Made by a program: the position numbers and the translations under genes
Notes under the pieces: model-generated
Databases searched by the model: none
The model's input: the letters and a program-made list of their open reading frames with translations, nothing else
What the model was told of the DNA's origin: nothing
Virus record (IMG/VR): IMGVR_UViG_2541047682_000007
Length of the DNA: 11,224 nucleotides
Direction: 5' to 3' (one strand)
Source of the DNA: a virus
Lineage: Duplodnaviria > Heunggongvirae > Uroviricota > Caudoviricetes
Shown here: one piece after another, positions 1 to 11,224 of the stretch
How positions within the stretch are numbered: the stretch's first letter is position 1
Layout: every line of letters starts with the position of its first letter

Positions 1-97
1 AGTCTTGAGTCTTGAGTCTTGAGTCTTGAGTCTTGAGTCTTGAGTCTTGAGTCTTGAGTCTTGAGTCTTGAGTCTTGAGTCTTGAGTCTTGAGTCTT
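1..97 (-). repeat. Tandem heptanucleotide repeat array (AGTCTTG as written; 5'-AAGACTC-3' on the coding strand), 13 complete copies plus a 6-nt partial copy abutting the window edge
   Basis: Direct reading: perfect 7-bp periodicity from position 1 to 97, ending in ...gagtcttaacat. On the minus strand this reads ATG TTA (AAGACTC)n, encoding RLKTQDS heptads. The array runs into the window edge, so the true copy number is unknown. Confidence 0.95.
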
Positions 98-102
98 AAC
101 AT
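1..102 (-). CDS. neuO: 5' end of polysialic acid O-acetyltransferase NeuO (partial; gene continues beyond window start)
   Basis: ATG at 102..100 (minus) followed by TTA and the AAGACTC repeats. This matches my recollection of the neuO contingency locus of K1 prophage CUS-3 (heptanucleotide VNTR in the 5' coding region). Position immediately downstream of a P22-like endosialidase tailspike fits. Identity rests on the repeat signature only, since the gene body is outside the window. Confidence 0.7.
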   Translation of the reverse strand, partial: MLRLKTQDSRLKTQDSRLKTQDSRLKTQDSRLKT

Positions 103-159
103 ATTAGTATCCTACGTTATTTTACCACTAGTTACTTTTCTTGTCATTAAAAAGCATTT

Positions 160-190
160 AAATTTTTATATTTAATTTCGTTGACGTCAA
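160..190 (-). promoter_or_regulatory. Candidate sigma70-like promoter region for neuO (TTGACG at 190..185 on minus strand inside palindrome TTGACGTCAA; A/T-rich -10 candidates TATAAA/AAAAAT around 170..162)
   Basis: AT-rich intergenic region between the tailspike stop (256) and neuO start (102). Hexamers found by eye; spacing is not ideal (14-17 bp depending on the -10 chosen). Low confidence. Confidence 0.2.
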
Positions 191-255
191 TGTTTTTTGC
201 CAATGTACTTACTTCTTTATGTGATCAGTTCATATTTTTGACGCCAACGAAACAT

Positions 256-3201
256 TTAGTGCTTCCCTTCTATTAAGTCTAACCTAGCTTTTATTCTTTC
301 TATTTCTCTGCGCTGCCATGCTGCCTCGATATAGAATAAGAGATCAGGTCTGACCCCCCATCTAGATCCTGCTGGCGTTATTTCAACGCGCTCAATGATG
401 TCTTCCATTACCATCACTGGATTATCATCCTCATCAACAATGATGCTCCCGTCATTATCAGTCAGCGGCATTTCCCTTTGGCCAGTAATGACGTCATCAT
501 ATACTGCGGGATAATCGTCATAGCAAAGAAAGGCATAGCGGCATGTTGTGCTTTCTTCTTCCATGAGTCCGTGAGAAATAAGAACATCACGAAGTTGCTG
601 CGCGATTACACCATGATGTATCCTCGCCCCTTCTTCCCCCTTTATAGCGACAGCGTTCAGCCATTTATAAGCGATATACCTGACGTCACCCCAGGCATCC
701 AGCAATGTTTCGTCAGGAGAGACCGGCTCTGTCTTTAATGTTCCGTCACTGGTAACCACAGGATTGGAGCCAAGATAAACTATCGAGAACCTGTTTCCCG
801 GACCACCAAGAGCATTTACATTATCAAGATAAGGTTTAACATCTCCGTTCTCAAAAAGATGTTCGAGTGCGTTATATACCGCGCGACGTGGAGTACTGCT
901 TCTGGAACCATGCAACGTTATCATTGCACCATCTGCTGAAGACGTTGTTTCACCGCCGCTAACGATTAATCTCTGAGCGGTAACATCATCAGACGGTACT
1001 TTCTTCGCAATAATGGCGTAATTACCCTCAAGTTTGACTTCCGCGCGAACTTGTCCTGATGTACCTGCATGGACAGTCAGTGACTGGACGGCAACATCAT
1101 CTGTGAAATCAACGGGTACAGGAACCGTCCTCACGCCTGACGTCGACATAAAAGTAGGAAGCGTTCTGTTAGGAGTGGCTCCGTAGACAAAATCCCTTGA
1201 AACAAATTCTTCCTGTTTAATTTTCACCCTGAAACAATACAAATCAGCCGGGTGACCATCGTGAACATAAGGATATTTTCTGTTGTTATCCCCTATGCTC
1301 CATGGGTTTAGAAAGTCTTCCCCACCGAAAATGTAGTACAGCCAGTTGTCTTTGATACAAACTGAACCAACACCAACCGCAGAGTTAACTATTCCGCCCT
1401 GATAAATCTGATCAGTAACATTAACCCACTCTACATTATCCAGACTCCACTCATTGACGTTAACTCTGGTCATAAATGTTCTTGGATAGTTTCCTGCATA
1501 ACGGTTATCAGGTTCTCCTCCTTCCCACTCACCAAATGCGCGCTCACTGCCAAAAATAATCAGCTCATCGCCAACTTTGGCAAAAGGAAGGTTTGAGTGA
1601 TGAACATTATTTGGGAAGCGAAGAGAATTCCATGATGTACCTAAATCAGAGCTTCTGTGCAATGAACTACCGGGTTGAGTACTTAATGTCCCCCTGGTCG
1701 TCAGATACAGAATGCCATCATAATATTTTACACATGGCTCAGATGCATTCGCCTCATATTCTGCAGGTATGCGTCTGCGAACAAAGCTACCAGGAGAACC
1801 GAAAGCATCAGAGAAATAGAGTATCCCAAGCTCGCGTGGACCAATATCACCATTATGGTAGCCAACAGCAAAACTGTTATCGCTAATCGTCGCAAAACTG
1901 TGAATCTCAGTAACAGGAGTGCTTCCGTCAACAAAAGAAGGAATAGTTCCAAGACTGGTTTTTCTCCATGGTGACGAGTGAAATGATGTACCAAAACTCC
2001 AGTATCTACCCTCGTTATTCTGATCCACATCCTGGGTATTTTGCGTCGTAACTGTAAAAGTATTTTTATCAATAACAGTAGTCACCGTCATATTCCCGGT
2101 AACACCTGTAACACCAGAGTTTGAGAAGTTGACAAAATCACCAGCAAATAATCCGTGATCAGTAATGCGAATATAAGCGACTTGCTGATTTGCTGCTTTC
2201 GTTATACCACCATAAACGCGAAGGCTGCGACTCATTGGGCGATCCCACAACTCTGCAACCTGCAGTTTATTTCCGCTCACGGTCCGCGTCTCAATTACAG
2301 CAAAAAGGCGATTTCTGACAACCCCCATACTCATGCAGTGATAGTTAACTGTGGGATAGTTTTCATGTAAATCTGTAAGCCATTCCGGCGTTGTCCAGGT
2401 CTTCCCGTCATCTCCTGAGCGAACCCATGCAACATGGAGGTTATTTACACCATGGCGGTCTCCAGCCATAAAAGGCGCATAGATGACATTGTCATATACA
2501 AACGTTTTATCCTGCGTCCAGGCGTTGTACCACGGTGTATCTGTAATTTTAAATAACTCTCCCTGGATAAAATCTTCAGAAACATAAAAAAGAGGCTGAC
2601 CCGGTATTCTCTCAAATAAAAAACGAGCATTTTTAAATCGACTGACATCTGGAAGAGTTGATACTTTAAAAGTAAGCCCTCGCCCATCTATCTTTTCACC
2701 ACCTGTTGCAACAGAAAGTAATTCTGATAGAGCTGATGTATCATCATGAACACCATCACCAATAGCCCCCCAACCTCTTACATCATAACTGTCTCTCCAT
2801 CTTGCTATCTGAAGTTTTGGGTATTTATTCGCTCCATCTGGGTCTTCTAATTGCTGCCGTAGTTGATCAGGATCATACTTCAGCACATTCTGGAAATAGA
2901 ACTGCTGTACGCCATACGCATCGTACACAGCCATAGAATGGCCTTGCACAGTTACGAACTTGGCAATCCGTCCGTTATATACAGGGTAACCAGCAGCGTT
3001 AATGATGATTGGTTGCGAAACAGGAACGTGAGAGCCGTCTTCGTTCTCTACATAAACCTGAATCCGGTTTTCAGGATTTACCGGGTCAGTGTCAATTTTA
3101 CCGATATAAATTTTGCCATTGGCTACGGCTTTAAAAGAACGCGCCATAGTGAAGAGTTGCGAAGGCATCGATACAATCACATTGGCTGTAATGTCTGTCA
3201 T
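256..3201 (-). CDS. Tailspike protein: P22-type head-binding N-terminal domain fused to an endo-N-acetylneuraminidase (endosialidase) domain with a C-terminal intramolecular chaperone (S74-type) domain
   Basis: 981-aa ORF. N-terminus [13 protein letters not shown]...[21 protein letters not shown]...[15 protein letters not shown]...LKYDPDQ closely parallels the P22 gp9 head-binding domain as I remember it. Central region carries sialidase Asp-box motifs ([16 protein letters not shown]). The C-terminal ~150 aa resemble the auto-cleaving chaperone domain of K1-phage endosialidases. RBS GGAG 8-9 nt upstream of ATG at 3201. Confidence 0.9.
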
Positions 3202-3259
3202 TTAATTTGCTCCAGATGCAAAGAATCGCCGCAGCATGGCCACGGTGAATTTTGGGCAT

Positions 3260-3282
3260 AAAAAAACCCAGCCGAAGCTGGG
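3260..3282 (-). terminator. Rho-independent terminator between ant and the tailspike gene
   Basis: On the minus strand: stem CCCAGC, loop TTCG, stem GCTGGG, followed by TTTTTTT (plus-strand 3267-3282 cccagccgaagctggg preceded by an A-run). Confidence 0.6.
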
Positions 3283-3301
3283 TCGTTGCGTTGGTTATCT
3301 G

Positions 3302-4204
3302 TCAGTAATTATGTACTGAAGGAGGTAATTCTTTATTCTTAAGTCTCATCCATGCGGAAAGATTCGTTGGTCCGTCTGGCTCATTGATATCAACATCTCG
3401 TGTGTGATTGATTAAAACGTCTCTCGCCATATCGATAATACGGGAGAACTCATAACCGCAGTCATGACATCTGCCGGAATAGTTCGATTGAATTTGTTTT
3501 AGCGCCGGATACAGTTCGCGGAATAATGCCTGTGAGCGGTTGGCATAATCCCATAGCCATACAAGGCTGTTTGCTTCTTTTGCAGAAAGCTCGTTGGTTT
3601 TCTTCTCTTGTTTGCCGATGAACTCACCTTCAAGCACTACCCTGTGGATGTACTCTACTGCTTGTGGTATCTGAGATGCATCAAGCTCTTCAATACTTTC
3701 CACATTGAAACGCTGATGAATCATTGCATAAGCTTCTGGGTACATTAGATGCTTTTTGCTGACTAGCATATTTACAGCATCACGAAGCGGAGTCCTGTCA
3801 TCAACAGATGTTTTCTTCCGTGCATTTGCTGCCTCTCCCTTTGTCCAGTAGTCATGCAGCACAGTAAAGCATTCTTCCTGGTACTGAATCAGTTTATCGC
3901 GGATGTCAGCACGAACTTTCTCAGGGTTGATGCTGAACAGCCATCCATTTAACTTCTTCAAAGGAAGGCAGAGTAGCTTACGAAGCTTACCATCAGCGGC
4001 AACCATGTTCATATGAACACAGTTGAATTTGCTAATCTGCTTCATGAGTTTTGTTTGCTGCGTTGACCAGCTCATTCCGAGGTTTTCAACGATTGGCTTC
4101 ATCGCAACATATGCAACTCCGGCAGCCATGGCGGTGATAATTTGCTGACCGTTGAATGGCACGTAAGAGGTGTTCACTGCTTCTAAAATTGCTATACTAT
4201 TCAT
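3302..4204 (-). CDS. ant: Antirepressor Ant (P22 immI-type, 300 aa)
   Basis: ORF-track ORF 3302..4270 contains an internal ATG at 4204 preceded by GGAG with a 10-nt spacer. From that start the product is 300 aa, the length I recall for P22 Ant, beginning [21 protein letters not shown]. The longer 322-aa reading begins with GTG at 4270 and lacks a good RBS. Position between arc and the tailspike matches P22 immI. Confidence 0.8.
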
Positions 4205-4285
4205 GTTGGTTTTTCTCCACGGATTTACCGACAACCGAAGCCCTGACTGTTCCAGCAGTTGGGGCTTCACTGTTTTGATTTCTTT
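4205..4285 (+). ncRNA. Candidate Sar-like antisense RNA opposite the ant ribosome-binding site and start
   Basis: Plus-strand extended -10 element TGcTATACT (4190-4198) would put a start near 4205, directly opposite the ant start codon. Plus-strand hairpin GAAGCCC..ACTG-ttccag-CAGT..GGGCTTC (4237-4268) is followed by a T-rich tract ACTGTTTTGATTTCTTT (4269-4285). This is analogous to the P22 sar RNA. Inference only. Confidence 0.3.
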
Positions 4286-4436
4286 GCCGCATCAAGCATC
4301 ACTTCTGAAAACGTGCGCTTGCCACTGAATACTCTTTCTCTTCTCAATTTTTCGTTCGTGCCAAATGATTCGCCATGAACAAAATTTGGTCTTAAAATGG
4401 TAATCGCAATCTCTTTGACTACTGCATCCAAGCGAA

Positions 4437-4589
4437 TCACACCGTTACCCCCTCTCTCTTCAGGCTGTCTATCAGGCGCTTGATAACCTCTGAGTTAAAC
4501 GACCTGCACTCTTCCTTTGCCCTGCTACCGATAGCATCCTTTAACGACTGCGGCATCCTTACCAAAATCTTACTTATTTCTTTCTCCAT
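4437..4589 (-). CDS. arc: Arc repressor (ribbon-helix-helix, 50 aa)
   Basis: ATG at 4589 preceded by GGAGG with a 5-nt spacer. Product MEKEISKILVRMPQSLKDAIGSRAKEECRSFNSEVIKRLIDSLKREGVTV shows the P22 Arc pattern (MP-F/Q..., GRS-NSE). The longer track ORF begins with TTG. Divergent from mnt, upstream of ant. Confidence 0.8.
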   Translation of the reverse strand: MEKEISKILVRMPQSLKDAIGSRAKEECRSFNSEVIKRLIDSLKREGVTV

Positions 4590-4703
4590 GTTACCCTCCA
4601 CGCAAACAACTCTTTTCGAATACAAAAGATAGCAAAGTGAGTATATCTAGTCAAAATTTTTTTGCATACACTTTGCTATCAAATTGAATACCAAAGGTGT
4701 TAT
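4590..4703. promoter_or_regulatory. Divergent Pant/Pmnt control region containing a 13-bp perfect inverted repeat (aGATAGCAAAGTG 4627-4639 / CACTTTGCTATCt 4669-4681; 29-bp spacer)
   Basis: Intergenic region between divergently oriented arc and mnt. The inverted repeat was read directly. Minus-strand TTGACT (4654..4649) with TATCTT (4631..4626) 17 bp downstream is a plausible Pant. Exact hexamers are uncertain. Confidence 0.5.
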
Positions 4704-4952
4704 ATGGCAAAGGGTGTGTCAATTTCTCCAACTACGGTAAGAATCCCTGAATCTTTACGCGAGGCTCTTGCTGTCAGAGCATCAAAAAATGGTCGCTCTG
4801 TTAACTCCGAGATCGTCATGATTTTGCAAGCCGCGATTGATGAAGATAGGTCGCCAAAGTCAGTTGAGTCATTTGCTCAGCAAGAAGCTGATAAATTCAA
4901 AGAGGCGCTACTTGAGACGCTAAAGACCATGTATGCTAAGGATGAAAAATAA
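4704..4952 (+). CDS. mnt: Mnt repressor (ribbon-helix-helix, 82 aa)
   Basis: ATG at 4704 with AAGGTG 4 nt upstream. Product MAKGVSISPTTVRIPESLREALAVRASKNGRSVNSEI...ALLETLKTMYAKDEK parallels P22 Mnt (82-83 aa; ANGRSMNSE...TLKDLYKK). The track ORF is 5'-extended by an implausible upstream start. Confidence 0.85.
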   Translation: MAKGVSISPTTVRIPESLREALAVRASKNGRSVNSEIVMILQAAIDEDRSPKSVESFAQQEADKFKEALLETLKTMYAKDEK

Positions 4953-5488
4953 TGCTGCACACAATTCATTTCTTATGCCCTGTTAACACTGCCACTGTTG
5001 GGCAACTTCAGAACCACTGTCTCACCGCATTATCTCAAGGCGCAACTGAATTAAATATCCATATATCAAGTCAGGGAGGGGAAACTGCTGCTGGCTTTAC
5101 TGCGTATAACTTTCTTAAGTCACTCCCTGTTACCGTTAGAACTCACAACATAAGCAATGTTGAATCCATAGCTAATATCGTTTTCCTGGCTGGCTCAGAA
5201 CGTTTCGCAAACCCATTATCAAGATTCCTGTTACATCCTCTATTATGGTGCTTTGCCTCCCCAGCCGCCGACCATGCCAGATTGAGAGAGTACGGGAAAT
5301 GCCTCGATAACGATCTTGATCGCTTCGTTGAGACGTTCAATATCGACATCGGAACCCATATTAGGTGGGCATCCCTGATAGCAGACTCGACCATTTTGGA
5401 TGCTAACAAGGCTCTTGAGCATGGCATAATTAATTCCATAAAAACTGCAAGGCTGGCATCCAATCAGGCAAACTGGTGGGTTGTTTGA
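4952..5488 (+). CDS. ClpP-like (peptidase S14 / ClpP-crotonase fold) serine peptidase homolog, 178 aa, translationally coupled to mnt
   Basis: Start ATG overlaps the mnt stop (TAATG at 4950-4954). By-eye alignment to E. coli ClpP: ISSQGG vs INSPGG; NVESIANIVFLAG vs GQAASMGAFLLTAG (catalytic Ser aligned); RFANPLSRFLLHP vs RFCLPNSRVMIHQP (catalytic His aligned); LDNDLDRF vs ERDTERDRF (catalytic Asp aligned). Followed by a terminator hairpin. Confidence 0.7.
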   Translation: MLHTIHFLCPVNTATVGQLQNHCLTALSQGATELNIHISSQGGETAAGFTAYNFLKSLPVTVRTHNISNVESIANIVFLAGSERFANPLSRFLLHPLLWCFASPAADHARLREYGKCLDNDLDRFVETFNIDIGTHIRWASLIADSTILDANKALEHGIINSIKTARLASNQANWWVV

Positions 5489-5513
5489 TGGGTAAATCAT
5501 GATTACTCCTTAT

Positions 5514-5538
5514 AAAAAACCCACCTGACGGTGGGTTT
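5514..5538 (+). terminator. Hairpin terminator downstream of the ClpP-like gene (possibly bidirectional)
   Basis: aaaaaaCCCACC-tgac-GGTGGGttt. The GC stem is flanked by an A-run upstream and T's downstream, so on the minus strand it reads as stem plus TTTTTT. The plus-strand T-tract is short (3 T). Confidence 0.5.
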
Positions 5539-5767
5539 AGTCAAACATAGTGTTTCTAAAGTCTCTCGCATACCCTGCTAACACTCTCATTCTATTATGA
5601 TTGTTAGCAGACATGTGAGCTACAGGATGAAAAAGAGCAATCAATGAATACCTGTTCTCATCAAAAAGATTTTGTGCATAAACGAGAGCGGTATTTGAAG
5701 TGGTTTACTGAATTTGGCCACCTGAACAGAGGTGATATGCTCACCTCAGAACAACACAGGTGCCATA

Positions 5768-6915
<1,148 letters not shown>

Positions 6916-7112
6916 CTCGGTGGCCAGTTTTTGTTGACCACTTCAATGCAACAGTTCGCTATTGCAGGGGCGGCATCGGTTCGCCCTTTCAACCCGATTT
7001 TATCGGTACAGCATTCACGAAAAAACATTTTAACCGGAGCAGACTTTAAACAACCAAGAATGAAAAGCTTGCTCGAAAAGCTTTGGGATATTTTGAAACA
7101 ACAAGGCCGTCC

Positions 7113-7271
7113 ATGAGTTTTACGGATAACTGGTCAGACGAAGAATTCATTCGTCAGATAAAAGAATTAATCGGTAACGAAGGAGATATTCATGTCACTT
7201 GCAACCACAGTGAAGGAGAGCAAGTTACAGAGACGCATGTACACGCAGAAAGCTCTCTGGTATCGCCATAA
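7113..7271 (+). CDS. Hypothetical small protein (52 aa) in the early-left operon upstream of erf
   Basis: ATG at 7113 with AAGG about 7 nt upstream; acidic product MSFTDNWSDEEFIRQIKELIGNEGD.... Overlaps an alternative 56-codon ORF (7192..7362) in another frame, so both cannot be fully correct. Confidence 0.3.
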   Translation: MSFTDNWSDEEFIRQIKELIGNEGDIHVTCNHSEGEQVTETHVHAESSLVSP

Positions 7272-7362
7272 TGGTGACCGCGAAGGAATGCGGGTATGCC
7301 TTAATTTGTCCCGAGTCGAAGTATTAAATCAGCGTTATTTCCTTGGGCCGTGTCCATTCTGA
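7192..7362 (+). CDS. Hypothetical small basic protein (56 aa) immediately upstream of erf (position of arf/kil in P22)
   Basis: ATG at 7192 preceded by AGGAG with a 6-nt spacer. Product MSLATTVKESKLQRRMYTQKALWYRHNGDREGMRVCLNLSRVEVLNQRYFLGPCPF. Stop is 10 nt before the erf start. Below the ORF-track length cutoff, found by manual translation. Confidence 0.3.
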   Translation: MSLATTVKESKLQRRMYTQKALWYRHNGDREGMRVCLNLSRVEVLNQRYFLGPCPF

Positions 7363-7372
7363 GAGCAATCAT

Positions 7373-7978
7373 ATGAGCAAAGAATTTTACGCAAGACTGG
7401 CAGCTATTCAGGAGAATCTGAACGCGCCAAAGAATCAGTACAACTCATTCGGCAAATATAAATACAGAAGCTGCGAAGATATTCTTGAAGGCGTTAAGCC
7501 GTTACTGAACGGTCTGTTTTTATCAATCAGCGATGAAGTTGTGTTGATTGGTGATCGGTATTACGTGAAAGCCACGGCAACTATTACCGATGGCGAAAAC
7601 AGTCATACGGCAACCGCTCTTGCACGAGAGGAAGAAAGCAAGAAAGGAATGGATTCTGCACAAGTTACGGGAGCTACAAGCTCTTATGCACGCAAGTATT
7701 GCCTCAATGGTTTGTTCGGCATTGATGATGCGAAAGATGCAGATACAGACGAGCATAAACATCAGCAGAACGCAGCAGCAAAGCAATCAAAACCATCACT
7801 TACACCTGAACAGGTTCTAAAAGCATTCACTGACGCAGCAATGCAGAAAAACACCGTAGAAGAGCTTAAACAGGCGTTCGCCAAAGCGTGGAAGATGCTC
7901 GAAGGGACGCCGGAGCAGCACAAAGCGCAGGACGTTTACAACATCAGACGAGACGAATTAGAAGGGGCAACTGCTTAA
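7373..7978 (+). CDS. erf: Erf (essential recombination function) single-strand annealing recombinase
   Basis: Product from ATG 7373: MSKEFYARLAAIQENLNAPKNQYNSFGKYKYRSCEDILEGVKPLLNGLFLSISDEVVLIGDRYYVKATATITDGENSH... is near-identical in its N-terminal ~130 aa to my recollection of P22 Erf. The track ORF is extended upstream from a TTG. Confidence 0.9.
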   Translation: MSKEFYARLAAIQENLNAPKNQYNSFGKYKYRSCEDILEGVKPLLNGLFLSISDEVVLIGDRYYVKATATITDGENSHTATALAREEESKKGMDSAQVTGATSSYARKYCLNGLFGIDDAKDADTDEHKHQQNAAAKQSKPSLTPEQVLKAFTDAAMQKNTVEELKQAFAKAWKMLEGTPEQHKAQDVYNIRRDELEGATA

Positions 7979-8361
7979 TGGCACATTCGATTACAGTAAG
8001 ACTAAACAAACCCGCAAGAGAGTTTCAGGGCGGGGAAAATATCGGATTCAACATCCGTGCTGGCGTTCAGTATTACGATCGCCAGACAAAAAAGAAAGAA
8101 TGGACAAACTACAGCGCCGTTGTATTTGCCAAGCCGGGAGCGCAAGCGGATTACTATCGTAGCGTTCTGGTTGAAGGAGGCATTGTAGAAATTACCGGAG
8201 AAAACATCAGGGTTGATGTTTATCAGGGGCAAAATGGTCAATCAATCACTCTTGAATTACTGAATGCAAAGATTGGATTTGCAACTTCAGGAAACAGCCA
8301 ACAGCAGCAAAGTAGCAATCATCAAAATAATCCTGAATACGACGATTCCATCCCATTCTGA
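7978..8361 (+). CDS. ssb: Phage single-stranded DNA-binding protein (short SSB, 127 aa)
   Basis: ATG overlaps the erf stop (TAATG at 7976-7980). OB-fold-like core (KEWTNYSAVVFAKPGAQADYYRSVLVEGGIVEITGE, compare E. coli SSB [33 protein letters not shown]). Gln-rich linker and canonical acidic C-terminal tail ...PEYDDSIPF (E. coli SSB ends DFDDDIPF). Confidence 0.85.
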   Translation: MAHSITVRLNKPAREFQGGENIGFNIRAGVQYYDRQTKKKEWTNYSAVVFAKPGAQADYYRSVLVEGGIVEITGENIRVDVYQGQNGQSITLELLNAKIGFATSGNSQQQQSSNHQNNPEYDDSIPF

Positions 8362-8384
8362 TTTAGAAAAATAAGGATTTAATT

Positions 8385-8681
8385 ATGCCAGCGCCTTTGT
8401 ATGGTGCGGATGACCCGCGCCGCTGTTCCGGCAATTCCGTATCGGAGGTGCTGGATAAATTCAGAAAAAACTACGATCGAATAATGTCTCTACCGCAGGA
8501 AACGAAAGAGGAAAAGGAATTTCGCCACTGTATATGGCTTGCAGAGAAAGAAGAACGCGAGCGAATTTACCAGACATCAATCCGACCATTCCGCAAAGCC
8601 ACATATACCCACTTCCCTGAATATATCGACCCGCGCCTGCGTAATTACCGCTCACGCTATGGCGCTATCAGTAATGACTGA
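8385..8681 (+). CDS. Hypothetical protein (98 aa), Ea-region
   Basis: ATG at 8385 with AAGGA 7 nt upstream. Same strand and operon context as erf-ssb. No recognisable motif. Confidence 0.55.
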   Translation: MPAPLYGADDPRRCSGNSVSEVLDKFRKNYDRIMSLPQETKEEKEFRHCIWLAEKEERERIYQTSIRPFRKATYTHFPEYIDPRLRNYRSRYGAISND

Positions 8682-8775
8682 GGAATTTACCATGAGAGGA
8701 CTTGCTTAAGAGAAAGAGTTTCGGTTCTGTTAATGACAACAAATATCTGAATGCGATGTGGCGGAGTGGGAAGAA

Positions 8776-9294
8776 ATGAAACAAATGTCACTAATTGAGA
8801 TGGATGGTTTTCTGAAAGGTAAATGCATCCCAAGTGATTTAAAGGTTAACGAAACAAACGCTGAATACCTTGTCCGTAAGTTCGGTGAACTTGAATCAAA
8901 ACTGGAAACGGCGTTGCGGGAGTGTAGTTCTGCTGGAATCACGATTGATAACCTTGAGGCTAAATGCGCGAAGATGGCTGCTGAAAATACCTCACTTAAG
9001 CAATCTGAGAAGGAATTTAATGACTTTTGTCGTGAGGAGTTTAGCGAATGGGAAGATGATGTTACTGAAACCCCAGCCACCGATGCTTTTCTGGCTGAAG
9101 TGCGGGCGCAGGGGGTGGATGCTGCTATAGAAGCTGCAAAAAATCTGGTGGCCCAAGAATATGAGTATAAGGATTTCAAAGCGGCGCAGAGTGATTGCTG
9201 TATGCACCCTGGTTCAGACCTGGTAGGGAAGGTTGAAATGACTGAGTGGTTAGTTGACTTTGCTGCCCAGCTTCGCAAAGGAGGCAACCAGTGA
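8776..9294 (+). CDS. Ead/Ea22-like acidic protein (about 172 aa; start uncertain, GTG 8758 or ATG 8776)
   Basis: Long acidic ORF in the Ea region, with GGAG 9 nt upstream of ATG 8776. The family assignment is from general resemblance to lambdoid Ea22-type proteins and is tentative. Confidence 0.55.
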   Translation: MKQMSLIEMDGFLKGKCIPSDLKVNETNAEYLVRKFGELESKLETALRECSSAGITIDNLEAKCAKMAAENTSLKQSEKEFNDFCREEFSEWEDDVTETPATDAFLAEVRAQGVDAAIEAAKNLVAQEYEYKDFKAAQSDCCMHPGSDLVGKVEMTEWLVDFAAQLRKGGNQ

Positions 9295-9590
9295 CTGTAT
9301 GTCTTATTGATAAACGTCGACGTGGGCAACAAATACCATCTGTTGAAATGCCGAATCACACATGGTTTTGCGTACTTGATATCGATGGTATGGATACGTT
9401 GGTTGACACTCGTCATTACTGCGATACCGCAACAGCTACTCCGGCGAAAGCAAAGAAAATGGCTGCTCTGATAGAAAACTGGACTCCACCTGATGGTTGG
9501 TGCAATGGGAATGATCGAGATTGGCACGAAAAAATGAAGGGCTATATCTGCGATTTTTTACGTAAATGCAACGGCTTCAGGGGGATGTGA
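9291..9590 (+). CDS. Hypothetical Cys-containing protein (99 aa), GTG start overlapping upstream stop (GTGA)
   Basis: Strong RBS AAAGGAGG 6 nt upstream of GTG 9291. Start overlaps the stop of the preceding ORF, suggesting translational coupling. Confidence 0.5.
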   Translation: MTVCLIDKRRRGQQIPSVEMPNHTWFCVLDIDGMDTLVDTRHYCDTATATPAKAKKMAALIENWTPPDGWCNGNDRDWHEKMKGYICDFLRKCNGFRGM

Positions 9591-9591
9591 T

Positions 9592-10164
9592 ATGACCAAA
9601 ATTAACTATCAGGCACTGCGTGAGGCGGCAGAACGTGCAATTCCGGCAATGGAACGCCTGTTAATGTTGCCAGTTGATGATGATTTGTTAAGTGAACAGG
9701 AACTTAAGGATTACGGTGTGGATATTGATGCGCTCAACGCCTTCAAATTTCTGACCGGACCAGAAACCGTGCTGGCGCTGCTGGATGAACGGGAAAGAAA
9801 CCAGCAATACATCAAACGCCGCGACCAGGAGAACGAGGAAATTGCGCTAACGGTAGGGAAGCTGCGCGTTGAGCTGGAAGCTGCAGAGAAGCGCATTGCA
9901 GAACTGGAAGCCGAACCTGTAAGCCAAACTTACAAGTTGAACGAGCTGTCGGGCAACTATCCGGTAACTCCGGATGGTTGGATAAGCTGTAGTGAGCGAA
10001 TGCCCGCTCAAGATGATTGGATTTTAATTTATTCAAAGCACGGCGAGTATATGGCAGGACAGGTACAAGGGGAATACGTGGAGTTGAGCGACGGCACTTT
10101 ATCGTGGTTAGGGAACGCCTTGTACTGGATGCCTCTACCGGAACCGCCGCAGGAGGTTAATTGA
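9592..10164 (+). CDS. DUF551-type / Ea22-like prophage protein (190 aa) with central coiled-coil
   Basis: N-terminal MTKINYQALREAAERA... and C-terminal TPDGWISCSERMPAQDDWILIY...LYWMPLPEPP resemble the DUF551 C-terminal domain common in lambdoid early-left regions. Coiled-coil segment KLRVELEAAEKRIAELEAE. ATG 2 nt after the upstream stop. Confidence 0.7.
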   Translation: MTKINYQALREAAERAIPAMERLLMLPVDDDLLSEQELKDYGVDIDALNAFKFLTGPETVLALLDERERNQQYIKRRDQENEEIALTVGKLRVELEAAEKRIAELEAEPVSQTYKLNELSGNYPVTPDGWISCSERMPAQDDWILIYSKHGEYMAGQVQGEYVELSDGTLSWLGNALYWMPLPEPPQEVN

Positions 10165-10358
10165 TGGTCTCCTTCGCGAAATATACGATTATTGACTGGA
10201 TAGCATTCATTCAGGTTTTGCTCATCTGGTTTTATATGGCTTACAGGAGTGGACAGTGGATTGTCAGTGTAGCCTGTAGCAATGGATGGCGTTGGTGGAA
10301 CCGAAAGAATAAAAAAAGCGCTGGCCTTGGCTTCGTTTTACGAAGCATTCAATCTTAA
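10164..10358 (+). CDS. Small hydrophobic (predicted membrane) protein, 64 aa
   Basis: ATG at 10164 overlaps the upstream stop (TGATG) and is preceded by AGGAGG with a 7-nt spacer. Hydrophobic helix IIDWIAFIQVLLIWFYMAY followed by a basic W/R/K-rich tail. Confidence 0.45.
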   Translation: MVSFAKYTIIDWIAFIQVLLIWFYMAYRSGQWIVSVACSNGWRWWNRKNKKSAGLGFVLRSIQS

Positions 10359-10441
10359 CAGTCTTCAGCCTGGTTCTGTCGTTGTAGTCACCACTCAAAG
10401 CGGCATGACGATACAAATTCACAAGCCAAAGGAGGAAGGTC

Positions 10442-10726
10442 GTGGCTAACCTGCAACTTGCCGTTAAAGGTGAATACTTCGATGCCATGATTCGCGGAGA
10501 GAAAACGGAAGAGTATCGCCTGTGTAATGACTACTGGAATAAGCGAATTATGTTCCGCGAGTATGACCGCCTGATTATCACAAAGGGATATCCGAAGCGC
10601 GACGATTCCAGCCGCAGAATTGACGTCCCGTATGACGGATATGAAATCAAGACAATCACACATCCGCACTTCGGCGATAAACCGGTAAAGGTGTTCGCTA
10701 TAAAGGTGAATATCGACAATGAATGA
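10442..10726 (+). CDS. ASCH/PUA-like domain protein (94 aa), GTG start
   Basis: GTG at 10442 preceded by AAGGAGGAAGG. Motif ...GEKTEEYR... resembles the ASCH-domain signature (GxKTxExR) seen in small phage proteins. Assignment is tentative. Confidence 0.55.
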   Translation: MANLQLAVKGEYFDAMIRGEKTEEYRLCNDYWNKRIMFREYDRLIITKGYPKRDDSSRRIDVPYDGYEIKTITHPHFGDKPVKVFAIKVNIDNE

Positions 10727-10798
10727 TAATCCTCGCACTCGCGGGGATTTCTTTTATCTGAACTCGCTACGGCGGGTTTTGTTTTATGGAGATGATAA

Positions 10799-10966
10799 AT
10801 GCACTTCCGAGTCACAGGTGAATGGAATGGAGAGCCATTCAACAGAGTTATCGAAGCAGAGAACATCAACGACTGCTATGACCACTGGATGCTGTGGGCG
10901 CAGATAGCACATGCAGACGTAACTAATATTCGAATTGAAGAACTGAAAGAACACCAAGCCGCCTGA
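10799..10966 (+). CDS. Hypothetical small protein (55 aa)
   Basis: ATG at 10799 with GGAG 7 nt upstream. Product MHFRVTGEWNGEPFNRVIEAENINDCYDHWMLWAQIAHADVTNIRIEELKEHQAA. Stop codon lies in the loop of a terminator hairpin. Below the ORF-track cutoff. Preferred over the overlapping track ORF 10719..10907. Confidence 0.4.
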   Translation: MHFRVTGEWNGEPFNRVIEAENINDCYDHWMLWAQIAHADVTNIRIEELKEHQAA

Positions 10967-10978
10967 TGGCGGTTTTTT
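10956..10978 (+). terminator. Rho-independent terminator at the end of the Ea gene cluster
   Basis: CCGCC-tgat-GGCGG stem-loop (10959-10972) followed by TTTTTTATT. Confidence 0.6.
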
Positions 10979-11023
10979 ATTGCCTGATTTGCAGGTTCGA
11001 TTCCCTATTCGGAGATAGCACTC

Positions 11024-11224
11024 ATGCAACACGAACTACAACCTGATTCACTGGTTGATTTGAAATTCATCATGGCCGATACTGGCTTCGGTAAAACCTT
11101 CATCTATGACCGGATTAAGTCCGGCGACCTGCCAAAAGCCAAAGTTATCCACGGGCGAGCAAGATGGTTATATCGTGACCATTGTGAATTCAAAAATAAG
11201 CTCTTAAGCCGCGCCAATGGGTAA
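11024..11224 (+). CDS. xis: Excisionase / AlpA-family DNA-binding protein (Xis), 66 aa
   Basis: GGAG 9 nt upstream of ATG 11024. Product carries an AlpA/Xis-like pattern (FIMADTGFGKTFIYDRIKSGDLPKAKVIHGRARWLYRD..., compare the typical ...TGLSRSTIYRLIKEGKFPKP...GRSVRW...). Lies at the distal end of the early-left operon, where xis precedes int in P22-like prophages. Confidence 0.65.
   Translation: MQHELQPDSLVDLKFIMADTGFGKTFIYDRIKSGDLPKAKVIHGRARWLYRDHCEFKNKLLSRANG

Follow-up and report, generated by a model that had tools for sequence, protein, structure and literature searches.

The simple-sequence contingency loci of Neisseria and Haemophilus carry, in the 5' part of the coding sequence, a repeat with a unit of 1-5 nt that is not a multiple of three. 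As in neuO, slippage in these loci shifts the reading frame and turns a surface-modifying enzyme ON or OFF; neuO departs from them in that its unit is 7 nt long, that it is carried by a prophage and that its active protein retains the translated repeat, which tunes catalytic efficiency (PMC3046976). OatWY of N. meningitidis W-135/Y (PDB 2WLC) has a homologous left-handed beta-helix body and also modifies a sialic acid capsule, but the alignment covers the body only (query residues 46-229), OatWY being devoid of the heptad N-terminal extension. The OatWY gene is chromosomal and lies in the capsule locus, whereas neuO is prophage-borne. P22 gtrABC and Sf6 oac are receptor-modifying lysogenic-conversion morons of P22-like phages. 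Like neuO, they are low-GC accessory cassettes, with the tailspike gene on one side and the int/att region on the other, that alter the polysaccharide recognised by the phage's own tailspike; they act on the O-antigen, whereas neuO acts on the capsule and is phase-variable via an internal VNTR.

The closest described locus is the neuO locus of CUS-3 in E. coli K1 RS218 (Deszo et al. 2005, as cited in PMC9659370 and PMC3046976). The stretch of DNA analysed here (11,224 nt, IMG/VR record IMGVR_UViG_2541047682_000007, hereafter the window) has in common with it the flanking DNA, the AAGACTC unit and its register, the position downstream of siaK1 and the argW/dsdC chromosomal site. The two loci differ in several respects: the RS218 array has 19 copies while that of the window has at least 14 and is cut by the edge; the surrounding prophage is an IS3-deleted remnant of about 13 kb, compared with 40 kb for CUS-3; and the ant/arc/mnt region of the window follows the S88/APEC O1 variant, unlike that of RS218.

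Positions 1-1200 of the window are 100% identical to positions 2271-3470 of Enterobacteria phage CUS-3 (CP000711), the annotation of which reads 'neuO ... poly(psi) domain; contains 19 copies of heptanucleotide repeat AAGACTC' and names the gene next to neuO siaK1, the endosialidase tailspike. An earlier note on this DNA, made from its letters alone, had called the locus neuO, and the identity of the flank to a record so annotated upholds the name. The siaK1 product encoded in the window has the full endosialidase set of Pfam domains (Head_binding, End_N_terminal, End_beta_propel, End_beta_barrel, End_tail_spike and Peptidase_S74), and the array lies directly downstream of this gene in a CUS-3-type P22-like prophage. 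Of 5,426 complete E. coli genomes, 182 carry at least 80% of the flank (98-1200), in every case on the chromosome and in almost every case at an identity of at least 99%; near-identical loci sit between argW and dsdC.

Tandem Repeats Finder detects a single tandem array across the 11.2-kb window, at 1-97 (period 7, 13.9 copies, 100% matches, 0 indels, score 194). The perfect minus-strand AAGACTC array of the earlier note is therefore real, as are its 13 or more complete copies, and six of the seven bases of a fourteenth copy are seen as well. The minus strand reads AGGATACTAAT, then ATG TT, (AAGACTC)13, AAGACT and the window edge. The array was said to follow ATG TTA; this register has to be corrected, the first AAGACTC beginning 2 nt 3' of the start codon (ATGTT followed by AAGACTC), exactly as published (PMC3046976). 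In-frame translation of the neuO 5' end gives M-L-(RLKTQDS)n, so that three copies do encode one RLKTQDS heptad, as had been proposed. The copy number in this genome is at least 14: the array runs off the window before its end and, as the earlier note rightly stated, the ON/OFF state cannot be called from the window. The features of the locus and of its surroundings are collected in Table 1.

Table 1. Features of the neuO locus and of the surrounding prophage remnant, in window coordinates.
Feature	Position	Strand	Description	Basis or remark
neuO poly(psi) VNTR	1..97	-	AAGACTC x13 (97..7) + AAGACT (6..1)	cut by window edge
neuO start	98..102	-	ATG 102..100 + TT 99..98	read from sequence
Putative Shine-Dalgarno-like AGGA	110..113	-	7 nt before ATG	read from sequence
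neuO cassette (moron), in-window part	1..141	-	upstream boundary 141/142	
Sigma-70-like site (predicted)	119..147	-	ATGACA (147..142), 17-nt spacer, TAAAAT (124..119)	10/12, consensus scan
Sigma-70-like site (predicted)	162..190	-	TTGACG (190..185), 17-nt spacer, AAAAAT (167..162)	9/12, consensus scan
Inverted repeat	176-190 / 238-252		15-nt arms, 14/15 complementary, 47-nt spacer	begins just past siaK1 stop
siaK1 endosialidase tailspike	256-3201	-	981 aa, intact	directly upstream of neuO, same strand
sar RNA	4205-4271	+	Rfam RF00262	83.9 bits vs gathering score 43
Arc-like gene	4437-4625	-		
Arc-like gene	4662-4952	+		
Clp-protease-like gene	4952-5488	+		
ISEc52-type IS3 element	5696-6945		orfA 5732-6070, orfB 6097-6915	inverted ends TGAAGTGGT...
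attR core of CUS-3	10989-11004		16 nt, TTGCAGGTTCGATTCC	before torI (KplE1-type excisionase gene)

The acetyltransferase body lies to the left of the window, and related loci were used as a surrogate for it. From phage records, IMG/VR, metagenomes and complete E. coli genomes, 31 loci were gathered, 28 of which contain the ATGTT junction with its upstream flank and 20 a complete array. In front of the ATG, all 28 loci have the same 153 nt as the window, and the same acetyltransferase body follows the array in 20/20, CUS-3 included, where the array is succeeded by GTTTTCCGTTGATG... and a body of 214 codons. This 214-aa body, together with the heptads, is identical to PDB 3JQY, the polysialic acid O-acetyltransferase NeuO (E 3e-155); its second-best structure match is meningococcal OatWY (PDB 2WLC, E 3.7e-31), and a Pfam Hexapep match is found in the NeuO body of the related loci. 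The 20 complete arrays hold 5, 7, 8, 13, 16, 18, 18, 19, 20, 20, 20, 21, 22, 30, 32, 32, 34, 36, 39 and 60 copies. In seven of them the number is a multiple of three and the ORF runs for 258-356 aa from the ATG (ON); in the other 13 it is not, and a stop is met after 21-94 codons (OFF). The array is polymorphic between strains, its flanks are invariant and the full ORF is found in multiples of three only. RefSeq places an acyltransferase CDS at this ATG in the ON genomes only, the OFF genomes being annotated with an internal 336-nt fragment alone. The resulting 35% ON equals the unselected 1-in-3 expectation and matches a survey of 64 genomes with 3-53 repeats, 65.6% of which were OFF (PMC13001214); our count of 21 copies in MS7163 is the same as the published one (PMC13001214).

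Positions 1-102 (minus strand) are thus, with little room for doubt, the 5' end of neuO, the phase-variable polysialic acid O-acetyltransferase gene of CUS-3. As a lysogenic-conversion gene of this P22-like prophage, neuO encodes the enzyme that O-acetylates the polysialic acid of E. coli K1. Slipped-strand mispairing during replication would add or remove AAGACTC units. The unit of 7 nt not being a multiple of 3, the left-handed beta-helix acetyltransferase body stays in frame (ON) when the copy number is a multiple of three and at no other count (OFF). A hypervariable array within invariant flanks is the signature of slippage, and the switching of frame by copy number invoked in the earlier note is indeed the published mechanism (PMC3046976, PMC13001214, PMC8653822), only multiples of three being full-length among the related loci. 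Switching has been seen within a clone, from 38 to 39 copies in 2/30 colonies (PMC8653822), and the MS7163 population comprises 93% of 21, 1.9% of 20 and 5.4% of 22 copies (PMC13001214). In ON alleles each three units contribute one RLKTQDS heptad; catalytic efficiency climbs linearly as heptads are added, and the crystal structure shows a disordered heptad domain (PMC3046976). Going by the literature, the array therefore acts as both a switch and a dial. The related loci suggest that the body is retained in this particular genome. Expression of neuO in this decayed remnant is assumed, as no mapped neuO promoter or transcription start was found in the literature searched.

Several alleles among the related loci deserve a separate mention. 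The longest array of the sample, in E. coli PE144 (L031, NZ_OZ287278), has 60 copies and is in frame, encoding a 356-aa NeuO with 20 heptads; its copy number exceeds the 3-53 copies of the 64-genome survey (PMC13001214) and fits the 2-93 copies that PMC3046976 cites. An interrupted array of 15 units is present downstream of the ATG at 2135-2163 (minus strand) of IMGVR_UViG_2537562173_000011 (L005): the variant units AAGCCTC and AAGTCTC recur every six units, giving a 42-nt higher-order period, and the array is in frame in a 251-aa ORF. Such interruptions would be expected to damp slippage. This allele was not found in any other viral contig searched and may be a sequencing error. In E. coli UM146 (L020, NC_017632), nine units are followed by AAGGTT and ten more units, out of frame, which reflects either misassembly or a genuine imperfect allele. 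In phage phiv205-1 (L028, MN340231), neuO starts with ATGTC, codon 2 being TCA (Ser) for TTA (Leu), and its CDS, labelled 'general stress protein', is 777 nt long and corresponds to 18 repeats, ON.

The upstream limit of the neuO insertion can be placed by comparison with a phage that lacks the gene. In vB_EcoP-720R6, a phage devoid of neuO, CUS-3 positions 1561 and 2412 are directly adjacent, the latter being the equivalent of window 142; this makes neuO an 850-bp insertion with its upstream end at window 141. The whole cassette spans 1562-2411 in CUS-3 (850 bp with 19 repeats) and has a GC content of 36%, compared with 44% for siaK1. vB_EcoP-720R6 (L027, ON470605, 2205-2501) is a CUS-3-like phage at the bioA/ybhB site from which precisely the 850-bp cassette is missing and in which int is reduced to its last 84 nt.

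Between this boundary and siaK1, TTGACGTCAA is found at 181-190 and TTGACGCCAA, with one mismatch, at 238-247. The window contains eight perfect 10-bp palindromes, compared with about 11 expected (length/4^5): a 10-bp palindrome alone is ordinary, the pair of copies is not. The earlier note had described a palindrome and a diverged direct repeat of it. Both sites are present, but they are better described as the cores of an inverted repeat; the direct-repeat reading extends only weakly (19 nt, 74% identity). The inverted repeat (176-252) is the only one of such quality in the window and had no equal in 40 Markov simulations. By its place beyond the junction it is a phage backbone element, outside the neuO cassette. 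As it is kept unchanged in vB_EcoP-720R6, it either predates neuO or is independent of neuO. The intergenic region that carries it was recovered from only three CUS-3-like phages in the search for relatives, and since all copies are at least 98% identical, conservation is uninformative.

What this element does can be read in more than one way. The tailspike (late operon) transcript may carry it as a 3'-terminal RNA hairpin that acts as a terminator, stabiliser or insulator between siaK1 and the DNA downstream and affects neuO only indirectly, a reading that we consider rather unlikely. In its favour, the stem starts 5 nt past the siaK1 stop and the mismatch becomes a G.U pair in the minus-strand RNA, the transcribed one, giving 16 continuous base pairs; the fold of 176-252 (-22.3 kcal/mol) has a z-score of -2.69 on this strand and of -1.87 on the plus strand; and the element travels with the tailspike in the neuO-less relative. 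Against it, the z-score is modest, 2/200 shuffles folding as well as the minus-strand element, and the sequences are too alike for covariation to be called upon. The terminator scan found no intrinsic terminator in 1-600, and a canonical terminator can be set aside: the loop is 47 nt long and the stem is followed by AAAUUAAAUAU, with no T-run.

Alternatively, TTGACGTCAA and its copy, which the earlier note took to be possibly regulatory, could form an operator dedicated to neuO and bound, for example, by DsdC, which is improbable on the evidence at hand. The 15-nt inverted repeat formed by the two sites does stand out statistically, TTGACG doubles as a -35-like hexamer and DsdC weakly binds a neuO 'promoter region' fragment in vitro (PMC9659370). 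These points are countered by the position of the element outside the 850-bp cassette and its unchanged presence in a phage that has no neuO, and by the similarity of all available copies. DsdC is reported to activate neuO, but its ChIP peaks fall for the most part within neuO and past its 3' end, not upstream (PMC9659370), and that paper states no DsdC binding motif. When the neuO upstream region (103-255) was compared with the dsdC-dsdX intergenic region, the longest common words were A/T-rich 7-8-mers, no motif of at least 9 nt was common to both and no LysR-like T-N11-A palindrome was found.

The consensus scan predicts five sigma-70-like sites in 1-600, compared with 1.4 expected. The site at 119..147 has a TG at 127..126, that is, an extended -10; it straddles the cassette/backbone junction and its predicted start falls inside the SD sequence. 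In the site at 162..190, the -35 hexamer is the first half of the palindrome and the leader would be about 50 nt long. The inverted repeat and the junction-straddling promoter-like site may together be considered a candidate control region of neuO, though we regard this as doubtful. If so, an RNA hairpin or a protein operator of the backbone could gate transcription into the cassette, and the extended -10 of the cassette would have recruited a -35 of the backbone. Neither the exact cassette boundary nor the recognition that the palindrome is one arm of a backbone inverted repeat was found in the literature searched; both points are minor, and any function attached to them is putative.

We now turn to the prophage around the array. 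Judged from its sequence, the window is an IS3-decayed CUS-3 remnant: 1-3634 matches CUS-3 2271-5904, while the DNA to the right of IS3 jumps to CUS-3 36317-40207 (window 7113-11004, up to the attR core), so that about 28 kb, with the head, tail, lysis, replication and immunity genes, are missing. The IS3 element is flanked by ATT on one side and by ATG on the other, and so has no target-site duplication. Across ant, sar, arc, mnt and the Clp-protease gene, the window agrees with the S88/APEC O1 variant; sar, an antisense RNA of the P22 type, lies opposite the 5' end of ant, the antirepressor gene (3302-4270, minus strand). The IS junction of the window is absent from viral contigs and its structure was seen in no complete E. 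coli genome searched; other IS-mediated decay variants of the prophage exist in complete genomes and all of them keep int-neuO. Decay of CUS-3 and the resulting closeness of neuO to dsdC were described earlier (PMC9659370). At the torI end of the element (window 10989-11004 and 11024-11224; L003 12263 and 12572), the attR core precedes torI, and a second repeat, 17 nt from the argW 3' end (CTGCAGGGGACACCATT), follows it beyond the window. With repeats on both sides of torI, the tRNA 3' segment is duplicated in two pieces around this gene, and the element may actually end further to the right than the annotated attR.

Such extensive decay raises the question of whether the array is here a dead relic, the neuO body having been deleted or disrupted just to the left of the window, an idea to which we give hardly any credence. 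Decay variants are common, both in complete genomes and in the literature, where a decayed CUS-3 with a truncated neuO has been described, strain CE10 having lost the 5' end and hence the array (PMC9659370); moreover, the window lacks about 28 kb of CUS-3 and ends inside the array, which leaves the body out of view. However, the body is intact and int adjoins it in 20/20 loci with a complete array, and six decayed remnants (L003, L004, L011, L029, L030 and L031) are among the loci that keep both. In addition, 6 of the 10 other viral or metagenome contigs with the ATG/array junction end inside the array, and the cut of the window is therefore probably an ordinary short-read assembly break. The IMG/VR provirus contigs L009 and L011 end at exactly the base equivalent to window 11224, so that the window was apparently called as a provirus from a draft contig. 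A scan of genome contigs gave no match to the ATG/array junction. Finally, an assembly artefact or a non-coding repeat can be rejected, as the flank is identical to that of loci in which the array continues into NeuO.

The array is a textbook neuO contingency locus, the mechanism, structure and epidemiology of which are already known, and as such it is not new. Phase variation of neuO alters the antigenicity of the K1 capsule, resistance to K1 phages and neutrophils, and sensitivity to serum (PMC13001214, PMC9659370, PMC8653822). Because this variation is a trait of the K1 capsule, the array shows that the window stems from an extraintestinal E. coli of the K1 type that carries an element derived from CUS-3. 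Short-read assemblies break in the neuO array, so that contigs of this kind do not reveal the phase. Even where IS-mediated decay of the prophage is heavy, the neuO/endosialidase end of CUS-3 is kept, and the cassette boundary and the inverted repeat show where to look for the neuO promoter. The candidate control region, if it is real, would add a transcriptional layer, possibly DsdC-dependent, to the known translational switch.

Follow-up and report, generated by a model that had tools for sequence, protein, structure and literature searches.

The open reading frame at 256..3201 on the minus strand of the analysed DNA (the window, that is the whole stretch of 11,224 nucleotides) is very probably the siaK1 endosialidase tailspike gene of a CUS-3-like, P22-like (Lederbergvirus) Escherichia coli K1 prophage, preserved intact inside a remnant of that prophage. 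The gene is the CUS-3 tailspike itself, which is well described already, and the locus is a known kind of decayed prophage; the biology of siaK1 and the element that carries neuO have been in the literature since 2006-2007. What our analysis adds is small: a breakpoint that, in comparison with CUS-3, appears to coincide exactly with the module junction, and one private variant of IS-driven decay. The gene shows how the capsule of neonatal-meningitis E. coli, which is made of polysialic acid, became accessible to a temperate P22-like phage; it is also a marker of the mobile element carrying neuO.

An intact siaK1-type tailspike gene

The six-frame list of open reading frames and the translation give an ATG start, a single terminal stop and a product of 981 amino acids (109.5 kDa), identical to the RefSeq protein WP_000129907.1, and a GGAG Shine-Dalgarno sequence lies 5' of the ATG. 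The preliminary description of this DNA had noted that the frame appears intact from start to stop, which our translation bears out, and had left its strand unstated.

Over its full length, the gene is 99.0% identical at the nucleotide level to siaK1 of CUS-3 (CP000711, 2526..5471), which that record annotates as 'endosialidase tailspike protein', citing direct-assay evidence for an endo-alpha-sialidase (PMID 16689790). There are 29 nucleotide and six amino acid differences between the two, all of which fall within gene nucleotides 27-361 (window 2841..3175, minus strand). The rest of the gene (window 256..2840, gene nucleotides 362-2946) is 100% identical to CUS-3, with 0 differences in 2,585 nucleotides. 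The left part of the window (1..5695) is also 100% identical to strain PE144, and the coding sequence annotated there is WP_000129907.1. The calculated mass of the tailspike matches the published figure for the CUS-3 enzyme, which is listed in a review as 109 kDa (PMC5380687).

Domain organization of the tailspike

Six Pfam domains, counted above the curated cut-offs, are found in the protein in the following order: Head_binding; End_N_terminal; End_beta_propel with an End_beta_barrel insert; End_tail_spike; and Peptidase_S74 (all on the minus strand of the window). The Head_binding domain (PF09008; aa 1-113, window 2863..3201) covers profile positions 1-113 of 113 with an E-value of 3.8e-64 and ends in the motif NVLKYDPDQ. 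A linker (aa 114-145, window 2767..2862), which is the zone where the modules join, leads from there to the endosialidase N-terminal extension (End_N_terminal, PF12218; aa 146-212, window 2566..2766; E = 2.9e-37). The catalytic domain, a GH58-type six-bladed beta-propeller (End_beta_propel, PF12217; aa 213-662, window 1216..2565; E = 1.2e-233), matches the full profile (1-367) and carries an inserted beta-barrel (End_beta_barrel, PF12195; aa 324-406, window 1984..2232; E = 1.2e-46). The propeller is followed by the stalk, a triple beta-helix (End_tail_spike, PF12219; aa 663-817, window 751..1215; E = 6.7e-78), and directly after the stalk by the C-terminal intramolecular chaperone (Peptidase S74, PF13884; aa 818-981, window 259..750; 18.7 kDa), whose Pfam match (aa 818-878, E = 2.8e-10) has a score of 40.8 bits, the cut-off being 22. 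The four models PF12218, PF12217, PF12195 and PF12219 are present at full length and in the order of the endosialidase architecture, and the Pfam scores are far beyond chance. The proposal in the preliminary description of a sialidase-type module with Asp-boxes and a C-terminal intramolecular chaperone is thereby strongly supported, both by profiles and by the solved structures considered below. For the centre of the protein, two other identities, a BNR sialidase of the general type and a different depolymerase, were considered and rejected: BNR_2 scores 17.4 bits, below its cut-off of 31.4, whereas the endosialidase models score 127-775 bits.

The endosialidase body can be compared residue by residue with endoNF of coliphage K1F. 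Amino acids 145-817 match the sequences of the endoNF structures 1v0e and 3gvl with an E-value of 0, and identity to endoNF is 65.9% over 665 aligned residues of the catalytic part. The pattern S-x-D-x-G-x-x-[WFY] occurs only twice in the protein, as SGDDGKTW (aa 262-269, window 2395..2418, minus strand) and SSDLGTSW (aa 517-524, window 1630..1653, minus strand); both Asp-boxes lie in the propeller and align to SGDDGQTW and SRDIGQTW of endoNF, respectively. Residue mapping places E488 (1738..1740), R503 (1693..1695) and R554 (1540..1542, all minus strand) opposite Glu581, Arg596 and Arg647, which we take to be the active site in the residue numbering of endoNF, and H250 opposite H350. The Arg-to-Ala variant chain 3gvj differs opposite R554, which fits this numbering. 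Two of the three polysialic acid-site residues that were checked in the endoNF stalk are kept (R837 as R744 and S848 as S755), while the third, Q853, is replaced by M760, and there is a 7-residue insertion relative to endoNF at aa ~424-430. Both the M760 change and the insertion are found in CUS-3 too, whose gene does not differ from this one there.

The C-terminal region (aa 698-979) matches the endoNF stalk and chaperone construct 3gw6 with an E-value of 1.2e-94, and the chaperone domain of the GA-1 neck appendage (3gud) matches as well (E = 2.9e-10). In the alignment to 3gw6, Ser818 (748..750, minus strand) stands opposite the Ala of this non-cleavable S911A construct and Lys823 (733..735, minus strand) opposite the Lys five residues on (K916); the mature crystallised endoNF chains end opposite Thr817. 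The two residues presumably form the self-cleavage dyad that corresponds to Ser911/Lys916 of endoNF and to MEROPS S74. Alignment to the CUS-3 and K1F tailspikes, which had been suggested earlier as a means of locating the autoproteolysis serine, places it at Ser818, paired with Lys823. Cleavage at this site is predicted to yield a mature chain of 90.8 kDa (1-817) and a chaperone of 18.7 kDa (818-981).

By close homology, the tailspike would fold as a homotrimer, in which aa 1-113 would form the head-binding domain, shaped like a dome, through which the spike is plugged into a P22-type tail hub, and aa 146-817 an endoNF-type endo-alpha-2,8-sialidase whose inserted beta-barrel binds polysialic acid. 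The endosialidase part may bind and depolymerise the polysialic acid K1 capsule and allow the phage to reach the outer membrane. Amino acids 818-981 would nucleate trimerisation of the stalk and then be released by Ser818/Lys823 autoproteolysis, leaving the 90.8 kDa mature subunit. We infer from these likenesses that this allele has alpha-2,8 polysialic acid endosialidase activity, and that it undergoes trimerisation and autoproteolytic release of the chaperone.

Module exchange at the head-binding junction

Judged from its sequence, the gene is the product of a module exchange at the conserved ...NVLKYDPDQ junction. Similarity to the Sf6 and P22 tailspikes ends at aa 113-118, at this motif, and similarity to endoNF begins at aa 145. 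On the near side of the junction, aa 1-118 match the Sf6 gp14 tailspike (7sg7, E = 1.5e-66) and aa 1-~117 match P22 gp9 (E about 1e-50); within aa 1-113, identity is 103/113 to Sf6 and 84/113 to P22. By these counts, the head-binding module resembles that of Sf6 more than that of P22. The preliminary description had likened the first ~110 amino acids to the head-binding domain of P22 gp9, which is correct as to the domain (PF09008), but the nearer relative is Sf6.

The comparison with CUS-3 narrows the place of exchange. Because the differences are confined to gene nucleotides 27-361 and 256..2840 is identical, a recombination breakpoint at the module junction is indicated. Relative to the reference CUS-3, to go by the alignment, the exchange is limited to the head-binding module and to the immI region next to it.

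About a thousand tailspikes of E. coli prophages share the head-binding module, at 85-96% nucleotide identity. The tailspike gene is present over at least 80% of its length in 181 of the 5,426 complete E. coli genomes, and in about 985 further E. coli genomes the match is limited to the first ~300-370 nucleotides of the gene. Similarity to dozens of PHROG tailspike families is likewise limited to aa 1-~120. The same endosialidase body and chaperone occur in vB_EcoP_ZX5, a temperate, epsilon15-like Uetakevirus (MW722083, QTH80017.1).

The CUS-3 chimera already serves in the literature as the standard illustration of how tailspikes exchange modules (PMC5380687, citing Stummeyer et al. 2006). The horizontal domain swap put forward in the preliminary description is therefore supported as such, but not as a fresh example, the gene being the tailspike of that published case. 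The further statement that the swap retargets a P22-like virion is apt for the history of the gene, but not for the locus as it now stands, where the virion genes have been lost in the window.

Genomic neighbourhood and the missing virion genes

The window begins with the 5' end of neuO, the polysialate O-acetyltransferase gene (1..102, minus strand; ATG at 102..100), in which at least 13 AAGACTC 'poly-psi' repeats follow the ATG and run past the window edge. Such poly-psi repeats of neuO have been described (PMC8653822). On the other side of the tailspike gene, between its start and ant, a consensus terminator scan finds an intrinsic terminator (3265..3284, minus strand) made of an 8-bp GC-rich stem followed by T7. 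Beyond it lies a P22-type immI module (3302..4952, mixed strands), which was assigned from Pfam, Rfam and the RefSeq annotation of the identical PE144 sequence and comprises ant (3302..4204, minus strand), the sar antisense RNA (4205..4271, plus strand; Rfam RF00262, 83.9 bits), a small ORF (4267..4440, minus strand), arc (4437..4589, minus strand) and an mnt-like Arc-family gene (4704..4952, plus strand). A ClpP-like gene comes after the immI module. A CUS-3-like prophage at argW is laid out, between argW and dsdC, as int, neuO (poly-psi), siaK1 and immI on the left and erf, the ea genes and torI on the right. In all, the gene content of the window runs from the neuO repeats through siaK1 and immI to the genes from erf through torI; int, argW and dsdC lie beyond the window.

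An ISEc52-like element of the IS3 family (5695..6946, plus strand), with orfA/orfB and 28-nt imperfect inverted repeats, follows. Its left end cuts a yafO-like toxin gene, of which a remnant is left (5537..5695, minus strand), and its right end is abutted by a cIII-like ORF (6931..7116); the element is flanked by ATT and ATG, so that there is no target-site duplication. The early-left block (kil/erf/abc2/ea genes; 7113..11004, plus strand) is 99.9% identical to CUS-3 36317..40207, which spans kil/erf to the annotated attR core.

The IS element appears to join the truncated yafO-like gene beyond immI to cIII/kil/erf, and with the IS alone between the immI/yafO' side and cIII/erf, some 29 kb of the CUS-3 sequence is absent. 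None of CUS-3 ~7000-36300 is present in the window when the two are compared, and the genes that are absent relative to CUS-3 are those for the ejection proteins, head completion, coat, scaffold, portal, terminase, lysis, Q, nin, replication and cI/cro/N (immC). The genes that a functional phage needs for virion, lysis, replication and immC are not all present in the window, and the locus falls into the class of CUS-3-like remnants. Because the virion genes are absent, a virion cannot be made from the locus as assembled; the prophage here appears to be a remnant, apparently without any virion genes.

The strong terminator upstream of the tailspike gene, together with the loss of the late promoter and of the gene for the antiterminator Q, suggests that the gene is likely to be poorly expressed. 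Most likely the tailspike gene is carried as a passenger, with weak expression, next to neuO; the latter, which encodes the capsule O-acetyltransferase and is phase-variable, is the part of the element from which the host is known to benefit. The expectation of low expression draws on P22 biology and on the consensus terminator scan.

Related prophages and alternative readings

In closed genomes, identical or nearly identical sequence sits between argW and dsdC, and the prophages there are found in several states. In AHB22 this IS is simply inserted in ant, and the virion genes are kept. CEA212U contains the right junction of the window (IS-cIII) in a remnant of ~11 kb that has lost more on the left, and PE144 has an IS-anchored deletion with different junctions on both sides. 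The tailspike gene itself is reduced to a 207-nt fragment in FDAARGOS_1302 and is hit by IS insertions in FY26 and NCTC11151. The exact arrangement of the window was not found in the complete genomes, where the best matches cover 80-82% and are of the CEA212U type with another left junction. Among the complete E. coli genomes, the right junction is present in two and the left junction (yafO-IS) in 0 of 5,426, and since the left junction is absent from them the arrangement seems to be private to its source. A simple nested deletion from CEA212U or PE144 was rejected, as CEA212U has less to the left of the IS and the IS position in PE144 differs on both sides; either independent events or recombination inside IS copies therefore has to be assumed. 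CUS-3-like prophages at argW-dsdC are described as prone to decay, with neuO as near as 8 kb to dsdC (2022; PMC9659370).

The count of 0/5,426 for the left junction also means that the case for the deletion depends on a single assembly being contiguous through a repeated IS. It would suit a different reading, in which the source carries a full-length and possibly inducible CUS-3-like prophage and the 29-kb gap arose when two copies of the same IS, located in yafO and upstream of cIII, were collapsed into one during assembly. ISEc52-like copies are indeed abundant, since junction queries that contain the IS match as many as 24 places in a genome, and IS-bearing full-length relatives such as AHB22 exist. 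We nevertheless regard a collapse as unlikely. The right junction occurs in a closed genome, CEA212U, as part of a genuine remnant; several independent IS-anchored deletions are present in closed genomes, in line with the published decay; and the lack of a target-site duplication fits a deletion. Short-read assemblers, moreover, usually break at repeated IS copies and do not bridge them.

If the locus is a deleted remnant, as we prefer to read it, the intact tailspike gene might be thought to have been retained for a benefit, either as a soluble capsule-trimming enzyme that remodels the host capsule together with neuO, or as a reservoir of K1-specific spikes for superinfecting P22-like phages, in trans or by recombination through the conserved and widely shared 5' module. 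WP_000129907.1 is intact and identical in CEA212U, PE144 and AHB22 despite their different deletions; the head-binding module is intact and of the kind common among E. coli prophage tailspikes; and P22 tailspikes can be added in vitro to particles that lack spikes. Both roles seem very improbable to us, however, because the gene is lost or interrupted in other remnants (FDAARGOS_1302, FY26 and NCTC11151), which argues against strong selection. The absence of any difference from CUS-3 over 2,585 nt leaves the sequences too similar for dN/dS, and intactness may simply reflect recent decay. The upstream terminator and the missing late promoter and Q antiterminator also speak against a working role, and a weakly expressed passenger in a decaying prophage is the reading that we favour.

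Comparison with known tailspikes

The tailspikes of P22 (gp9), Sf6 (gp14) and HK620 have the head-binding domain in common with this protein, including the same YDPDQ end, but their receptor-binding bodies are without similarity to it past aa ~118-126. These tailspikes are O-antigen endoglycosidases that fold as a right-handed beta-helix and have no C-terminal chaperone to release.

EndoNF of K1F (PDB 1V0E, 3GVL and 3GW6; GH58 and Peptidase S74) has the same fold modules as this protein from aa 145 onwards to the C-terminus, with the active-site residues, the two Asp-boxes and the Ser/Lys dyad for cleavage all conserved. This protein is unlike EndoNF in the insertion at aa ~424-430 and in the Met at the position equivalent to Q853. 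The tail fibre of vB_EcoP_ZX5 shares the endosialidase body and the chaperone, with 95% amino acid identity over 134-980 and 99.5% DNA identity over gene nucleotides 522-2914, but it has an unrelated N-terminal anchor of ~190 amino acids without Head_binding, and its last ~10 residues differ.

SiaK1 of CUS-3 (CP000711, ABQ88383.1; CAJ29292.1; Stummeyer et al. 2006, PMID 16689790) is of equal length, 981 amino acids, and its gene has the same flanks as here, with the neuO poly-psi repeats on one side and ant and the terminator on the other. The immI region of the window is of the phiv205-1 type and not of the CUS-3 type, and the six amino acid differences from CUS-3 SiaK1 all lie in aa 43-121, within the head-binding module or where the linker begins.

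Gene content and prophage boundaries

A sar antisense RNA (window 4205..4271, plus strand) overlaps the 5' end of ant. It matches Rfam RF00262 with 83.9 bits, where the gathering score is 43, and confirms that the P22-type immI regulatory module is complete (mnt-like, arc, sar and ant). Within the immI region, the mnt-like gene is immediately followed by a gene for a ClpP-family protease of 178 aa (window 4952..5488, plus strand); RefSeq labels it ATP-dependent Clp protease proteolytic subunit, and phiv205-1 labels it 'head maturation protease'. This gene is distant from all head-morphogenesis genes, is adjoined by a yafO-type toxin remnant, and probably represents a moron or accessory gene.

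An ISEc52-like element of the IS3 family (5695..6946, plus strand; flanks 5537..5695 and 6931..7116) links the truncated yafO-like toxin gene with a cIII-like gene, and this joining implies that approximately 29 kb of the prophage has been lost. The element is not surrounded by a target-site duplication. Its right junction occurs in two complete E. coli genomes, CEA212U and AR_0058, among the 5,426 searched; the left junction was found in none of these 5,426 genomes.

On the right-hand side, the sequence that the CUS-3 GenBank record annotates as the 'attR core' (TTGCAGGTTCGATTCC; window 10989..11004) is located upstream of the torI-like excisionase gene (window 11024..11224). The 3' end of argW is duplicated over 17 nt in the closed genome of CEA212U, and this duplicate lies some 75 nt downstream of torI (the right-end observation is at positions 9782 and 21072 of locus L002). 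The prophage probably extends far enough to the right to include torI, and the CUS-3 record may therefore be about 300 bp too short.

At its opposite edge, the window begins within neuO's phase-variable repeat of the heptanucleotide AAGACTC (window 1..102, minus strand). At least 13 full copies and one partial copy are present 3' of ATGTT; since the repeat continues past the edge, this count is a lower bound for the total copy number, on which the on/off phase depends. Related loci that were examined carry between 7 and 60 copies.

Exchange of tailspike modules

Residues 113-153 of the tailspike (window ~2743..2865, minus strand), which comprise the linker and the beginning of the endosialidase N-terminal extension, match residues 213-253 of PDB 9vvr (E 2e-11), an otherwise unrelated 843-aa tail spike structure. 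The two proteins also have the carboxy-terminal chaperone region in common, and the match suggests that the linker itself is a reusable junction element.

The CUS-3-type endosialidase body is also found in Escherichia phage vB_EcoP_ZX5 (MW722083; 2542..5661 of its locus, L006), a temperate, epsilon15-like Uetakevirus, with 99.5% DNA identity, and the N-terminal anchor in front of it differs. This phage is the third type of virion to serve as a chassis for this K1-specific module, and the transfer involving it looks very recent.

Follow-up and report, generated by a model that had tools for sequence, protein, structure and literature searches.

The window, by which we mean the whole stretch of 11,224 nt analysed here, is 100% identical to scaffold KE698839.1 (L024, GCA_000456085.1). 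It contains the 5' end of neuO, an endosialidase tailspike gene, an immI module of the P22 type, a ClpP-like accessory gene, a toxin gene fragment, a copy of ISEc52 and an early-left arm ending in torI. In L024 the element is bounded by host genes on the intS/argW side, beyond neuO, and by dsdC-dsdX past torI. Insertion between argW and dsdC, intS lying at one end and torI at the other, is the layout of the CUS-3-like prophages and is the same in S88 and CUS-3. A neuO gene with AAGACTC repeats adjoining the tailspike gene, the other mark of this group, was also found. The exact configuration of the window was observed in none of 5,426 complete E. coli genomes; it was located instead through an exact-protein look-up of the tailspike.

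The gene neuO, encoding polysialic acid O-acetyltransferase, had been described as part of this stretch. Its start is indeed present (1..102, minus strand, ATG at 102-100), but only these first 102 nt lie inside the window. After the ATG come AAGACTC heptanucleotide repeats, which continue past the window edge; such repeats are annotated in CUS-3 as well. The source scaffold has an N-gap within the repeats, 1 nt before the window start, and the rest of neuO is found in L024. A sigma-70 promoter-like site (119..147, minus strand; ATGACA-17-TAAAAT with an extended -10), a consensus match only, with 10 of 12 positions agreeing, is located 17 nt upstream of the ATG. All relatives examined have kept neuO. 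Among 8,659 K1 genomes of a published set (J Bacteriol 2026), 43.5% carry it. Since NeuO protects against K1 phage (PMC9659370; PMC13001214), the gene may be a cargo that benefits the host by protecting it against K1 phages.

The endosialidase tailspike gene (256..3201, minus strand) is an intact, uninterrupted ORF of 981 codons with zero internal stops, just as claimed before. S88 and N62, whose prophages are full-length, carry the gene with the identical nucleotide sequence. The Pfam domains of the product are Head_binding (residues 1-113), End_N_terminal (146-212), End_beta_propel (213-662, E 1e-233), End_beta_barrel (324-406), End_tail_spike (663-817) and Peptidase_S74 (818-878). This is the endoN-family architecture, a beta-propeller with an inserted beta-barrel, a stalk and a C-terminal S74 chaperone, with all Pfam domains at full length. 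Residues 145-817 align with the solved endosialidase endoNF (1v0e/3gvl) with 1047 bits, and E488, R503, R554 and S818 are aligned with endoNF E581, R596, R647 and S911. We take E581, R596 and R647 to be the catalytic Glu/Arg/Arg of endoNF and S911 to be its chaperone-release serine; these roles are said to go back to Stummeyer et al. 2005. Judging by the alignment, the putative equivalents of the catalytic triple and of the chaperone-release Ser are conserved in the window tailspike.

The CUS-3 record (CP000711) cites direct assay evidence of endosialidase for the CUS-3 tailspike allele, from which the window protein differs by six residues, all within the head-binding domain. The two main alleles, the S88 type and the RS218 type, have no difference beyond the first 361 nt; correspondingly, all 29 nucleotide differences between the window gene and the RS218 allele fall there. 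The dN/dS ratio between the S88 and RS218 alleles, 0.08, was considered as a test of selection. It was rejected: all 29 differences sit at this module boundary, the catalytic part shows none, and the population gives such a test no power. Any such signal would reflect the life of the phage, not the state of the remnant.

The protein is a virion tailspike. Its N-terminus matches a P22-like virion head-binding domain (Pfam) and is predicted to be such a domain rather than an export signal. The late promoter, the Q antiterminator and the lysis genes (holin, endolysin) are deleted from the remnant as compared to S88. A consensus scan found no promoter-like site between the upstream terminator-like hairpin and the tailspike start codon. 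The loss of the late promoter and the Q region, together with the terminator-like site upstream, suggests that the tailspike gene is a silent passenger beside neuO.

The P22-type immI module follows the tailspike gene in the order terminator, ant, sar RNA, arc, Pant, mnt, where promoters and terminator are matches to a consensus only. An intrinsic-terminator-like hairpin with a T-run (3265..3284, minus strand) separates ant from the tailspike gene, in what we take to be the position of the P22 ant terminator. The antirepressor gene ant (3302..4204, minus strand; 300 aa, Pfam P22_AR_N and P22_AR_C) is annotated as Ant, WP_001350929.1, in S88 and PE144. The antisense RNA sar (4205..4271, plus strand; Rfam RF00262, 83.9 bits, full length) spans the translation-initiation region of ant. 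The arc repressor gene (4437..4589, minus strand; 50 aa, Pfam Arc, E 5e-12) and an mnt-like gene of the Arc repressor family (4704..4952, plus strand; 82 aa, Pfam Arc, E 1e-10) are divergent, and their intergenic region contains a Pant-like promoter (4626..4654, minus strand), again a match to the consensus only. Pfam and Rfam thus confirm that the ant/arc/mnt module is complete; mnt falls outside the interval 256-4589 in which the preliminary description had placed it. Gene order, divergent promoters, sar and the terminator before the tailspike gene are shared with immI of P22 (mnt-arc-sar-ant, then gene 9). The element differs by an additional 57-aa ORF, situated between arc and ant (4267..4440, minus strand), which is a hypothetical protein in the annotation of relatives and has no Pfam match. 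The repressor expected to be the target of Ant (cI/C2) has been deleted from the element. In sister remnants whose right junction with ISEc52 is identical, mnt, arc and the N-terminus of ant are already gone; hence the immI module is not maintained in relatives either.

Next to mnt are the ClpP-like accessory gene (4952..5488, plus strand; 178 aa, Pfam CLP_protease) and what the deletion has left of a yafO-family toxin gene, its 3' part (5537..5695, minus strand; Pfam YafO_toxin positions 52-101 only); S88 has this gene in full. They are followed by ISEc52, a 1,250-bp element of the IS3 family (5696..6945, plus strand) with terminal inverted repeats TGAAGTGG... and ORFs matching HTH_Tnp_1 and rve; copies 100% identical to it bear the annotation ISEc52 (RefSeq). 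The surviving early-left arm (6946..11224, plus strand) consists of a 56-aa ORF, erf (7373-7978, plus strand), anti-RecBCD and ea-type genes, and torI/xis (11024-11224, plus strand).

Comparison with E. coli S88, where the prophage is full-length, confirms the deletion that had been suspected. Positions 1-5695 of the window correspond to positions 3540-9234 of the S88 locus (100%), and positions 6946-11224 to 37130-41407, where a single 1-bp indel, at 9205, is the one difference and no base is mismatched; the 9,974 bp that remain thus contain zero substitutions. S88 positions 9235-37129 are missing and ISEc52 stands in their place, so that 27,895 bp of CUS-3/S88-type prophage have been exchanged for the insertion element. 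The lost stretch runs from the N-terminus of yafO through ejection, head, portal, terminase, lysis, Q, nin and replication genes to cI/cro/N, that is, it comprises every virion, lysis, replication and immC gene. The reported absence of virion genes is likewise confirmed for the element, which in L024 ends at host genes on both sides. Without this gene set the element is a defective remnant of the family and not a phage. No target-site duplication was observed at 5696-6945, the flanks being att and atg, which fits a product of deletion or recombination, not a simple insertion.

The most likely explanation, to which we assign a probability of about 0.85, is recent IS-mediated decay of a prophage, the window being approximately the whole of a defective CUS-3-like (P22-type) element in a K1 ExPEC strain of an ST95-like clone. 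ISEc52 would have taken out 27.9 kb from the middle, through an adjacent deletion or because two copies of it recombined. The left end (neuO-tailspike-immI-clpP) and the right end (erf to torI) would have been spared only as they were outside the deleted interval. The deletion is probably too recent for point mutations to have built up, and the tailspike ORF and immI would look perfect for that reason. Further IS-driven erosion toward neuO can already be seen in sister isolates.

The preliminary description had offered recent deletion or selection as reasons for the intact tailspike ORF. The former agrees with the 0 substitutions in 9,974 bp relative to S88, the latter does not agree with the truncated and IS-split tailspikes of relatives; indeed, decay of the tailspike in closely related isolates was the outcome that had been named there as evidence against selection. 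Zero substitutions put the 95% upper bound at 3e-4 per site, which for the tailspike gene means no more than 0.9 substitutions. The share of possible substitutions in this gene that create a stop is 4.07%, and one indel per 9,974 bp implies approximately 0.15 indels in the gene in a single lineage. The probability that the tailspike is intact under neutrality is then about 0.84. Since the remnant is nearly unmutated relative to S88, an intact ORF is what neutrality predicts. It is ordinary and is not a sign of a new function.

Across 8.6 kb of host flank, the loci of close relatives are all 0-3 SNPs apart; the clone is young by this measure, and also by the two main tailspike alleles, which agree beyond the first 361 nt. 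The tailspike genes of relatives are truncated to 203, 204, 402, 520 or 1,416 nt, with deletion end points (in window coordinates) at 458 in N63, 459 in E19019, 658 in E12053, 775 in Eco_23-2678 and 1671 in N58, and neuO is retained in all five. In FY26, SF-088 and M15 the gene is split by insertion elements (IS3-family, ISEc52, IS903B) and neuO is again kept. Less than 80% of the tailspike gene is left in 13 of the 194 genomes carrying it. The tailspike is dispensable. A nested series of deletions has the right IS junction 6945|6946 in common, the left ends being 5695 in the window, 3890 in L021, and 3510 in CEA212U and L019. There are approximately seven break-point sites in the 2.9 kb of the tailspike gene and approximately seven in the 2.5 kb of immI/clpP, a rough comparison, as the two sets were ascertained differently.

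Among some 25-30 contigs reached by the exact-protein look-up, all with the identical intact tailspike, about nine had no virion genes within 10 kb, and such remnants are not rare in that set; the look-up finds intact copies only, and this count cannot show preferential retention. Four tailspike-positive genomes taken from an evenly spaced list all contain complete virion modules (4/4). Remnants are a minority among complete genomes, the sample of four being too small for a rate. A 20-kb query from S88, which covered at least 80% in 40 genomes, was dropped as a count of remnants, since mosaic variants score low: UTI89, such a variant, scores 67% despite holding virion genes.

The locus shows, in a clean and datable form, how insertion elements erode a prophage in a young pathogenic clone: the cargo gene neuO persists as the phage genes are lost piecemeal. 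It offers little new biology and one caution: in clones so young, an intact long ORF is uninformative about selection.

Decay as the explanation has to be weighed against the possibility that the tailspike DNA is kept for neuO, which could be expressed by read-through from the Pant/tailspike region or depend on a regulatory sequence within the tailspike gene. No terminator-like site was found on the minus strand from the tailspike stop (256) to the neuO ATG (102), no neuO-positive remnant examined has less than about 203 nt left at the 3' end of the tailspike gene, and the two different configurations of N63 and E19019 stop at one point, 458/459. However, neuO remains where no more than 203-520 nt of the tailspike gene are left, and thus at most the last 200 nt could matter. 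In three of the five tailspike-truncated loci it is also in frame, the number of repeats being divisible by 3. Mnt would hold Pant off, and mapping in PMC9659370 places the DsdC-dependent control at neuO itself. Given its own promoter-like site, neuO would not need read-through, and we consider this explanation unlikely. A mis-join in the draft scaffold, with the virion genes really there, is the least credible alternative. The N-gap just ahead of the window start could raise such a suspicion, but the ISEc52 junctions are continuous sequence without gaps and the same contig is carried by two samples. The artefact was rejected as the identical right junction recurs in CEA212U and CP164910.1, which are complete genomes, and also in GCA_964044855.1.

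It is highly improbable, too, that the tailspike has been retained as a working protein, conditionally expressed in virion-less CUS-3 remnants and preferentially spared by IS erosion. It could be selected as a soluble endosialidase remodelling the host K1 capsule, or as a spare part taken up through the conserved head-binding domain by a co-resident or superinfecting P22-like phage. The protein would then trim the polysialic acid of its own cell or give incoming P22-like phages K1 specificity, a rare co-option of a capsule depolymerase by a host. The intact ORF with its presumed catalytic residues and chaperone-cleavage serine, the P22-like head-binding domain, and the identical protein in several independent remnants are compatible with this idea. 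The evidence points the other way: intactness is the neutral expectation at zero substitutions from S88, and the gene is truncated or IS-split in at least seven configurations on near-identical clonal backgrounds. Moreover, the N-terminus resembles a virion head-binding domain rather than an export signal, the element has lost holin, endolysin, late promoter and Q, and a terminator-like hairpin stands directly upstream with no promoter-like site before the start codon.

That CUS-3-like prophages decay and keep neuO is already known. Connolly et al. (PNAS 2022; PMC9659370) described these phages as "prone to decay", with CE10 and SCU-175 as examples; there, as here, the prophage has lost content between neuO and dsdC. 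The neuO-dsdC distance shrinks to about 8 kb in their shortest elements as compared to approximately 11.5 kb in the window type; this ISEc52 deletion, the nested series and the state of the tailspike are not part of that study. CUS-3 itself (E. coli K1 RS218, CP000711; Lederbergvirus, P22-like) and its S88-type variant occupy the same site, argW/intS ... torI/dsdC. CUS-3 shares neuO with AAGACTC repeats, the endosialidase tailspike, Ant and the early-left arm, with 99.9% identity over window positions 7113-11004, whereas the window lacks 27.9 kb and has ISEc52 at the scar. The region from ant to the ejection genes is of the S88 type (clpP-like, yafO), not of the RS218 type.

The tailspike aligns end to end with endoNF of phage K1F (PDB 1V0E, 3GVL, 3GW6) in the beta-propeller, beta-barrel, stalk and C-terminal intramolecular chaperone. 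As its N-terminal adaptor the window protein has a head-binding domain of the P22 gp9 type (Pfam), and the K1F endosialidase presumably has a different one. Finally, the cryptic prophage KplE1/CPS-53 of E. coli K-12 uses the same attachment site, argW, and has intS and torI at opposite ends. It is reportedly an IS-eroded P22-like remnant that keeps surface-modification cargo next to int (Panis et al. 2010 are said to have described it so). Its cargo is gtrABS instead of neuO, and unlike the window it has no intact tailspike.

Megablast assigned the window to the P22-like prophages of the CUS-3 family, which are located at argW. Its positions 1-5695 correspond to positions 3540-9234 of the prophage locus of E. 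coli S88, which carries a full-length CUS-3-type prophage, with zero differences, and positions 6946-11224 correspond to 37130-41407 with zero substitutions and one 1-bp indel at window 9205. Between these two arms, 27,895 bp of the S88 prophage are absent. A yafO-type toxin gene has lost its 5' two-thirds to the deletion. The genes for ejection proteins, head completion, coat, scaffold, portal and terminase are missing, as are those for lysis and replication, Q, the nin region, cII/cro/cI, and the N region. The deletion site is occupied by a 1,250-bp ISEc52 (5696-6945) with intact inverted repeats and without a target-site duplication. This is the pattern left when an IS deletes the DNA next to it or when two copies recombine, and the scar is of the standard type for IS3-family deletions. 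The recent deletion proposed in the preliminary description is supported.

None of the 5,426 complete E. coli genomes searched has the two junctions together. The source was found by an exact-protein look-up: scaffold KE698839.1 of GCA_000456085.1 is identical (100%) to the window across all 11,224 bases. There the element is bordered by neuO-intS-yfdC-mlaA-fadL on one side and by dsdC-dsdX on the other, and no virion gene is present in the whole remnant of approximately 13.6 kb. In this draft scaffold, a 151-nt run of N (13203-13353) interrupts the heptanucleotide repeats of neuO, and the window opens one base past it. The element has the site, neuO and the tailspike of the CUS-3 family but is not a complete phage, and is thus a defective member.

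The indel at 9205 (S88 locus ~39390), the sole difference from S88 in 9,974 bp, touches a 178-aa YfdS-family ORF (8758-9294) that is open in the window and annotated as frameshifted in S88. The right end of ISEc52 (6945/6946; 19719/19720 in the CEA212U locus) abuts exactly the ATG of a 56-aa ORF, whose Shine-Dalgarno box (AAGGAG in S88) is replaced in the window by the IS end TTGTTGACCACTTCA. Between mnt and the ejection genes (window 4952-5695; S88 locus 8491-10626), the S88 type has a ClpP-like gene, a YafO-family toxin, a 188-aa ORF and a 109-aa ORF, which may form an accessory or defence cassette, whereas the prophage type of RS218, the host of CUS-3, has a different gene set at this position. 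The YafO-family gene in the window is reduced to its last 53 codons.

The tailspike gene (256-3201, minus strand) is an ORF of 981 codons with no internal stops. The protein consists of a P22-type head-binding domain, an endosialidase N-terminal extension, a beta-propeller with an inserted beta-barrel, a stalk, and an S74 intramolecular chaperone. Residues 145-817 align with the solved K1F endosialidase (1v0e/3gvl, ~1047 bits), and the tail aligns with the chaperone domain structure 3gw6. E488, R503, R554 and S818 are conserved and are the counterparts of E581, R596, R647 and S911 of endoNF, the first three of which we take to be catalytic and the last to be the release serine. The product is predicted to be an ordinary enzyme of the endoN family. 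The S88-type and RS218/CUS-3-type alleles have 29 differences, all in the first 361 nt (window 2841-3201, the head-binding domain), and the other 2,585 nt are identical, which is a sharp mosaic boundary. This boundary coincides with the differing ant/immI modules of the two prophage types.

The immI module is of the standard P22 type. A terminator-like hairpin (3284-3265, minus strand) lies between ant (3302-4204) and the tailspike start. Further upstream are the sar antisense RNA (4205-4271, plus strand; Rfam RF00262, 83.9 bits, full length), a 57-aa ORF, arc (4437-4589), a promoter-like site resembling Pant, and the divergent mnt-like gene (4704-4952). As sar is situated opposite the ant ribosome-binding region, it sets the start of ant at the ATG at 4204, not the GTG at 4270 given by the ORF finder. 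The earlier claim of an intact tailspike, immI genes and neuO without virion genes is confirmed by the ORF, the Pfam domains and the KE698839.1 remnant. However, the interval 256-4589 assigned to this module covers the tailspike, ant and arc, with mnt outside it, and the window has no more of neuO than its first 102 nt (1-102, AAGACTC repeats), the rest of the gene lying beyond it.

The intact tailspike ORF is not evidence of selection. The surviving 9,974 bp have zero substitutions compared to the full-length prophage, which sets a 95% upper bound on divergence of ~3e-4 per site, or no more than 0.9 substitutions across the 2,946 bp of the gene. Stop-creating changes are 4.07% of possible substitutions in this ORF, and one indel in 9,974 bp corresponds to ~0.15 indels expected in the gene on one lineage. 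The chance of a still-intact tailspike without any constraint is ~0.84. In 21 of the 22 other loci fetched, the flanking host DNA varies by 0-3 SNPs per 8.6 kb, and the carriers as a whole are a young clone. An age estimate of ~250 years for the ST95 K1 genotype is cited in PMC13001214. In a carrier population of such youth, IS activity is the sole visible mutational process.

Endosialidase sequence was found in 194 of 5,426 complete genomes, 13 of which keep less than 80% of it. The five truncated loci inspected have IS3-family cuts at window positions 458 (N63), 459 (E19019), 658 (E12053), 775 (Eco_23-2678) and 1671 (N58), and all five retain neuO. Three more split genes were observed among 60 rows sampled evenly across the ranking, in FY26 (IS3-family), SF-088 (ISEc52) and M15 (IS903B). 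The suggestion that selection or a new function maintains the tailspike is not supported and, by the refuting criterion given in the preliminary description, is contradicted, as the gene is cut or split in the same clone. There are ~7 distinct break points in 2.9 kb of the tailspike and ~7 in 2.5 kb of immI/clpP, near-equal numbers per kb; the two sets were ascertained differently and the comparison is rough, but it gives no hint of sparing of the tailspike. Complete virion modules were present in all four tailspike-positive genomes taken from an evenly spaced list of carriers, and thus the window-type remnant is a minority state.

The right ISEc52 junction of the window (6945/6946) recurs exactly with left ends at 3890 (GCA_964044855.1) and 3510 (CEA212U, CP164910.1), so that mnt, arc and the N-terminal part of ant are lost. 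With this identical junction and deeper left deletions, the three strains form a nested series of one-sided erosion. A similar deletion with other end points was found in 19AR1321, and additional IS events of independent origin lie within these few kilobases in PE144, AHB22, E10 and KE701088.

In P22-like phages, transcription of the tailspike gene starts at the late promoter and passes through immI under Q/gp23 antitermination, with a weak contribution from Pant. The element lacks the late promoter region and Q, and by analogy with P22, Pant should stay repressed since Mnt is present. No promoter-like site was found between the ant-tailspike hairpin and the tailspike start. According to its Pfam domains, the protein starts with a virion head-binding domain rather than an export signal, and since the lysis genes are lost, a secreted capsule-trimming enzyme would have no route to the capsule. 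The gene for the cI-type repressor, presumably the target of Ant, is deleted as well. Domestication of the endosialidase, or its use by helper phages as a spare part, is very improbable. The simplest reading is that neuO would be the selected cargo, and the tailspike and immI would be neutral passengers between neuO and advancing IS-mediated deletions.

A promoter-like site was found 17 nt upstream of the neuO ATG. Repeat numbers among relatives vary from 8 to 60, and all three phases are present. The gene is reportedly protective against K1 phages (PMC9659370; PMC13001214). Decay of CUS-3-like prophages with neuO kept, the neuO-dsdC region being down to ~8 kb, is stated explicitly in PMC9659370, and the finding is already known in kind. 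The present analysis adds the exact deletion map, identifies the assembly from which the window comes, describes a nested series that shares one ISEc52 junction, and shows that tailspike loss is tolerated in the same clone.

In N58 (10417-11730 of its locus), the IS3-family deletion passes from the middle of the tailspike through dsdCXA into emrY, removing the right arm, dsdC, dsdX, dsdA and the 3' end of emrY; neuO stays in frame with 18 repeats. The neighbouring host regulator DsdC reportedly controls neuO and is needed for its expression (PMC9659370). Thus neuO may be poorly expressed in N58, a CSF isolate, unless there is a second dsdC copy. One nucleotide, window 458/459 (6459 in the N63 locus, 9203 in that of E19019), is the tailspike break in two differing remnants: E19019 keeps ant and has its IS on the plus strand, and N63 has a minus-strand IS and a deletion extending to the cIII/kil region. 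The shared break may mark a hot spot for insertion or go back to one ancestral insertion with later rearrangements. The resulting stub is the shortest tailspike remnant seen beside an intact neuO.

A second type of endosialidase gene (E. coli genomes H123-H131, e.g. MS8345 and FDAARGOS_1302 at 2269323) matches only window 288-2680 (99.1-99.6%). It has other N- and C-termini, occupies another chromosomal site without neuO, and is found in ~15% of carriers. The tail fibre of phage vB_EcoP_ZX5 is similar to it, and some strains contain both types.

Follow-up and report, generated by a model that had tools for sequence, protein, structure and literature searches.

The closest described systems are the immunity I (immI) region of phage P22 and its counterpart in phage epsilon34. 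The P22 sar RNA is experimentally documented (Liao 1987, Wu 1987, and Schaefer and McClure 1997, as cited in passages of PMC2629481), and it has also been detected by RNA-seq (PMC13397905). According to the references given in the same passages of PMC2629481, P22 sar pairs with the ant leader, including its Shine-Dalgarno (SD) sequence, and thereby blocks translation. In the annotated P22 record, arc ends at L001 position 2224 and ant starts at 2155, which leaves an arc-ant gap of 68 nt. For the "ant moron" of P22-like phages, Villafane et al. 2008 (PMC2629481) describe rapid genetic flux, with unrelated genes without assigned function in different phages.

The window, i.e., the whole stretch of 11,224 nt that was analysed, holds the immI region of a P22-like (Lederbergvirus-type) E. 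coli prophage. The tailspike encoded nearby, of 981 aa, is a K1 endosialidase, and the prophage is K1-specific. Over 571 nt that include the arc-ant gap, the sequence presents 100% identity to ATCC 11775 and to several K1 ExPEC/APEC chromosomes, and 98% identity to phage phiv205-1. The gene ant (3302..4204, minus strand) encodes a 300-aa antirepressor with the Pfam domains P22_AR_N (153 bits) and P22_AR_C (98.5 bits). It is preceded by arc (4437..4589, minus strand), a divergent allele of P22 arc that encodes a 50-aa ribbon-helix-helix (RHH) repressor (Pfam Arc PF03869, 45.9 bits). On the opposite strand, at the location of P22 mnt, lies a divergent mnt-like gene (4704..4952, plus strand) for an 82-aa RHH repressor (Pfam Arc, 41.8 bits; FitA-like_RHH, 34.4 bits), and this gene adjoins a ClpP-like gene (4952..5488, plus strand), assigned from gene order and Pfam. 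The combination by which a P22-type immI region is recognized, namely an Ant with both P22_AR_N and P22_AR_C, an Arc-family repressor before it and a divergent Mnt-like repressor, is therefore present.

The promoter scan yielded a candidate Pant on the minus strand at 4626..4654, a location equivalent to that of P22 Pant; the candidate is a consensus match (TTGACT, a 17-nt spacer and TATCTT, with TG). A repeat search also located a perfect 12-bp inverted repeat, GATAGCAAAGTG / CACTTTGCTATC, with arms 29 bp apart, at 4628..4680. These arms, situated between arc and mnt, are candidate operator half-sites, whose operator function we infer from the sequence.

A previous reading of this DNA, made from the sequence only, had proposed a sar-like antisense RNA on the plus strand that would cover the ant ribosome binding site (RBS), with an extended -10 promoter at 4190-4198 and a hairpin at 4237-4268 followed by a T-rich tract. 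All of these elements are present, and the proposed promoter, start and terminator coincide, with hardly any offset, with those annotated by homology in P22 and epsilon34. The Rfam covariance model RF00262 matches 4205-4271 (plus strand) over positions 1-68 of its 68, with a score of 83.9 bits and E = 6.7e-17, against a gathering score of 43 bits; given these values, the sar signal is not a product of chance. In the alignment to P22 immI that the sequence-only reading had suggested as a check, near-identity spans 4170-4269, beginning at Psar and running through the whole terminator stem, and homology ends there; over this interval, hardly a base differs from the sar annotated in P22 (BK000583) or in epsilon34.

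The Psar promoter (4170..4198, plus strand) aligns with the annotated Psar of the two phages, and its extended -10 element, TGCTATACT (4190-4198, within ant codons 3-5), is identical to the -10 annotated in both. The predicted sar start, 4205, is one base past the ant ATG, which occupies minus-strand positions 4204-4202 and reads CAT on the plus strand. Stem-loop II of sar (4237..4268, plus strand) consists of 14 pairs that close a 4-nt loop, with ACTGTTTTGA after it; the terminator scan reports it as an intrinsic terminator hairpin followed by ACUGUUUUG, and the 3' end of the RNA lies probably in the U-tract, at ~4274-4277. The folding check, also suggested earlier, yielded a minimum free energy structure with two hairpins for the 76-nt RNA, at -32.4 kcal/mol and z = -5.3, with 0 of 200 shuffles as stable. 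Judged by its sequence and predicted fold, the plus-strand RNA is a true homologue of sar. It is also an already known element, as it is annotated in epsilon34, to which the present sequence is 97.3% identical over ant and sar.

Psar was not listed by a generic sigma-70 promoter scan, which fits a promoter that depends on its extended -10 element and has no conserved -35. The comparison of nine loci is informative in this respect. The element TTGCTAnACT is invariant in 9 of 9 loci, whereas the -35 region varies. The ant 5' ends of these loci are of four unrelated types, which include P22_AR_N, Bro-N and KilA-N. All 14 pairs of the terminator stem are likewise invariant across the nine loci. 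Stem-loop I differs in sequence among them, yet it re-forms in each allele (z = -5.4 to -6.7), and all four allele types, each folded separately, give the same two-stem-loop fold. A fixed-register count of stem-loop I covariation over the nine loci is uninformative, given that the alignment of the divergent alleles is shifted by one column. An invariant -10 and terminator, combined with a changing -35 and stem-loop I, is what one would expect if the extended -10 promoter is functional and the RNA is a cis-antisense one. The Psar -10 element fixes the Ant N-terminus as M-x-S-(I/V/L)-A, and sar and its promoter are kept across the P22-like prophages of E. coli and Klebsiella despite unrelated Ant N-termini.

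At the nucleotide level, ant is 84.6% identical to its P22 counterpart and 97.3% identical to gene 18 of epsilon34, and its RBS and start are unchanged. The SD (GGAG) and the start codon at ATG 4204 are identical to those of P22 ant (300 aa; X01916, BK000583), and the extension from GTG 4270 is not conserved. The ant start is hence ATG 4204, which had already been preferred over GTG 4270. Were Ant to begin at GTG 4270, it would have 322 aa, with a stop-start overlap with the preceding ORF57 (described below), and the supposed RBS would be coding. The frame is indeed open from 4270 to 4204 in the present sequence and in HUSEC2011, and extended ant starts are picked by some automatic gene callers. 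However, the loop variant GTTACC places a TAA in that frame in P22, AR_0118 and AVS0171; the K. aerogenes GTG is 65 nt from the ATG, and therefore out of frame; the sequence upstream of GTG 4270, AAATCAAAACAG, has no SD; and ATG 4204 retains both the SD and the start of P22 ant. The GTG-4270 frame is thus open only by accident of the loop sequence, and the 322-aa form is very unlikely.

With ATG 4204 as the start of ant and the arc stop TGA at 4437-4439, the arc-ant gap (4205-4436) is 232 nt, which agrees with the length given in the sequence-only reading and is longer than the annotated P22 gap. In a P22-type immI region, the arc stop abuts the sar terminator, with a spacer of ~68 nt; here the spacer is 232 nt because an open reading frame, ORF57, intervenes. 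Homology to P22 and epsilon34 stops at 4269, exactly at the ORF57 stop, and the next 171 nt are absent from both phages. The spacer is therefore long because a 171-nt ORF57 cassette has been added, and sar covers only 4205 to ~4275.

ORF57 (4267..4440, minus strand) has 57 codons, a GTG start and no internal ATG. At both ends it shares bases with a neighbouring codon in a GTGA: its GTG with the arc TGA, and its TGA with the GTG at 4270-4268. The two overlaps and the lack of an ATG had been noticed previously. The last two bases of this TGA are the first bases of the ant-leader hairpin; in P22, arc ends 4-6 nt away. As regards annotation, a long arc-ant gap of this kind stands for an inserted small gene rather than for a new kind of leader.

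ORF57 matches phrog_17642 with E = 1.3e-43 over residues 2-57 of 57, and it is identical to the RefSeq hypothetical protein WP_000620145.1, a CDS called by PGAP; the match to this family, which has no assigned function, is full-length and presents no difference from ORF57. The frame is also annotated in phiv205-1, and the intact O104:H4 copy is not called by PGAP. ORF57 DNA occurs in 93 of 5426 complete E. coli genomes, with ExPEC K1 and O104:H4 outbreak strains among the carriers, as well as in 21 IMG/VR contigs and in K. aerogenes, always between arc and ant. The frame is intact in 24 of 24 full-length copies from E. coli and Klebsiella prophages (the present sequence, HUSEC2011, K. aerogenes and 21 IMG/VR loci), which comprise 6 nucleotide haplotypes. 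The database also contains frameshifted or truncated variants (P0004, P0006 and P0008-P0010), and a variant with an in-frame insertion of 15 residues (P0001). An identical ORF57 haplotype adjoins differing arc and ant alleles, which indicates that ORF57 moves as a module.

The sequence-only reading had treated the antisense RNA and the 57-codon frame as competing interpretations of the spacer, favouring the former, and had considered that conservation of the frame in relatives would speak against it. The RNA stands, yet the rivalry does not, as the 171 nt of the ORF57 cassette lie beyond sar. The frame is formally conserved, given the 24 intact copies and the PHROG and RefSeq entries, and sar is not refuted by this. 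Since ORF57 is conserved, the spacer is not just RNA.

The content of the interval between arc and the sar terminator varies among related loci. P22 and epsilon34 have nothing there, and NRG857C and NRZ100214 have a 12-codon in-frame remnant of ORF57. AR_0118 has a 60-aa ClpX C4 zinc-finger protein (PF06689, 42.2 bits, for a cutoff of 27 bits), and AVS0171 has a 74-aa cysteine-rich CxxC...CxxC protein that is sub-threshold for PF06689. The AR_0118 occupant is thus the only one to match PF06689 above the cutoff, and likeness to the ClpX zinc-binding domain is seen in two of four occupants, one clearly and one weakly. Each occupant begins before arc ends; the overlap is 4 nt for the E. coli loci and 8 nt for the ORF57 copy of K. 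aerogenes, and all of them stop at the same TCA (plus strand, 4267-4269). This shared overlap and stop position reveal a slot with fixed boundaries and exchangeable content. The arc-sar junction is hence a precise, reusable slot for small accessory genes, a small descriptive point that is modestly new.

ORF57 itself shares nothing with the ClpX-zinc-finger slot occupants: it has no cysteine, and no Pfam match to the ClpX C4-type zinc finger (PF06689) was obtained. Separately, the ClpX-zinc-finger alternatives, together with the ClpP-like gene that some of these prophages, the present one included, have beside mnt, give a hint of a link to proteolysis.

Several observations bear on whether ORF57 is a protein-coding gene. 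With a codon-usage score of 0.193, it ranks first among the six frames and falls within the in-frame distribution for the genes of the window (0.237 +/- 0.083), and none of the out-of-frame windows reaches this score. An SD-like GAGG lies ~10 nt upstream of its GTG. The substitutions are less favourable. In comparison with K. aerogenes, ORF57 presents 8 nonsynonymous and 3 synonymous changes (omega = 0.71), while in the same comparison the dN/dS of arc is 0.03 and Mnt is unchanged over its first 73 residues. The six haplotypes differ by 13 nonsynonymous to 5 synonymous changes, which are distributed among codon positions 1, 2 and 3 as 8, 4 and 6. With a dN/dS of ~0.7 and counts of 13:5, purifying selection on the protein is not demonstrated.

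Searches for relatives of ORF57 returned close ones only. Pfam, a PDB sequence search and PADLOC gave 0 matches; a word-indexed protein search gave relatives at 78-100% identity only; an exhaustive HMMER scan of 1.8 billion proteins gave no real remote homologue; and a scan of one genome per species gave no relative. The additional HMMER hits, to long repeat proteins such as those with FG-GAP repeats and low-complexity proteins, are regarded as artefacts, since their scores sum weak repeated matches. As for the origin of ORF57, a low-stringency blastn search against phages and plasmids retrieved phiv205-1 only, and a literature search with the ORF57 protein accessions and the PHROG number found nothing. 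The AlphaFold model has a pLDDT of 54, a pTM of 0.26 and three putative helices, with no confident fold.

On this basis, one may suppose that the 171 nt are untranslated, in which case ORF57 would be a chance or decaying frame in a spacer, or a relic of mosaic recombination, and only sar would be functional. The dN/dS of ~0.7, the spread of changes over codon positions, the orphan status with its low-confidence fold, the existence of frameshifted variants and the tolerance of a 45-codon deletion all agree with such a reading. Nevertheless, the codon usage of ORF57 matches that of real genes, with no out-of-frame window equalling its score; its start and stop geometry is the same as that of two bona fide genes found in the slot; the frame is open in all full-length copies; the natural deletion and the 15-residue insertion of P0001 both keep the frame; and an RNA structure signal that could explain the conservation is absent. 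We therefore regard an untranslated spacer as rather unlikely, and translation of ORF57 as likely. The most likely identity of ORF57 is that of a young accessory protein of narrow distribution, made with Arc and Ant, which is dispensable and weakly constrained.

The synonymous divergence of ORF57 is low: its dS is 0.09, about ten times lower than the 0.97 of arc. This could suggest that what is conserved here is a structured or regulatory RNA, such as an extended ant leader, given that its dS is low relative to both flanking genes, arc and mnt. The folding z-scores, however, are -1.3 for the minus strand (with the sar complement included) and +0.2 for the plus strand, compensatory changes occur in 0 of 65 predicted pairs, and the region can be deleted or replaced. 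The low dS is best explained by recent modular exchange, since an identical haplotype adjoins very different arc and ant alleles, and conservation as a structured RNA is extremely improbable.

A further alternative is that arc and ORF57 form a pair similar to a type II toxin-antitoxin system, with Arc as the RHH antitoxin and ORF57 as the overlapping downstream toxin. The gene order and the 4-nt overlap resemble those of operons of RHH antitoxins and toxins, and Arc weakly matches FitA-like and VapB antitoxin models, below threshold. Yet ORF57 has no match to a toxin family in Pfam or PADLOC and is weakly constrained; arc is at the P22 arc position, flanked by mnt, Pant, sar and ant; and ORF57 has been lost, or swapped for zinc-finger genes, while arc is unchanged. 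A toxin-antitoxin pair is, given these facts, decidedly improbable.

The explanation we consider quite probable as a whole is that of a sar homologue next to an ORF57 cassette, the latter in an exchangeable arc-sar slot. The homology, the structure, the coordinates, the cassette boundaries and the alternative occupants that enter it are those observed above, and within it ORF57 would be translated and have a function. By homology with P22, sar would be transcribed and would repress ant in the present prophage. Its transcription would proceed from the extended -10 Psar, start at 4205 and end at the hairpin 4237-4268 and U-tract, giving an RNA of ~67-73 nt that would be complementary throughout to the leader of the ant mRNA, the SD included. 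As in P22, sar would pair with this leader and block its translation, which would limit antirepressor synthesis after the initial burst from Pant.

ORF57 (a 174-nt cassette) would be the middle cistron of arc-orf57-ant, transcribed from Pant, with its translation most likely coupled to that of arc via the GTGA overlap. The protein would accordingly be made only in a transient burst, until Pant is shut by Arc, in an infection, or by Mnt, in a lysogen. Given that the stop bases lie in the ant-leader hairpin, the complement of sar stem-loop II, a ribosome terminating at the slot stop would cover its 5' arm whatever the architecture, and it could influence the pairing of the leader with sar.

A more speculative extension, which we consider unlikely as a whole, is that the few bases separating the arc stop from the base of the sar terminator are a dedicated docking site for swappable genes made together with Arc and the antirepressor. 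In view of the ClpX-like occupants and the ClpP-like gene, the cassettes, including ORF57, might adjust proteolysis by host ClpXP, or how stable Ant or the repressor is, during the Pant burst. As the common stop is inside the ant-leader hairpin, translation of a cassette might also open the sar target, and so set the efficacy of sar. The slot, including its ClpX-zinc-finger-like proteins, could guide work on the modulation of the antirepressor burst.

In comparison with the sar of P22 and epsilon34, the present RNA is alike in having its promoter in the first ant codons, its start one base from the ATG, two stem-loops and a terminator, as well as complementarity to the ant SD region and an almost identical sequence along the full RNA. 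The loop of stem-loop II differs by 1-2 bases, being UCCA here, UCCC in epsilon34 and UACC in P22. Unlike in P22, the tail after the terminator is CACUGUUUUG, rather than the CAACUUUACG of P22, and it is the final codons and the stop of ORF57, not the arc stop, that the 3' end overlaps.

Regarding immI as a whole, the locus shares with P22 its gene order and orientation, the Ant domains, the antisense RNA, the adjacency to the tailspike, and the Arc-family repressors that flank a divergent promoter region. It differs in that megablast does not find its arc and mnt alleles, which are too divergent, in that arc and ant are separated by ORF57 as a third cistron, and in that mnt is followed by a ClpP-like gene, whereas P22 has orf59a and sieA. 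The ORF57 slot is one instance of the rapid genetic flux described for the ant moron of P22-like phages. The flux described in PMC2629481, however, is around the immI genes, whereas the slot found here is inside the arc-ant operon, and both of its boundaries are fixed within a few bases.

The N-terminus of Ant is, as judged from sequence, constrained by the antisense promoter Psar, because the extended -10 element of that promoter, read on the opposite strand, makes up ant codons 3-5 (codons 1-5 correspond to window positions 4193-4204). Every Ant allele examined, i.e., that of the window and those of the related loci L001 (P22), L002, L005-L008, L013 and L014, starts with M-x-S-(I/V/L)-A, even though the N-terminal domains vary (P22_AR_N, Bro-N and KilA-N).

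The position between arc and sar, held in the window by the 57-codon ORF57, is occupied differently among prophages. An intact ORF57 is found in E. coli O104:H4 HUSEC2011 (L006, 1579-1752), and likewise in H96-H101. The copy in the O104:H4 outbreak-lineage prophage differs by R3C and I13L, is not annotated by PGAP, and is flanked by arc and ant alleles very unlike those of the window. In E. coli NRG 857C (L013, 1171-1268) and in L012, 135 nt were cleanly removed from ORF57, in frame, the deletion being bounded by the short repeats TTGGATGC and TTGATGC. A 12-codon mini-ORF remains, which keeps both the overlap with the arc stop and the end at the sar terminator. In place of ORF57, E. coli AR_0118 (L005, 1618-1800) and AVS0171 (L014, 1318-1542) have stand-alone proteins resembling the ClpX zinc-binding domain, of 60 and 74 aa, respectively.

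The candidate Pant/Pmnt promoters are flanked by a perfect 12-bp inverted repeat (4628-4639 / 4669-4680) and by an 11-nt direct repeat (4618-4628 / 4686-4696). Both repeats probably serve as operators for Arc or Mnt, and their sequences are not those of P22. Directly downstream of ant (3265-3284, minus strand), GACCCAGCTTCGGCTGGGTT and the T7 tract after it form a strong intrinsic terminator, the counterpart of the annotated ant terminator in P22 and epsilon34.

Where P22 has orf59a and sieA, the window has a gene for a ClpP-like serine protease of 178 aa (4952-5488, plus strand; PF00574, 44 bits), for which PADLOC gave no match. It starts one base within the mnt stop codon (TAATG) and would be co-expressed with mnt from the prophage. 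Farther along, an ISEc52-like element of the IS3 family (about 5650-6950; orfA 5732-6070, orfB 6097-6915) directly connects the immI region with early-left-operon genes, including erf (7373-7978) and an Ead/Ea22-like gene (9592-10164). P22 has its ejection-protein genes at this place; hence, the prophage has undergone rearrangement and is probably defective. None of the complete E. coli genomes matches more than 82% of the window at a single place.

The tailspike (256-3201, minus strand), a K1 endosialidase, combines a head-binding domain of the P22 type with a chaperone domain (Peptidase_S74) at its C-terminus; the phage is therefore CUS-3-like and K1-specific. According to a 2008 paper on epsilon34 (PMC2629481), arc is seemingly absent from CUS-3-type ant morons. 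The window carries a clear Arc-family gene.

Follow-up and report, generated by a model that had tools for sequence, protein, structure and literature searches.

In a P22-type immI region, the 114 bp between the divergently transcribed arc-like gene and its mnt-like neighbour carry a perfect 12-bp inverted repeat, the two arms of which are copies of one motif placed on either side of the -35 element of the leftward promoter. On balance, and judging from sequence comparisons, we think it probable that a ribbon-helix-helix repressor encoded in the locus itself, most likely the Mnt-like protein (4704-4952), uses the arms as operator sites in mirror orientation. Coordinates throughout refer to the window, that is, the whole stretch of 11,224 nucleotides that was analysed.

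The window holds the immI region of an Escherichia coli prophage of P22-like (Lederbergvirus) type. The arc-like gene, orf57, the sar RNA and ant lie on its leftward (minus-strand) side, and the mnt-like gene is on the plus strand. The principal features are as follows:

3302-4204, minus strand: ant, the antirepressor gene (P22_AR_N, 5e-45; P22_AR_C, 3e-28; gene length from RefSeq)
4205-4271, plus strand: sar antisense RNA (RF00262, 83.9 bits, gathering score 43)
4437-4589, minus strand: arc-like gene, 50 amino acids (Pfam PF03869, 5e-12; best PDB matches Arc and pArc)
4704-4952, plus strand: mnt-like gene, 82 amino acids (PF03869, 1e-10; best PDB match 1mnt, 2e-6, over residues 12-73)

Several features place this segment in immI: mnt diverges from arc-ant, both repressors are of the Arc-type ribbon-helix-helix family (PF03869), the antirepressor carries P22_AR domains with sar at the ant start, and the whole lies in the neighbourhood of the tailspike gene of a P22-like genome. 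The initial annotation had put the repeat between the divergent arc-like and mnt-like genes of such a region, and gene, PDB and RNA matches agree on that location. The extent of the intergenic region was likewise borne out, its ends being set by ATG codons at 4589 (arc-like, minus strand) and 4704 (mnt-like). RefSeq gene calls for an identical segment in E. coli ATCC 11775 agree with ours. The clear RF00262 match at the start of ant indicates that the antisense layer of ant control found in P22 has been kept, and ant itself would be the regulated target of the leftward promoter. The C-terminal region of the 82-amino-acid Mnt-like protein resembles that of P22 Mnt, and the DNA-reading ribbons of the two window proteins are SKILVRMP (Arc-like) and SPTTVRIP (Mnt-like).

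Other genes surround this core. A 57-amino-acid open reading frame (4267-4440, minus strand) lies between the arc-like gene and sar/ant, its start overlapping the arc stop; a Pfam search with it returned no match. P22 has no gene at this place, whereas phages Emek and vB_EcoP-611R6 annotate a similar small open reading frame. On the other side, a ClpP-like open reading frame of 178 amino acids (4949-5488, plus strand; PF00574, 2e-11) begins with an ATG that overlaps the mnt-like stop (TAATG), and the pair looks like an mnt/Clp-protease-like operon that would be expressed from the prophage. As in phage CUS-3, the tailspike (256-3201, minus strand) has a P22 head-binding domain and is an endosialidase specific for K1. 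Further along (5732-6915 on the plus strand, then 7343-8681), an IS3-family element with transposase orfA and orfB leads straight into erf and abc2; the gene order of P22-like genomes is interrupted there, and the prophage of the window is thus rearranged. The flanks differ in E. coli ATCC 11775, where ISEc12 lies between ant and the tailspike gene. The segment is present in 107 of 5426 complete E. coli genomes (about 2%), K1 strains included, and is also carried by the Lederbergvirus phages phiv205-1 and vB_EcoP-611R6.

The inverted repeat consists of GATAGCAAAGTG (4628-4639) and CACTTTGCTATC (4669-4680), with 29 nt between the arms. It had been described as a perfect 13-bp repeat; the repeat is real, but it is 12 bp long, because positions 4627 and 4681 are both A where a T would be needed for a further pair. 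The length of the spacer and its AT-richness were both confirmed. Only 0.06% of 5000 dinucleotide-preserving shuffles of the 114 bp reached a perfect inverted repeat of at least 12 bp with a spacer of 3-60 bp. The 11.2-kb window holds no second such repeat, and 4 of 200 whole-window shuffles had any. Chance is therefore ruled out by the shuffles as the origin of the repeat. Among 36 sister loci of the same type, the arms match at 12 of 12 positions in 9 and at 11 of 12 in the remainder, which differ at arm position 5 (a G/T polymorphism, seen in one arm or the other) or at position 11 (T>C). Full 12/12 identity is peculiar to the window lineage and is not a conserved feature in itself.

The leftward promoter and a three-site motif array

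A promoter scan and our own weight-matrix scan agree on the best promoter in the region, a leftward one with TTGACT (4654-4649), a 17-bp spacer and TG-C-TATCTT (4634-4626). The same leftward promoter is top-scoring in every relative examined. In fixed register it is identical to the annotated P22 Pant at 21 of 29 positions, and its spacer is identical at 11 of 17 (P about 0.001). Its elements are:

4649-4654, minus strand: -35 hexamer TTGACT (promoter scans; invariant or nearly so in 14 relatives)
4626-4634, minus strand: extended -10, with TG at 4634-4633, then C, then TATCTT at 4631-4626 (promoter scans; overlaps site 1, below)
4653-4663, no strand assigned: conserved A/T tract AAAATTTTTTT (conserved columns; just upstream of the Pant-like -35), probably UP-element-like

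The repeat is laid over this promoter. The left arm covers the promoter spacer, the TG and part of the -10, and the 29 bp between the arms hold the -35 element and the A/T tract.

The initial annotation had read the arms as two distant half-sites of one operator. This did not hold up, as the arms are two of three copies of a motif (two of three or four in relatives), and each copy is palindromic in relatives. The motif, ATA(G/C)CAAAG(G)TG, occurs three times in the intergenic region of the window; ATASCAAAG is found 3 times in these 114 bp, against 0.17 expected in the whole window. The three sites are spread over 76 bp:

4628-4644, no strand assigned: site 1, the left arm GATAGCAAAGTG plus the inner flank AGTAT, with the core CAAAGTG at 4633-4639 (lies over the Pant-like spacer and extended -10)
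4666-4680, no strand assigned: site 2, the right arm CACTTTGCTATC plus the inner flank ATA, with the core CACTTTG at 4669-4675 (repeat finder, relatives)
4688-4703, plus strand: site 3, an imperfect copy, ATACCAAAGGTGTTAT, oriented as site 1 (motif copy 4688-4699, motif count)

Site 3 overlaps the Shine-Dalgarno sequence of the mnt-like gene (AAGGTG, 4694-4699), and relatives have CACGGTG or CACAGTG there. As in operators of ribbon-helix-helix proteins, short repeated (pseudo)palindromic motifs thus lie over promoter elements of their own locus. That each copy is palindromic in relatives, and that there are three to four of them, fits independent sites for dimeric or tetrameric proteins. The region also contains a direct repeat, GAATACAAAAG (4618-4628) and GAATACCAAAG (4686-4696), the left copy of which overlaps the ant -10 and start region; this left copy (4618-4628) may be a degenerate fourth site.

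For the rightward mnt promoter, the promoter scan and the weight-matrix scan across relatives gave no consistent candidate. Those considered and set aside as inconsistent across relatives were TTGCAT (4662-4667) with TTGAAT (4684-4689), TGcTATCAA (4675-4682) and a P22-like TATATC (4642-4647).

Fixed register in relatives and the candidate reader

Scans with the Mnt-like protein recovered 61 loci which, once duplicates were removed, gave 14 distinct intergenic versions and a gap-free alignment of 62 columns. With the A of AGTCAA (the -35 element as read on the other strand) as reference point, the left core is centred at -13 and the right core at +23 in every relative. The resulting 36-bp core spacing is constant in E. 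coli, Serratia (L007), Tatumella (L008) and several metagenomic viral contigs. Outside the window lineage the core is the palindrome CACNGTG, present in 2-4 intergenic copies, enriched about 140-fold there and found almost nowhere else in the loci; repeated palindromes of this kind are the usual signature of sites for dimeric proteins. Additional copies in relatives are found at two places, one about 21-22 bp to the left of site 1, where P22 has Omnt, and the other immediately ahead of the mnt start.

The arms also change in concert. Across the 14 versions, their mirror complementarity is kept in 86% of cells compared with 77% in shuffles, and none of 500 shuffles reaches the observed value; changes in both arms are seen at 4 of the 12 positions, and the central N is free. 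When the window is compared with phage vB_EcoP-611R6 (L001), all three window sites carry the same CAC>CAA change, in the same half.

Similar layouts occur further afield. In distant Arc-family loci (L112-L118 and L122, upstream of locus position 1201), two palindrome copies bracket a TTGACA promoter, for instance CCCCACTGGGG twice, AACCACCGTGGTT with ACTACGGTGGTT, or AAGCACCGTGCTT with AAGCACGGTG. Promoters bracketed in this way seem to be common in the Arc family.

Which of the two repressors would read the sites can be approached through their ribbons. PMC3413123, citing Knight and Sauer (1989), gives the N-terminal ribbon as setting specificity in Arc and Mnt. Among the loci compared here, Mnt ribbons of the form SPTT[VI]R accompany CAAAGTG/CACTTTG cores (E. 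coli, Serratia), and [AS]P[YFL][GS]VR accompanies CACNGTG. The Arc ribbons found over the one CACNGTG core vary widely (SRILVRM, VDCIVRM, APLGVRI and APFGVRM), and SRILVRM (L001, L034) is found with both core types. The type of core thus follows the Mnt ribbon and not the Arc ribbon, which suggests that the Mnt-like protein is the most likely reader. This association comes from essentially one evolutionary transition and is suggestive only. Scans with the Arc-like protein returned mostly the same contigs and no recombinants separating arc from mnt. Against a symmetric homodimer on the window sites stands the asymmetry of their halves, which read CAA on one side and CAC on the other.

Under this assignment, a repressor bound to site 1, over the spacer and extended -10, would exclude RNA polymerase from the leftward promoter of the arc-like gene, orf57 and ant, and the antirepressor would thereby be kept off in the lysogen. 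This is the task of Mnt in P22, which would here be done at the place of the P22 Arc operator. Sites 2 (36 bp away, beyond the -35 element and the A/T tract) and 3 (at the mnt ribosome-binding site) would probably serve autoregulation of mnt and stronger occupancy; as the mnt promoter could not be placed consistently, these roles are guesses.

Other readings of the repeat

The strongest competitor, which we hold to be unlikely although far from negligible, is that the Arc-like protein (4437-4589) reads the arms, or that both repressors share the sites, site 1 being a descendant of P22 Oarc. Site 1 does lie at the P22 Oarc position, within a promoter and spacer that match those of Pant to the extent given above, and the left arm matches the -10-proximal half of Oarc at 9 of 11 positions. 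A 5-bp outer symmetry, AGATA-N12-TATCT (4627-4648), spans the promoter spacer and has a counterpart, TGATA-N12-TATCA, in Serratia L007. It is absent from phage vB_EcoP-611R6 (L001), however, and a search for an Arc-specific operator common to the window, L001 and L007 turned up only this weak symmetry. The distribution of ribbons also speaks against Arc, since the same or nearly the same Arc ribbons occur with both cores and very different Arc ribbons occur with one core.

The loci in which the two proteins are most alike deserve mention here. In L064 the ribbon is IAPFGVRM in both proteins, and in L008, L064, L065 and L066 the ribbons of the Arc-like and Mnt-like proteins are nearly identical (gene starts near locus position 1400-1560). 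In those four loci both proteins should read the same CACNGTG, which favours the Arc or shared-site reading and would imply shared operators.

From these loci an evolutionary scenario can be drawn, which we offer tentatively as one that is improbable as it stands but worth stating. The paralogous Arc-like and Mnt-like proteins would have begun with the same ribbon, sharing three to four CACNGTG operators at fixed positions, and the window lineage would be a later stage, possibly with composite sites. If so, one set of sites would be contested between a dimeric and a tetrameric reader, much like the operators of CI and Cro in lambda, and the same-ribbon ancestral state would still be seen in Tatumella L008 and the viral contigs L064-L066. 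In the window lineage, TT would have replaced YG/YS in the Mnt ribbon, and alongside it CAA would have replaced CAC in one half of all three sites. The unchanged halves may then remain for the Arc-like protein, with both proteins side by side on composite sites.

Quite improbable, in our estimate, is the looping proposal of the initial annotation, here taken to mean that a single Mnt-like tetramer spans the two arms, each a distant half-site, with the -35 region looped or wrapped. In P22 Mnt the C-terminal region forms the tetramer, and the Mnt-like protein of the window aligns with P22 Mnt through this region. The arm centres are 41 bp apart, or about 3.9 turns, which would set them on roughly the same face of the helix, and the 36-bp core spacing is strictly conserved. 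Yet each site is a complete palindrome in relatives, there are three or four sites and not two, and the dyads, at 36 bp or 3.4 turns, would lie on roughly opposite faces; the fixed spacing is equally explained by the promoter elements between the sites. We know of no repression loop as short as this 36-41 bp separation. On geometry, looping by a single tetramer seems unlikely.

That the repeat acts as an RNA hairpin is very improbable. The RNA in question might be either the minus-strand transcript of late read-through, with the hairpin serving as an attenuator ahead of UUUUGUAUU, or a long mnt leader. The 12-bp stem folds at -17.3 kcal/mol on the plus strand and -16.1 kcal/mol on the minus strand (z-scores of -3.5 and -3.2), and RNAalifold recovers the stem in the alignment of relatives, with a consensus energy of only -6.6 kcal/mol. 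Covariation cannot tell an RNA stem from protein sites in this case, since protein sites in mirror arrangement leave the same signal. P22 late transcripts cross the ant region (PMC2629481), and late-operon read-through on the minus strand would contain both arms. The leader-RNA hairpin that had been put forward as the second option is weak in that the predicted ant start lies outside the arms and the 29-nt loop, the most conserved part of the region, carries the -35 element. The stem has just 5 G-C pairs among its 12, its centre does not pair in 5 of 14 relatives, and in 25 of 36 sister prophages a mismatch in mid-stem can form a pair on neither strand; moreover, extra motif copies lie outside the stem. 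A terminator scan of the region found no terminator-like site, and an Rfam search of the intergenic region gave no family even at E<=1, sar alone being detected, outside it. The repeat thus lacks the G+C-rich stem, short loop, U tract and pairing retained in relatives that mark terminators and regulatory hairpins.

Equally improbable is a repressor-free origin of the repeat as a by-product of back-to-back promoters with an extended -10 in each arm (TGcTATCTT leftward, TGcTATCAA rightward): the left arm does include the best promoter's TG and some of its -10, and the right arm mirrors it, but the rightward copy lacks the key final T and a -35 element and was not recovered by the scans, and the CAC half, the palindromic cores in relatives and the copies at sites 0 and 3 are left unexplained.

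Significance and comparison with known systems

The immI region of P22 is a textbook system for DNA recognition by ribbon-helix-helix proteins. Among P22-like phages it varies greatly, and studies have dealt with the P22 version only (PMC2629481, PMC8022706); our literature search found no study of the present variant. If the Mnt-like protein is the reader, the locus would supply a natural ribbon/operator pair for testing how beta-ribbons read DNA, with PTT and CAAAGTG on one side and PY(S/G) and CACNGTG on the other. It would also present a different wiring of antirepressor control, in which one motif is used in three dispersed copies. The practical value is modest and lies in better annotation of prophage immunity and induction control.

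As far as the sequence allows one to judge, the control region is of the same kind as the Pant/Oarc/Omnt module of P22, with a new predicted operator sequence and layout. It shares with P22 immI the divergence of mnt and arc and the onward order sar, ant, tailspike gene, as well as two Arc-family repressors and a strong leftward promoter that has a putative operator inside its spacer. The claim that specificity differs from that of P22 was upheld by direct comparison, as neither Oarc nor Omnt was found when up to 3 mismatches were allowed; the positional equivalent of P22 Oarc is identical at 14 of 21 positions. The architecture is accordingly that of P22 immI, and the predicted operator specificity is different. 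In P22, two compact operators (21 bp and about 17-23 bp) lie side by side, each serving one protein, and the promoters overlap. The window instead has one motif in three copies, two of which bracket the -35 element at a fixed 36 bp; in addition, the distance from the -35 element to the mnt ATG is about 26 bp longer, and the extra 57-amino-acid open reading frame lies between arc and sar.

The array also resembles those of omega of pSM19035, ParG, CopG and MetJ, in which motifs of 7-13 bp, in direct or inverted orientation, extend across promoters and are read by beta-ribbons (PMC3413123, PMC3130281). Those arrays are usually contiguous, whereas the two main putative copies in the window are separated by promoter elements. 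A further parallel is lambda OR, where CI and Cro share operators, much as the repressors of L008 and L064-L066 should compete for the same three to four sites, set between divergent promoters. The lambda proteins are of the helix-turn-helix type, in contrast to the ribbon-helix-helix proteins here, and in the window the two ribbons have diverged.

Follow-up and report, generated by a model that had tools for sequence, protein, structure and literature searches.

Escherichia coli and its relatives normally have a single ClpP, and the ClpXP and ClpAP proteases govern numerous regulators, stress factors, antitoxins and phage proteins among them. In a full-text literature search only two papers on atypical ClpP proteins proved relevant, one on ClpP1 of Pseudomonas plecoglossicida (PpClpP1; PMC12900304) and the other on ClpP2 of P. 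aeruginosa (PaClpP2; PMC13056064). PpClpP1 is an N-terminally truncated homotetradecamer with a pore of 42.7 Å, in which Ser and His are indispensable while the residue at the third position, Pro151, is dispensable for activity (PMC12900304). By itself, PpClpP1 is approximately 13-fold less active than its canonical paralogue, degrades neither casein nor GFP-ssrA, and does not pull down ClpX; together with the canonical ClpP it forms a stable heterotetradecamer of enhanced activity (PMC12900304). PaClpP2 offers a second precedent for an atypical ClpP that modulates ClpXP (PMC13056064).

Another described system with which this locus can be compared is the mnt operon of phage P22, in which ant and arc are divergent from mnt, a small cargo gene lies within the mnt transcript before the terminator, and further accessory genes lie beyond. 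The control region between arc and mnt carries Pant, Pmnt, Oarc and Omnt in P22. Pmnt is a weak promoter, and Arc represses both Pant and Pmnt. An earlier note on the DNA described here had given sieA as the P22 gene next to mnt, whereas the gene directly after mnt is orf59a, inside the mnt transcript, with sieA then following from its own promoter.

The window, that is, the whole stretch of DNA that was analyzed (11,224 nucleotides; IMG/VR record IMGVR_UViG_2541047682_000007), contains a defective P22-like prophage of E. coli in which a clpP-like gene follows mnt (Table 1). Positions 1-5695 are 100% identical to a prophage of strain S88, where the neighboring YafO-family toxin gene is annotated as intact (Pfam YafO_toxin, E=3.4e-22). 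Beyond this point, ISEc52 is all that separates the immI region from the erf/ssb early-left genes, and the prophage is thereby marked as a deleted remnant. The exact clpP-ISEc52 junction was absent from the complete E. coli genomes in the collection searched.

Table 1. Features of the mnt-clpP region, with positions counted from the first nucleotide of the window.
Feature	Position	Strand	Description	Basis
ant	3302..4204	-	antirepressor; target of Mnt repression	Pfam P22_AR_N E=5e-45, P22_AR_C E=2.7e-28; RefSeq annotation
arc	4437..4589	-	50 aa in RefSeq annotation of identical S88 sequence	Pfam Arc E=9.6e-12
arc-mnt divergent control region	4590..4703	.		inverted repeat and promoter scan
mnt	4704..4952	+	82-aa Mnt-type ribbon-helix-helix repressor, first cistron	Pfam Arc E=9.5e-11
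clpP-like translation-initiation region	4938..4954	+	inside mnt 3' end	read from sequence
clpP-like gene	4952..5488	+	178 aa, second cistron of mnt operon	Pfam PF00574 E=2.2e-11
hairpin, 9-bp stem	5517..5538	.	bidirectional-terminator-like	folding compared with shuffles
YafO-family toxin gene, 3' remnant	5537..5695	-	convergent; truncated by IS element; outside mnt-clpP module	
ISEc52	5696..6945	+	IS3 family	terminal inverted repeats TGAAGTGG... at either end

The protein encoded by the first cistron combines a ribbon-helix-helix (RHH) N-terminal domain with a C-terminal tail, as is characteristic of Mnt (approximately 83 aa in total), and is 36% identical to P22 Mnt over residues 11-79. Its gene is divergent from arc and ant, in the position and orientation of P22 mnt, and these features identify its product as a Mnt homologue of full length, encoded at the canonical immI location. 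The arc-mnt control region contains a perfect 12-bp inverted repeat (GATAGCAAAGTG/CACTTTGCTATC, at 4628-4639 and 4669-4680) and, by promoter scan, a sigma-70-like promoter directed toward arc (4654 to 4626, minus strand); the same scan found no convincing Pmnt. By analogy with its P22 counterpart, this region probably has an operator role.

The clpP-like gene is tightly linked to mnt. As the earlier note had claimed, the two open reading frames overlap in a TAATG sequence, in which the mnt stop codon (TAA, 4950-4952) shares one base with the clpP-like start codon (ATG, 4952-4954). A Shine-Dalgarno sequence, AAGGA, at 4938-4942 lies in the final mnt codons with a spacer of 9 nt to the ATG. The note's claim that a ClpP-like gene is co-cistronic with an Mnt-type RHH repressor is likewise borne out. 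The hairpin downstream has folding energies of -14.5 and -14.9 kcal/mol (z approximately -3.2; none of 200 shuffled sequences was equally good) and a T-run that is stronger on the minus strand, and in phage Emek an identical 42-bp stretch (5497-5538 in the window) is covered by a terminator annotation. It thus looks like a bidirectional terminator closing the mnt-clpP transcript; the end point that the earlier note gave for the module, 5538, coincides with the end of this hairpin. The cargo gene differs from its P22 equivalent in that it encodes a ClpP subunit coupled by TAATG, while P22 orf59a begins after a gap of 99 nt, and in that the next gene is a convergent YafO-like toxin gene (as in S88) rather than a sieA homologue.

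The ClpP fold proposed for the 178-aa protein from a few motifs was confirmed by profile searches and structure prediction. The protein passes the Pfam CLP_protease model (score 44.4 bits, gathering cut-off 20.2; E=2.2e-11; residues 24-165), and its AlphaFold2 model (pLDDT 91.6) has the ClpP alpha/beta fold with a handle helix, matching many solved ClpP structures in Foldseek with TM scores of 0.74-0.83 at a probability of 1.00. Its nearest relative in both sequence-profile and fold searches is PpClpP1 (PDB 9UXT), with a profile match of E=8.7e-53 across the full length and a structural match to chain 9uxt_A at TM 0.93, rmsd 1.6 Å and 39% identity. The fold of the mnt-coupled protein is therefore already known, and the protein is a member of a distinct, recently characterized PpClpP1-type subfamily of ClpP (MEROPS S14) peptidase subunits.

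The triad claimed in the earlier note stood in part. Alignment places S72 (in VESIAN) at Ser97 of E. coli ClpP, H95 (in LLHPL) at His122, and G43 (in ISSQGG) at the oxyanion Gly68, within an oxyanion loop that reads S39-S40-x-G42-G43. These three residues are invariant in 26-27 aligned family sequences, and Ser72 and His95 are the predicted catalytic pair. Among the prophage orthologues dN/dS is approximately 0.08 (range 0.07-0.09), and the gene is thus under strong purifying selection; together with the invariance of Ser72 and His95, this speaks in favor of a functional active site. D121, the Asp in DNDLDRF that was put forward as the third member of the triad, is not the homologue of Asp171, as it is Ser146 that takes this position in alignments to both E. 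coli ClpP and 9UXT; across the family the position holds A, S, G, P or T, with neither D nor N in any member. A shortened handle region was also considered and rejected, because the spacing from the His to the third position is 51 residues, compared with 49 in E. coli, which shows the handle to be full length. D121 itself, which may have a non-homologous role, is invariant and located in a part of the handle helix that is peculiar to the family, and the C-terminus carries an NWWVV tail.

Several features of canonical ClpP are missing. The phage protein lacks the first 24 or so residues of mature ClpP, which form the axial gating loops, and the position of E. coli Arg170, a residue of the ring-sensor type, is occupied by Asp. 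In the ClpX/ADEP docking pocket, mapped with a list of E. coli ClpP pocket residues, 8 of 12 residues are polar or absent, the changes relative to E. coli ClpP including Y60N, Y62H, F82S, I90H, L114N, L189K and F49T.

A ClpP-like catalytic core is also present in the phage-encoded head-maturation proteases (NF045542; PHROG 94 and 133), and the protein matches PHROG 94 ('head maturation protease') at E=7e-21, a label that one GenBank record also carries for a clpP-like gene. That the protein is a prohead protease or a remnant of one is nevertheless almost certainly incorrect, in agreement with the opinion expressed in the earlier note. The NCBIfam model Clp_rel_HeadMat (NF045542) gives 49.3 bits against a cut-off of 120, the match spans only the protease core of the much longer PHROG profiles, and the cellular ClpP paralogue is a far closer match. 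Furthermore, the phage protein has neither a scaffold or capsid fusion nor capsid neighbors, and no gene for a prohead protease is evident in the examined parts of P22-like genomes. Its gene instead lies in the immunity region between mnt and the convergent toxin gene, on the strand expressed in lysogeny and opposite to the virion genes.

A survey of gene neighborhoods revealed that the coupling to mnt is a property of one clade. Close orthologues (at least 79% identity) are coupled to Mnt through the same TAATG junction in 46 of 52 loci, while the RHH partner is absent from all more distant loci. Homologues at 50-75% identity have no RHH gene and are found in four or more further prophage slots, in most cases in antisense orientation to lytic genes: a 75% orthologue and the 52-57% homologues are antisense genes flanked by the Rz/lysozyme genes and the small terminase gene, a Proteus copy is in the early-left region, and a Pantoea copy lies within Mu-like tail genes. 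In 23 of 40 loci both nearest open reading frames of at least 90 aa are on the opposite strand. The family members of Massilia and Pseudomonas are ordinary chromosomal genes that are syntenic and have metabolic neighbors, with a gene for HIUase on the same strand approximately 0.1-2.1 kb upstream in 54 Massilia loci. Because these chromosomal members show no phage link, the family as a whole has no specific tie to phage biology. The suggestion that an mnt-coupled peptidase constitutes a dedicated module was not upheld. The prophage clpP-like genes are cargo genes (morons), which in enterobacterial prophages are found in five or more different slots, usually antisense to lytic genes. The view of the slot after mnt as an accessory-gene slot proved sound, as its cargo is variable, being orf59a in P22 and a 105-aa gene in phage S.Kent 1-2-1.

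The coupling to mnt raises the question of whether the protein serves the immunity circuit by cleaving Mnt, Arc or Ant and thereby tuning the immI switch, for which the frequency of coupling among close orthologues and the transfer of the whole ant-arc-mnt-clpP block as a unit into a lambda-like siphophage, where it lies between tail genes K and L, might be cited. This is very unlikely, as near-identical clpP genes follow genes for Mnt proteins with six or more different DNA-binding domains and orthologues at 75% identity or below have no RHH gene nearby. In addition, S.Kent 1-2-1 has the same mnt coupled to its 105-aa gene, which is unrelated, and phage E212 retains clpP even though unrelated sequence has taken the place of mnt and arc upstream of it and of most of ant. 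A small RHH gene coupled to a downstream gene is also the usual layout of type II toxin-antitoxin systems, and the Mnt protein additionally matches FitA-like RHH proteins (E=2e-8), which would make the RHH protein the antitoxin and the ClpP-like protein the toxin. This interpretation is improbable in the extreme, given that the upstream protein is a complete Mnt at its canonical location, that most of the ClpP-like family lacks an RHH partner and so does not show the co-occurrence of such a pair, and that the searches of this analysis found no ClpP-fold toxin. It was concluded that the pairing with Mnt is an expression arrangement and not a two-protein system; no conserved protein partner was found among the family loci examined.

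Because cargo slots are typical of exclusion and defense genes, with P22 sieA located just past the mnt slot, the protein might alternatively be a stand-alone superinfection-exclusion or anti-phage effector, a gate-less peptidase, made in the lysogen, that degrades incoming-phage proteins that are unfolded or ejected, or triggers abortive infection, without host ClpP. In line with this, a YafO-family toxin gene is among the S88 neighbors, the wide pore of 9UXT could admit unfolded chains without an ATPase (PMC12900304), and one E. coli lambdoid group, and only that group, has a 182-aa same-strand neighbor with a weak, sub-threshold match to Abi_2 (E=0.04). However, the models of PADLOC-DB 2.0.0 (2023) gave no family at E<=1 for the ClpP-like protein and no meaningful matches for neighbor genes. 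The full-text literature searches found no paper connecting ClpP-like proteins with phage defense and no mention of a prophage ClpP. Also contrary to an effector role are the syntenic chromosomal members in Massilia and Pseudomonas and the failure of isolated PpClpP1 to degrade casein or GFP-ssrA (PMC12900304). This explanation is considered unlikely, although it deserves to be kept in mind, and the existence of a solved and biochemically studied relative, 9UXT, favors an accessory ClpP ring over a free-standing effector.

The best reading, for which the chances appear about even, is that this is a lysogen-expressed cargo gene whose product adds an accessory ClpP ring to a host with one ClpP. 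By analogy with P22, the gene is probably expressed from a lysogeny-maintenance operon: the ClpP-like protein would be made whenever Mnt is made, i.e., in the established lysogen, and Arc would silence the gene in lytic growth. By analogy with PpClpP1, the protein would form a 14-mer of the ClpP type that has a wide pore and, alone, is only weakly active as a peptidase, would be unable to engage ClpX or ClpA itself, and would most likely mix with the host's single canonical ClpP by pairing ring-to-ring. Host ATPases, acting by way of the host ring, would then drive a mixed peptidase that differs in activity or in cleavage pattern, and this could change regulated proteolysis in the lysogen, phage exclusion, prophage stability and host fitness being candidates for the pay-off. 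Considerations that weigh against this reading are that identity to PpClpP1 is only 39%, that E. coli ClpP is not the co-evolved partner of PpClpP1, that the promoter scan gave no convincing Pmnt, and that the family members of Massilia and Pseudomonas show no phage link. Nor does this model explain why D121 is invariant or why the WW motif at the C-terminus is conserved.

The same structural premises would fit a dominant-negative 'poison' subunit, which would co-assemble with host ClpP, lower ClpXP/ClpAP activity and stabilize particular proteins of the lysogen. Such a role is compatible with the loss of the canonical Asp, of a ring sensor of the Arg170 type and of the docking pocket for ATPases, and likewise with the low intrinsic activity of PpClpP1, but the only mixed complex tested was more active than the canonical homomer (PMC12900304), and the invariant catalytic residues and strong purifying selection also speak against it, making it distinctly improbable.

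If the accessory-ring reading is right, a prophage-supplied atypical ClpP subunit could bring about lysogenic conversion by altering the proteolysis of its host. The more specific proposal, that temperate phages of the Enterobacterales use a gate-less second ClpP ring, made only in the lysogen (here from Pmnt), to hybridize with host ClpP and rewire ClpXP/ClpAP, is advanced tentatively. Were it true, it would represent a previously undescribed prophage manipulation of a central host protease, and the pay-off could be protease-based superinfection immunity or a stabilizer of lysogeny; were the protein inert or redundant, it would be another moron without known benefit. A mnt-clpP query found matches, some of them partial, in 172 genomes out of a set of 5,426 complete E. 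coli genomes (approximately 3%), with 81 covering at least 80% of the query; all matches were chromosomal and none was on a plasmid, and the K1/APEC strains S88 and APEC O1 are among the carriers. These findings also correct annotations in GenBank/RefSeq as 'head maturation protease', 'hypothetical protein' or, generically, 'ATP-dependent Clp protease proteolytic subunit'. The accessory-ring idea is directly testable, since the subfamily already has a member of solved structure, for which catalytic mutants and ClpX assays are in place.

Comparison with known ClpP proteins places the phage protein closest to PpClpP1. With E. coli ClpP (PDB 1YG6, 3MT6) it shares the alpha/beta fold (TM approximately 0.76, 22-23% identity), the equivalents of Ser97, His122 and Gly68, and a full-length handle; it differs in its N-terminal truncation and in the replacement of Asp171 by Ser and of Arg170 by Asp. 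PaClpP2, which presumably keeps the Ser-His-Asp triad in a protein of approximately 200 aa, unlike the phage protein, was not the closest relative in sequence or fold searches. The resemblance lies in its being an accessory ClpP paralogue that is encoded away from clpX and modulates ClpXP via mixed 14-mers (PMC13056064). PpClpP1 is chromosomal and coexists with a canonical ClpP in the same bacterium, whereas the phage gene is prophage cargo in a host that normally has one ClpP; the third position is Pro151 in the former and Ser146 in the latter, and biochemistry is available for PpClpP1, while the phage protein is known from its sequence and predicted structure. In other respects the two proteins correspond closely: they are of similar length (178 aa in the phage protein and 183 aa in PpClpP1), both are N-terminally truncated with the Ser-His pair kept and a residue other than Asp at the canonical third position, and a handle motif (DHAR..EY..LDxDL) and a C-terminal W-rich strand are common to both.

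The open reading frames for Mnt and a 178-aa ClpP-like protein form an operon in the P22-type immunity block (immI), with the coordinates and TAATG stop/start overlap that the earlier note had described, and an AAGGA ribosome-binding site lies 9 nt before the second ATG, within the final mnt codons. That the upstream protein is a genuine homologue of Mnt, as claimed, is borne out by a Pfam Arc match (E=9.5e-11), 36% identity to P22 Mnt over almost its whole length, and a P22-like placement of its gene relative to arc and ant. The description of sieA as the neighbor of mnt in P22 was slightly off, in that the P22 mnt transcript contains orf59a, after which sieA follows under its own promoter. 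A further difference is the 57-aa ORF between arc and ant, where P22 instead encodes the antisense RNA sar. The arc-mnt region contains a perfect 12-bp inverted repeat (GATAGCAAAGTG/CACTTTGCTATC, 4628-4639 and 4669-4680, arms 29 nt apart), and a 15-nt imperfect relative of it lies over the start of mnt (4704-4718). Both are candidate operators for Mnt or Arc, arranged differently from the adjacent Oarc and Omnt of P22. Downstream, a terminator feature annotated in phage Emek covers an identical 42-bp stretch (window 5497-5538).

Features of the immI side of the window and its junction with ISEc52
Feature	Position	Strand	Remarks
Tailspike gene	256-3201	minus	981 aa
ant	3302-4204	minus	
57-aa ORF	4267-4440	minus	Between arc and ant; no family match; hypothetical in RefSeq
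arc	4437-4589	minus	
Divergent control region, arc-mnt			114 bp
mnt	4704-4952	plus	
ClpP-like ORF	4952-5488	plus	178 aa
Hairpin	5517-5538		Past the ClpP-like gene
YafO-family toxin gene, 3' end	5537-5695		Convergent; past the hairpin; truncated by ISEc52
ISEc52 (IS3-family)	5696-6945		Interrupts yafO; flank from 6946 onward

Over bases 1-5695 the window matches a P22-like prophage of E. coli S88 with 100% identity, and annotated copies of this sequence also exist in APEC O1 and numerous further strains. Because ISEc52 brings immI into direct contact with erf/ssb early-left genes, and the ejection-protein genes that follow yafO in the S88 prophage are missing from the window, the window prophage is a deleted remnant, with an immI block that remains intact. 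The exact ISEc52 junction had no match among 5,426 complete E. coli genomes. The tailspike has the same sequence as its counterpart in the prophage of S88, a K1 strain, and is presumably similar to the endosialidase tailspikes of CUS-3 and other P22-like phages specific for K1; no CUS-3 record was present among the GenBank phage matches for the ClpP-like gene.

The fold and subfamily of the ClpP-like protein are near certain. It passes the Pfam CLP_protease profile (44.4 bits, threshold 20.2; E=2.2e-11), matches several NCBIfam ClpP models with every score under the equivalog cut-off, and gives an AlphaFold model (mean pLDDT 91.6, 26 homologues as input) that superposes on solved ClpPs with TM 0.74-0.83, bearing out the ClpP fold first proposed from motifs. 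The Ser-His centre is retained: by alignment, S72 and H95 correspond to Ser97 and His122 of E. coli ClpP, and G43 to its oxyanion Gly68, in keeping with the earlier assignments, and all three are invariant in the family, as are S39, S40 and G42. The third triad residue had been assigned to the Asp of DNDLDRF (D121), an assignment that homology contradicts; the counterpart of E. coli Asp171 is Ser146, in a column that holds A, S, G, P or T across the family and never Asp, while the invariant D121 sits in a handle-helix stretch without counterpart in E. coli ClpP. The family also has a conserved aromatic C-terminal motif (NWWV, RWWV or HWWN, and QWSV in the Pseudomonas paralogue PpClpP1; window 5470-5485), which is modeled as a terminal beta-strand and has no counterpart in canonical ClpP.

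The gene upstream was checked at 165 loci from species-representative genomes and viral contigs. Conservation of the mnt-coupled arrangement held for close relatives, with a Mnt-like gene joined to clpP by the same TAATG overlap at 46 of 52 loci of at least 79% ClpP identity to the window, and the association was gone below 79%. At the remaining loci of this identity or higher, the copy is truncated or frameshifted, apart from one phage, E212, that an IS has damaged. Mnt proteins ahead of these genes fall into at least six types with unrelated DNA-binding sequences at the N-terminus, one of them essentially as in P22 Mnt, and every type carries a similar C-terminal tail (...ETLKTMYGKDEK), which places a recombination boundary inside mnt and defines the conserved unit as 'mnt 3' end plus clpP', ribosome-binding site included. 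At some loci (L100-L127 and others; window 4704-4952), the tail of mosaic Mnt precedes clpP genes at least 97% identical. Because Mnt types are interchangeable and orthologues exist without Mnt, it is very unlikely that the ClpP-like protein is a protease of Mnt, Arc or Ant.

Between the Rz/lysozyme genes and the small terminase gene, in antisense orientation, are a 75% orthologue and the 52-57% homologues of Klebsiella and E. coli. Proteus has a copy in the early-left region of a lambdoid prophage, and Pantoea has copies within Mu-like tail gene clusters; both nearest ORFs (at least 90 aa) are on the opposite strand in 23 of 40 loci below 79% identity. In the lambda-like siphophage PhiR12 (Escherichia phage PhiR12_1, L003, 3606-5618), an immI-like block comprising ant, arc, mnt and clpP is inserted whole between tail assembly genes K and L, on the strand opposite to the tail operon. 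In Salmonella phage S.Kent 1-2-1 (L170 2182-2744), the same mnt, with one residue different, is ATGA-coupled to an unrelated 105-aa protein, whose N-terminus resembles a signal peptide and which matches nothing in Pfam or PADLOC. At another locus (L146 3729-4566), the gene for this protein is followed by a clpP copy that has lost 55 codons at its start, suggesting that cargo has been replaced in the mnt-coupled slot. It is concluded that coupling to mnt serves to express a mobile cargo gene, moron-like in distribution, and does not reflect a two-protein system; a toxin-antitoxin pair of Mnt and the ClpP-like protein is highly improbable, and a prohead protease slightly more so.

The gene is chromosomal in Massilia, with a HIUase homologue on the same strand ~0.1-2.1 kb upstream in 54 loci, and lies among metabolic genes in Pseudomonas. 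One group of E. coli lambdoid prophages (L166 2219-2767; L157-L164 5374-5922) has a gene for a 182-aa protein 78 nt upstream on the same strand; its sole match, to Abi_2, is sub-threshold (E=0.04), and it could be a partner of the ClpP-like protein or a separate moron.

Among prophage-borne orthologues dN/dS is ~0.07-0.09, with synonymous sites near saturation, indicating maintenance by selection. The gene occurs in only 6 of 50,697 GenBank phage records, and the mnt-clpP stretch was matched, sometimes partially, in 172 of 5,426 complete E. coli genomes. The family, with a solved and assayed member, is already known, and annotations routinely call the gene a Clp protease subunit; as far as full-text literature searches show, its PpClpP1-type subfamily is new as recurrent prophage cargo in Enterobacterales, as is its riding on the mnt transcript in P22-like immI. 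Errors are being passed on in the annotations of L002, L171 and PHROG 2685/795, where P22 mnt and the PHROGs to which it belongs are named 'partition protein ATPase' and the ClpP-like gene of phage phiv205-1 'head maturation protease'.

A search of the PDB with the family profile placed 9UXT far ahead of all others (E=8.7e-53), the best canonical ClpP reaching only about 1e-13, and the AlphaFold model matches 9uxt_A with TM 0.93, rmsd 1.6 A and 39% identity. This structure is PpClpP1 of Pseudomonas plecoglossicida, the shortest characterised ClpP, which is without the N-terminal region and forms a homotetradecamer with an axial pore of 42.7 A (PMC12900304). In its 'triad', Ser73-His96-Pro151, Ser and His are indispensable and the third residue is not, and its peptidase activity is ~13-fold below that of the canonical paralogue (PMC12900304). 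ClpX does not pull down PpClpP1; together with canonical ClpP it forms a stable heterotetradecamer that binds ClpX and degrades substrate slightly better than the canonical homomer (PMC12900304). The window protein has the defining features of PpClpP1 in common: it is without ~24 N-terminal residues of mature ClpP, its third triad position is likewise non-acidic, Arg170 of canonical ClpP is replaced, and 8 of 12 residues that in E. coli ClpP line the docking pocket for ClpX/ADEP are polar or absent; gate, docking pocket and Asp are all missing. A scan of 1.84 billion cluster representatives yielded 8 clusters at E<=1e-30 and 524 at E<=1e-10, and lengths of 180-190 aa are frequent; such short ClpPs are a modest but real subfamily.

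From P22 biology and the layout, Pmnt would be active in the lysogen and shut off by Arc, and the ClpP-like protein should therefore be present in lysogens, where its expression is likely, and absent in lytic growth. The genomic slot would also suit a stand-alone exclusion or defence effector, but this is unlikely, as PADLOC matches are absent, relatives are chromosomal and housekeeping-like, and PpClpP1 by itself is unable to degrade proteins. A dominant-negative subunit is more doubtful still, since the active site is invariant and the tested mixed complex of PpClpP1 and canonical ClpP had enhanced activity. The proposal that a lysogen-made accessory ClpP acts through mixed rings with host ClpP may be considered evenly balanced overall, and its mixed-ring step rather less likely than not. 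By analogy with PpClpP1 and, less closely, P. aeruginosa ClpP2 (PMC13056064), the protein would form ClpP-type rings, would not recruit ClpX or ClpA alone and would stack on a ring of host canonical ClpP, and the mixed peptidase, driven via the host ring, might change regulated proteolysis. That prophages may remodel the host ClpP machine is an attractive and directly testable idea.

Follow-up and report, generated by a model that had tools for sequence, protein, structure and literature searches.

A Predicted, Highly Diverged Single-Stranded DNA-Binding Protein Encoded Next to erf in a CUS-3-like Prophage Remnant of Escherichia coli

Introduction

The window analysed in this study, a stretch of 11,224 nucleotides of tailed-phage DNA (IMG/VR record IMGVR_UViG_2541047682_000007), carries an erf gene and, directly behind it, a small gene whose product ends like a bacterial SSB (single-stranded DNA-binding protein). 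The first-pass annotation of this DNA, made without database searches, had read the two genes as a mosaic recombination module composed of a P22-type Erf annealase and a compact SSB with the canonical acidic C-terminal tail. This raises the questions of what the second protein is, whether its ending resembles that of bacterial SSBs by more than chance, and what it means that both genes are intact in a phage that has lost its replication genes.

Modules of this kind have been described before. In a survey of 325 lambdoid phages that appeared in Genome Research in 2025, the HK97 protein gp40 was named SSB-1b, as its AlphaFold 3 structure is like those of bacterial SSBs, and a functional type called 'HK75', consisting of an anti-RecBCD protein, an SSB and an annealase without a nuclease, was recognized in 27 phages (PMC12315714). 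In a preprint of July 2026, the HK75 protein in the slot between the annealase gene and abc2 is still treated as uncharacterised. Among the erf genes of Firmicutes phages, about 80% adjoin an ssb gene (Steczkiewicz et al. 2021, PMC8093625).

Results

The Window Represents a CUS-3-like Prophage Remnant

The features of the window are listed in Table 1. The window is a remnant of a defective CUS-3-like (P22-like) prophage located at the argW site of E. coli. Besides the tailspike gene, the part ahead of the insertion sequence (IS) contains ant, arc/mnt and a ClpP-like gene. The order of genes after the IS is cIII, two small open reading frames (ORFs) in the slot of P22 arf, erf, ssb, abc2, several ea-type genes and torI/xis.

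Table 1. Positions of the features discussed in the text (coordinates of the window; residues are those of the 127-aa protein).
Feature	Positions	Strand	Basis or remark
Tailspike gene	256-3201	-	in the window
IS3-family insertion sequence (ISEc52-like)	5696-6945	+	terminal inverted repeats, OrfA/OrfB; context, outside the module
cIII-like gene	6946-7116	+	PHROG 550 'CIII anti-termination', E = 1e-22; counterpart of HK542 gp32
First small ORF of the P22 arf slot, 52 aa	7113-7271	+	PHROG 2123, E = 6e-41; CUS-3 ECRS218_0052
Second small ORF of the arf slot, 56 aa	7192-7362	+	PHROG 1723, E = 9e-36; CUS-3 ECRS218_0053
erf, single-strand annealing protein, 201 aa	7373-7978	+	Pfam PF04404, PHROG 155, identity to P22 Erf
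Translational junction	7962-7980	+	AAGGGG 7962-7967, then TAATG stop/start overlap 7976-7980
Predicted divergent phage SSB (HK97 gp40 type, 'SSB-1b'), 127 aa	7978-8361	+	PHROG 44, fold, alignment
SSB: OB domain, residues 1-103	7978-8286	+	
SSB: disordered Q/N/S-rich linker, residues 104-119	8287-8334	+	
SSB: acidic tip EYDDSIPF, residues 120-127	8335-8358	+	
abc2, anti-RecBCD (RecBCD-modifying) protein, third gene of the module	8385-8681	+	Pfam PF11043, E = 4.3e-62

The IS, which RefSeq names 'IS3-like element ISEc52 family transposase', is bounded by imperfect terminal inverted repeats of 28 nt (5695-5722 and 6919-6946) with TG...CA ends, and it stands in place of everything between the immI region and cIII. 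As its right end abuts the ATG of cIII directly, the prophage has lost PL and N along with the genes for immunity, replication, lysis and the head. This IS3-family element marks the deletion junction, and most of the morphogenesis genes were removed with the deletion. Since the IS severs the operon from PL and N, the expression of the module would hinge on read-through from the IS, the transposase genes of which are oriented the same way as erf, ssb and abc2. The promoter scan of positions 6700-8800 returned zero sigma-70-like sites, the interval between the IS and abc2 included.

From position 7113 to 11004, the DNA is 99.9% identical to that of CUS-3, which indicates that the deletion is recent. 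In this dead phage, every gene from cIII through xis has remained intact. The first-pass annotation had remarked that erf and ssb are intact despite the loss of the replication genes. This is true, and it most simply reflects the recent deletion. Given the identity to CUS-3, the intact state of the two genes says nothing about selection by the host, and we rejected host selection as a reason for it as uninformative. Of the 5426 complete E. coli genomes, only 3 contain a match to 80% or more of the window, and the related variants end at different points; similar IS-truncated remnants are present in several E. coli genomes.

The two ORFs in the arf slot overlap each other in different frames. 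In HK97, both are fused as a single 83-aa gp42 that matches PHROG 2123 as well as PHROG 1723. The first of the two ORFs resembles P22 Arf only over a stretch of 10 residues. The Abc2 protein encoded at the other end of the module is 93% identical to P22 Abc2 and matches the PHROG family of abc2 too.

The erf Gene and Its Overlap with the Second Gene

The reading frame of erf begins with the ATG at 7373, codes for a protein that starts with MSKEFYARL and ends with the TAA at 7976-7978. The ORF-finding program had placed its start at a TTG at 7343 and had also extended the second frame upstream to a GTG. We set the start of erf at 7373 because P22 Erf and all of its relatives begin with MSKEFY, and that of the second gene at 7978 because its homologues fix it there.

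The protein matched the Pfam family PF04404 (ERF) over residues 5-141 with 150.9 bits (E = 3.5e-44; the gathering cutoff is 25 bits) and PHROG 155, 'Erf-like ssDNA annealing protein', with an E-value of 5.9e-57. Its identity to P22 Erf is 75% over 200 residues, so the homology extends over the full length, and the assignment to the P22 type was borne out on both counts. The identity is unevenly distributed: the first 135 residues are ~92% identical to the P22-type Erf and the last ~65 residues ~42%. The protein consists of the ERF domain (residues ~1-135), a short linker rich in Q, K and P and, at the C-terminus, a domain of three helices (~145-200). In the AlphaFold2 (AF2) model of residues 136-201, three helices were seen with a pLDDT of 85; the Foldseek search of the PDB with this bundle, made with the SSB-binding C-terminal domain of lambda Red-beta in view, gave generic helical matches alone, all non-significant with E above 1. 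The product of erf is a single-strand annealing protein of the ERF family, and by analogy with P22 Erf it would anneal single-stranded DNA (ssDNA) and form rings.

The A at 7978 closes the stop codon of erf and at the same time opens the ATG (7978-7980) of the second gene, so the two genes overlap by one base. Located 10 nt upstream of this ATG, the purine-rich AAGGGG may serve as a Shine-Dalgarno site. The one-base overlap (-1 spacing) is kept in 80 of the 80 IMG/VR loci with the same Erf N-domain. It is also found between erf and abc1 of P22, where the final base of the erf stop is also the first base of abc1. Translation of the two genes is probably coupled across the TAATG.

The Second Gene Codes for a Predicted, Highly Diverged SSB

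The second frame comprises 127 codons, the last of which code for ...NNPEYDDSIPF, and is closed by the stop codon at 8359-8361. On direct reading of the DNA, the positions, the TAATG overlap and the DDSIPF ending reported in the first-pass annotation were all found to be exact.

The 127-aa protein matched PHROG 44, 'single strand DNA binding protein', with an E-value of 3.4e-29, and 160 homologues of it were found in the databases. The dN/dS ratio of the gene relative to its diverged copies is 0.02-0.10. Both erf and the second ORF are real genes and not chance ORFs. Meanwhile, the curated SSB profiles missed the protein: the Pfam search gave nothing at E <= 0.1, and the score against TIGR00621 was 19.1 bits, which is below the cutoff of 53.95. 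The best sequence match in the PDB, the SSB 7d8j, was sub-threshold as well (E = 0.036). It is thus PHROG 44, together with the fold and the alignment, that carries the assignment as an SSB.

The AF2 model of the monomer, built on 44 homologues, contains an OB barrel with pLDDT above 90 at residues 1-105 and a single helix (55-63) between the strands. This is the SSB-type OB fold, namely a five-stranded barrel with the helix between strands 3 and 4. At residues 107-120, pLDDT drops below 50, which points to a disordered stretch ahead of the tail. The best PDB matches in the fold searches were bacterial SSB and PriB, with PriB scoring nearly equal to SSB, and the structural alignments to SSB had 14-19% identity. 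The hhalign comparison with the 178-aa E. coli SSB gave a probability of 92.7% and covered the DNA-binding core. In this alignment, Y32, W42, F50 and Y82 are paired with W40, W54, F60 and W88 of E. coli SSB, which are its ssDNA-stacking residues. Within the family, F50 is invariant, Y32 and W42 are nearly so, and position 82 is mostly aromatic. The same alignment places a Thr at the position of His55, a residue that is important for tetramer formation of E. coli SSB.

The three parts of the protein are constrained to different degrees, with a column entropy of 0.87 in the OB domain, 1.52 in the tip and 2.49 in the linker. These results support the view that the 127-aa protein has the three-part build of an SSB (OB domain, disordered linker and acidic tip) in a compact and highly diverged form, and that it is, as predicted from alignment and model, an ssDNA binder. 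The compact SSB with a canonical acidic tail that had been proposed from the DNA letters is thus supported by the OB barrel, by fold matches specific to SSBs, by aromatic residues that line up with those of E. coli SSB and by the conservation of the tail, although the curated models fail to see it. Taken by the letter and with Pfam alone, the refuting condition named in the first-pass annotation, the lack of an SSB profile hit, would have applied; the profile match came from PHROG 44 and not from Pfam or TIGR00621.

The C-Terminal Tip Is Conserved among Homologues and Lost in the HK97 Reference

An ending of the form acidic-x-(I/P/A)PF is present in 81 of the 107 full-length homologues, and the linker ahead of it is hypervariable in both length and sequence. 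The protein thus has the combination of linker and acidic IPF tip that is characteristic of the SSB family. As the homologues keep this ending while the linker varies freely, its resemblance to the tip of bacterial SSBs is not coincidental; the alignment removes the chance explanation for which the first-pass annotation had left room. Recruitment of host partners by the tail is plausible by analogy.

The reference copy of HK97 gp40 has lost the tip through a one-base insertion (an extra A), and the HK97 allele reads DDSNPILI instead. As HK97 is viable with this copy, the tip appears to be dispensable for plaque formation in the laboratory. It should be noted that the words 'acidic', 'C-terminal tail' and 'IPF' are absent from the main text of PMC12315714, where SSB-1b received its name. 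The present analysis goes beyond its sources in small details: the conserved, host-like acidic IPF tip and the SSB-type aromatic residues of the SSB-1b family, and the loss of the tip in HK97.

The erf-ssb Pair Is a Standard Module of Lambdoid Phages

The stretch from 7000 to 8700 is 95-99.9% identical to many phages, namely CUS-3, phiv205-1, Sf101, HK97, HK022, HK106, HK542, HK633, several mEp phages and many Stx phages. The second protein is 93.7-98.4% identical to gp40 of HK97 and HK022 and has the same position between erf and abc2, which makes it a member of the gp40 type. The gene is annotated as gp40 in HK97 and as ECRS218_0055 in CUS-3, with its product described as 'Gp40' or hypothetical only. 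In HF4s, the annotated 'ssb' is 94 aa long, the same length as Abc1; according to the annotation, this short ORF is followed by a 111-bp ORF that spans the remainder of the gene, which looks like a frameshifted copy.

The ssb gene is found directly 3' of erf in 80 of the 80 IMG/VR loci with the window-type Erf N-domain; it is frameshifted in one of them and has an altered tail in another. Among the complete E. coli genomes, 556 of 5426 (~10%) contain the erf-ssb pair, and the name given to the second protein by PGAP is 'hypothetical protein'. In phages such as HK97, HK022 and CUS-3, this pair is the usual recombination module, and as such it is already known and ordinary. The term 'mosaic module' used at first reading is therefore apt as far as the general mosaicism of lambdoid phages is concerned; it does not fit as a local novelty, as the module is of a standard, widespread type that came down in one piece from a CUS-3-like phage.

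Elsewhere in the Enterobacterales, erf is followed by a gene for SSB-1b, for an E. coli-like SSB or for Abc1, the last only in P22-type loci. The E. coli-like SSB is ~73% identical to the SSB of the host and has a tail such as DFDDDIPF; in distant Enterobacterales, both SSB-1b and the E. coli-like SSB that follow erf carry an IPF or PPF tip. In GTDB loci of Firmicutes and other phyla, erf is often followed by an SSB with an ELPF or DLPF tip. No clean rule linked the type of the Erf C-domain to the gene that follows. C-domains of the window type (74-97% identity) were found together with both SSB-1b and the E. coli-like SSB. The P22-type C-domain occurs only with Abc1, but SSBs are also partnered by C-domains that are just as diverged (31-44% identity). 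The pattern is suggestive when P22 is set against the rest, yet simple linkage explains it equally well, and we did not adopt co-variation of the two.

Discussion

Proposed Role of the Module and Alternative Explanations

We favour, with a probability of about 0.8, a reading that takes the region as the early-left recombination module of a CUS-3-like temperate phage, with an SSB that would coat ssDNA and use its tip to recruit Erf as well as host partners. During lytic growth, after induction or infection, Abc2 would redirect RecBCD so that 3' single strands are produced; the modification of RecBCD by Abc2 that leads to ssDNA ends is taken from the P22 literature as cited in PMC5928155. The phage SSB would coat the resulting ssDNA, and its tip would recruit Erf, probably via the three-helix C-terminal domain of Erf, as well as host proteins that read SSB tips. 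This would allow Erf to anneal complementary strands. Co-translation of Erf and SSB would be maintained by the overlap of the stop codon with the start codon, and any expression in the remnant would come from the IS by read-through. The recruitment steps are modelled on two precedents, the SSB-Sak4 pair of HK620, which is discussed below, and Red-beta of phage lambda, the C-terminal domain of which binds the last ~9 residues of the host SSB, a contact that is required in vivo (PMC11611040).

A further step would be to regard the tip, and not the OB domain, as the selected partner of the C-terminal domain in the annealase, so that the tip of SSB-1b would be a dedicated signal for loading Erf. 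This idea comes from the observation that the SSBs found in this slot are unrelated in sequence and have only the ...(I/P)PF tip in common. We put it forward tentatively and consider it rather unlikely.

Several explanations compete with the recombination module in which the SSB acts as an ssDNA coat. The OB protein could be mainly a tail-bearing decoy or adaptor. Its IPF tip would compete with the host SSB for nucleases and helicases of the host (ExoI, RecQ, RecJ partners and others), or it would modulate RecBCD together with Abc2, and it would thereby be a functional analogue of P22 Abc1. In favour of this, the gene lies exactly in the abc1 slot of P22, just upstream of abc2 and with the same erf overlap, the linker is very short (~16 residues) compared with that of E. 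coli SSB, and the tip has been conserved while the OB domain has drifted past recognition by the SSB profiles. However, the OB domain is the most constrained of the three parts (entropy 0.87, dN/dS 0.02-0.10), and the aromatics at the stacking positions are invariant or nearly so, which is expected of an ssDNA binder and not of a mere tail carrier. Moreover, the slot elsewhere holds bona fide SSBs (the E. coli-like SSB and HkaK of HK620), and the similarity of the protein to Abc1 is zero. Since the OB core with its aromatics is the most constrained part, we regard a pure decoy or Abc1-like role as distinctly unlikely. An assignment to another OB class, such as that of replication-restart factors of the PriB kind or of OB proteins that bind RNA, would make the IPF ending a coincidence. 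The near-equal scores of PriB in the fold searches and the failure of the curated SSB profiles speak for it, but the extreme C-terminal tip is conserved across ~80 homologues in spite of the freely varying linker, and PriB proteins are not known to have such a tail. In addition, the gene is fixed beside an annealase gene in a recombination module, and the DNA-binding core lies within the profile alignment to E. coli SSB, so that this explanation is hardly credible.

The remaining alternative concerns the remnant and not the biochemistry: the erf-ssb-abc2 cassette might have been domesticated and kept by selection because the host makes use of it, for instance in recombination or repair independent of RecA or to interfere with phages that enter the cell. 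The intact genes from cIII to xis in a dead phage, the co-oriented transposase genes of the IS, which make read-through possible, and the similar IS-truncated remnants in several E. coli genomes are compatible with this. Against it stands the 99.9% identity to the functional phage CUS-3, which left no time for decay, along with the absence of a promoter-like site between the IS and abc2. Furthermore, the presence in only 3 of 5426 genomes at a coverage of at least 80%, together with variants cut at different points, fits independent recent deletions and not a domesticated locus that has been conserved. Domestication is, in our estimation, very improbable.

Significance

The locus carries little weight as a discovery, since the module is of a catalogued type and is present in about one tenth of the complete E. 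coli genomes. Meanwhile, the SSB-1b family routinely goes unannotated: the NCBI pipeline names it 'hypothetical protein', and both Pfam and TIGRFAM miss it. The absence of the conserved tip from the HK97 prototype is relevant to functional tests of gp40 and to recombineering tools based on Erf, the more so as contacts between annealases and SSB tails limit portability (PMC11611040). If the tip were indeed a signal for loading Erf, it could make Erf portable for recombineering. Phage SSBs are known to trigger the defence systems Retron-Eco8 and AbpAB, and a widespread unannotated prophage SSB is therefore worth adding to defence screens.

Comparison with Known Systems

The closest counterpart is the Rec module of HK97, HK022, HK75 and CUS-3, which belongs to the 'HK75' functional type (PMC12315714) and has the same order of one or more ORFs in the arf slot, erf, a gp40-type gene with the one-base overlap, and abc2. 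Nothing of substance differs in the module itself. Unlike those modules, the copy described here sits in an IS-truncated prophage without PL, and it keeps the DDSIPF tip that the HK97 reference has lost.

The P22 order arf-erf-abc1-abc2 corresponds in operon position, and Erf and Abc2 are 75% and 93% identical, respectively. The slot after erf, however, is occupied in P22 by Abc1 (94 aa) and not by an SSB. The first-pass annotation had taken P22 to have erf without a dedicated SSB, and this agrees both with the unrelated Abc1 in the slot and with the survey cited above, which describes the P22, lambda and Rac Rec modules as being without an SSB (PMC12315714). In BLASTP, the 127-aa protein gave no alignment with P22 Abc1 at E <= 100, and the two have the genomic slot alone in common; with zero similarity, Abc1 was rejected as a truncated or diverged relative. 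The C-terminal domains of Erf share ~42% identity between P22 and the window, and the ORFs in the arf slot are essentially unrelated to P22 Arf.

In the P22-like phage HK620, an SSB gene likewise directly follows the gene of the annealase and precedes abc2 (sak4-ssb, coding for HkaL and HkaK), and the tail of HkaK ends with ...PPF. HkaK binds ssDNA in vitro (PMC5928155), and its last six residues are needed for its action on Sak4, which it stimulates ~10-fold in vivo and enables to bind SSB-coated ssDNA (Hutinet et al. 2018, PMC5928155). Thus, the HK620 pair is the best experimental model for how the erf-ssb pair may work. The annealase of HK620 is the RecA-like Sak4, in contrast to Erf here. 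The 127-aa protein is not a member of the HkaK family ('SSB-2', DUF669-like), as the comparison gave E = 74 in BLASTP and a probability of 0.3% in hhalign; in view of the lack of similarity at the level of both sequence and profile, kinship with the HK620 SSB was rejected.

With E. coli SSB (PF00436/TIGR00621), the 127-aa protein shares the OB fold with one helix, the four aromatic positions, the disordered linker and the acidic IPF tip (DDSIPF here and DDDIPF in E. coli). The linker of ~16 residues is far shorter than that of the 178-aa E. coli protein. In the erf-ssb modules of Firmicutes phages, ssb directly follows erf as in the window, but their SSBs are canonical members of PF00436 (PMC8093625), unlike the 127-aa protein. 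These modules are flanked by genes for Mu Gam-like and DUF2483 proteins and by rep, and they are without abc2.

Taken together, the slot between the annealase gene and abc2 is a mosaic hot spot, which holds Abc1, HkaK, SSB-1b or an E. coli-like SSB. The four are unrelated in sequence, and three of them are SSBs with a ...PF tip.

The C-Terminal Tip of SSB-1b and the Exchange of SSBs behind Erf

The C-terminal end of HK97 gp40, the prototype of the SSB-1b type, differs from that of the window copy: the HK97 reference (locus L001, 2368-2757) ends in DDSNPILI*, whereas the window protein ends in DDSIPF* (8335-8361). The HK97 ending is due to a single additional A, GATTCC[A]ATCCCATTC, relative to both the window and CUS-3, and the 'SSB-1b' prototype therefore lacks the conserved tip. 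Either a mutation in the laboratory stock or an error in sequencing would account for the loss of the tip in this reference. The annotation of phage HF4s (locus L003, 1866-2261) gives the gp40-type gene as an 'ssb protein' of 94 aa, with a 111-bp ORF immediately behind it that spans the remainder of the gene; the gene is a putative frameshifted copy. A similar truncation was seen in a few IMG/VR and database copies.

SSB-1b is not the only SSB found behind this annealase. For some Erf genes with the C-domain type of the window (IMG/VR and GTDB loci L098-L104, L168, L170, and L174), the next gene encodes not SSB-1b but an E. coli-like SSB of 153-168 aa, which shares ~61-74% identity with the host SSB and carries tails such as DFDDDIPF. 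As the same Erf C-domain type occurs with either protein, we conclude that two sequence-distinct kinds of SSB have been swapped behind one annealase.

The Flanking Genes of the Prophage Remnant

Other features of the window are listed in the table.

Features of the window outside the erf-ssb pair
Feature	Coordinates	Strand	Remarks
Tailspike	256-3201	minus	981 aa
ClpP-like serine protease gene	4952-5488		RefSeq relatives named 'ATP-dependent Clp protease proteolytic subunit'
IS3-family (ISEc52-like) element	5696-6945		28-nt imperfect terminal inverted repeats
First arf-slot ORF	7113-7271		PHROG 2123, 'recombinase'
Second arf-slot ORF	7192-7362		PHROG 1723, 'recombinase'; overlaps the first in a different frame
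TorI-type excisionase	11024-11224		final ORF of the window

The deletion junction of the prophage is occupied by the IS3-family element, the transposase genes of which are co-oriented with the recombination operon, and the ATG of the cIII-like gene (6946) immediately abuts its right end. The same IS is present elsewhere within the same prophage in related E. coli genomes, for example, inside ant. The ClpP-like gene adjoins the mnt/arc immI region, a location that is unusual among P22-like phages.

The N-terminus of the tailspike is presumably of the P22 head-binding type. The K1-associated phages CUS-3 and phiv205-1 share the greater part of the tailspike, and an endosialidase beta-propeller domain is annotated in its RefSeq relatives; these features fit a K1-capsule-specific CUS-3-like phage.

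The slot that arf takes in P22 is filled here by the two small ORFs, to which P22 Arf is essentially unrelated. HK97 carries both as a single ORF of 83 aa, gp42, which has an internal start. According to a 2026 preprint, the P2 OLD defence is triggered by Gp33, which fills this slot in HK75.

In the related genome CEA212U (L004), the integrase IntS lies at the prophage end opposite the excisionase, beside tRNA-Arg (argW). This is an organization of the KplE1/HK620 type, in which int and xis flank attP.

Follow-up and report, generated by a model that had tools for sequence, protein, structure and literature searches.

A CUS-3-like prophage accessory block with a frameshifted DUF4752 gene

Results

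Gene content of the block

The window analysed here is an 11,224-nucleotide stretch of DNA in IMG/VR virus record IMGVR_UViG_2541047682_000007. On sequence comparison, positions 8385-10966 are the block of early-left accessory genes found in CUS-3, a prophage of E. coli K1. The region is already sequenced and already known; direct comparison with CUS-3 (CP000711) found the two alike apart from 1 base, and >100 E. coli genomes have a match to the region. The block is the P22 'ea' or lambda 'exo-xis' accessory region of a lambdoid P22-family prophage, situated between erf/ssb and the excisionase gene. Its plus-strand ORFs (8385-8681, 8758/8776-9294, 9291-9590, 9592-10164, 10161/10164-10358, 10442-10726 and 10799-10966) were assigned to families by Pfam and PHROG profile matches, and the order of genes and other features, from 5' to 3' and beginning with an upstream insertion sequence, is as follows.

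5695-6946, plus strand: IS3-family element ISEc52, with 28-nt inverted repeats at 5695-5722 and 6919-6946 (RefSeq annotation)
8385-8681, plus strand: abc2, anti-RecBCD protein 2, 98 aa (Pfam PF11043, PHROG 656, P22 Abc2 in the PDB)
8696-8779, plus strand: DUF2737 gene remnant, 5' half lost to deletion (RefSeq 'DUF2737 family protein, incomplete, missing N-terminus')
8776-9294, plus strand: ORF2, EaE/HkaH-like protein, 172 aa (PHROG 614, E=9e-66; hkaH in the CUS-3 annotation)
9291-9590, plus strand: ORF3, DUF7739 protein, 99 aa (Pfam PF24881, E=1e-21; PHROG 1239, E=3e-55)
9592-10164, plus strand: ORF4, Ea22-type protein, 190 aa, with an Ead_Ea22 N-terminus/coiled coil (PF13935) and a DUF551 C-terminal domain (PF04448)
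10164-10449, plus strand: frameshifted DUF4752 gene, N-terminal half in frame 0 (10164-10358) and C-terminal half in frame +1 (10282-10449)
10311-10317, plus strand: A7 homopolymer, site of a 1-nt insertion into an ancestral A6 (direct comparison with CUS-3)
10442-10726, plus strand: ASCH-fold protein, 94 aa (GxKxxExR motif and predicted fold)
10728-10749 and 10760-10779, plus strand: two tandem terminator-like hairpins with U-tracts (pattern scan and folding)
10799-10966, plus strand: ORF7, homologue of lambda hypothetical protein p35 (orf55), 55 aa (PHROG 676)
10956-10981, plus strand: putative intrinsic terminator overlapping the ORF7 stop codon (pattern scan and folding)
10989-11004, plus strand: 16-nt relic of the tRNA-Arg (argW) T-arm, TTGCAGGTTCGATTCC, identical to part of argW
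11024-11224, plus strand: torI, excisionase (RDF) of the KplE1/CUS-3/HK620/Sf6 recombination module (RefSeq name; PHROG 66, excisionase)

No NCBIfam family matched any of the ORFs, and PDB sequence searches with ORF2, ORF3, ORF4, ORF7, the intact DUF4752 protein and the ASCH protein gave no meaningful match. At the RNA level, an Rfam search of 8300-11224 returned nothing above noise (the sole match, RsmY, fell below the cut-off of 57 bits with 19.7); sar is the only real RNA in the window, and no tRNA gene was found there.

The genes are closely spaced. ORF2 and ORF3 share a 4-nt stop/start overlap (GTGA, 9291-9294), ORF3 and ORF4 are separated by 1 nt (TGAtATG, 9588-9594), and ORF4 overlaps the DUF4752 gene by 1 nt (TGATG, 10162-10166), just as the first-pass annotation had described. 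Strong ribosome-binding sites, which that annotation had ascribed to the whole string, are found at 9291 (where the start codon of ORF3 is GTG), 10164 and 10442, with Shine-Dalgarno pairing of about -11.5 kcal/mol, and pairing reaches -9.4 kcal/mol at 9592; the starts at 8385, 8776 and 10799 are only moderate (-6 to -7 kcal/mol). For ORF2, a Shine-Dalgarno sequence precedes ATG 8776, and none precedes GTG 8758. Natural variants show a bias in codon position that supports the plus-strand frames: at positions 1/2/3, variable sites number 4/6/17 in abc2, 11/4/40 in ORF2, 15/13/41 in the ASCH gene, 1/1/13 in torI and 3/4/13 in the C-terminal half of DUF4752 when read in the +1 frame, the bias being weak or absent in ORF3 (4/5/6) and ORF7 (11/5/15). 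Long minus-strand ORFs at 8730-9527, 10388-10738 and 10531-10869 were considered as genes and rejected as shadow ORFs. None is present in the RefSeq annotation; variation in 10388-10738 falls on codon position 1, and otherwise the antisense ORFs merely share the wobble position of the sense gene.

The first gene is the well-studied anti-RecBCD gene abc2, the structure of whose product has been solved. The protein matches PF11043 at 206.8 bits (cut-off 25; E=4e-62; residues 1-98 on profile positions 1-97) and P22 Abc2 (PDB 8b1t/8b1u, chain 8b1t_A) over its full length at E=1e-56. It retains Pro68, the residue targeted by PpiB, and differs from the P22 protein by about ten substitutions, mostly within the C-terminal 25 residues. 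As in P22 and HK106, abc2 lies just downstream of erf and an ssb-like gene; set against the P22 Abc2 system, no abc1 gene was recognised beside it in the window. P22 Abc2 binds RecC and modifies RecBCD activity (PMC9836394), and the near-identical full-length match suggests that the window protein probably does likewise.

The 94-nt gap between ORF1 and ORF2 contains the decayed DUF2737 gene. Relative to HK106, where the intact gene measures 165 nt, and to HF4s, about 77 nt have been lost between short repeated ends, such that window positions 8694-8708 align twice. The 5' part of the adjoining ORF2 is common to HF4s 'EaE' and HK106 gp33, and the ORF2 protein has no match in Pfam or the PDB; ORF3 likewise lacks a PDB match. 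A relationship between ORF2 and ORF4, which have PHROG matches in common, was not detectable by BLASTP.

ORF4 combines two modules, matching PF13935 over residues 3-104 (E=1e-29, 104.3 bits) and PF04448 over residues 129-187 (E=6e-11). Its N-terminal/coiled-coil module is shared with lambda Ea22, with 54% identity over lambda residues 1-81; beyond residue 104 the similarity is absent, and the lambda-type C-terminal domain is not there. The Stx-phage variant Ea22_V2 has the same DUF551 C-terminal domain as ORF4 (PMC10834534).

A one-base insertion splits the DUF4752 gene

The 64-aa hydrophobic ORF at 10164-10358 had been put forward as an independent small membrane protein. It is instead the N-terminal fragment of a 94-aa DUF4752 protein, cut by a 1-nt insertion. 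Compared with PF15944, the 10164-10358 ORF covers profile positions 2-47 and the 10282-10449 ORF covers positions 42-84, and the two tile the 94-aa family alignment with a break after NRKNKK; the A6 version in CUS-3 matches positions 2-84 in a single piece (E=3e-34). RefSeq names the locus 'DUF4752 family protein, frameshifted', and no Shine-Dalgarno sequence precedes ATG 10282 of the downstream half. With A6, the ORF of the CUS-3 record runs intact for 95 codons, whereas the window and APEC O1 have A7.

The truncated product would keep the predicted transmembrane helix (residues 8-26; Kyte-Doolittle 19-residue mean of 1.82, a simple hydropathy score) and the basic juxtamembrane stretch, and would lose the most conserved part of the protein, the C-terminal 43 residues. 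Its own last 13 residues are an out-of-frame translation with no conservation, and the hydrophobic stretch is conserved across the DUF4752 family. An AlphaFold2 (AF2) model of DUF4752, with a pLDDT of 63, has a confident helix at residues 9-48 and a poor, low-confidence C-terminal domain.

The longer tract is present at seven loci, all on the window's own haplotype (0-1 SNP), and A6 is found at 66 loci that diverge by up to 7%. Exact 70/71-mers recover A6 from 112 E. coli genomes and A7 from 30, and the IMG/VR contigs divide 63 to 5. Because A7 is confined to one haplotype, the sequence comparison identifies the change from A6 to A7 as a derived mutation of single origin and not as a programmed shift.

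Two other accounts of the extra base are far less probable. The first holds that A7 is not a dead end, full-length DUF4752 being made by +1 ribosomal slippage (tRNA-Lys, A-AAA-AAA-A) or transcriptional slippage, or else that A6/A7 forms a phase-variable on/off switch. A +1 shift on the A-run does restore the exact family sequence (...NRKNKKALAL...), both tract lengths circulate on otherwise identical DNA (112 versus 30 genomes), and CUS-3 has an annotated phase-variable gene, the neuO repeat. However, the split form occurs on a single haplotype, against A6 at the 66 divergent loci, and so is not a conserved recoding signal; a search for conservation of the recoding site across diverged homologues found none, these 66 loci and all full-length family members being single-frame. 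The 0-frame codon after the run is the common AGC, neither a stop nor rare. No stimulatory element was evident, and a run of seven A's is short for efficient slippage or phase variation. In other prophages, moreover, DUF4752 has been broken by independent indels (10233delT at three loci, and an insertion at L048), which fit plain decay, and we regard slippage or switching as very unlikely. Less probable still is an error of sequencing or assembly that added the A to a gene that is really intact: homopolymer runs are error-prone on some sequencing platforms, but A7 recurs in 30 independently assembled complete genomes, made up of the early references APEC O1 (NC_008563) and S88 (NC_011742) and 28 others, as well as in the five IMG/VR contigs.

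The ASCH-fold gene and the lambda-like end of the block

The call of an ASCH/PUA-like protein at 10442-10726 is upheld by an invariant motif and a predicted fold. Residues G19, K21, E24 and R26 are invariant among 44 homologues and make up the GxKxxExR signature, which in ASCH proteins lies between helix 1 and strand 2 (PMC6803910). The predicted structure has an ASCH-type beta-barrel fold, and its best fold matches are ASCH proteins; by sequence, Pfam PF04266 scores 14.3 bits, below its gathering score of 21.2, with only residues 6-28 aligned, and an HMM profile of the window's ASCH family found no ASCH chain in the PDB. The E. faecalis protein 3iuw, PH0355 (2z0t), the E. coli ac4C amidohydrolase YqfB (9kyf) and ZmASCH (5guq) share with the prediction a small beta-barrel and a helix between strands 1 and 2. 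The GxKxxExR motif also sits at the same place, and sequence identity is just 12-23%. YqfB has Thr at the position of Glu24, and its amidohydrolase chemistry therefore cannot be assumed for the window protein.

The 8-nt stop/start overlap between DUF4752 and the ASCH gene raised the idea of an obligatory pair, which we rejected: ASCH lies downstream in 41 of 73 loci, and the neighbour of an Enterobacter DUF4752 homologue is an unrelated 112-aa protein. Since the ASCH gene has its own strong ribosome-binding site, its translation would not need to rely on the coupling lost with the frameshift.

The two hairpins (10728-10749, -13.7 kcal/mol, z=-5.5; 10760-10779, -11.0 kcal/mol, z=-3.4) part the ASCH gene from the last ORF, such that the gene string is not seamless, and in loci without the ASCH gene they directly follow DUF4752. 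A 259-bp block that is 96.5% identical to phage lambda DNA has them at its left edge and also comprises p35/orf55 and the terminator. ORF7 itself is 98% identical to lambda NC_001416 29118-29285 and belongs to a family found in 86 phage records, beside xis in every case examined. The terminator predicted earlier at the end of the region appears real: an 8-bp GC-rich stem with a 4-nt loop (10956-10975; -13 kcal/mol, z=-3.1) is followed by a U-run, the element is conserved in lambda, and the HK140 annotation places a rho-independent terminator at the homologous spot. The seven coupled genes of the first-pass annotation are present, with the amendments that one is broken, that a deleted remnant lies among them, and that terminator-like hairpins interrupt the string.

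Beyond the terminator, the torI recombination module is conserved in CUS-3, HK620, Sf6 and the APEC O1 prophage (PMC2951348). The argW relic TTGCAGGTTCGATTCC also occurs in phage HF4s, whose virion genome has it upstream of xis and has the argW 3' end, CTGCAGGGGACACCA, between xis and int; in phages of the window's type, unlike lambda, attP separates xis (torI) from int. The CUS-3 record labels the relic 'attR core', a misplaced label.

An IS-linked deletion upstream of the block

The block's place in CUS-3 and APEC O1 is downstream of cI/N. The window prophage, unlike CUS-3, has suffered a further, ISEc52-linked loss of about 21.5 kb (from coordinates in NZ_OZ547099) at the right end of the element, which removed pL, N, cI and the replication, lysis and head genes. 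That end adjoins what is position 7562 of the APEC O1 locus, downstream of the cI/N region; the IS abuts a kil-region ORF, and the block no longer lies downstream of pL/nutL/N. A simple scan of 6900-11224 for sigma-70-like promoters found none, against 6.3 expected by chance. With pL, N and the immunity region lost, the block is promoter-orphaned in a decaying prophage remnant; most likely it is silent or weakly expressed by read-through. Transcription entering from the co-oriented IS transposase gene could still drive it, as could promoters invisible to a simple scan.

Discussion

We put at roughly 85% the probability that the block belongs to a CUS-3-like P22-family prophage at argW of E. 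coli and makes up the promoter-distal part of its early-left (pL) operon, that DUF4752 has been broken once in it, and that the window's copy, orphaned from its promoter in a decaying remnant, is most likely silent. The first-pass annotation had noted that early-left accessory regions often hold host-takeover functions; the P22-family lambdoid accessory block is borne out, and a takeover role is doubtful in this copy because the IS-linked deletion took promoter pL and antiterminator N. The block does not reduce to housekeeping functions, an outcome against which the first-pass annotation had set its reading: most of its ORFs are without demonstrated function.

In an intact phage, the genes would be read as one delayed-early transcript from pL, with N antitermination carrying RNA polymerase past the internal hairpins and the overlapping stop and start codons coupling translation. 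Abc2 would bind RecC and redirect RecBCD, allowing recombination by the adjacent Erf to proceed. The Ea22-type protein and its neighbours may be non-essential modulators of the lysis/lysogeny decision and of host physiology, by analogy to the exo-xis genes of lambda and Phi24B; published work describes Ea22 as pro-lysogenic and reports what the exo-xis region affects (PMC7093339, PMC3824215).

Two broader readings compete with the promoter-orphaned block. That it comprises seven intact coupled accessory genes, with the 64-aa ORF encoding a genuine small membrane protein and the ASCH product a candidate for anti-defence or exclusion, would agree with the ORFs, overlaps and strong ribosome-binding sites, with the helix that the 64-aa product would keep, and with the counter-defence genes that such regions do carry, Abc2 being one. 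The 64-aa ORF is nevertheless half of DUF4752, and that short form was not found conserved in diverged phages. A PADLOC-DB search gave no defence-model match for any of eight proteins (E<=0.01), and literature searches returned no paper on DUF4752 and none that ascribes an anti-defence role to ASCH, DUF4752, DUF7739 or DUF551, including for ASCH in connection with phage; we judge this reading highly improbable. Somewhat better placed, though still unlikely, is domestication, in which the block is expressed from the IS or an unrecognised promoter and kept for host benefit, as with CPS-53 yfdS, whose DUF551 product has a reported oxidative-stress tolerance phenotype (PMC10834534, PMC4776307). 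Here abc2, ORF2, ORF3, ORF4, ASCH and ORF7 are still intact, the same remnant recurs in several genomes and IMG/VR contigs, and the IS transposase gene is co-oriented. Against it, 6900-11224 offers no promoter-like site, two genes of the block are already broken, and the sequence is identical to that of intact prophages, so that selection has had too little time to show.

The promoter-orphaned, once-broken block has a corrective value: a frameshift fragment stays out of the catalogue of new small membrane proteins, this copy is recognised as lacking a promoter, and the misplaced attR in the reference phage record is flagged. It also points to a candidate. DUF4752 lies beside Ea22/DUF551 genes in 65 of 69 close loci and four of seven remote homologues, and this adjacency occurs at two distinct places in the operon. 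In lambda and Stx phages, Ea22 reportedly favours lysogeny, with no partner known, and the recurrent adjacency thus makes the conserved DUF4752 neighbour, predicted to be membrane-anchored, a cheap, testable candidate. A bolder proposal, which we offer as speculation with the odds well against it, is that DUF4752 and Ea22/DUF551 proteins may be partners, the former as a single-pass membrane protein, in a conserved, translationally coupled two-gene cassette that moves between the pL and nin accessory regions of lambdoid phages as a hitherto undescribed lysogeny-control or exclusion module, that the A6/A7 tract turns the membrane partner off in K1 ExPEC lineages, and that the neighbouring ASCH protein serves in counter-defence by acting on a modified base or nucleotide.

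Among known systems, the closest are the CUS-3 genes ECRS218_0056-0063 and the prophages of APEC O1, S88 and ATCC 11775, which are like the window in sequence, genes and order over 8385-10980 and in which the block likewise adjoins torI and argW/dsdC. The window block is without homologues of lambda orf60a, orf61, orf63, orf73 and ea8.5. Its position, from erf/ssb/abc2 to the excisionase gene, is nonetheless that of the lambda exo-xis and P22 ea regions, the non-essential delayed-early pL genes lying between the recombination genes and xis, and all three are alike in their mosaicism at gene boundaries.

Gene content and identity of the block

Over its 2.6 kb the region differs at a single base from the right end of CUS-3 (CP000711, 37589-40183), and it is identical in over 100 complete E. 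coli genomes, among them APEC O1, S88 and the type strain ATCC 11775. GenBank thus already holds this region, with annotation, and it is not new; our analysis makes two minor additions, a linkage of DUF4752 to Ea22/DUF551 genes and a misplaced attR. The window as a whole carries, in order, an endosialidase tailspike gene (minus strand), ant, arc/mnt, a ClpP-like gene and the IS3-family element ISEc52, followed by a kil-region ORF, erf, an ssb-like gene, the block and torI.

Features of the block and its flanks (the seven ORFs are on the plus strand)
7373-7978: erf, just upstream of ORF1
8385-8681, plus strand: ORF1, Abc2 (Pfam E=4e-62)
8696-8779: 3' half of a DUF2737 gene, its start removed by a deletion of ~77 nt relative to HK106 and HF4s
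8776-9294: ORF2, from ATG 8776, an EaE/HkaH-like protein (PHROG 614)
9291-9590: ORF3, DUF7739
9592-10164: ORF4, an Ead_Ea22 N-terminal/coiled-coil part with a DUF551 C-terminal domain
10164-10358: 64-aa ORF, front half of the DUF4752 gene
10282-10449: +1-frame ORF, C-terminal half of the DUF4752 gene
10442-10726: ASCH-fold gene
10728-10749 and 10760-10779: tandem hairpins with U-tracts, between the ASCH-fold gene and ORF7
10799-10966: ORF7, 98% identical to the lambda 55-aa p35 protein
10989-11004: 16-mer TTGCAGGTTCGATTCC, upstream of torI
11024-11224: torI, excisionase gene, the phage's own xis after the block

The first-pass annotation, which had described a tightly coupled string of seven ORFs, was largely accurate. 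All seven are present, and the stop/start junctions at 9291, 9590 and 10164 are correct; one ORF, however, is a piece of a broken gene, and a decayed gene fills the 94-nt gap after ORF1. The strong ribosome-binding sites claimed for the string hold at 9291, 10164 and 10442 and, slightly weaker, at 9592, but pairing is moderate at 8385, 8776 and 10799. A terminator closes the string as described (10956-10975 plus a U-run, -13 kcal/mol, z = -3.1), at a spot where the HK140 annotators also mark one, although two more stable hairpins with U-tracts precede it, ahead of the last ORF. No sigma-70-like promoter was found in 6900-11224, against 6.3 expected, which fits a block transcribed from an upstream promoter.

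Natural variants in some 70 related loci fall mostly at third codon positions of the plus-strand frames, supporting most of these ORFs as real genes; ORF3 and ORF7 are too invariant to judge. Variation pattern and composition mark two antisense ORFs, 8730-9527 (minus strand, 265 aa) and 10388-10738 (minus strand, 116 aa, a gene in the CUS-3 record), as shadow ORFs.

Further upstream, Rfam places sar, the antisense RNA of the P22 immI region, at 4205-4271 (plus strand; 83.9 bits against a gathering score of 43), where it and the 5' end of ant overlap. The ClpP-like gene (4952-5488, plus strand, 'ATP-dependent Clp protease proteolytic subunit') also belongs to the immI region, adjoining arc/mnt; CUS-3 differs from the window in carrying other genes at this site.

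A frameshifted DUF4752 gene

The 64-aa 'small membrane protein' of the first-pass annotation proved to be a frameshift artefact, the front part of a DUF4752 gene. Its hydrophobicity is real but belongs to DUF4752, as one predicted transmembrane helix (residues 8-26, hydropathy 1.82). In Pfam, residues 8-54 of the 64-aa ORF correspond to DUF4752 positions 2-47 and residues 10-52 of the +1-frame ORF to positions 42-84; in the family alignment both fragments tile a 94-aa protein, diverging directly after NRKNKK. The cause is a run of seven A residues (A7, 10311-10317), where the CUS-3 record has six (A6) and an intact ORF, and RefSeq labels the locus 'DUF4752 family protein, frameshifted'. ATG 10282, which opens the C-terminal ORF, has no ribosome-binding site.

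Whether the extra base is an error, a signal or a lesion can be judged from its distribution. Sequencing platform artefact is not the explanation, since the early reference genomes APEC O1 and S88 carry A7. In exact context, complete E. coli genomes hold 30 A7 and 112 A6 copies, and IMG/VR contigs 5 and 63. All seven A7 loci examined lie on the window's haplotype with 0-1 SNP; A6 occurs on that haplotype too and on 60 further ones, up to 7% divergent. A conserved recoding signal is ruled out by this confinement of A7 to one haplotype, with A6 across divergent loci. Judging from these alleles, A7 is a derived inactivating mutation. ISEc52 offers a contrast: its transposase gene, flagged 'frameshifted' by RefSeq, has the IS3-family slippery heptamer A_AAA_AAG at 6019-6025, read in the frame of orfA, while orfB occupies frame -1, and the flag there reflects normal programmed -1 frameshifting.

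Separate, independent 1-nt indels interrupt the DUF4752 gene of other prophages, at the equivalent of window position 10233 in loci L035, L059 and L061 and after 10345 in L048, and the gene seems to decay often. In the intact protein, the predicted helix is followed by a Trp/Arg/Lys-rich stretch and then by the most conserved part, LAxDxFYEAFNL...PG...VTT.SG.TI.I, which the truncated A7 product lacks. AlphaFold is confident for the long N-terminal helix only. The protein database also holds many truncated DUF4752 proteins (52-74 aa).

Linkage of DUF4752 to Ea22/DUF551 genes

A tie between DUF4752 and the ASCH-fold gene was not upheld, the latter lying downstream in only 41 of 73 loci. By comparison, a DUF551 domain ends the gene abutting the DUF4752 start in 65 of 69 loci; since the close loci were picked by DNA pattern and are not independent samples, remote cases weigh more. 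An Enterobacter homologue, 66% identical, keeps the order Ead_Ea22, DUF551, DUF4752 inside the nin region. More distant homologues have DUF551 immediately downstream (32% identical), DUF551 upstream, adjoining NinB (25%), or a preceding Ead_Ea22 gene (30%), and three further remote homologues lack a recognisable neighbour. DUF4752 is thus tied to Ea22/DUF551 genes. In the Enterobacter prophages and L086, the pair sits in the nin region, between the replication genes and ninB, rather than in the pL operon.

Related loci with DUF4752 beside DUF551 and/or Ead_Ea22
L077-L080 (Enterobacter prophages): 3007-4285
L082: 1210-1873
L086: 2248-2779
L088: 1803-2803

A lambda-like end cassette and the position of attR

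The 259 bp at 10728-10986, comprising the two hairpins, the 55-aa gene and the terminator, are 96.5% identical to lambda 29098-29356. Homology opens exactly at the first hairpin and closes just past the terminator, and in loci without the ASCH-fold gene the hairpins directly follow DUF4752; the block looks like a discrete, hairpin-bounded, exchangeable cassette.

Just beyond it, the CUS-3 record labels TTGCAGGTTCGATTCC 'attR core'. The same 16-mer stands upstream of xis in the packaged (virion) genome of HF4s. The 3' end of argW that adjoins it, CTGCAGGGGACACCA, is located between xis and int in that phage, and in lysogens it comes after torI. The torI gene interrupts the copy of the final 31 nt of argW that the phage carries; the corresponding positions are 5400 and 5709 in L005 and 14763 and 15072 in L004. 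TorI serves as excisionase in the recombination module shared by KplE1, CUS-3, HK620 and Sf6, whose attP stands between xis and int (PMC2951348). With TTGCAGGTTCGATTCC upstream of xis in a virion genome and attP between xis and int, the true attR would lie beyond the window, TTGCAGGTTCGATTCC being a leftover of the tRNA gene within the phage genome. Because TTGCAGGTTCGATTCC precedes torI and, in lysogens, CTGCAGGGGACACCA follows it, the CUS-3 record seems to exclude the phage's own excisionase gene.

Loss of the pL/N segment

ISEc52 occupies 5695-6946, with 28-nt inverted repeats at 5695-5722 and 6919-6946. Its right end meets APEC O1 locus position 7562, downstream of cI/N, and the window is accordingly, on sequence grounds, a remnant of a CUS-3-like prophage at argW. 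Some 21.5 kb that separate the IS position from the kil region in intact relatives (estimated from NZ_OZ547099 coordinates) are absent, comprising head, lysis, nin, replication and immunity genes (cI) together with pL and N. Since other genomes hold an intact prophage with the same IS at the identical left junction, the loss looks like an IS-adjacent deletion.

The block would work differently in an intact phage. By analogy, a pL transcript made termination-resistant by N would run through kil, erf, ssb and abc2 into the block, pass three hairpins and reach torI, and, as in lambda and P22, stop/start overlaps would couple translation. Here, with pL and N gone, two genes broken and no promoter-like site seen in 6900-11224, the block is most plausibly a passenger of a prophage that is decaying.

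Comparison with known systems

Support for the ASCH/PUA-like protein came from its homologues: although Pfam ASCH scores 14.3 bits, below threshold, and PDB sequence searches gave no match, G19-x-K21-x-x-E24-x-R26 is invariant in 44 homologues, GxKxxExR being the ASCH signature (PMC6803910). With an AF2 model at pLDDT 83, the predicted fold is reasonably supported; the protein presumably acts on a nucleic acid or a nucleotide, by binding or by processing it. Its slot between DUF4752 and p35 is empty in other loci. In HK106 the slot (L006, 3884-4684) instead contains a small ORF and a 266-aa gene annotated 'queuine tRNA-ribosyltransferase', which we read as a candidate DpdA-like gene. The DpdA-like family is linked to 7-deazaguanine DNA modification.

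RefSeq (PGAP) breaks 9592-10164 up, annotating an 'ead/Ea22-like, incomplete' pseudogene and, apart from it, a 54-aa hypothetical protein. The stretch is an uninterrupted 190-codon ORF with a good ribosome-binding site, matching Ead_Ea22 and a complete DUF551 domain. Its N-terminal/coiled-coil part is 54% identical to residues 1-81 of lambda Ea22, and Stx phages have the same architecture in their Ea22_V2 variant (PMC10834534). In lambda and Phi24B, Ea22 shifts the outcome towards lysogeny (PMC7093339); by analogy, the Ea22-type protein and its neighbours would be non-essential modulators. For Abc2 the mechanism is known: ORF1 matches the P22 protein of the RecBCD-Abc2 cryo-EM structures 8b1t/8b1u (E=1e-56), with Pro68 kept, and the proposal is that Abc2 hijacks RecBCD to get Erf, the recombinase of the phage, loaded (PMC9836394).
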